Shown here piece after piece: positions 1-26,843 of a DNA stretch of 26,843 nt (within the stretch, counting starts at the first letter, position 1; every line of letters starts with the position of its first letter). The stretch is from a virus. Lineage: Duplodnaviria; Caudoviricetes. Below the pieces are notes generated by a model. That model made no database searches and had not been told where the DNA came from. It worked only from the letters and a program-made list of their open reading frames with translations. The position numbers and the translations under genes were made by a program. The stretch lies in IMG/VR virus record IMGVR_UViG_3300032097_000023, positions 1 through 26,843 of that record. One strand, given 5' to 3'.

Positions 1-55
1 TGGCACCAAGAAAGGCGAAAAAGTAGATTATGCAATCATCAAAGACAACGAGCCT
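1..55 (+). repeat. 55-bp exact direct repeat, copy 1 (copy 2 at 25512-25566)
   Basis: tggcaccaagaaaggcgaaaaagtagattatgcaatcatcaaagacaacgagcct is identical at both positions. Confidence 0.97.
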
Positions 56-244
56 GCACTAACTCCAGTCAAGTGTCCTAGATGTAAACATGTGAACGGA
101 CCAACTTCAAAATATTGCGCTTCCTGCAGAATGGCACTGACAACAGAAGCAGCTCATGAAGTAGAAGATGATGAACAGCAGATGATGAGACTCATGAAAG
201 AGTATGTTAAGATGCATCCAGAGATGTTTGGAGAATTCATTTAA
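2..244 (+). CDS. Partial chimeric ORF: nuclease-derived GTKKGEKVDYAIIKDNEP joined to the C-terminal Zn ribbon of a tyrosine integrase-like protein
   Basis: Own translation of 56-244: ALTPVKCPRCKHVNGPTSKYCASCRMALTTEAAHEVEDDEQQMMRLMKEYVKMHPEMFGEFI*. The CPRC-x3-N-x6-C-x2-C tail is typical of Methanosarcinales tyrosine recombinases; no catalytic domain is in the window. Confidence 0.65.
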   Translation, partial: GTKKGEKVDYAIIKDNEPALTPVKCPRCKHVNGPTSKYCASCRMALTTEAAHEVEDDEQQMMRLMKEYVKMHPEMFGEFI

Positions 245-545
245 TAATCGAAGCTGCCAACGCGGAAAAGGGAAGGAGGTAGAGGATGACATCGCTTGGA
301 GTCATGTGTAGAAAAAACGTGTGAACCATTCCACGATGGTAAATCAGGTTTACTTTAGTTTAGTATGCCATCCTCATAATATAAGTTAACAGTATTGCAT
401 ATAAGTGTTGCTATTTTAACAGATGAGAACAAGTAAATTTGTTTCAAAAAAAATGTATATTCACGTCTTTGTATTAAAACTCCCTAATAAAATTCCCATT
501 TAGGAAACTATTTGTACAACGTGTTCCTTTCATAAATTGGTACAT

Positions 546-656
546 ATGAATGAAAAAGCTAGTTCTAACACTGTTAAAATAGTTACAATGGTTTCTCTTT
601 ACCTGATGATGCTGTTTGCTATTGTTGCTGCAGCAGCTATCACTGGGTTCAGGTAG
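546..656 (+). CDS. 36-aa single-pass membrane peptide
   Basis: Own translation MNEKASSNTVKIVTMVSLYLMMLFAIVAAAAITGFR*; one hydrophobic helix; stop abuts the stop of the convergent ORF at 657. Confidence 0.45.
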   Translation: MNEKASSNTVKIVTMVSLYLMMLFAIVAAAAITGFR

Positions 657-1079
657 TTACATAATTACAAATCTGATATCCCATTCATCCAGATCTGCAA
701 AGATCTCATCAGTCTGTGGTTCAATTATCCGGACTTGCTGAGTGACATCGATTGCGATATTGAACGCATGGTATGTTCCGGATGGAGTGTATCCCCAGGC
801 AATGCCAAATGCAAGATCAGAGTCCCATTTAGTAACATCACCCATGAGGATGAATGAAAAATCATCACAATCATGGGCTGTTTTTTTGTACTTTCTTAAA
901 CTGGTGAGATCCTTGCGGAGGAACTTCTGGAGCTGATCAACATCCACCATCTTATAGTTCTGGTCAGAAAATTTGGTATCCTGGACATCACTGAAGAGTT
1001 TGAGGACATCAGGCTTAGATATCCTTGCAGTTGATTTCTGTTGAGGAGTTGGTAGAAAATAACTTAATATTGATATCAT
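657..1079 (-). CDS. Papain/transglutaminase-like cysteine protease (agglutinin-C/MOA-like), candidate lysin
   Basis: Motifs HDCDDFS, YHAFN and IIEPQTD give a Cys-His-Glu triad; last gene of the late operon. Confidence 0.7.
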   Translation of the reverse strand: MISILSYFLPTPQQKSTARISKPDVLKLFSDVQDTKFSDQNYKMVDVDQLQKFLRKDLTSLRKYKKTAHDCDDFSFILMGDVTKWDSDLAFGIAWGYTPSGTYHAFNIAIDVTQQVRIIEPQTDEIFADLDEWDIRFVIM

Positions 1080-1086
1080 CGCACCC

Positions 1087-1962
1087 TCATGTCTTGATAA
1101 TGTAATTCACACCCAGATACGGCTGCATGTTGTTGTGAGCACCATCTCCACCAGTGGAACCAGACGAGGCATTACTGCCACTGCCACAATAATATGGGGC
1201 ATTGGCAGATGAATCCGTATGACCTCCAGCTATTCCGTGCGTGTGAGCAGGCATCTCACCAATTGTAAGTGTATGTGTCTGTTCACCACCAGTATCGCCG
1301 AGAGAAGTTACACCTGAGCCACCGATGCCCACCGGGACATTACCATGCATATTCGGAAGATTGAACGTAGTTGAACCGTTTCCAACTCCATAAGCCGTCC
1401 CGATAGCAGAGAATAGATTTGCATATGTTGTCCTACTTACTGCAGAACCGTCACAAAGCAGATATCCTGCAGGAGCAGATGAACCACCAAAAGGGAATAG
1501 TACACCAGTTGGAACACCTGCACGAGGGCCAATGACTCTTTCTTCTTCGAATAATCTCATATCAGTGATATCTGCAGAAGTGATCTCTGTAACACCTGCC
1601 TGCACATAGATCTCAGCAAGAAGAATGGCATTGTTTCCTTCGAGATCATAATCGTTTGCATATGTTGTACTGCCTGCTGTCCCTGCAATCACAGACACGG
1701 TTCCGGATGAATTGACTACAACAATATCGTATCTGTCATATGTTGCATCAGCTGCAGATACTACCACGTTGGTTGCTGAAACTGTTACTTTCGTATTATT
1801 GATCCAAGCAGATCCTGCAGATACATCCACTGACATGTTATCAGTGCCTGACTTATCACTCACTGCACATCCGGATATAACACCCCACCCTCGTGCTTTG
1901 ACTGCAAGATTGCAGAGGTACACCGGTTCGATTGGATCTCCTCTTGAGATGAATTTTGCCAT
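1087..1962 (-). CDS. Tail fibre protein with phage tail collar domain
   Basis: PTGVLFPFGGSSAPAGYLLCDGSAVSRTTYANLFSAIGTAYGVGNGSTTFNLP collar motif; GGEQTHTLTIGEMPAHTH...HNNMQPYLGVNYIIK tip. Confidence 0.9.
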   Translation of the reverse strand: MAKFISRGDPIEPVYLCNLAVKARGWGVISGCAVSDKSGTDNMSVDVSAGSAWINNTKVTVSATNVVVSAADATYDRYDIVVVNSSGTVSVIAGTAGSTTYANDYDLEGNNAILLAEIYVQAGVTEITSADITDMRLFEEERVIGPRAGVPTGVLFPFGGSSAPAGYLLCDGSAVSRTTYANLFSAIGTAYGVGNGSTTFNLPNMHGNVPVGIGGSGVTSLGDTGGEQTHTLTIGEMPAHTHGIAGGHTDSSANAPYYCGSGSNASSGSTGGDGAHNNMQPYLGVNYIIKT

Positions 1963-1973
1963 TATTTTGCTCC

Positions 1974-2333
1974 TTATATGCTCTGTAAGGTTTGTCTGAT
2001 TCGATACTTCACTGCGAATGATGATGTTTTATTGTAGGGTAAATGTGTGATTCTGATAACGAGATCTCCACCAGATGCAGCATTGAGCAGACCCAGTTCA
2101 GATATTGCATTACCATTTGCATCGGTACTGGCAAGTATCATCTTGTAGTCGATCACTCCTGCAGTGTCTGAGAGTTCCTTTGTGATCGCATTTCTCAATA
2201 CTTCGCTTTCCATTGCAGTATCAGATGCCTGTTCACCGGTGGTTCCAGTGCCAACAGCCATGTGCGATGGTGGAGTGGGGGAATCTTCATTCAGAAATCC
2301 TCTTATCAAATTCAGTCCAACGTCTGTCATCAT
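1974..2333 (-). CDS. Baseplate/tail fibre attachment protein
   Basis: HMAVGTGTTGEQASDTAMESEVLR and ISELGLLNAASGG motifs typical of phage tail-fibre-proximal proteins; position in module. Confidence 0.7.
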   Translation of the reverse strand: MMTDVGLNLIRGFLNEDSPTPPSHMAVGTGTTGEQASDTAMESEVLRNAITKELSDTAGVIDYKMILASTDANGNAISELGLLNAASGGDLVIRITHLPYNKTSSFAVKYRIRQTLQSI

Positions 2334-3799
2334 AGTATCACTGTCTCCGTGTAATATCTCCCAGTTTTCAGCTGTGTGCTACCAACTCCGGAATATCCTC
2401 TTCCACAGAATGAATTGGAAGGGTGGCCTGCAATGTATCCGTCATTGATGTTGACAGCTATAATTTCAATGATCGAATCTGAATGTTGTTCAGTTTCATA
2501 GAAATTCAAAAACTTTGATTGGAGAGCATTCTCATCTATTGAATCTGCCTCTGATACTCTCATAGCAAGGATCACTGACAACAGATAATCTTCAAGTTTC
2601 TTTGCGTACTGTGCAAGTGTCAGATATGCAATGCCTGTTACGATATCTCTTCTTATTTCAGTGACCAGAAACTGACCATCAGCAATGCTCTCGAAATTCT
2701 GCAGTGTGACAAGTTGTCCGGATTTCAAGGTTTCGTAACCAAGGACAGAGATATCTCCGGATTGTACAACCCATGCCTTTTCGTCAAGAGTTGACAGTGC
2801 TTCATTATATGCTGCAGTTTCTGACAGTATGGTTGTATCTATTATAGTGTCCTGTCTGACGACACCATAGTATTCCTGTGATTCCAGATCCTCTACCCGG
2901 ATGGATACCTGGACACCATTGATGGTGGCACCATAAACATCCACACGGTTGACGATATCATAACCTGGTTTTGGGAAGGAGTATTCTATTACAGGATCTT
3001 CGTCCAGATCAATTATGAGTTCGGAGTCCGCATACTGTCGGGGTCTGTAATAGAAATCAAGTGTTTCATCGTGTCCAAATATGTACCCTTCAGAATCGGC
3101 TATTTCCTGAATAGCATCGTATGCAGTAATCCCCTTGTAAAGTTTGATGAACTTTAATGTAGATACCTGGATGCCTGTCCTGGTGACATTGGGACAATAT
3201 TTTTCTGCTAGGTCATCGACAATATCAGATCCTAATTCTCCCACGGTAATTATAGCATTGTCAGCAACTGAATATGAATTTGATAGCACATCAACTGTTA
3301 TTGAGGTGTTAAGAACAACTGCCATAATAGTTGCAGTCTCATCGTTATTGTCGTCCGATACCTTGACTCCATCATCTACTTCAAAACCGGTTGTATCTGC
3401 AACAGACAGAACCACGGAAGATCCTGCAGTAACATCACTTTCAATTGTCTGTTGGATCCCATAGGCTTCAATGATATATTCTCCCTGGAGATCTCCAATG
3501 AAATCAGCACCTTCGATCTCAACGATCCCATCAGATTCCTGTGGATCAATTGATTCCATCCTGCCGTTGAACAGAACATTTTCATCTGTTTGGATTTTGA
3601 CAGTATCATACGTTTCGTAGGTGTCTGAAAGAGTATCGTCTGTATTCTCCAACTGCAGAGTGAAGGTTTTTGCAGCACCTCCCAGGGTATCAATGATTTC
3701 GCCAGTTGACCACCTGGTTGTAATAGCTCCAGCTAAAGTGATCGATTCTTTTTCTTCAACGGTTCCAAAGGTCCATGGGAAATTAGCAGGAAAATACAT
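2330..3799 (-). CDS. Baseplate hub / Tal-like tail protein
   Basis: 489 aa downstream of TMP and Dit-like genes; IVNRVDVYG and ESQEYYGVVRQ hub-like motifs. Confidence 0.7.
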   Translation of the reverse strand: MYFPANFPWTFGTVEEKESITLAGAITTRWSTGEIIDTLGGAAKTFTLQLENTDDTLSDTYETYDTVKIQTDENVLFNGRMESIDPQESDGIVEIEGADFIGDLQGEYIIEAYGIQQTIESDVTAGSSVVLSVADTTGFEVDDGVKVSDDNNDETATIMAVVLNTSITVDVLSNSYSVADNAIITVGELGSDIVDDLAEKYCPNVTRTGIQVSTLKFIKLYKGITAYDAIQEIADSEGYIFGHDETLDFYYRPRQYADSELIIDLDEDPVIEYSFPKPGYDIVNRVDVYGATINGVQVSIRVEDLESQEYYGVVRQDTIIDTTILSETAAYNEALSTLDEKAWVVQSGDISVLGYETLKSGQLVTLQNFESIADGQFLVTEIRRDIVTGIAYLTLAQYAKKLEDYLLSVILAMRVSEADSIDENALQSKFLNFYETEQHSDSIIEIIAVNINDGYIAGHPSNSFCGRGYSGVGSTQLKTGRYYTETVIL

Positions 3800-3805
3800 A
3801 CTTGC

Positions 3806-4621
3806 TCAGGCCTTATATTTTAATCCGAAATAGGATATCCCTATAGTTCTGGCAGTAGTAACCGATGAATTGCCATATGTACCGATACCAGCATACATAT
3901 TGCTTGTTGGAATATTGGTCGTCTCATACTGCTTAGCATTGTTAACGTAGAAGCAAATCTTGTCGATATTTGCGCTTCCTTCAATTCTACACAGCCTTAC
4001 CTCAACTGTATCTCCAGCTTGAAGATTTCTTCCAACCGACAAACCAGTAAGTGCAACCGCTCCACCGTTGTAAGCACAATACCAGTTACCACTTGAATCA
4101 CAGTAAAATATAGCTCTCTGTGCGGATTGGAGGCCACTGAAAGCAGACTGGAATCCGATAACCGTACTTCTTACTCCTCCTGCACCTGTGGCCAGAGCAT
4201 CGATCCTGCAGATCACCGCCAAATAATTACTTGCAATACCAAACTGGGTTTTGTCAATTACACACCTTGCAGCTGCAGTTACTCCAGTAAGTGTACTCAA
4301 AGTCAGCACTCTTGAAGAATAAGAAACACTCCCATTCCCGTCAATTGGATACCAGGAATCAGGGTTGTAAGTACCATCCAAGAAGCCACCATAGAGATTG
4401 TACTCAATTAAACAAGCAGACATGTGCTCATCAACAAGTGTCTTACAAGGATTGTAGATCCCAGCAACACCATTAGTAACAGCTTGATTTCTATAATCAG
4501 CAATGTCGAATCCTACCTCAATTCCCTTGATGTATGCTACCATTGCATTATATTCATCTGCAGTAAGTTTGCCAGCTACAGTCGAACCGGTGTTTTCTAC
4601 TTTTATGTCGTCCCATGCCAT
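3806..4621 (-). CDS. Minor tail protein, beta-rich, possible receptor-binding (lectin-like) domain
   Basis: 271 aa, Gly/Ser/Thr/aromatic-rich beta character, inside the tail module, coupled to neighbours. Confidence 0.55.
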   Translation of the reverse strand: MAWDDIKVENTGSTVAGKLTADEYNAMVAYIKGIEVGFDIADYRNQAVTNGVAGIYNPCKTLVDEHMSACLIEYNLYGGFLDGTYNPDSWYPIDGNGSVSYSSRVLTLSTLTGVTAAARCVIDKTQFGIASNYLAVICRIDALATGAGGVRSTVIGFQSAFSGLQSAQRAIFYCDSSGNWYCAYNGGAVALTGLSVGRNLQAGDTVEVRLCRIEGSANIDKICFYVNNAKQYETTNIPTSNMYAGIGTYGNSSVTTARTIGISYFGLKYKA

Positions 4622-4998
4622 TATGATGCCCTCGTTATTTCCATTTCAACTTCAACGTACCTTAGCGAACCTTCTCCGGATTCCTCTGAACCTATCACCC
4701 TTCGCACAGCTACATTGAAGCTATCAGAACCTTTGACAAAAGTGAATGAACCGTTTGCAGCATTGGTCTCCTCTTTGACCATGTTGAACAGGGTATCGTA
4801 CTGTGCATCCCGGTCTTTGAAGGTGGTATTGACAATGATTAAGTCCCTGGAACGTTTAACGGACTTTGCTATAGGAGTAGAGTTCCTGCCGGATGAAACG
4901 ATTATAAGACCGTCCTCTTTGCTCAGTGTTCTTTTGAAAGATGCACCCGGGCTGAAGAAAACTTGATTCGCACCATCTGTGAGATACCAATCTACCAT
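4621..4998 (-). CDS. Distal tail (Dit-like) protein
   Basis: 125 aa directly after TMP, TAATG overlaps on both sides; assignment by synteny. Confidence 0.55.
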   Translation of the reverse strand: MVDWYLTDGANQVFFSPGASFKRTLSKEDGLIIVSSGRNSTPIAKSVKRSRDLIIVNTTFKDRDAQYDTLFNMVKEETNAANGSFTFVKGSDSFNVAVRRVIGSEESGEGSLRYVEVEMEITRAS

Positions 4999-6248
4999 TA
5001 TGCACCAAGCCTCCTGAGTTCAGCTGCTGAATACTTCCTCACGGATTCCCACACAGTACGGCCATCCAGTTTAACCTCTATCTTTTGATTGAGTTCAACT
5101 GGCTGCTGTGATGTTTTAGAGATTGTCTGCTGGGTCTGCTTTGTGGGAGTGATCGAGCCTGACAGTTTAGGTGTGAACATTTCCGGTCCGTTCTCTCCTA
5201 CAAGATAAGAGAGACCATTCATGACAGGACCACCAAGTGCACGAGCTGAAACCGACTGATTCAAAGAAACTCTGCCATCTGAATCATACTGAGTCTTGTC
5301 TGTTCCACCACTTGAAGAGCTGGAGGAGCCAGAGAATACGCTTGATATCTTCGAGAGAACCTTATTCAAGTAAGTTGTCAGTGAATCAAGCTTTCCAACA
5401 ACGTATTCATAAGCAGTTTTGAATGAATTGATTATGAAGTCTTTAATGGATGTGAACTTTTCAACAGTGGTATCGTAAAAATACCCCATTACCTGCAGAT
5501 AGAACTTCCAGTATGCAAGCAGCACATCTTTGATAGTGCCAATTACCCACCTAATTACTCCTTTGACTTTCTCCCAGGTAGTCTTATTCTCATCCTGGAG
5601 GATATCCATGAGTGATGTCCAGCGTTCTTTTAACCAGGAGATGACTGAGTATGCAATGTCACGGATGCCCAGGAAGTTGGTCTGCCATGCTGTATAGAGA
5701 AGTGCAATTGCTAAAACAGCAGCACCGATGATAATAATAGCACCGCTTAGTGTGAGACCTATCGCTTCAAGCGCAGTGAGAACAGCTGGACCAACCAATA
5801 TGACCCCAGCAAATGCAGCAGCCAAAGCGCCAACAACAATCACTCCGAGAGCAAGTCCGGCTATGAATGTTTTTGTGGTGGGTGAAAGTTCATTGAACCA
5901 GTCGGCAATTTTCCAGAGTATATTCTCAAGAGTCTCAAACACTGGTGCAAGCTCCTCACCAATTACCATGAAGATCTCCTCAAAAGCTAACTGAATACCT
6001 TTGAGTGCAGCCATCACAGAAGGAGAACTCTTTGCGATCAACCCGAATGCAATGGTTCCGGATGCTGCAACCAGGCTCAAAACAGAAGCCCAGCGTTTTC
6101 CCATCTTCTCAAGAGGAGGAACACTACGCTTGGCCTCATCACCGGCTTTCTTGGTGGATGTCTGCATACCTTCCATCTGTTTTCGGGCTTCTTTCGCTCC
6201 TTCGGCTTTGATCTGTACCAGAAGGGATCCGAGTACACCTAAGTTCAT
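4998..6248 (-). CDS. Tape measure protein
   Basis: Ala/Gly-rich helical protein with hydrophobic segments, W-spaced repeats and the RALGGPV...YLVGENGPEMFTP motif; follows the chaperone genes. Confidence 0.88.
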   Translation of the reverse strand: MNLGVLGSLLVQIKAEGAKEARKQMEGMQTSTKKAGDEAKRSVPPLEKMGKRWASVLSLVAASGTIAFGLIAKSSPSVMAALKGIQLAFEEIFMVIGEELAPVFETLENILWKIADWFNELSPTTKTFIAGLALGVIVVGALAAAFAGVILVGPAVLTALEAIGLTLSGAIIIIGAAVLAIALLYTAWQTNFLGIRDIAYSVISWLKERWTSLMDILQDENKTTWEKVKGVIRWVIGTIKDVLLAYWKFYLQVMGYFYDTTVEKFTSIKDFIINSFKTAYEYVVGKLDSLTTYLNKVLSKISSVFSGSSSSSSGGTDKTQYDSDGRVSLNQSVSARALGGPVMNGLSYLVGENGPEMFTPKLSGSITPTKQTQQTISKTSQQPVELNQKIEVKLDGRTVWESVRKYSAAELRRLGA

Positions 6249-6389
6249 TTCATCCTCCGTGCTCGTTCACTCAATGATTCGTTCATGAATATCCAGTCTG
6301 CATTTGAGAGAGATCTCAACTCACTTGGTGGCCTTCGCAGGATCTCCACGATTTCGAGAAGTCTTTGCCCTTCGTCCATCCTTGCGAAA
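6245..6389 (-). CDS. +1 frameshift extension of the tail assembly chaperone (GT-like product)
   Basis: The +1 frame after TCG TTT CGC reads F-ARMDEGQRLLEIVEILRRPPSELRSLSNADWIFMNESLSERARRMK and ends in an ATGA overlap with TMP. Confidence 0.65.
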
Positions 6390-6848
6390 CGATTTGATAT
6401 CTTCTTCCATCTCGTCCTGCTGGGTGACGGTGTGTTTGACCAATTCAATGATTATCCGTGCAGCGATCACATCCGGAACCTGTCCGGATTTCCATACCTC
6501 AAAAGGAATCTTTGGTTCAACTGTCAGGTTCTCAAGAATCCTACACAGCCTGTCCTCTTCTTCCTCGGTTGTTTCCTCTCCCTTCTCGGCTGCCTGGCTG
6601 ATTCTCATCAGATCCTTCATTGTCTTCTGTGGTGGGTTGGCTTTGACCTTGAGTATAGCTTCACCTGCTGAACTTGAGAATGGTATTTCGATCAGTTCGT
6701 GTTCAGTTACATCGAGCAAGTGCTGAAGGGCACTGGATACGACTGATTTTCTCTCGTTCTCGAACTGCTCTACATCCTGCTGGAGTTCTGCCTCGGTCTG
6801 TCTGTTCAGCTCATCAGCTTCTTGCGGAGTAAGATTATCCAGGCTCAT
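6321..6848 (-). CDS. Tail assembly chaperone (G-like)
   Basis: Acidic 175-aa protein between tail tube and TMP with an overlapping downstream frame. Confidence 0.75.
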   Translation of the reverse strand: MSLDNLTPQEADELNRQTEAELQQDVEQFENERKSVVSSALQHLLDVTEHELIEIPFSSSAGEAILKVKANPPQKTMKDLMRISQAAEKGEETTEEEEDRLCRILENLTVEPKIPFEVWKSGQVPDVIAARIIIELVKHTVTQQDEMEEDIKSFRKDGRRAKTSRNRGDPAKATK

Positions 6849-7342
6849 GCTGTGACATATCCTGTGTACATCTTGTCTCCATATCCAGTCAGATCTACCT
6901 GGGAGTACTCTCCATCCGGAGCAGTCCAGGGAGCATTCTCCCAGTAGATGTTTGTGACTTTGACAGGATACTCTTCACCGTTCTTGCCAGTGACAGTTCC
7001 CCATATATCGAATAATGGAACAGTATTGCTGTCCGTGATCTCTGCCATTGTGTTCCCGGAAGAAGTAGCGCCGTCAATATCCTGATCAGCATTCTCAGTT
7101 CCAAGGATCTTCCCAATAACATTAGGATGGAACTTTGCGAACTTTGCATTGACAGATACTTTCACATTCTTCCTGGCAACATCTTCACGGAACACTGTGT
7201 CCTGTCCATACAGTTCGACATGCTCCCATTCGGTCTTTATTTCTACTCCTTTCAGGATACCAACAGTGAGAGTCACTGGGGATGTTTCTGCAGTCTTGTA
7301 GACAACTGTAAGAGTGTCTCCAAAAAACGATGTTTGTGCCAT
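6845..7342 (-). CDS. Major tail tube protein
   Basis: 165 aa, beta-rich, immediately upstream of TAC and TMP; no sheath gene present. Confidence 0.75.
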   Translation of the reverse strand: MAQTSFFGDTLTVVYKTAETSPVTLTVGILKGVEIKTEWEHVELYGQDTVFREDVARKNVKVSVNAKFAKFHPNVIGKILGTENADQDIDGATSSGNTMAEITDSNTVPLFDIWGTVTGKNGEEYPVKVTNIYWENAPWTAPDGEYSQVDLTGYGDKMYTGYVTA

Positions 7343-7348
7343 TTGTTA

Positions 7349-7624
7349 TCACTCCTTATGCATTACCCAATTATCTGAGAACAGGTCCAGTTGTGAAGGT
7401 GTCCACGGTGCAATCATTCCCTGAGCATCTTTCATTGCAAGATATGGTCTGACTTTGACCAATGTGCCAGGTGAAACGTTGTGAGCAACAGAAGTGTTTG
7501 TGTTTGCAGGCACTCCCTCCTCGTATCCGGGCATTGTTGTGACATACATACCCTTCCCATTCCAGTTTTTGTTCGTTACTCGATACCCGTTTTTCAGGTA
7601 TTCTAATGCTTTTGAAAAGTCCAT
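7349..7624 (-). CDS. tad2: DUF2829 / Tad2-family protein (Thoeris/CBASS signal sponge homolog)
   Basis: MDFSKALEYLKNGYRV..NWNGKGMYV ... PYLAMKDAQG..APWTPSQLDLFSDNW matches the DUF2829 signature F..AL..LK.G..V.R..WNGKGM...PY..MK......PW..SQ.D..A.DW. Confidence 0.85.
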   Translation of the reverse strand: MDFSKALEYLKNGYRVTNKNWNGKGMYVTTMPGYEEGVPANTNTSVAHNVSPGTLVKVRPYLAMKDAQGMIAPWTPSQLDLFSDNWVMHKE

Positions 7625-7627
7625 ATT

Positions 7628-8038
7628 CTAGAGTTCCTCCAGATCTTGATGAATAGCAACGTCAATCACTCGCCTGCTCAGACCTCTTGTCCTGTCGCTC
7701 AGGTCCTGATCTCTGACCATGTATAGTCTATCATACCCAACTGCAGGTGAGATGTATTTAGATTCGATAATACGCTTGACCTCGGTAACGTGCAGGTCAA
7801 AACGTGTCTTCAAAATAGAACGTATGTCAATTGATATGGTCCAGGAATGGTCAAAAGTCTTAATTCCGGAATGTGTGATAGGTCCTGCACCAGTGTTGTA
7901 TGTCAGTATGAAATCGCCCTGTCTAACGTCAACGTTCCCGCGGTTAACGATAGTATCAATAATTGGTGTAACTCCGCCAGTGTTCGAACTGTTCCAGTTG
8001 TCACTTAGCAGAGCTGTGATTATATCGGCTTCTTTCAT
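7628..8038 (-). CDS. Tail terminator / completion protein
   Basis: 136 aa upstream of the tail tube; ISIDIRS and RRVIDVAI strands typical of this fold; ends in TAG. Confidence 0.65.
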   Translation of the reverse strand: MKEADIITALLSDNWNSSNTGGVTPIIDTIVNRGNVDVRQGDFILTYNTGAGPITHSGIKTFDHSWTISIDIRSILKTRFDLHVTEVKRIIESKYISPAVGYDRLYMVRDQDLSDRTRGLSRRVIDVAIHQDLEEL

Positions 8039-8057
8039 TACTGACTCACTAAAGACA

Positions 8058-8084
8058 AAAAGAAGCAGTTGGTTTGTTTAAAAA
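8058..8084 (-). promoter_or_regulatory. Conserved 27-bp putative late promoter, copy A (tail operon)
   Basis: Minus strand TTTTTAAACAAACCAACTGCTTCTTTT; 26/27 identical to copies B and C; 19 nt before the ATG at 8038. Confidence 0.8.
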
Positions 8085-8149
8085 CTTTACTGAAAAACAG
8101 TTGAAATAATCATAACCCGATTTTTGACTGTAAACTATGGAATAGAATG

Positions 8150-8243
8150 TTAAAAAAGAGACGTTTTTTTATGTGCCGGAAGGGGGGTGATGTTTTTGGG
8201 AGGTACCGGCACACGAATTGTTGGGCTTGTTTTTCCAACAATA
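8150..8243 (-). ncRNA. Candidate two-hairpin sRNA with anti-Shine-Dalgarno loop
   Basis: TATA-like run at 8260-8270; 8-bp stems 8217-8224/8235-8242 and 8172-8179/8206-8213; loop UACCUCCCAAAAACAUCACCCCCCUU; U-tract near 8151-8156. Confidence 0.45.
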
Positions 8244-8365
8244 TCAAGTCGGATGTATTAATATATATATGCCATGTATATAATTATGCTTTTTGTGAAC
8301 ATGACACATACAAAACAGAACTAAAAGAAAAAGCAATCCAAGATATAGAGCAATTTCGTTCCTAC

Positions 8366-9028
8366 TCATATACTGATGATCTCCCGGTGGTTATACAGGA
8401 TCCTTTCAACATCCTTCTTCCAGGAATTGACCTTTGACATGATACCGTACTTGTCAACACCTTCAGGCAGCTGAATAACATAGTCGTCATTCTCTGCGAT
8501 TTCAATTGCAACGAGCTTTGTGCATGCTTCTTCAATGTCTCCGGGGACAGAATCATCACCATAGCGATATGACACCCGGACTCCTTTTCCAAGAGTCCAT
8601 GGTTTCTGGCCAGCCAGATACAAGACACCAAGATTATAGTCGAGCCAATAATCATCACCACGGCCTTCGGTGTAGCCGTTAGCATCAAGAACAAGATTAT
8701 CCCATTCGTTGCCGTTCCAGATTTCTATCTTGTCAATGCCTGAAACAAGGGTGTTGATCTTCCTGTGCTTCAGGTGAATGGCAAACTGCCTCTGGTAGAG
8801 GTTGTAGCAATTGTGTGGAACGTCATAGTATTCATCCAGGACCTGCACAGCTCTCCAGGCGTGTCCCGTTTCCCTGTCAACTGTGTCTTCCATCCGATTG
8901 ATTGTGCTCTCGACTTCTGCTAAAGTAGGGTCAGTATCAGTTGAGAACACCAGTCTTGCCTGCGTGGTCTGATCGATCAACCTCATCAAAGAAGCTACTT
9001 TTGCAGCGGTTGTGTAAGTGACTGCCAT
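8366..9028 (-). CDS. Head-tail adaptor/connector protein
   Basis: YTTAAKVASL N-terminus and VRVSYRYGDDSVPGDIEEACTKLVA motif (gp15/gp6-like). Confidence 0.8.
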   Translation of the reverse strand: MAVTYTTAAKVASLMRLIDQTTQARLVFSTDTDPTLAEVESTINRMEDTVDRETGHAWRAVQVLDEYYDVPHNCYNLYQRQFAIHLKHRKINTLVSGIDKIEIWNGNEWDNLVLDANGYTEGRGDDYWLDYNLGVLYLAGQKPWTLGKGVRVSYRYGDDSVPGDIEEACTKLVAIEIAENDDYVIQLPEGVDKYGIMSKVNSWKKDVERILYNHREIISI

Positions 9029-9253
9029 TCATTTTCCTCCTAAGAATGTGGATATAAACCATACAAAGAACGATGTCATAGATGCAATAACAACAGCCAT
9101 GCCATGACGGATCCATTTCTCCTTTTTGAGATTCTCAACATCCCTGCATACATTGACGAGACATGAATTCATAGACTTCTGTCCGGATTTGATCTCACCG
9201 ATGTCCTGCTTCATCTCGAGCAGCGTTTCCATTATGAGGTTGTCGTTTTGCAT
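9029..9253 (-). CDS. Coiled-coil protein with C-terminal TM helix (holin/XhlA-like architecture)
   Basis: Likely start MQNDNL at 9253; LLEMKQDIGEIKS heptads followed by GMAVVIASMTSFFVWFISTFLGG. Confidence 0.6.
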   Translation of the reverse strand: MQNDNLIMETLLEMKQDIGEIKSGQKSMNSCLVNVCRDVENLKKEKWIRHGMAVVIASMTSFFVWFISTFLGGK

Positions 9254-9255
9254 GA

Positions 9256-9408
9256 TTATTTCTCCTTGAACTGACCACACCAGCTGTTGTATGGAACCAG
9301 AGGGAAACCGACTCCTGCAGTTGGTGGAGAATGCCTACAATGTCCCGTTGTTGCCGTTGTAGGCTGGTAATACCTGCAGTCATTGCATATCTCGTCAGAC
9401 ATCTTCAT
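9256..9408 (-). CDS. 50-aa four-Cys metal-binding protein
   Basis: Own translation MKMSDEICNDCRYYQPTTATTGHCRHSPPTAGVGFPLVPYNSWCGQFKEK*; fills the gap between neighbours; GGAG precedes the ATG. Confidence 0.65.
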   Translation of the reverse strand: MKMSDEICNDCRYYQPTTATTGHCRHSPPTAGVGFPLVPYNSWCGQFKEK

Positions 9409-9418
9409 GCTCCAAAGA

Positions 9419-9586
9419 TTATGAATTTGACTTCATGTCATAGCCTGCAAGCCCTGCAATGGCAGTAATACCCATTCCAATGGTACCGGTATCAATTCCA
9501 TTTCCCTGGAAATAGGCTATAACTCCCATGGCAATCTCCAGGGCTATTACCCCAACGATTGCAATCTTTACTTCTGTGATCTCCAT
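9419..9586 (-). CDS. 55-aa two-TM membrane protein (holin candidate)
   Basis: Own translation MEITEVKIAIVGVIALEIAMGVIAYFQGNGIDTGTIGMGITAIAGLAGYDMKSNS*; GGAGG RBS upstream. Confidence 0.65.
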   Translation of the reverse strand: MEITEVKIAIVGVIALEIAMGVIAYFQGNGIDTGTIGMGITAIAGLAGYDMKSNS

Positions 9587-9616
9587 GTTTAGCCTCCGCT
9601 CAGTAACCGAATGCCA

Positions 9617-9838
9617 TTATTCCTCATCGTTCTGCGTTGCTTTCTTGGCAGCCTTCACAACCTTTTCCTTTAGTCCAACAAACTCGAAATTGCTCCCGGG
9701 TGCTTTTGACAGGTTCTTGAAGAAGCACTCATCTTCTTTCTGTACCTTGGTGGATTCACCTGGTGAGAACATATACTCTGTACCGGATGGAGCAGAACGA
9801 TAATTTAGTGGGTTTGGACCATTGTATGTAAAATCCAT
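9617..9838 (-). CDS. Small virion-associated hypothetical protein
   Basis: 73 aa after MCP with GAGGTG RBS. Confidence 0.65.
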   Translation of the reverse strand: MDFTYNGPNPLNYRSAPSGTEYMFSPGESTKVQKEDECFFKNLSKAPGSNFEFVGLKEKVVKAAKKATQNDEE

Positions 9839-9867
9839 ATTTACACCTCAAAAAAGAAGGACAGGAC

Positions 9868-11037
9868 TTACTGGAAGTCCCTTCCTTTTGCCTGTGACTT
9901 GAACTTTGTACAGACGATCTCACCCATCATGTAGTGCAGACCCTCAGTTCCAATGAAGTCATTTGCGAATGGATCATTGGATTCGAGATACTGGATCGGT
10001 GAGAGAACACCCACATGTATGTTGTCAAGATCAAGGAGCATTATCCTTGAGATGGTGTCCTGGAGCACAGTGTTGTCCGGAATGATTGGAACTCCCTTGT
10101 AGGTAGCAACATCAAAACCAGCCTCTACACCTGAAACTGTCTGGATACCATTGACCGTCATCTGCACCTTTGTCTGGCCTATGAACCTCTGCTGTGCCTG
10201 GAGAAGCTGCTCGATACGTTCAAGGGTGTCATATCCTGTGATGATGGCTTTGTTGCTCACACCTGCATCTTTCCAGTATGGTCTGGTGTTTGTGAACAAT
10301 GCATCAATATGAGTCAGTGCAAGGTCACGTGAACCGGATCCAAATGCCTGACCATTCACATATGCATCTGCCCAGGAAGCGCCTGCATCTCTGTCAAGGC
10401 CATATATGTCAAGATCACCCGCGTCAAGAACTCCGGAGTCGTCAACTTTTCCATATGCCAGTTCAGCATAGGATCCTACGATCCTGTCAAGTGAGTTTAT
10501 GCCAGTTGTAGGCACTGTATCTGCAGTTGCAACGGCTGCTCTGTTGAGTCTGTTCTTGAACTCATCACCCATGTAGTCAACGAGATCTCCCCACTCAACT
10601 ACATCATCCTTGCCTGCCAGGAGTGTCTCCATATCTGACTGGTTGAAGGTTGCTGCAGAAAGTGTTGGAGCAACAGGGACCTGCTTAAAAGATGGTTTGA
10701 TGGTGTCCGGAAGTGCTCCGCTTTCAGTTATACCAGGCGAATCTGTTGAAGCTGGTGCAGTGACTGCACGATATCCGGATTTTTCCCATGGCTTGAAACC
10801 AAGCGCACCAAATGCATTGGCAGCTGTTACGACCTGTCTCCAGAGTTCACGTCCGTACAGGATGTTTCTGACACCATCTGTGTTTGTGAGTACTGGAGCG
10901 TCTGCCTTCTGCAGGGTTGCAGGGAGACCATAGACGAGCTTTTCCATGTCTTCAATAGTCTGAACCCAACCACGACTGATGGCCTTGGTCAGATATGCAG
11001 TCCTTGCTGTCCTCTGGGAATCGAGATCGTTTACCAT
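9868..11037 (-). CDS. Major capsid protein (HK97 fold)
   Basis: 389 aa directly after protease/scaffold; GITESGALP and ATYKGVPIIPD..V...RIMLLDLD motifs; GGAGG RBS. Confidence 0.88.
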   Translation of the reverse strand: MVNDLDSQRTARTAYLTKAISRGWVQTIEDMEKLVYGLPATLQKADAPVLTNTDGVRNILYGRELWRQVVTAANAFGALGFKPWEKSGYRAVTAPASTDSPGITESGALPDTIKPSFKQVPVAPTLSAATFNQSDMETLLAGKDDVVEWGDLVDYMGDEFKNRLNRAAVATADTVPTTGINSLDRIVGSYAELAYGKVDDSGVLDAGDLDIYGLDRDAGASWADAYVNGQAFGSGSRDLALTHIDALFTNTRPYWKDAGVSNKAIITGYDTLERIEQLLQAQQRFIGQTKVQMTVNGIQTVSGVEAGFDVATYKGVPIIPDNTVLQDTISRIMLLDLDNIHVGVLSPIQYLESNDPFANDFIGTEGLHYMMGEIVCTKFKSQAKGRDFQ

Positions 11038-12122
11038 GGTCTTTCCTCCTGTGTATCAATGATTGCAGAGATCTGCTTGTACCCCATGCCGGCAGTCTTT
11101 GAACTGTCCTCCAGCATGATCTGAGCCTGGGACTTTTTCAGTTCATTCTTCTTGAGTTCCGGACGAGGAGTGTCTGGTTCTTTACCCTTCATTCTCTTTG
11201 CAAGAGCCTTTTCGACAGCCTTCTCAACGATTGATCCAATGTCAGGTGCAGGTTCTGCAGATTTCTCATCCATTTCTTCCTCTTCTTCAGGATCCTCTTT
11301 CTTCTCCTCTTCTTCAGGTGGCTTGTCTTCCTTCTCGAGCTTCTTCTCTACTTCGGAAAGTCTGCCATCGATTCCCTTGAGCAAGGTAAGTATCTCATCG
11401 CTTTTTGCAACGGTCGATTCTACAGCAGGAGCACCGTCCGTGTCTGCTGCTTTCTGTGTTGGATTTGGTTTCGGTTCTTCTGCCATAGTATCACCTATGT
11501 GATCGTGATTTTTTGCAAGCACATTGACTTCCTCAATGCTTGCTTCCTGATTTGCTCCCACTTCGACCGGGGAGACTTCAAAAAGGTCCATGTTTTTTAC
11601 AGCGTTCCAGCACGTTTTTGCACTGCACGCCTTGCCCTGGTCCAGCGGATCGGCACCAATAGAAAGGTCAGCGTACTCTTTACCGCACACTTTTTCCCAC
11701 ACGTTATCGTAAATTCTCTGACCTTTGAAAACAATGCCTTCGAGATACACGCCGGGTCTTTCCACACCATCGGAACACATCTTGTTGCGAAGTTCGTAGT
11801 TTATCCAGCTGCCTACCCTACGGTTGCTGTGCTGGTCCATCATGGATGCACCGGAAGCCATGAAGAAATCAAGAGCTTTCTGGAATGCTCCTATCTCCAC
11901 CACATCGCCTTGTCTATCGACAAGTTCTACCGATGCCCAGCCTGCAAAATAACGTGCATTTTTCTTGAGCTGTGACCAGGCAACTTTCGCTGAACATGCA
12001 TTATCACCATTGCACTCTCCTTCATATGTAGAATTGAAGATATCTCTCCACTTCGTTTGATCAGCTTCACTAAGCGAGTTTCTCACAGCTTCAGGGAGTT
12101 GGGAGTTTTCAGAGTAAGGCAT
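11031..12122 (-). CDS. ChaB-like domain + HK97-type prohead protease + acidic scaffold region
   Basis: MPYSENSQLPEAVRNSL..QTKWRDIFNSTYE..AKVAWSQLKK (ChaB); FAGWASVELVDRQGDVV, DQHSN, LSIG and LFEVSPVEVGANQEA (protease); E/K-rich C-terminus. Confidence 0.85.
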   Translation of the reverse strand: MPYSENSQLPEAVRNSLSEADQTKWRDIFNSTYEGECNGDNACSAKVAWSQLKKNARYFAGWASVELVDRQGDVVEIGAFQKALDFFMASGASMMDQHSNRRVGSWINYELRNKMCSDGVERPGVYLEGIVFKGQRIYDNVWEKVCGKEYADLSIGADPLDQGKACSAKTCWNAVKNMDLFEVSPVEVGANQEASIEEVNVLAKNHDHIGDTMAEEPKPNPTQKAADTDGAPAVESTVAKSDEILTLLKGIDGRLSEVEKKLEKEDKPPEEEEKKEDPEEEEEMDEKSAEPAPDIGSIVEKAVEKALAKRMKGKEPDTPRPELKKNELKKSQAQIMLEDSSKTAGMGYKQISAIIDTQEERPW

Positions 12123-12130
12123 CAAAAAAC

Positions 12131-12157
12131 AAAAGAAGCAGTTGGTTTGCTTAAAAA
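12131..12157 (-). promoter_or_regulatory. Conserved 27-bp putative late promoter, copy B (protease-capsid operon)
   Basis: Minus strand TTTTTAAGCAAACCAACTGCTTCTTTT, 8 nt before the ATG at 12122. Confidence 0.8.
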
Positions 12158-12185
12158 CTTAACGGAAGTGCTGTTTAGTTGCGGA

Positions 12186-12264
12186 GTTATATGCTGTTAT
12201 AAGCTCTTATAAGTACTTATTAGCAAGTTATAAAAACATATAAATAGATATAACCTCTTATAAC
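12186..12264 (+). repeat. Eight ~10-bp phased WTATAA-like units over the TA promoter (putative operator array)
   Basis: ttat/atat cores at 12187, 12197, 12207, 12217, 12228, 12238, 12248 and 12258. Confidence 0.55.
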
Positions 12265-12281
12265 AAAATGGAGTTTTATTC

Positions 12282-12473
12282 ATGACAAATGCAACAACAA
12301 TACCAACCACAAAGGTGGTGAGAGACAGACTGAAAAGCTATGGTCAAAAAGGTGAGACATATAGTGATATTCTCATGCGCATGATGGATTCACTCGATAA
12401 AGAGGAGTTTATGGATCGTATGTACAGACGTTTGGAGGAAAAGGATCAGTTTGTTTCTCTCGATGAAATTTGA
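12282..12473 (+). CDS. Antitoxin, archaeal RHH-type (RelB-like partner)
   Basis: TTIPTTKVVRDRLKSYGQKGETYSDILMRM N-terminus and acidic FVSLDEI tail; directly upstream of a RelE-like gene. Confidence 0.8.
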   Translation: MTNATTIPTTKVVRDRLKSYGQKGETYSDILMRMMDSLDKEEFMDRMYRRLEEKDQFVSLDEI

Positions 12474-12479
12474 TGAGAG

Positions 12480-12752
12480 ATGGAAATGAACTACAGAGTA
12501 AGTATACACCCACACGCTGTGAAGTTTTTAAGGGCACAGGACAATGAAACGAAGGATCGACTTAAAGAAGGTCTCAGAAAACTCGAAAGCGAACCCTTAA
12601 GTCATGATGTCAAAAAGCTGAAGGGTACAAAAGGAAGACAGGATTTGTACCGATTACGTATTGGAGATTATAGAGCTGTCTTTTCTATCGAAGAAGACAT
12701 TGTATACGTACTCGAAATAATACCACGCGAACATGGATACAAGTGGCTTTGA
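12480..12752 (+). CDS. relE: RelE/ParE-family toxin
   Basis: YRVSIHPHAVKFL, VKKLKG, LYRLRIGDYRAVFSI and IIPREHGYK motifs. Confidence 0.9.
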   Translation: MEMNYRVSIHPHAVKFLRAQDNETKDRLKEGLRKLESEPLSHDVKKLKGTKGRQDLYRLRIGDYRAVFSIEEDIVYVLEIIPREHGYKWL

Positions 12753-12788
12753 TGCTTCTTGTACTCTAAACTATATATTTTTGATTTT

Positions 12789-13235
12789 TCATCTGAAATA
12801 TTTCCAGATAATAGCCTTTGCTCTTGCCTGTACATCGTCGAATGCAGGGCGAAGGAAAGGGGAAGGGTCTGTTCCGTAATTGTATATCTTCCACCTGATT
12901 GAATTCGCAACCTTCTTAATTGCCGTCTTTGACCTGGAAGATATCCCGAACAAAGCTGCATTCCTTCTGACCCACCCAATAATAGGTTCTTCCGGAGGCA
13001 TATGTGGTTCAGTGCCATACTCATTCCAGGTGGCTTCTGGAGAATCATAGATCACAGTCTTCTCCAGGAACTCCCTATCAACCCTACCACTCTTTTTGAG
13101 TGTAGCACGATCAACTGGAACAAGGTCCTGACTAATTGCAAAGACCTCATCTGCGACATCATCTAGGCCTGCATCAAGCTTTCCGAAGAAGTTGTCAATG
13201 GCTTTGGGGTCGGTGTCTACAACTACTCGGCTCAT
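12789..13235 (-). CDS. HK97 gp10-like neck/tail-completion protein
   Basis: SQDLVPVDRATLKKSG, WNEYGT and PSPFLRPAFD motifs. Confidence 0.82.
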   Translation of the reverse strand: MSRVVVDTDPKAIDNFFGKLDAGLDDVADEVFAISQDLVPVDRATLKKSGRVDREFLEKTVIYDSPEATWNEYGTEPHMPPEEPIIGWVRRNAALFGISSRSKTAIKKVANSIRWKIYNYGTDPSPFLRPAFDDVQARAKAIIWKYFR

Positions 13236-15235
13236 ACTACCCTGACTATTGTGGATCTTTCATTGGGATGAGCAACAAAGTTTTTCCAGCCTGTCCAGCT
13301 TGGTCCCATTCCTCCTTGTGAGACGGGTCTGGTTGATTCTTCCATGTAGATCTCCTTCAACCGTTCAAGGGGAACAGCTCCTCCTTCAGAAGTTACCCGG
13401 GCAGCTATCCTCTTTGAAACTTCAGACATTCTATGGTCATTTGCTTCCGAGGTTCTGAACAAGAAGACTTCACCACGTTCTTCTTCCATTTTCTTCCAGC
13501 CAATTTCCCTGGCACGCATAGCAACTGCAGATGTCTCTGTCCTGGCTATCATCTCAGCTCTGGCAGAGTCGAATGAAGTCGCCTGGACAATTGCATCTCT
13601 GATTTTATCAAGTCCGAGTTCTCCAGTCTCAAATGCGGTCTTGATAATGCCATGTATAGCTTCCACGTCTTTCTCAGTTGCATCTTCGTAGAACTGGTAT
13701 AGTGCACCCTCTGCAATTGCCTTCAATGCATCAGATGCAAAATCTTTGACCAGATAATCACCTGTGTCAATGTCAAATGATTTTGTAGCAGGCTCTCCTG
13801 TGTTTCTCTGAGGATCCTCTATTGTAGGAAAGAATCCTCCGGATGAACTGTGACGCTCTTCAGGTGAAGTAGCTTCTCCCGAGAATACAAACTCACCGTC
13901 TACATATTCAACATCAAATCCCATATCGTACATCCCACGTGCATTGGATATGTCTTTAGCAAGGCGTTCCTTCTCAGCCATTTCATCCTGTTCTTCGTTA
14001 GGGTTCAGCTGCAGGACATAATCAGTTATACCAAACTGGGTACAGAGCCATTCCAGCACCTTTTCATTGTAGATGGTCTGGCCATCTTCAACAGCTCGGT
14101 TGGTGACAGTCATCTGCAGACCTTCATTGTTCAATCCTCCGGAGGTAGAAGTATCTCCCTGGAAGATCAATGAGACACCGAACCGTGAGGATATCCTTTC
14201 ACGGAGTTCTTTTTTGACCTCGAGCATGTCGAGGTTCGGATCCTGCATCAATTGAAGCATTGTTGCCTGTCCTTTGCTGTCGGTGTTGTATCCAATGAGG
14301 GGAATGTAGTAAGGATCATCCTGCAATTTGACCATTGTTTCATCCCAGAACTTTCGAAGACTGTCCGGGTTGTTTGTTGGGAACGTAGCAATTCCGGGAG
14401 CTCTTCCTCGCTCATAGAATGTCTTTGTTCTTTTCTCCAGATAATGATAAGCCATAATGTCATCGATCATCTTGAGGGCTGGAGGATATCCGTACAGAAT
14501 TGAAGGATAGTATTTCGATGAATGCAATATCTCGTCTTTGAGGTAGTACTGCTTGTTTTCGGCAGAAGTGGTCTCGTAGTATGCCTGCTGCAGGAGAGCT
14601 CCACAGACAGGACATTTGAGTCCTGGTTCATGCTTCATCTTATCTCGATGAGTAGGACAGAGCCAGATATCACCGCCCATACGTCCGTCCTTCTTGACCA
14701 TCTTCTTTATGTCACGTGGGTCAATTGAAAGGATCTCTTTGACATCTTCCAGGGCAATGTCACCAGCTCTGTCATAATCATAAGCTTTGACAAGGAGAAG
14801 ATAGGCATTATCGGCAACGTTCAGGTTGAACTCAAAGTCTGAAAGGACTTCCTTTAGAGACTGTCCGTTGTAGTTGGCCTTTTCGATAAAGTATTCTTTT
14901 TTACGTACCTGTGAATAGTCCGGTTCATGGAAAGAAGCTGAGCCACATGTGCACTTTTCAATGTTCTCATCGTACTCGGCTCCACAATCTTTGCACTTCT
15001 TGACAAAACATGGTTTCCAGTAGAATCTATTCCTGAACATTTCCTGTTTGAGCTTGAGAACAGAATCCGAGAAGACAGAAACTTCCTGTTCCAGGTAGTA
15101 GGCCAGACCAAGAGAGGGAGCAATATTCCCACGTGCATATGATTCGTGGTGGCCAATACCTGGACGGTTGGAAGGGAGTTTTTTCATTATGTAATTGGCG
15201 AGCTTCTTATCGATGTACTGCTGGACACGTGACAT
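13232..15235 (-). CDS. Portal protein fused to a C-terminal MuF/SPP1 gp7-like head morphogenesis domain
   Basis: Portal motifs DNAYLLLV, EILH..YGYPP, FYERGRAPGI and ISSRFGVS; C-terminal RAEMIARTET...HPNERS. Confidence 0.85.
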   Translation of the reverse strand: MSRVQQYIDKKLANYIMKKLPSNRPGIGHHESYARGNIAPSLGLAYYLEQEVSVFSDSVLKLKQEMFRNRFYWKPCFVKKCKDCGAEYDENIEKCTCGSASFHEPDYSQVRKKEYFIEKANYNGQSLKEVLSDFEFNLNVADNAYLLLVKAYDYDRAGDIALEDVKEILSIDPRDIKKMVKKDGRMGGDIWLCPTHRDKMKHEPGLKCPVCGALLQQAYYETTSAENKQYYLKDEILHSSKYYPSILYGYPPALKMIDDIMAYHYLEKRTKTFYERGRAPGIATFPTNNPDSLRKFWDETMVKLQDDPYYIPLIGYNTDSKGQATMLQLMQDPNLDMLEVKKELRERISSRFGVSLIFQGDTSTSGGLNNEGLQMTVTNRAVEDGQTIYNEKVLEWLCTQFGITDYVLQLNPNEEQDEMAEKERLAKDISNARGMYDMGFDVEYVDGEFVFSGEATSPEERHSSSGGFFPTIEDPQRNTGEPATKSFDIDTGDYLVKDFASDALKAIAEGALYQFYEDATEKDVEAIHGIIKTAFETGELGLDKIRDAIVQATSFDSARAEMIARTETSAVAMRAREIGWKKMEEERGEVFLFRTSEANDHRMSEVSKRIAARVTSEGGAVPLERLKEIYMEESTRPVSQGGMGPSWTGWKNFVAHPNERSTIVRVV

Positions 15236-15241
15236 AAAATG

Positions 15242-15268
15242 AAAAGAAGCAGTTGGTTTGCTTAAAAA
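15242..15268 (-). promoter_or_regulatory. Conserved 27-bp putative late promoter, copy C (portal operon)
   Basis: Identical to copy B; 6 nt before the portal ATG at 15235. Confidence 0.8.
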
Positions 15269-15600
15269 GATTATGGAGCTTCCGATTAGTCAAGCAAATA
15301 GGAAATATTTTTCCGCACCTGCAACCGATGCGAGTAAAACTGAGATTGTATAAAAGGAAAATACGTATTTTGCAGTATGTCGTTGGAAGTTACAAAAGTG
15401 TTACTTAATATTAAAAAGCTCTTTAGTATCTTGGATGCCTGCCTTTACTGCTTCGTTATCATCTAATCCAGCGTCTTTATACATGATAGCTTTAAAAATA
15501 GGTAGTAAAATAACTCAGTTTGTGTTCATATCGATTTCCTTTATTTGGCAGTTTAGGTTAAGAAAAATAATAAATGGACATACTAAAAAAAGAGAGGACT

Positions 15601-18489
15601 TTAAAGCCCTCCTTCACCTTTCTGCTTATTTACAACTACGATTCCCAGAGCAAGCACAATTCCCACACCCAGGATCCAATAAAGATAACTTGACCCATTG
15701 TCATCTTCAACAGGTATTTCCTCTTCTTCTTCTTTTTCTACCGTTGTAGGGACTTCAGTAGTTACCTGTGATGTTTCTTCAACTACCTCTTCCACATCAG
15801 TGCCGAACAGTGCATACAATGAGAAATGATTGATATAGGCTGTTGCTCTGCCATTTTCCCAGTCAACGGTTGTCTCCAAAGCAACCCATCCGCCCTCGGG
15901 CGTGTAAGAGTAGATAGTCGGATTTCTGCCTTCATACTCTTTCGGATCGAAGTCTATTGTAATGAGGACTTCCTTGCTGAAGGTTGTTCCTGAAGGACCT
16001 AAGTCATAGTAGAGGCCTGAATCAAGGACCTCTGCAGGAGTATCTGCTGGCAAAGATGCCGGAGTAGTTATAATTATCTTGCTCACAGGGTTACCTGAAG
16101 TATCTGTTCCTGCTGTTCCCTTGTAAAGTGTCAGAGTGGTTTTTGCATCAGATGATTTGACAACAGTATCACCGATCAATTCTCCATCATTGTTTGTTAA
16201 AAGTGTGGTTGTTGTCCCCTGTGATAACACTCTTGTAGCTACAGAACCGCTACTTGAGCCTGAAGAACTACTTGAACCAGAAGAACTGCTGCTTGGAGTA
16301 TCTTCAACGTAAAAGAGTCCAAACGTGCTAAACTCAGAGAGGTTTGCAGAGACATAATTACCTGTTGTATTAAGTGAGGTCTCATTTACTTCAGTCCAGT
16401 TGCTTCCACTTAACATATAGAGATCTACTGAGGATTCATCTGAACTGCTCATGTTGGAATCGTCATAGAAGAAGGCAACATTCAAATCCTCTGACCTGTT
16501 AATGGTTACATAGCCATTAACATTTGTTTTTCCGGAAAGAGCAGTAGCGTTTGTTTCAACTCCGGATATTCCTGTTTCAGATGAATCTGTGACAGTAGAT
16601 ATCTCTGTTGAAATATCGGTCAGTACAAGTTTGTCCACTATACAGTTGCTGGAAGATAATGCATAGAGAGCATAAATCCCGTTATCAATCGCCGTGTTTT
16701 CGGTTAAAGTATTGTTGTTTGATTCAGAAAGGACAATACCGTAATCATTGTAACTGGCATTATTGCTTGTCAGATGGTTGCTGATTGAGGAACCAAGGGT
16801 AATACCGTAAGTATTGTAACTGGCATTATTGCTTGTCAGTGTATTGTTGCTTGAACTAGAAAATAAAATACCGTAAGTATTGTCACTGGCATTATTGCTT
16901 GTCAATGTATTGTTGCTTGAACTATAAAGGAAAATAGCTAAAAAAGGGTGGTCATTGACATTATTGCTTGTCAGATTGTTGCTGATTGACTCATAAAGGT
17001 AAATACCGTAATTGCTATTGCCATTGGCATTATTGCTTATCAGATTGTTGCTGATTGAGAAATCAAGTTGAATACCATTATAATTGTCACTGGCATTATT
17101 GTTTACCAATGTATTGTTGCTTGAGGATTCAAGGTAAATACCCCGACCACTATTGTCATTGGCATTATTGCTTGTCAATGTATTGTAGTTGCATGAGGAA
17201 ACAAGGGAAATACCCTGATTATTATTATTGTTTGCATTATTGCTTGTCAGATTGTTGCTGATTGAGGAACCAAGATAAATACCGTAATCATTGTAACTGG
17301 CATTATTGCTTGTCAGTGTATTGTAGTTGCTTGACTCATAAAGGTAAATACCCTGATTATTATTATTGTTTGCAATATTGCTTGTCAATGTATTGTTGCT
17401 TGAGGAATCAAGGTAAATACCCCGTTGACTATTGGTGATTGCAATATTGCTTGTCAATGTATTGTAGTTGCTTGAGGAATCAAGGTAAATACCGCGAGTA
17501 TTGCCACTGGCATTATTGCTTGTCAGTGTATTGTTGCTTGAACTATAAAGGAAAATACCGTTATTATCATTGTCATTGGCATTATTGTTTGCCAATGCAT
17601 TGTTGCTTGAGAACTCAAAGGAAATACCCTGATTATTATTATTGTTTGCATTATTGCTTGTCAGAGTATTGTTGCTTGAGGAAAAAAGGGAAATACCGAT
17701 ATTATTGTCACTGGCATTATTGCTTGTCAATGTATTGTAGTTGCTTGAGGAATCAAAGGAAATACCGGTATTATCATGGTCATTGGCATTATTGTTTGCC
17801 AATGTATTGTTGCTTGAACTATAAAGGTAAATACCGAAATAGGTATTGTTATTTGCATTATTGTTTGCCAATGTATTGTTGCTTGAGGACGAAAGGTAAA
17901 TACCGGTATTATCATTGTAATTGACATTATTGTTTGTCAATGTATTGTAGTTGCTTGAGGACGAAAGGTAAATACCGCCATTATTGTCACTGGCATTATT
18001 GCTTGTCAGAGTATTGTTGCTTGAACTATAAAGGTAAATACCTATACTATTTCCAGTCAAGGTATTATTTGAAATCGTGCAGTACATTTGATTGTTTAGA
18101 TAAATAGCCGCCTTGGGACTATCATCAGTCGCACCTGTAATATTGAATCCGCTTATTGTGACATTATCTACCTGCACATCAAATACATGATCGCTACTTG
18201 AGCTAGCCCGGATGGTCGTGTTCGCAGAGCCGTTCTGAGAGCGAATTGTGACTTCGGTGGCAACATTTATGTTCTCGGTGTAAGTACCATCATTCACAAT
18301 AATGGTATCGCCGTTAGTTGCGTTTGCAAGTGCGGCAGTGATGGTTGAATTCCCAAGTCCCTCGCCGACTATGATATCGGCTGCTGAAACTGGCCCTGTA
18401 CATGAAAGTAAAATGCAGACTAACGCTGCTAAAATAATATAGTATTTATTTGATGTCATTTTATCCACATTCGTGTAAATTATATCCAT
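15601..18489 (-). CDS. Cell-surface NosD/parallel beta-helix repeat glycoprotein (host-type cargo)
   Basis: Signal peptide (YYIILAALVCILLSCTGPVSA), GDTIIVNDGTYTENI cap, about 20 GIxLxSSSNNTLTSNNA repeats, Ser linker, C-terminal TM helix and basic tail; true start may be MTSNKYY. Confidence 0.9.
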   Translation of the reverse strand: MDIIYTNVDKMTSNKYYIILAALVCILLSCTGPVSAADIIVGEGLGNSTITAALANATNGDTIIVNDGTYTENINVATEVTIRSQNGSANTTIRASSSSDHVFDVQVDNVTISGFNITGATDDSPKAAIYLNNQMYCTISNNTLTGNSIGIYLYSSSNNTLTSNNASDNNGGIYLSSSSNYNTLTNNNVNYNDNTGIYLSSSSNNTLANNNANNNTYFGIYLYSSSNNTLANNNANDHDNTGISFDSSSNYNTLTSNNASDNNIGISLFSSSNNTLTSNNANNNNNQGISFEFSSNNALANNNANDNDNNGIFLYSSSNNTLTSNNASGNTRGIYLDSSSNYNTLTSNIAITNSQRGIYLDSSSNNTLTSNIANNNNNQGIYLYESSNYNTLTSNNASYNDYGIYLGSSISNNLTSNNANNNNNQGISLVSSCNYNTLTSNNANDNSGRGIYLESSSNNTLVNNNASDNYNGIQLDFSISNNLISNNANGNSNYGIYLYESISNNLTSNNVNDHPFLAIFLYSSSNNTLTSNNASDNTYGILFSSSSNNTLTSNNASYNTYGITLGSSISNHLTSNNASYNDYGIVLSESNNNTLTENTAIDNGIYALYALSSSNCIVDKLVLTDISTEISTVTDSSETGISGVETNATALSGKTNVNGYVTINRSEDLNVAFFYDDSNMSSSDESSVDLYMLSGSNWTEVNETSLNTTGNYVSANLSEFSTFGLFYVEDTPSSSSSGSSSSSGSSSGSVATRVLSQGTTTTLLTNNDGELIGDTVVKSSDAKTTLTLYKGTAGTDTSGNPVSKIIITTPASLPADTPAEVLDSGLYYDLGPSGTTFSKEVLITIDFDPKEYEGRNPTIYSYTPEGGWVALETTVDWENGRATAYINHFSLYALFGTDVEEVVEETSQVTTEVPTTVEKEEEEEIPVEDDNGSSYLYWILGVGIVLALGIVVVNKQKGEGGL
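16681..18050 (-). repeat. Intragenic tandem repeats, about 20 units of 66-72 nt
   Basis: Recurrent ggcattattgcttgtca..gtattgttgcttga..aggtaaatacc units encoding beta-helix coils. Confidence 0.9.
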
Positions 18490-18800
18490 GCGTCATCGAT
18501 TAAGAACGGAATTGTAATGATTGTCTAAATATCTTCAACTATCCTCTATAATTCTTACAGATTGTATACTTGAATACGATATCGATTTCATGAAAATTGG
18601 CTATAACTTAAGGCAGACATCTGGTGTGAAATCGATACTTTCAGGCAAGAATTCTCCTTAACTGGAGACCAATGAAGTAATATCAACTTTTATCTAGCAT
18701 AATATGATACATCTCAAATATATTATAATACGATTATTATAGTATTAAAAGCTTCATGAAAAAGTGGTCATTTTCCTTTATTATGGGATATCGGTAAAGT

Positions 18801-19046
18801 TCATTCCTTCATACATTTTGACTTCTTCAAGCCCAATATCTCCCTCAAGTTCCCTCGTAGAATAGAGGATACCGTATAGAATTCACAGCCTGTTTCAATG
18901 CAGATCTGATTCATAGAGATCCCGTTTGCATACATGACCAGGATGGTGTGCTCAGATTCCGGAATCTCAACGTCTATGCGAATGTGAGTACGTTTTTCTT
19001 TTCCGTACTTCCTGCGTACTGTTCCGGATAAGGGTGTCTTCTTCAT
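18801..19046 (-). CDS. Small HTH protein
   Basis: ILVMYANGISMNQICIETGCEFYTVSSILR helix-turn-helix pattern. Confidence 0.65.
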   Translation of the reverse strand: MKKTPLSGTVRRKYGKEKRTHIRIDVEIPESEHTILVMYANGISMNQICIETGCEFYTVSSILRGNLREILGLKKSKCMKE

Positions 19047-19318
19047 GCTCTCCAGTTCTCCTCACCAAGTGGTGTTGGTAATCCACATCGGTTGCAATTG
19101 AATACATACATCAGATGTCCATTGCCACATTTCGGACATATCCAGGGGAGTGGCATTATTTTCGTGACATCCACATCCTTTGGAACATCAAGAAGGCTTT
19201 GTTTTCCCATGTGTCGAACTCCATGCTTTGTGGAATGTGTATCGACCATCAGGTCGTCGAGTTGCTTTGCTTTTGGCCAGCGGAAGCCAGCGTCTACTTT
19301 TCGGCCATGCATTGTCAT
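19043..19318 (-). CDS. Zn-ribbon protein
   Basis: WICPKCGNGH...CNRCG; ATGA-coupled to the next gene. Confidence 0.65.
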   Translation of the reverse strand: MTMHGRKVDAGFRWPKAKQLDDLMVDTHSTKHGVRHMGKQSLLDVPKDVDVTKIMPLPWICPKCGNGHLMYVFNCNRCGLPTPLGEENWRA

Positions 19319-19336
19319 TTTGTGTTCTCTCCGTGT

Positions 19337-20740
19337 TCAAAAGTTGTAGTTTCCAATTCCACCGATTGATTTGTATTCGTCTCCTGTCATCACCAGCTGG
19401 ACAGCATAGCTCAGCACATCGACCTGGTCGTCATGTGCTCCAGTAGGGAAACCCAGCAGTTCATTAATGAAATCATCCAGCCAGAAAGCGCCTTTCAAAA
19501 GGTACACTTTCCCAGCTTCCATTCTGGCAGCTGCAGGCAGAGCTCTGGTGACTTTGTCCTTGTCGGGTTTGAGTGCCTTGATAGGGAGACCTTCGTTGAC
19601 AAGCATCTGGTAGAGGATCTTTCCCACGCCGGCATCTTCGACTCCCTGGAATGTAGGTGAATGTCTCTGAAACTCTGACTTAAACAGGTTGATCTGATCA
19701 GGACCCTCGAGTCTGGTCTTTATCAAGTCAAAAAGAATCAGATCGTTGTCCTTTGTCTGTGCCCACGTGCCAAGAACAAAAAAGTCAGCACTGCCCTTTG
19801 TACTCGCTGCAGGATCACATGTCTGGAAGATCCGGCAGTCTTCGTACATCACATGTTTGTCGGATCCATCATTCTGATAGAGAGAGAAAACACCATCTTT
19901 AAGTGAACAGTACTTCAGGTGTTGACTCTTGAAGATTGCACCTTCCAGCGGTTGGGGATGCTGCTGATAGAGGGCGTTAAACCAGTATGAACCCAGAGTA
20001 CTCTTAATATCTTCAAGTGCCTGGACATTGTACCTCATTGGCGAGAGTGCTTCCCCACATTTTCTTCCAAGAGGATCTTCTTCCTCGGCAATTGCAGGAA
20101 GGGATATGACAGTCCACTTGTCAGGTTCTTCCTTGAGGAGACGGCCTGATAGATCATCCTCGTGCCATCTGGTCTGAATGATGATCACAGCTCCTCCGGG
20201 TTCAAGTCTTGTATACGCAGTAGACTTGTACCATTCTGCAGCCTTGTCCCTGAAAGTCTTTGAATTTGCTTCTTCTGCATTCTTTACCGGATCGTCAATT
20301 ATGAGAAGGTGAGCTCCCTTGCCTGTGATGGGACCTCCGACACCAGCTGTGACCATTCCACCATCATGCCCTTCAATGTCCCATCGGTTCCTTGCAGAGG
20401 ATGCACCGGAGACCGCCAGGCCGAACAGATGACCATTCTCATCCAGGATGTTTCTGGCCTTGTATCCCCAGGAAGCTGCAAAGTCTGCTTCGTATGATGT
20501 CAGCATTACTCTCTTGTCTGGATTGTGTCCCAGGAACCATGCAGAGAAATACTTCGATGTGAGTTCGGATTTGCCATGTCTCGGAGGCATGAAGATCATC
20601 AGATGTTTGGTCTCTCCATTGACCACTTTGATAAGGGCATCTGAGAGCATGAGCAAGTACTCGAATCCTATCCACTTGAACCGGCTGCAGTACTGGGCGA
20701 ACAGTGCTGGCGTTACCGTATAGATCTGGTCACCTTCCAT
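19337..20740 (-). CDS. terL: Terminase large subunit
   Basis: Walker A MPPRHGKS, Walker B LLIIDDP, QTRWHEDDL, ALYQQHP, nuclease DPA and HDDQVD; ATG at 20740 preferred over 20803. Confidence 0.95.
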   Translation of the reverse strand: MEGDQIYTVTPALFAQYCSRFKWIGFEYLLMLSDALIKVVNGETKHLMIFMPPRHGKSELTSKYFSAWFLGHNPDKRVMLTSYEADFAASWGYKARNILDENGHLFGLAVSGASSARNRWDIEGHDGGMVTAGVGGPITGKGAHLLIIDDPVKNAEEANSKTFRDKAAEWYKSTAYTRLEPGGAVIIIQTRWHEDDLSGRLLKEEPDKWTVISLPAIAEEEDPLGRKCGEALSPMRYNVQALEDIKSTLGSYWFNALYQQHPQPLEGAIFKSQHLKYCSLKDGVFSLYQNDGSDKHVMYEDCRIFQTCDPAASTKGSADFFVLGTWAQTKDNDLILFDLIKTRLEGPDQINLFKSEFQRHSPTFQGVEDAGVGKILYQMLVNEGLPIKALKPDKDKVTRALPAAARMEAGKVYLLKGAFWLDDFINELLGFPTGAHDDQVDVLSYAVQLVMTGDEYKSIGGIGNYNF

Positions 20741-21185
20741 CTGCAGACTCCTGTTCGATGATTTTCTTTGACAGCCTTCTTGACAGCTCATTGGCCTGCT
20801 CAACTATCTCAGGGGAATTGATCACAGCCACAGCATTGTTGATAGTGACATCGACATCATGTTTGGTATGTCCCTGCAACTCGGATACGAATTTCAAATA
20901 ATCCAGCTCAGTATTCTTGTCATCCGCAGCTTTATCTGATTTCGCATCAAGTGTTTTCAGAGCTTTCTTGAGTATCCCTGCCTTTGTTGCCCTCTCATCA
21001 AGCAGAACAAACTCATTCACTTTGTCCTTAAATTCGGGGAATAGGTTCCACCAGCTGACAGTATCTCTACGTACTCCACATTCTTTTGCAATGTCTCCGT
21101 GAGTCATCGTGGTTGTTGCTAACAGTTTCGCAGCTTTTAGTCTCCGTGAGTTCCAATTCCATTTCGTTGGTTTTTGTTGGGACAC
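20730..21185 (-). CDS. Terminase small subunit (N-terminal HTH)
   Basis: RRLKAAKLLA..MTHGDIAKECGVRRDTVSWW HTH; overlaps the terL start. Confidence 0.75.
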   Translation of the reverse strand: MSQQKPTKWNWNSRRLKAAKLLATTTMTHGDIAKECGVRRDTVSWWNLFPEFKDKVNEFVLLDERATKAGILKKALKTLDAKSDKAADDKNTELDYLKFVSELQGHTKHDVDVTINNAVAVINSPEIVEQANELSRRLSKKIIEQESADGR

Positions 21186-21346
21186 TATTTCCCTCCGGAT
21201 GTTATCTTTGACAACTTCACGGTTTTTGCCTGGACAACTTTCATTACTTCACCGCAGGAATGACATTTAACCTGGTCAACCGGTTCGATGATATGAATAA
21301 GATCCTTGCAGTAGAGGCAATGTCGAGAAACTGGTTTGAATGTCAT
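21185..21346 (-). CDS. 53-aa Zn-ribbon protein
   Basis: Own translation MTFKPVSRHCLYCKDLIHIIEPVDQVKCHSCGEVMKVVQAKTVKLSKITSGGK*; ATGA and TAGTG overlaps with both neighbours. Confidence 0.7.
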   Translation of the reverse strand: MTFKPVSRHCLYCKDLIHIIEPVDQVKCHSCGEVMKVVQAKTVKLSKITSGGK

Positions 21347-21792
21347 GCTTCCACCTCAGCCATTTTCCTGGCGAACCATTCCTTTGCTTCAGATGTGTTC
21401 TTGAATTGATACAGGTCAACAATACGTGGCCAGTTCATGTCGCCTTTTTTCCAGAGCTTGATAGTGCTATCCTTGAACTCTTCGAATCTTTCTACCCTCA
21501 TAGTCTCAAGATATCCCTCTACAATGTCCTCTTTTTGTTCGGTTACCTTTTGTTCTATTTTCTGCTGCTTTTCAATCATCCTTACCGTCATCAGATTCTG
21601 CTCAAGTTCCATTAACTTCATCTTTGTCTGTGCAATCTCTTCTTCTATGAGTTTGGACGGAGCTATCTCAGACAGGCACGCATTAAGACCCTCCTCGAGA
21701 ATATCGGAGAATGTTTTACCGTGGATTATCTTTAATGATTCAAACAATATTTTTTTCTCATGATCAACATTCAAATGAATATGAACTTTCAT
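21343..21792 (-). CDS. RHH-like/coiled-coil protein, possible late regulator
   Basis: MKVHIHLNVD..K..F..LK...GKTFSDILEEGL (strand-helix-helix) followed by heptads; GGTGA RBS. Confidence 0.6.
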   Translation of the reverse strand: MKVHIHLNVDHEKKILFESLKIIHGKTFSDILEEGLNACLSEIAPSKLIEEEIAQTKMKLMELEQNLMTVRMIEKQQKIEQKVTEQKEDIVEGYLETMRVERFEEFKDSTIKLWKKGDMNWPRIVDLYQFKNTSEAKEWFARKMAEVEA

Positions 21793-21832
21793 TTTTTCAC
21801 CGGGATATAGTGCGGATTTTATCCTGTTCGCC

Positions 21833-21966
21833 TATGCGTATACTATGCGTACGCATACTATATGCGTAAAAATAGTATCCACTATTTTTAAAAGGCGAAC
21901 GTTCGCTGCATACTGGTATTTCTTGGGGGTTTGGGGGTTTTTAGTATGCGTATGGTGTACGCATAC
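21833..21966. other. Putative replication origin: TATGCGTA iterons, palindromes and G-strings
   Basis: Six TATGCGTA/TACGCATA copies (21833, 21844, 21850, 21861, 21945, 21958); 10-bp IR 21867-21890; GCGAACGTTCGC palindrome 21895-21906; two TTGGGGGT runs. Confidence 0.55.
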
Positions 21967-21985
21967 GCGCATCAATTTACAATGT

Positions 21986-22642
21986 TTACACCTCTATACA
22001 TTCGGAGTGAGTGAGTTCATCAGAAAGTTGTTCGAAGTACTTCTGCTTGTCAAACGTTTGTTTGTCAAAATCAGTTTTAAAAGTACTTTTTATCGTATCC
22101 GTTTTAAGAGGCACAGCAGCATCTAGCATCTGTACCTCGGTTGCAATTGAAGCAAGCTCATTATCAGAGAGGGTGGCACAGGAGATCGCATCATCCCATG
22201 GTTCAAAGATCACTTCTTCATCACAGCTGGTGTATTCAGACATGTAAGGATCTTCAGCACACATCTGGAAGAATCGGTCAAAATTAGTAATGCGTCTCTT
22301 TGTAGACGCATCATAAACACAGAGTTCTATTCTTCCAGGACCTGCAAATATAAAATATGGGTTTTCCAACACTTTCAGGAATCGTAAAGCCTTCTTATAA
22401 TTCTTGTCCGGTTTGCTTGTGGGAGATCCAGGATTGTAATCAGATATCCATCCATTTTGCTCAAGGATAGAGCATACACTGTCGTGTACATAGAATCTTA
22501 TCTTCTTCTGGATCTTCATCATTCCCAAGAGTGCTATGTATGACTCTTTCAGAGCTGCATTCTTCGGGTACACGAACTGCTCCTTGAAAACATCTCTATT
22601 TAGAGAACAGTTGGATTCTTCAGGGGTCAGTTCACTCACCAT
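21986..22642 (-). CDS. Hypothetical protein, candidate replication initiator
   Basis: Largest early ORF, immediately upstream of the iteron region; no family motif recognised; start uncertain (22642, 22654 or 22684). Confidence 0.55.
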   Translation of the reverse strand: MVSELTPEESNCSLNRDVFKEQFVYPKNAALKESYIALLGMMKIQKKIRFYVHDSVCSILEQNGWISDYNPGSPTSKPDKNYKKALRFLKVLENPYFIFAGPGRIELCVYDASTKRRITNFDRFFQMCAEDPYMSEYTSCDEEVIFEPWDDAISCATLSDNELASIATEVQMLDAAVPLKTDTIKSTFKTDFDKQTFDKQKYFEQLSDELTHSECIEV

Positions 22643-22705
22643 CTCTCTCTTCATTACGAGGGTGCTCTCTATTCCACACTTCAATGAATCTGGTCCAGCA
22701 GCACA

Positions 22706-23008
22706 TCAGGCCACCTCCGTGTTGTCCCAGACCGTCAGGACGCTACTACCTGGGTGAACACATGTCAGTTTCTGACAGCCGGCGTCCATCAAAAGGCCAC
22801 CAATTAAAGCAGCAACTGGGATTGGTACTCTTCCAATCAATTCTGCGCAAAAATCGTTATGGTTGGGTAGTTGTCCAAGTACCCATCCTTCAACATCATC
22901 CATCTGCTGAGGATTCAACCGCATGAATGGGTTTTTCCTGTCGCCTGTCCAGAAGTCCTCTGGAAACTTTCTCATATCAATTCCAATTGTTAGTTCACAA
23001 TCTTTCAT
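22706..23008 (-). CDS. Hypothetical 100-aa protein, weak Csx3/STAS-like pattern
   Basis: ORF in the early operon; ELIGRVPIPVAALIGGLL...KLTCVHPGSSVLTVWD. Confidence 0.6.
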   Translation of the reverse strand: MKDCELTIGIDMRKFPEDFWTGDRKNPFMRLNPQQMDDVEGWVLGQLPNHNDFCAELIGRVPIPVAALIGGLLMDAGCQKLTCVHPGSSVLTVWDNTEVA

Positions 23009-23115
23009 TTTCGATTTTCCTTTTCATTTTATAGGAGGTACCTGCAGCGAGTGAGGGGTTATTTTGTTTTTAGTTTCGGTGCTAGGGTGGTACAGAATCT
23101 ATCGCTGCAGGCAAA

Positions 23116-23195
23116 TGACACCGTCCGGAGTCGAACCGGATTACCAGCATCCTTCCTAGTCGCTGCAAAGCAGTCCGACGGCTGGCCATGGAGTC
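23116..23195 (-). ncRNA. tRNA-like element (non-canonical)
   Basis: Perfect T arm TCCGG-TTCGACT-CCGGA; 5/7 acceptor stem GACTCCA/CGGTGTC plus discriminator A; no canonical D or anticodon arm. Confidence 0.45.
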
Positions 23196-23252
23196 TTGTT
23201 GTAATGGAGGTAGAGAGGCACGATGGATCGGGAACCGTGCCTCTTTGGATAA

Positions 23253-23576
23253 TCATACGGTGGCTCCTTCGGGAGAACATTTGTCCCAGTATCGGGTGAT
23301 ATAGTACGGTGTTTCAACACCCATGAAAATAGCATCCTTTGGAGTCATCCCTGGATTATTCTCCCGTGCTGCTTTGAGTACATCCAGTCGTTGTTTTCGC
23401 TCAGCTCGAGTGACTCCACCGCTTAGCAACACTTCTGGCCGGGAGGCATATTTCGGCGTAGTCATGGAGAGGCCACATCGTTCGCAGACATGGTCTTTTT
23501 TTGTCTTTCTTTTTCTGACACGCAAGGAACCACATGAGGAGCATGTTTTTCTTTCTCTGACTTTTGCAGTGCTCAT
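23253..23576 (-). CDS. Zn-finger protein with basic C-terminal helical domain
   Basis: CSSCGS...HVCERCG. Confidence 0.7.
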   Translation of the reverse strand: MSTAKVRERKTCSSCGSLRVRKRKTKKDHVCERCGLSMTTPKYASRPEVLLSGGVTRAERKQRLDVLKAARENNPGMTPKDAIFMGVETPYYITRYWDKCSPEGATV

Positions 23577-23716
23577 GCTTCCACCCGCTCGTTACATTTA
23601 GGACAGTAAATTGCATTCGTTCTGCACTCCCAGGAGACATTGAACGTATGTCCCTTGCTGCAGATGCAGGCAGAAACTGTACGACCGTCTTTGATTTCGG
23701 GAATCTCGGAGATCAT
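23573..23716 (-). CDS. 47-aa Zn-ribbon protein
   Basis: Own translation MISEIPEIKDGRTVSACICSKGHTFNVSWECRTNAIYCPKCNERVEA*; ATGA overlaps at both ends. Confidence 0.7.
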   Translation of the reverse strand: MISEIPEIKDGRTVSACICSKGHTFNVSWECRTNAIYCPKCNERVEA

Positions 23717-23925
23717 GCAAAGACCTCCTTTCCAAAGACACGGTTCTGGCATGATTGACAGAGGCCGGACGTCATGTATTCATGCAGAGATAGTCCGTCC
23801 TGGAATTGTTCCGGATCGATCTTTGTTCCGCACTGTGGGCATAAGCGTTGGTCTACTTTCTCCTGTGCTCCCGGATACATGGTGCGGGTCAGTTGGTTTA
23901 GTTGAGGAATGGGTACGAGGGTCAT
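23713..23925 (-). CDS. Small viral Zn-finger protein
   Basis: CPQCGTKI...F.D.LSLHEY..SGLCQSCQ pattern; ATGA overlaps. Confidence 0.75.
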   Translation of the reverse strand: MTLVPIPQLNQLTRTMYPGAQEKVDQRLCPQCGTKIDPEQFQDGLSLHEYMTSGLCQSCQNRVFGKEVFA

Positions 23926-24266
23926 GCTTCGGCCTCCGGTGCTTTCATTCGGTCAACCATTTTGGCAAGATCTTCCTGGTAGTATTGCTCCATCTTCTCT
24001 GGAGATATCTCCATGATGTACTCATGTCCACATTCCGAACATGACCACCACGATCTTGCACCATATCCCTTGAGGACAGCTGCATTAAAACAGCCAGATG
24101 TGCCTCTGCATTTTGGACACGGCCTGTTTCTACCAACTGCTGTGTTCACGGTATCCTGTGCATAGTTGTACCTGCGTTGATCCTGGCCTTCCGAGAGCCA
24201 GTTCTTATCCTTTCCACGGATGGTTCCAGGTGTGACTCCGTGCTTTTTGCTGCGTCGGGATGCCAT
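23922..24266 (-). CDS. Zn-finger hypothetical protein
   Basis: CPKCRG...WSCSECGH; coupled to neighbours. Confidence 0.7.
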   Translation of the reverse strand: MASRRSKKHGVTPGTIRGKDKNWLSEGQDQRRYNYAQDTVNTAVGRNRPCPKCRGTSGCFNAAVLKGYGARSWWSCSECGHEYIMEISPEKMEQYYQEDLAKMVDRMKAPEAEA

Positions 24267-24412
24267 TAGTCAACCACTCCGATGATCTTCTGGACAGTTA
24301 TCAGGTAATCTTCAGTCTCGTGAACGTCGTCGGGAAACTCCAGTTCTTCGTCGTATCTGAGGTCATACTTCTCGATGGCATCTTCCAGGGAGCCTTTGTA
24401 AGGAACAGACAT
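24266..24412 (-). CDS. 48-aa acidic protein
   Basis: Own translation MSVPYKGSLEDAIEKYDLRYDEELEFPDDVHETEDYLITVQKIIGVVD*; TAATG overlap with the next gene. Confidence 0.65.
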   Translation of the reverse strand: MSVPYKGSLEDAIEKYDLRYDEELEFPDDVHETEDYLITVQKIIGVVD

Positions 24413-24553
24413 CTACTCCACCCCGGCAATTTTCTTGGTGGCTCTTGCAAGCATCTGTTGTAGAGGTGAACCCGATTCCCACTGCTCGAGTCGGTAGGGT
24501 TTTTGTTCAATGAACTGTCTGGCCTGCTCTTCCAGGGAGAGTTCGTCGGTCAT
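24413..24553 (-). CDS. 46-aa hypothetical protein
   Basis: MTDELSLEEQARQFIEQKPYRLEQWESGSPLQQMLARATKKIAGVE*; ATGA overlap with the upstream RHH gene; ends in TAG. Confidence 0.6.
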   Translation of the reverse strand: MTDELSLEEQARQFIEQKPYRLEQWESGSPLQQMLARATKKIAGVE

Positions 24554-24786
24554 GCTTCCACCGCCGTACCTGCCATGTTTCCATGTAGGCTTATTCCATA
24601 CTGCTCTGCATTCTCGCACAGATTTTTACTGTTCAGCGCACAGAACAGCATGCCTATTGCTTTCTCTACTGCATCAGACCTGCTTGAAAACAGGTGATGC
24701 GAACCGACCAATACGTCAAGCTGTTTCTCAGTTAGTGGGGAAACAGATGTTGTTAGCAAGGGTTTGTTTCTTTTCATTTCTTTCAA
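24550..24786 (-). CDS. RHH (CopG/Arc-like) regulator, paralog of the divergent repressor
   Basis: KRNKPLLTTSVSPLTEKQLDVLVGSHHLFSSRSDAVEKAI; likely start MKRNK near 24777. Confidence 0.75.
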   Translation of the reverse strand: MKEMKRNKPLLTTSVSPLTEKQLDVLVGSHHLFSSRSDAVEKAIGMLFCALNSKNLCENAEQYGISLHGNMAGTAVEA

Positions 24787-24925
24787 TCTCCTTCATTTGC
24801 ATTCCTAGTCTTAGGAGGTCACGCCCCGCGTCTCCTCGGTTCATGTATTCGCCATTTTGAATATACGCGTCTACTTTGTCAGCGAGTTTAACCGGGCACC
24901 GGAACGCGATTGTAACGTCTTCCAT
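24728..24925 (-). CDS. RHH (CopG/Arc-like) regulator, first early gene
   Basis: VTIAFRCPVKLADKVDAYIQNGEYMNRGDAGRDLLRLG; GAGGT RBS. Confidence 0.8.
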   Translation of the reverse strand: MEDVTIAFRCPVKLADKVDAYIQNGEYMNRGDAGRDLLRLGMQMKEIERNEKKQTLANNICFPTN

Positions 24926-25008
24926 TGATATACCTCAGTTACAACAATTATATTGCAATTGGTATACACATAAAAAAAAGAGCTGTATTGTATTTATTCT
25001 TTTTGCTA

Positions 25009-25245
25009 TTGTTAGTAAAAAGAAACAAACCGTTAATAACGGCAAGTGTTAGTCCCTATATAAAAGAGCAAGCGGACGCACTCGTGGATTCGGGCAACTT
25101 TGGGAGTATGTCCGATCTTGTCAGTATTGCCTTAGCGGAGTTTATTGGAAATTACAAGCGTGAACACGGCATGACTGCTCACAAATCACCCTTAACTACT
25201 TCAAAAGACGACAAGCCGATTGTTGTTGAGCACATAATCGAGTAA
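25009..25245 (+). CDS. RHH repressor candidate, divergent from the early operon
   Basis: KRNKPLITASVSPYIKEQADALVDSGNFGSMSDLVSIALAEFI; TTG at 25009 preferred to the ORF-track start at 24925. Confidence 0.75.
   Translation: MLVKRNKPLITASVSPYIKEQADALVDSGNFGSMSDLVSIALAEFIGNYKREHGMTAHKSPLTTSKDDKPIVVEHIIE
25175..25245 (+). repeat. 71-bp imperfect direct repeat, copy 1 (3' end of repressor gene)
   Basis: 67/71 identical to 26456-26526. Confidence 0.95.
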
Positions 25246-25335
25246 TTTTTTTGGCATTATTAACAGTGTGAATATATAATTTGTATGTAGAAAATAAATC
25301 AAAAATGGAATCAATAGACTAGAATCAAAAGGTGT

Positions 25336-26412
25336 ATGAATATGGACTTTATCGATCATGTAAAAGCGTTGGCTGCTAAGGTGCCTGCCCTGAAAGACAG
25401 CATCCAGACTGAAGAAGCGACAAAAAACGCACTTGTTATGCCAATGATTAATATTCTTGGCTACAATGTTTTTGACCCTACGGAAGTAATTCCGGAATTT
25501 ACTGCAGATCATGGCACCAAGAAAGGCGAAAAAGTAGATTATGCAATCATCAAAGACAACGAGCCTATCATATTAATAGAGTGCAAACCGATCGGATCAG
25601 ACTTAAACACCAACCACGCATCACAATTATTTAGATACTTCAATGTTACTTCTGCGAAAGTGGGTATTCTAACCAATGGTACAACATATCGATTCTTTTC
25701 AGATCTAGAAGATGCCAACAAAATGGATGACAAACCTTTCCTGGAAATAGACCTTCTCAATCTCAAAGATGAACAGGTAGAGGAGTTGAAGCGCTTTAAA
25801 AAAGAACGTTTTGATATTTGTGAACTTGAATCGGTTGCAAATGAATTAAAATATACTAAGGAAATTAAACAGATACTTTTAAAAGAAATGAACAAACCAT
25901 CTGATGAGTTTGTTAAGTTCTTTGCTAATCAGGTATATACTGGCCGGATCACACCCAATAAGCGTGACCAGTTTACAGCAATCACCAAAAATGCATTTAA
26001 CCAGTTTATTAACGACCGTATCAATGAAAGGTTAAAGATTGCAATGTCAGACAGGGATACTGTAGACTCTGTCGAAATAGATGATGACATAGAACCTGTT
26101 GATGATGGAATAGTCACTACTGAAGAAGAAATCGAAGGGTATCATATCGTCAAAGCAATTCTCCGTGAAACTATCTCGCCTGAACGGATTATTATGAGAG
26201 ATACTAAAAGCTATTGTGGGATTCTTTTAGATGATAACAATCGAAAACCAATATGTAGACTTCGATTTAATTCTTCTCAGAAATATGTAGGTATCCTTGA
26301 TGATGAACGCAAAGAAGTAAAAACACCCATTGAAGAACTGAATGATATCTACAAGCTGGCAGATGTGATTAAAGCAGCCGTTGAGCGAATGGAAAGTCTA
26401 AATGATAATTAG
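25336..26412 (+). CDS. HsdR_N-like PD-(D/E)xK restriction endonuclease-family protein (prophage-associated type)
   Basis: EEATKNALVMP..LGYNVFDPTEVIPEF, EKVDYAI..IILIECK, QLFRYF, ILTNG..YRFFSD and C-terminal LDDNNRKPICRL. Confidence 0.85.
   Translation: MNMDFIDHVKALAAKVPALKDSIQTEEATKNALVMPMINILGYNVFDPTEVIPEFTADHGTKKGEKVDYAIIKDNEPIILIECKPIGSDLNTNHASQLFRYFNVTSAKVGILTNGTTYRFFSDLEDANKMDDKPFLEIDLLNLKDEQVEELKRFKKERFDICELESVANELKYTKEIKQILLKEMNKPSDEFVKFFANQVYTGRITPNKRDQFTAITKNAFNQFINDRINERLKIAMSDRDTVDSVEIDDDIEPVDDGIVTTEEEIEGYHIVKAILRETISPERIIMRDTKSYCGILLDDNNRKPICRLRFNSSQKYVGILDDERKEVKTPIEELNDIYKLADVIKAAVERMESLNDN
25512..25566 (+). repeat. 55-bp exact direct repeat, copy 2 (copy 1 at 1-55)
   Basis: Direct comparison. 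Confidence 0.97.
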
Positions 26413-26424
26413 TATACTTGCCTA

Positions 26425-26526
26425 ATGTATAAGCGTGAGCAGAAAGAGAAGACAGCTGCTCACAAATCACCCTTAACTACTTCAAAAGACGATAAGCCAA
26501 TTATAGTTGAGCACATAATCGAGTAA
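26425..26526 (+). pseudogene. Duplicated 3' end of the RHH repressor gene (contains copy 2 of the 71-bp repeat, 26456-26526)
   Basis: MYKREQKEKTAAHKSPLTTSKDDKPIIVEHIIE* versus YKREHGMTAHKSPLTTSKDDKPIVVEHIIE*. Confidence 0.75.
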
Positions 26527-26530
26527 AATT

Positions 26531-26552
26531 GGTTCGAATCGCACCCTTCGCA
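26531..26552 (+). other. Putative att core: 3' fragment of a tRNA (Leu-like)
   Basis: GGTTCGAATCGCACCCTTCGCA is a T loop plus acceptor 3' strand CCTTCGC-A with no 5' half; composition turns AT-rich after it. Confidence 0.7.
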
Positions 26553-26716
26553 CTTTAGAAAAGGGTAATAGGTAAGTGTAAAAAACGGAACTGTTATCAA
26601 ATTATGCAAGTGTTTTGTTAGTTTTTTTAAAATAGATTTTTTATATATAACCAAAAACAAAAGGTTTATAGTTAATTTTTTGCATATGGTATTATATTAA
26701 TGGAGAGTTTAATAAT

Positions 26717-26843
26717 ATGACTTTGAAATACAAGTTATCAAAGTATTTGAATAATCGAAAATATAAACCCTATTTCAAAATTATTCCAATCTTAAGTATA
26801 TTGGCAATTATCATATTGAATGCAGATAATGAATCTGCTTTTT
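26717..26843 (+). CDS. 5' part of a probable host membrane/secreted protein (runs off window)
   Basis: GGAG RBS; MTLKYKLSKYLNNRKYKPYFKIIPILSILAIIILNADNESAF..., open to the window end. Confidence 0.4.
   Translation, partial: MTLKYKLSKYLNNRKYKPYFKIIPILSILAIIILNADNESAF

Follow-up and report, generated by a model that had tools for sequence, protein, structure and literature searches.

A Tad2-like gene as an optional insert in the tail module of a Methanolobus provirus, with a probable role as an immune-signal sponge

What is a gene of the Tad2 family doing in the tail module of a virus that infects a methanogenic archaeon? We addressed this question on the window, the entire stretch of 26,843 nt analyzed here (virus record IMGVR_UViG_3300032097_000023, positions 1 to 26,843), which is a linear virus record carrying terminase, portal, protease, capsid, adaptor, tube, tape measure and fiber genes on the minus strand. 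The locus itself comprises the gene and the variable site that holds it:

7349..7624, minus strand: Tad2-like (PF11195/DUF2829) gene, predicted immune-signal sponge (Pfam, PDB sequence matches, fold)
7343..7637, no strand: variable site holding Tad2, 295 nt against 22 nt in the empty allele (contig joints, L029)

The open reading frame runs from ATG to TGA and encodes 91 amino acids; the plus-strand reading of the same interval was rejected because it is full of stops. An earlier note on this DNA had claimed a full DUF2829 signature, and the corresponding profile search bears this out: the protein matches PF11195 (Tad2-like, formerly DUF2829) over positions 1-71 of the 73 of the model (E-value of 2.6e-20), with 73.2 bits relative to a curated cut-off of 25 bits. 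It also matches PHROGs 1048, 872 and 30130, as well as seven distinct Tad2 sequences of the PDB at E ≤ 1.7e-6. The AlphaFold2 model, built with a 21-row alignment as input, has a mean pLDDT of 95.5 and displays the Tad2 monomer fold: an N-terminal helix, an antiparallel sheet and an insertion after strand 2, which forms a strand-helix-strand at residues 34-58. Foldseek yielded 24 matches at E ≤ 0.001; all of the 15 matches listed among them were Tad2 proteins and the next match had an E-value of 0.73. The search of the ESM Atlas was concordant with the Tad2 fold. The best solved relatives by both sequence and fold are ModTad2, HgmTad2, SptTad2 and SPO1 Tad2, and the first of these (also named MoTad2; Myroides odoratus prophage; PDB 8V3E and 9EIB) is the best match by sequence (E-value of 3e-16) and by fold (38-40% identity; E-value of 2e-8). 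The best solved relative is about 40% identical, and another relative (P0002) is 79% identical. These results show that the product is a genuine member of the Tad2 family with a rare pocket variant, as described below.

The virus had been taken for an archaeal methanogen virus, and three lines of evidence agree with this assignment. Among annotated phages, all 11 records with capsid matches are haloarchaeal or methanogen viruses. A contig of a Methanolobus metagenome-assembled genome (MAG) matches the window at 99.995% over 20,423 nt. Finally, a near-identical record, classified as a provirus, carries an integrase gene and a ferritin-like gene at its opposite ends. Both proteins recur at 100% identity on two further contigs of the Methanolobus MAG, so the host link does not depend on the binning of a single contig. 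The virus is therefore a Methanolobus provirus, and a bacterial host is ruled out by the capsid relatives, the MAG match and the flanks. Several features of the ends of the record were observed in passing. Window positions 1-55 are an exact 55-nt repeat of 25512-25566, probably an assembly artefact, and the provirus record runs on into the integrase where the start of the window repeats 25512-25566. A 71-nt direct repeat (94%; 25175-25245 and 26456-26526) flanks a gene with an HsdR-N domain at 25336-26412. The near-identical provirus record (L031, 5880-8435) holds about 2.5 kb extra relative to window positions 22714-22719, and an ORF of 331 aa bearing a P-loop motif lies within this extra stretch; the difference represents either a deletion or an assembly variant.

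The gene is tightly packed between its neighbors, starting 3 nt past the stop of the upstream ORF and ending 6 nt before the ATG of the downstream one, with ribosome-binding-like words of its own at both junctions. The surrounding features are the following:

6845..7342, minus strand: tail tube protein gene, 165 aa (fold matches to Phage_TTP_1 clusters)
7628..8038, minus strand: 136-aa gene upstream of Tad2, putative tail terminator (position only)
8058..8084, minus strand: TATA-like motif copy A, putative promoter of the terminator, Tad2 and tube genes (repeat)
12131..12157, minus strand: motif copy B, upstream of the prohead protease gene (repeat)
15242..15268, minus strand: motif copy C, upstream of the portal gene (repeat)

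The site had been described as lying between tail terminator and tail tube. The tube gene is upheld by the predicted structure of its product (TM of about 0.66-0.70 to Phage_TTP_1 clusters), and it is followed by a 175-aa gene and then by the tape measure gene. The terminator is so labeled from its position: the product of 7628-8038 has homologs in related tailed viruses and obtained no family name from Pfam, NCBIfam, PHROG, the PDB or the phage collection. Likewise, the earlier note had placed Tad2 as the second gene after a late promoter; the gene order is correct, since copy A lies upstream of 7628-8038, and the words "promoter" and "late" are to be read as putative. The 27-nt motif is present in three copies in the window relative to zero matches in 100 shuffles, and the first 16 nt of copy A are kept in six related loci (L029, L034 and L036-L039). 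A sigma-70 scan was at chance level, archaeal promoters being outside its scope. Contigs from two RNA runs (X16, 7559-7839; X19, 7563-7804) partly cover Tad2 and extend across its junction with the upstream gene, at a depth of 3-4 with uncontrolled DNA carry-over, and we did not count them as evidence of expression. The intergenic stretch 8085-8376 upstream of copy A is variable, with about 330 nt here relative to about 125 nt in L029, and it is skipped in one contig of run X15.

Its site between two tail-module genes, with gaps of only 3 and 6 nt, could indicate that the Tad2 protein is a structural or assembly part of the tail. This appears very improbable, however, given how often the gene is missing. 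In two DNA runs (X13 and X15), a contig joins 7342 to 7638 through 22 other nucleotides, a clean empty allele whose filler, read by hand, provides a stop codon in frame and, ahead of the ATG of the tube gene, the word GGAG. These joints were found in two of the eight runs compared, X13 and X15 coming from different studies, with one contig each and 30 nt on the short side (likeness set to 85). Both runs also have contigs carrying Tad2. In the relative L029, whose tube protein and upstream gene are each 88% identical, the flanking genes abut without Tad2, and in L044 (tube 56% identical) an unrelated 58-aa ORF stands in its place. A Tad2 profile built from our own alignment matched a single locus among 90 capsid- or tube-related loci and, in a second scan, a single locus among 80 related to the upstream gene; in both cases this locus was the query virus. 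Within the first set, 24 other loci carry a homolog of the upstream gene, and in 23 of these the sequence continues for 500 nt or more downstream; Tad2 is absent from all 23, most of which are distant (about 30%). These empty alleles led us to reject a structural role in the tail, and we conclude that Tad2 is an optional insert between two tail-module genes in this provirus population. Such optional presence is what is expected of a counter-defense gene.

The absence of Tad2 from the outgroups favors a gain in the query lineage. The composition of the gene equals that of its neighbors (GC of 0.442 and GC3 of 0.446) and thus gives no sign of recent transfer; because of this composition, and because a 79% identical relative exists, such a gain would not be recent.

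Other variable or unusual stretches were observed along the same set of viruses. A toxin-antitoxin pair (DUF7557 and ParE-like) lies on the plus strand, opposite to its surroundings, at 12282-12752, with the neck gene on one side and the protease gene on the other; it too is an optional insert, since L034 and L037-L039 align on both sides and have about 20 nt there instead. A gene upstream of the portal gene (15601-18489, minus strand) encodes a protein of 962 aa with beta-helix repeats, whose N-terminus is signal-like and whose C-terminus holds a membrane anchor; this gene is absent from L037-L039, which join its flanks. The prohead protease (Peptidase_S78; 11031-12125, minus strand) possesses an N-terminal ChaB domain. 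In L029, the tube gene starts with ATA at 1371-1374, overlapping the upstream TAG stop, which represents a rare start or a sequence error.

A particular meaning had been attached to the location of the sponge within the tail operon. This did not hold: Tad2 is often found among head or structural genes in bacterial phages. Of 25 further viral Tad2 loci, 12 (three of the six distinct contexts) have a portal gene no more than 2.6 kb away, the remaining ones being located among replication or early genes, and in the Bacillus phage phi4J1 the gene sits inside the head operon, between the head morphogenesis and scaffold genes. We therefore rejected any special significance of the structural-operon site; placement among structural genes is ordinary and the tail junction is a minor variation. 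In one phage group, two Tad2 alleles occupy a single site between the portal and scaffold genes (L003, L005 and L013 relative to L011 and L012). Their N-termini are near-identical and they differ in the insertion and in the C-terminal motif (WLASQSD and WVPSVND, respectively), which suggests that the part determining specificity may have been swapped.

We then compared the pocket residues with those of the solved relatives. In SPO1 Tad2 (Gp34.65; PDB 8SME, 8SMF and 8SMG), the central gcADPR pocket is formed by W25, N26, W73 and D79 together with S76, with T78, I63 and T65 at the adenine (Yirmiya et al., bioRxiv 2023.05.01.538930); in HgmTad2, it involves W21, N22, G23, M76, W87, S90 and D93 (Li et al., bioRxiv 2023.11.15.567273). 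The five ligand residues of SPO1 (W25, N26, W73, S76 and D79) are all kept in our alignments as W21, N22, W74, S77 and D80, and the HgmTad2 residues correspond to W21, N22, G23, M64, W74, S77 and D80. The core of the pocket, W-N-G and W-x-x-S-x-x-D (W21, N22, G23, W74, S77 and D80), is therefore conserved, as it largely is with respect to HgmTad2/AcrIIA7 and SptTad2 (PDB 8KBI-8KBM, 8WJC and 8WJD). The fold is also similar to that of SPO1 Tad2 (TM of about 0.68), but the identity is only 26-28% and the adenine and water network differs: the threonine that bonds to the adenine (SPO1 T78; HgmTad2 T92), expected of binders of the type I Thoeris signal 3'cADPR, is replaced by L79, I63 is replaced by M64, and at the rim T65, D67 and H71 are replaced by D66, Q68 and A72. 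With ModTad2, the protein shares the WNGKG motif, the W-T-P-S stretch and an extended insertion after strand 2, but it differs by Q-L-D after WTPS (V-S-D in ModTad2), by the insert itself and by its archaeal rather than bacterial host.

A second departure concerns position 18, where the usual arginine of the family is an asparagine; 18 of the 20 other aligned rows do not have N. The pair N18 and L79 occurs together in three of the 21 rows (the query, P0002 and P0012), and neither residue is found in the remaining rows. The string SQLD was counted 20 times and the string SQTD 2,225 times in Table S1 of Hadary et al. (PMC12393519), where rows are redundant and at least one occurrence of each string belongs to the sheet of another family. 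The strings TNKNWNGKG and SQLDLFS and the identifier of the identical provirus were not found in that table. It is conceivable, as a tentative idea that we consider improbable, that the R18N/T79L pair marks a sub-lineage of Tad2 whose central pocket would be retuned to an undescribed Thoeris-like TIR signal of methanogens.

These departures from the family consensus may instead indicate a passenger gene, neutral or in decay, whose product binds ligands poorly or not at all, in line with the loss or absence of the gene in close relatives and with the 5 of 15 Tad2 rows of Table S2 that were inactive in all seven assays (Hadary et al., PMC12393519). We regard this as doubtful, because the reading frame is intact in every copy seen, the gene has the ribosome-binding-like words mentioned above, and P0002 keeps 18 of the 19 tabulated positions, including N18 and L79, which points to purifying selection. 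The same table shows 15 numbered Tad2 rows out of 18 homologs tested; inhibition of one or more systems is recorded for 10 of these rows, which by our own reading include seven of the eight with an intact WNG and W-x-x-S/T-x-x-D core. Homologs with T, S, G, A or I at the T78 site inhibited Thoeris (I in Tad2_79), and those with the bulky residues Q (Tad2_78) or V (Tad2_73) did not. The change to L79 therefore need not abolish activity, and it does not indicate which ligand is bound.

The other pocket of the family, the apical one, offers an alternative function: Tad2 might act mainly there, on cyclic mono- or dinucleotides of Pycsar, of CBASS or of a housekeeping messenger. ModTad2, the top fold match, binds His-ADPR in its central pocket and cUMP in its apical pocket, so that an apical ligand is conceivable here as well, and the insert at residues 34-58 is common to P0002-P0009 (identity at 12-21 of 31 residues), a sign that its function may be maintained. 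We nonetheless consider this alternative unlikely. The residues with which HgmTad2 binds cyclic dinucleotides, R31, N85 and F70, correspond to M31, P73 (at an alignment gap) and V58 and are not kept, and the long insertion of that subgroup (HgmTad2 and SptTad2; R31, N85, F70 and S47) is replaced by a shorter one. PycTM, SAVED, DncV-like and mCpol were found in none of 36 Methanolobus genomes, the SAVED and DncV searches being weak since they were silent in control genomes too. SMODS matches in 31 of the 36 genomes are single-copy ORFs of about 460 aa and are probably the CCA-adding enzyme; we set them aside as a sign of CBASS on the grounds that they are a probable housekeeping nucleotidyltransferase. 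The suggested binding of CBASS cyclic dinucleotides is thus unsupported, as the dinucleotide pocket of HgmTad2 is not kept and no CBASS marker emerged from these weak searches. The matches to 8KBI and 9KZR, labeled AcrIIA7, raise in turn the idea of an anti-CRISPR, which is extremely unlikely given that the anti-CRISPR activity of the protein with that label was not reproduced (Li et al., bioRxiv 2023.11.15.567273).

ThsB-type TIR proteins were detected in 6 of the 36 Methanolobus genomes and in 66 of the 284 genomes of the order Methanosarcinales, many of the weak matches being TIR domains of larger proteins, and ThsA-Macro was found in 5 of the 284. Within Methanolobus, one locus holds a Macro-ThsA and ThsB pair with a type II layout (L129) and another a TIR and caspase pair with a type IV layout (L132); in addition, L125 is PDC-M50 and L128 encodes a TIR and an 8xMP membrane protein. 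TIR genes also lie beside unnamed or membrane ORFs in L126 (1312-2614), L127 (1477-2686), L128 (929-2864) and L131 (647-1833), one of these loci having a TGT-like gene and an 8xMP protein; these four are candidate archaeal Thoeris types. The proposal that the virus counters nucleotide-signal immunity therefore finds Thoeris-type systems in the genus but not in the host MAG (G002), where no ThsB, TIR_2, Macro, caspase, cyclase, PycTM, SAVED, DncV-like or mCpol was detected, the completeness of this MAG not being given. Tad2 itself is present in 2 of the 284 order genomes. The second copy (L124), located downstream of a terminase gene, resembles Tad2_79, an inhibitor of type I and type IV Thoeris (Hadary et al., PMC12393519), with which it shares 51 of 64 residues, or about 80%, in a comparison by eye.

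The lack of a cognate system in the host MAG, together with the altered adenine subsite, could mean that the protein is a sponge for the signal of an uncharacterized, non-TIR archaeal defense system. A similar mismatch led a study of Asgard viruses to propose other targets for Tad2 (PMC13700489). This is quite unlikely here, as TIR operons are present in congeners and the core of the pocket is of the ADPR type.

Taken together, we find it probable that this Tad2 protein, an optional insert in the tail module of a Methanolobus provirus and likely a homotetramer, sequesters an ADP-ribose-derived signal made by a host TIR protein of the Thoeris type. We counted in its favor the family, the fold, the core pocket, the host link, the alleles with and without the gene, and the TIR-effector operons of congeners; against it, we counted the lack of Thoeris in the host MAG, the T78 to L79, rim and R18N changes, and the modest identity of the nearest solved relative. 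Transcription from the repeated TATA-like motif would cover Tad2 together with the tail genes, the Tad2 product would form a homotetramer, and the TIR signal would be held in its two central pockets, such that a Macro, caspase or membrane effector would stay off while capsid and tail proteins accumulate. Late co-expression, if confirmed, would be sensible because capsids (PMC12578639) and tail fibers (bioRxiv 2026.06.04.730250) trigger Thoeris in bacteria. The sequence cannot tell which signal (3'cADPR, His-ADPR, N7-cADPR, cADPR or another) is bound.

The earlier note overstated the novelty of a Tad2 protein in an archaeal virus: homologs are already in print as predictions. The Asgard virus JinchiV3 encodes a predicted Tad2 homolog, its host being without a cognate system (PMC13700489), and a Methanosarcinaceae provirus encodes predicted NARP2 and Tad2, with no cognate host system seen (bioRxiv 10.1101/2025.11.27.691053); PMC13712596 and bioRxiv 2025.12.03.692087 were consulted as well. 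Our case resembles both in being a predicted Tad2 in an archaeal tailed virus or provirus with no cognate system seen in the host, but it concerns a different virus, for which the tail-junction site, the empty allele and the type II and IV operons in congeners are documented. That no archaeal example has been characterized agrees with our literature search, outside of which most subscription journals lay and which returned no experimental test of Tad2 or Thoeris in archaea.

Taken alone, this gene adds one more archaeal virus to the range of a widespread family, as specialists already expect. Thoeris-type TIR signaling is predicted in many methanogens, as indicated by the ThsB-like TIR of the order genomes, and this locus constitutes a convenient test case, with a small intact Tad2, a host known at the genus level, alleles with and without the gene, and candidate target operons in congeners. 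If the proposed retuning by R18N and T79L were true, the protein could be used as a bait for a first identification of a TIR immune signal in archaea, and the two alleles within a single virus population would provide a natural test of counter-defense in archaea.
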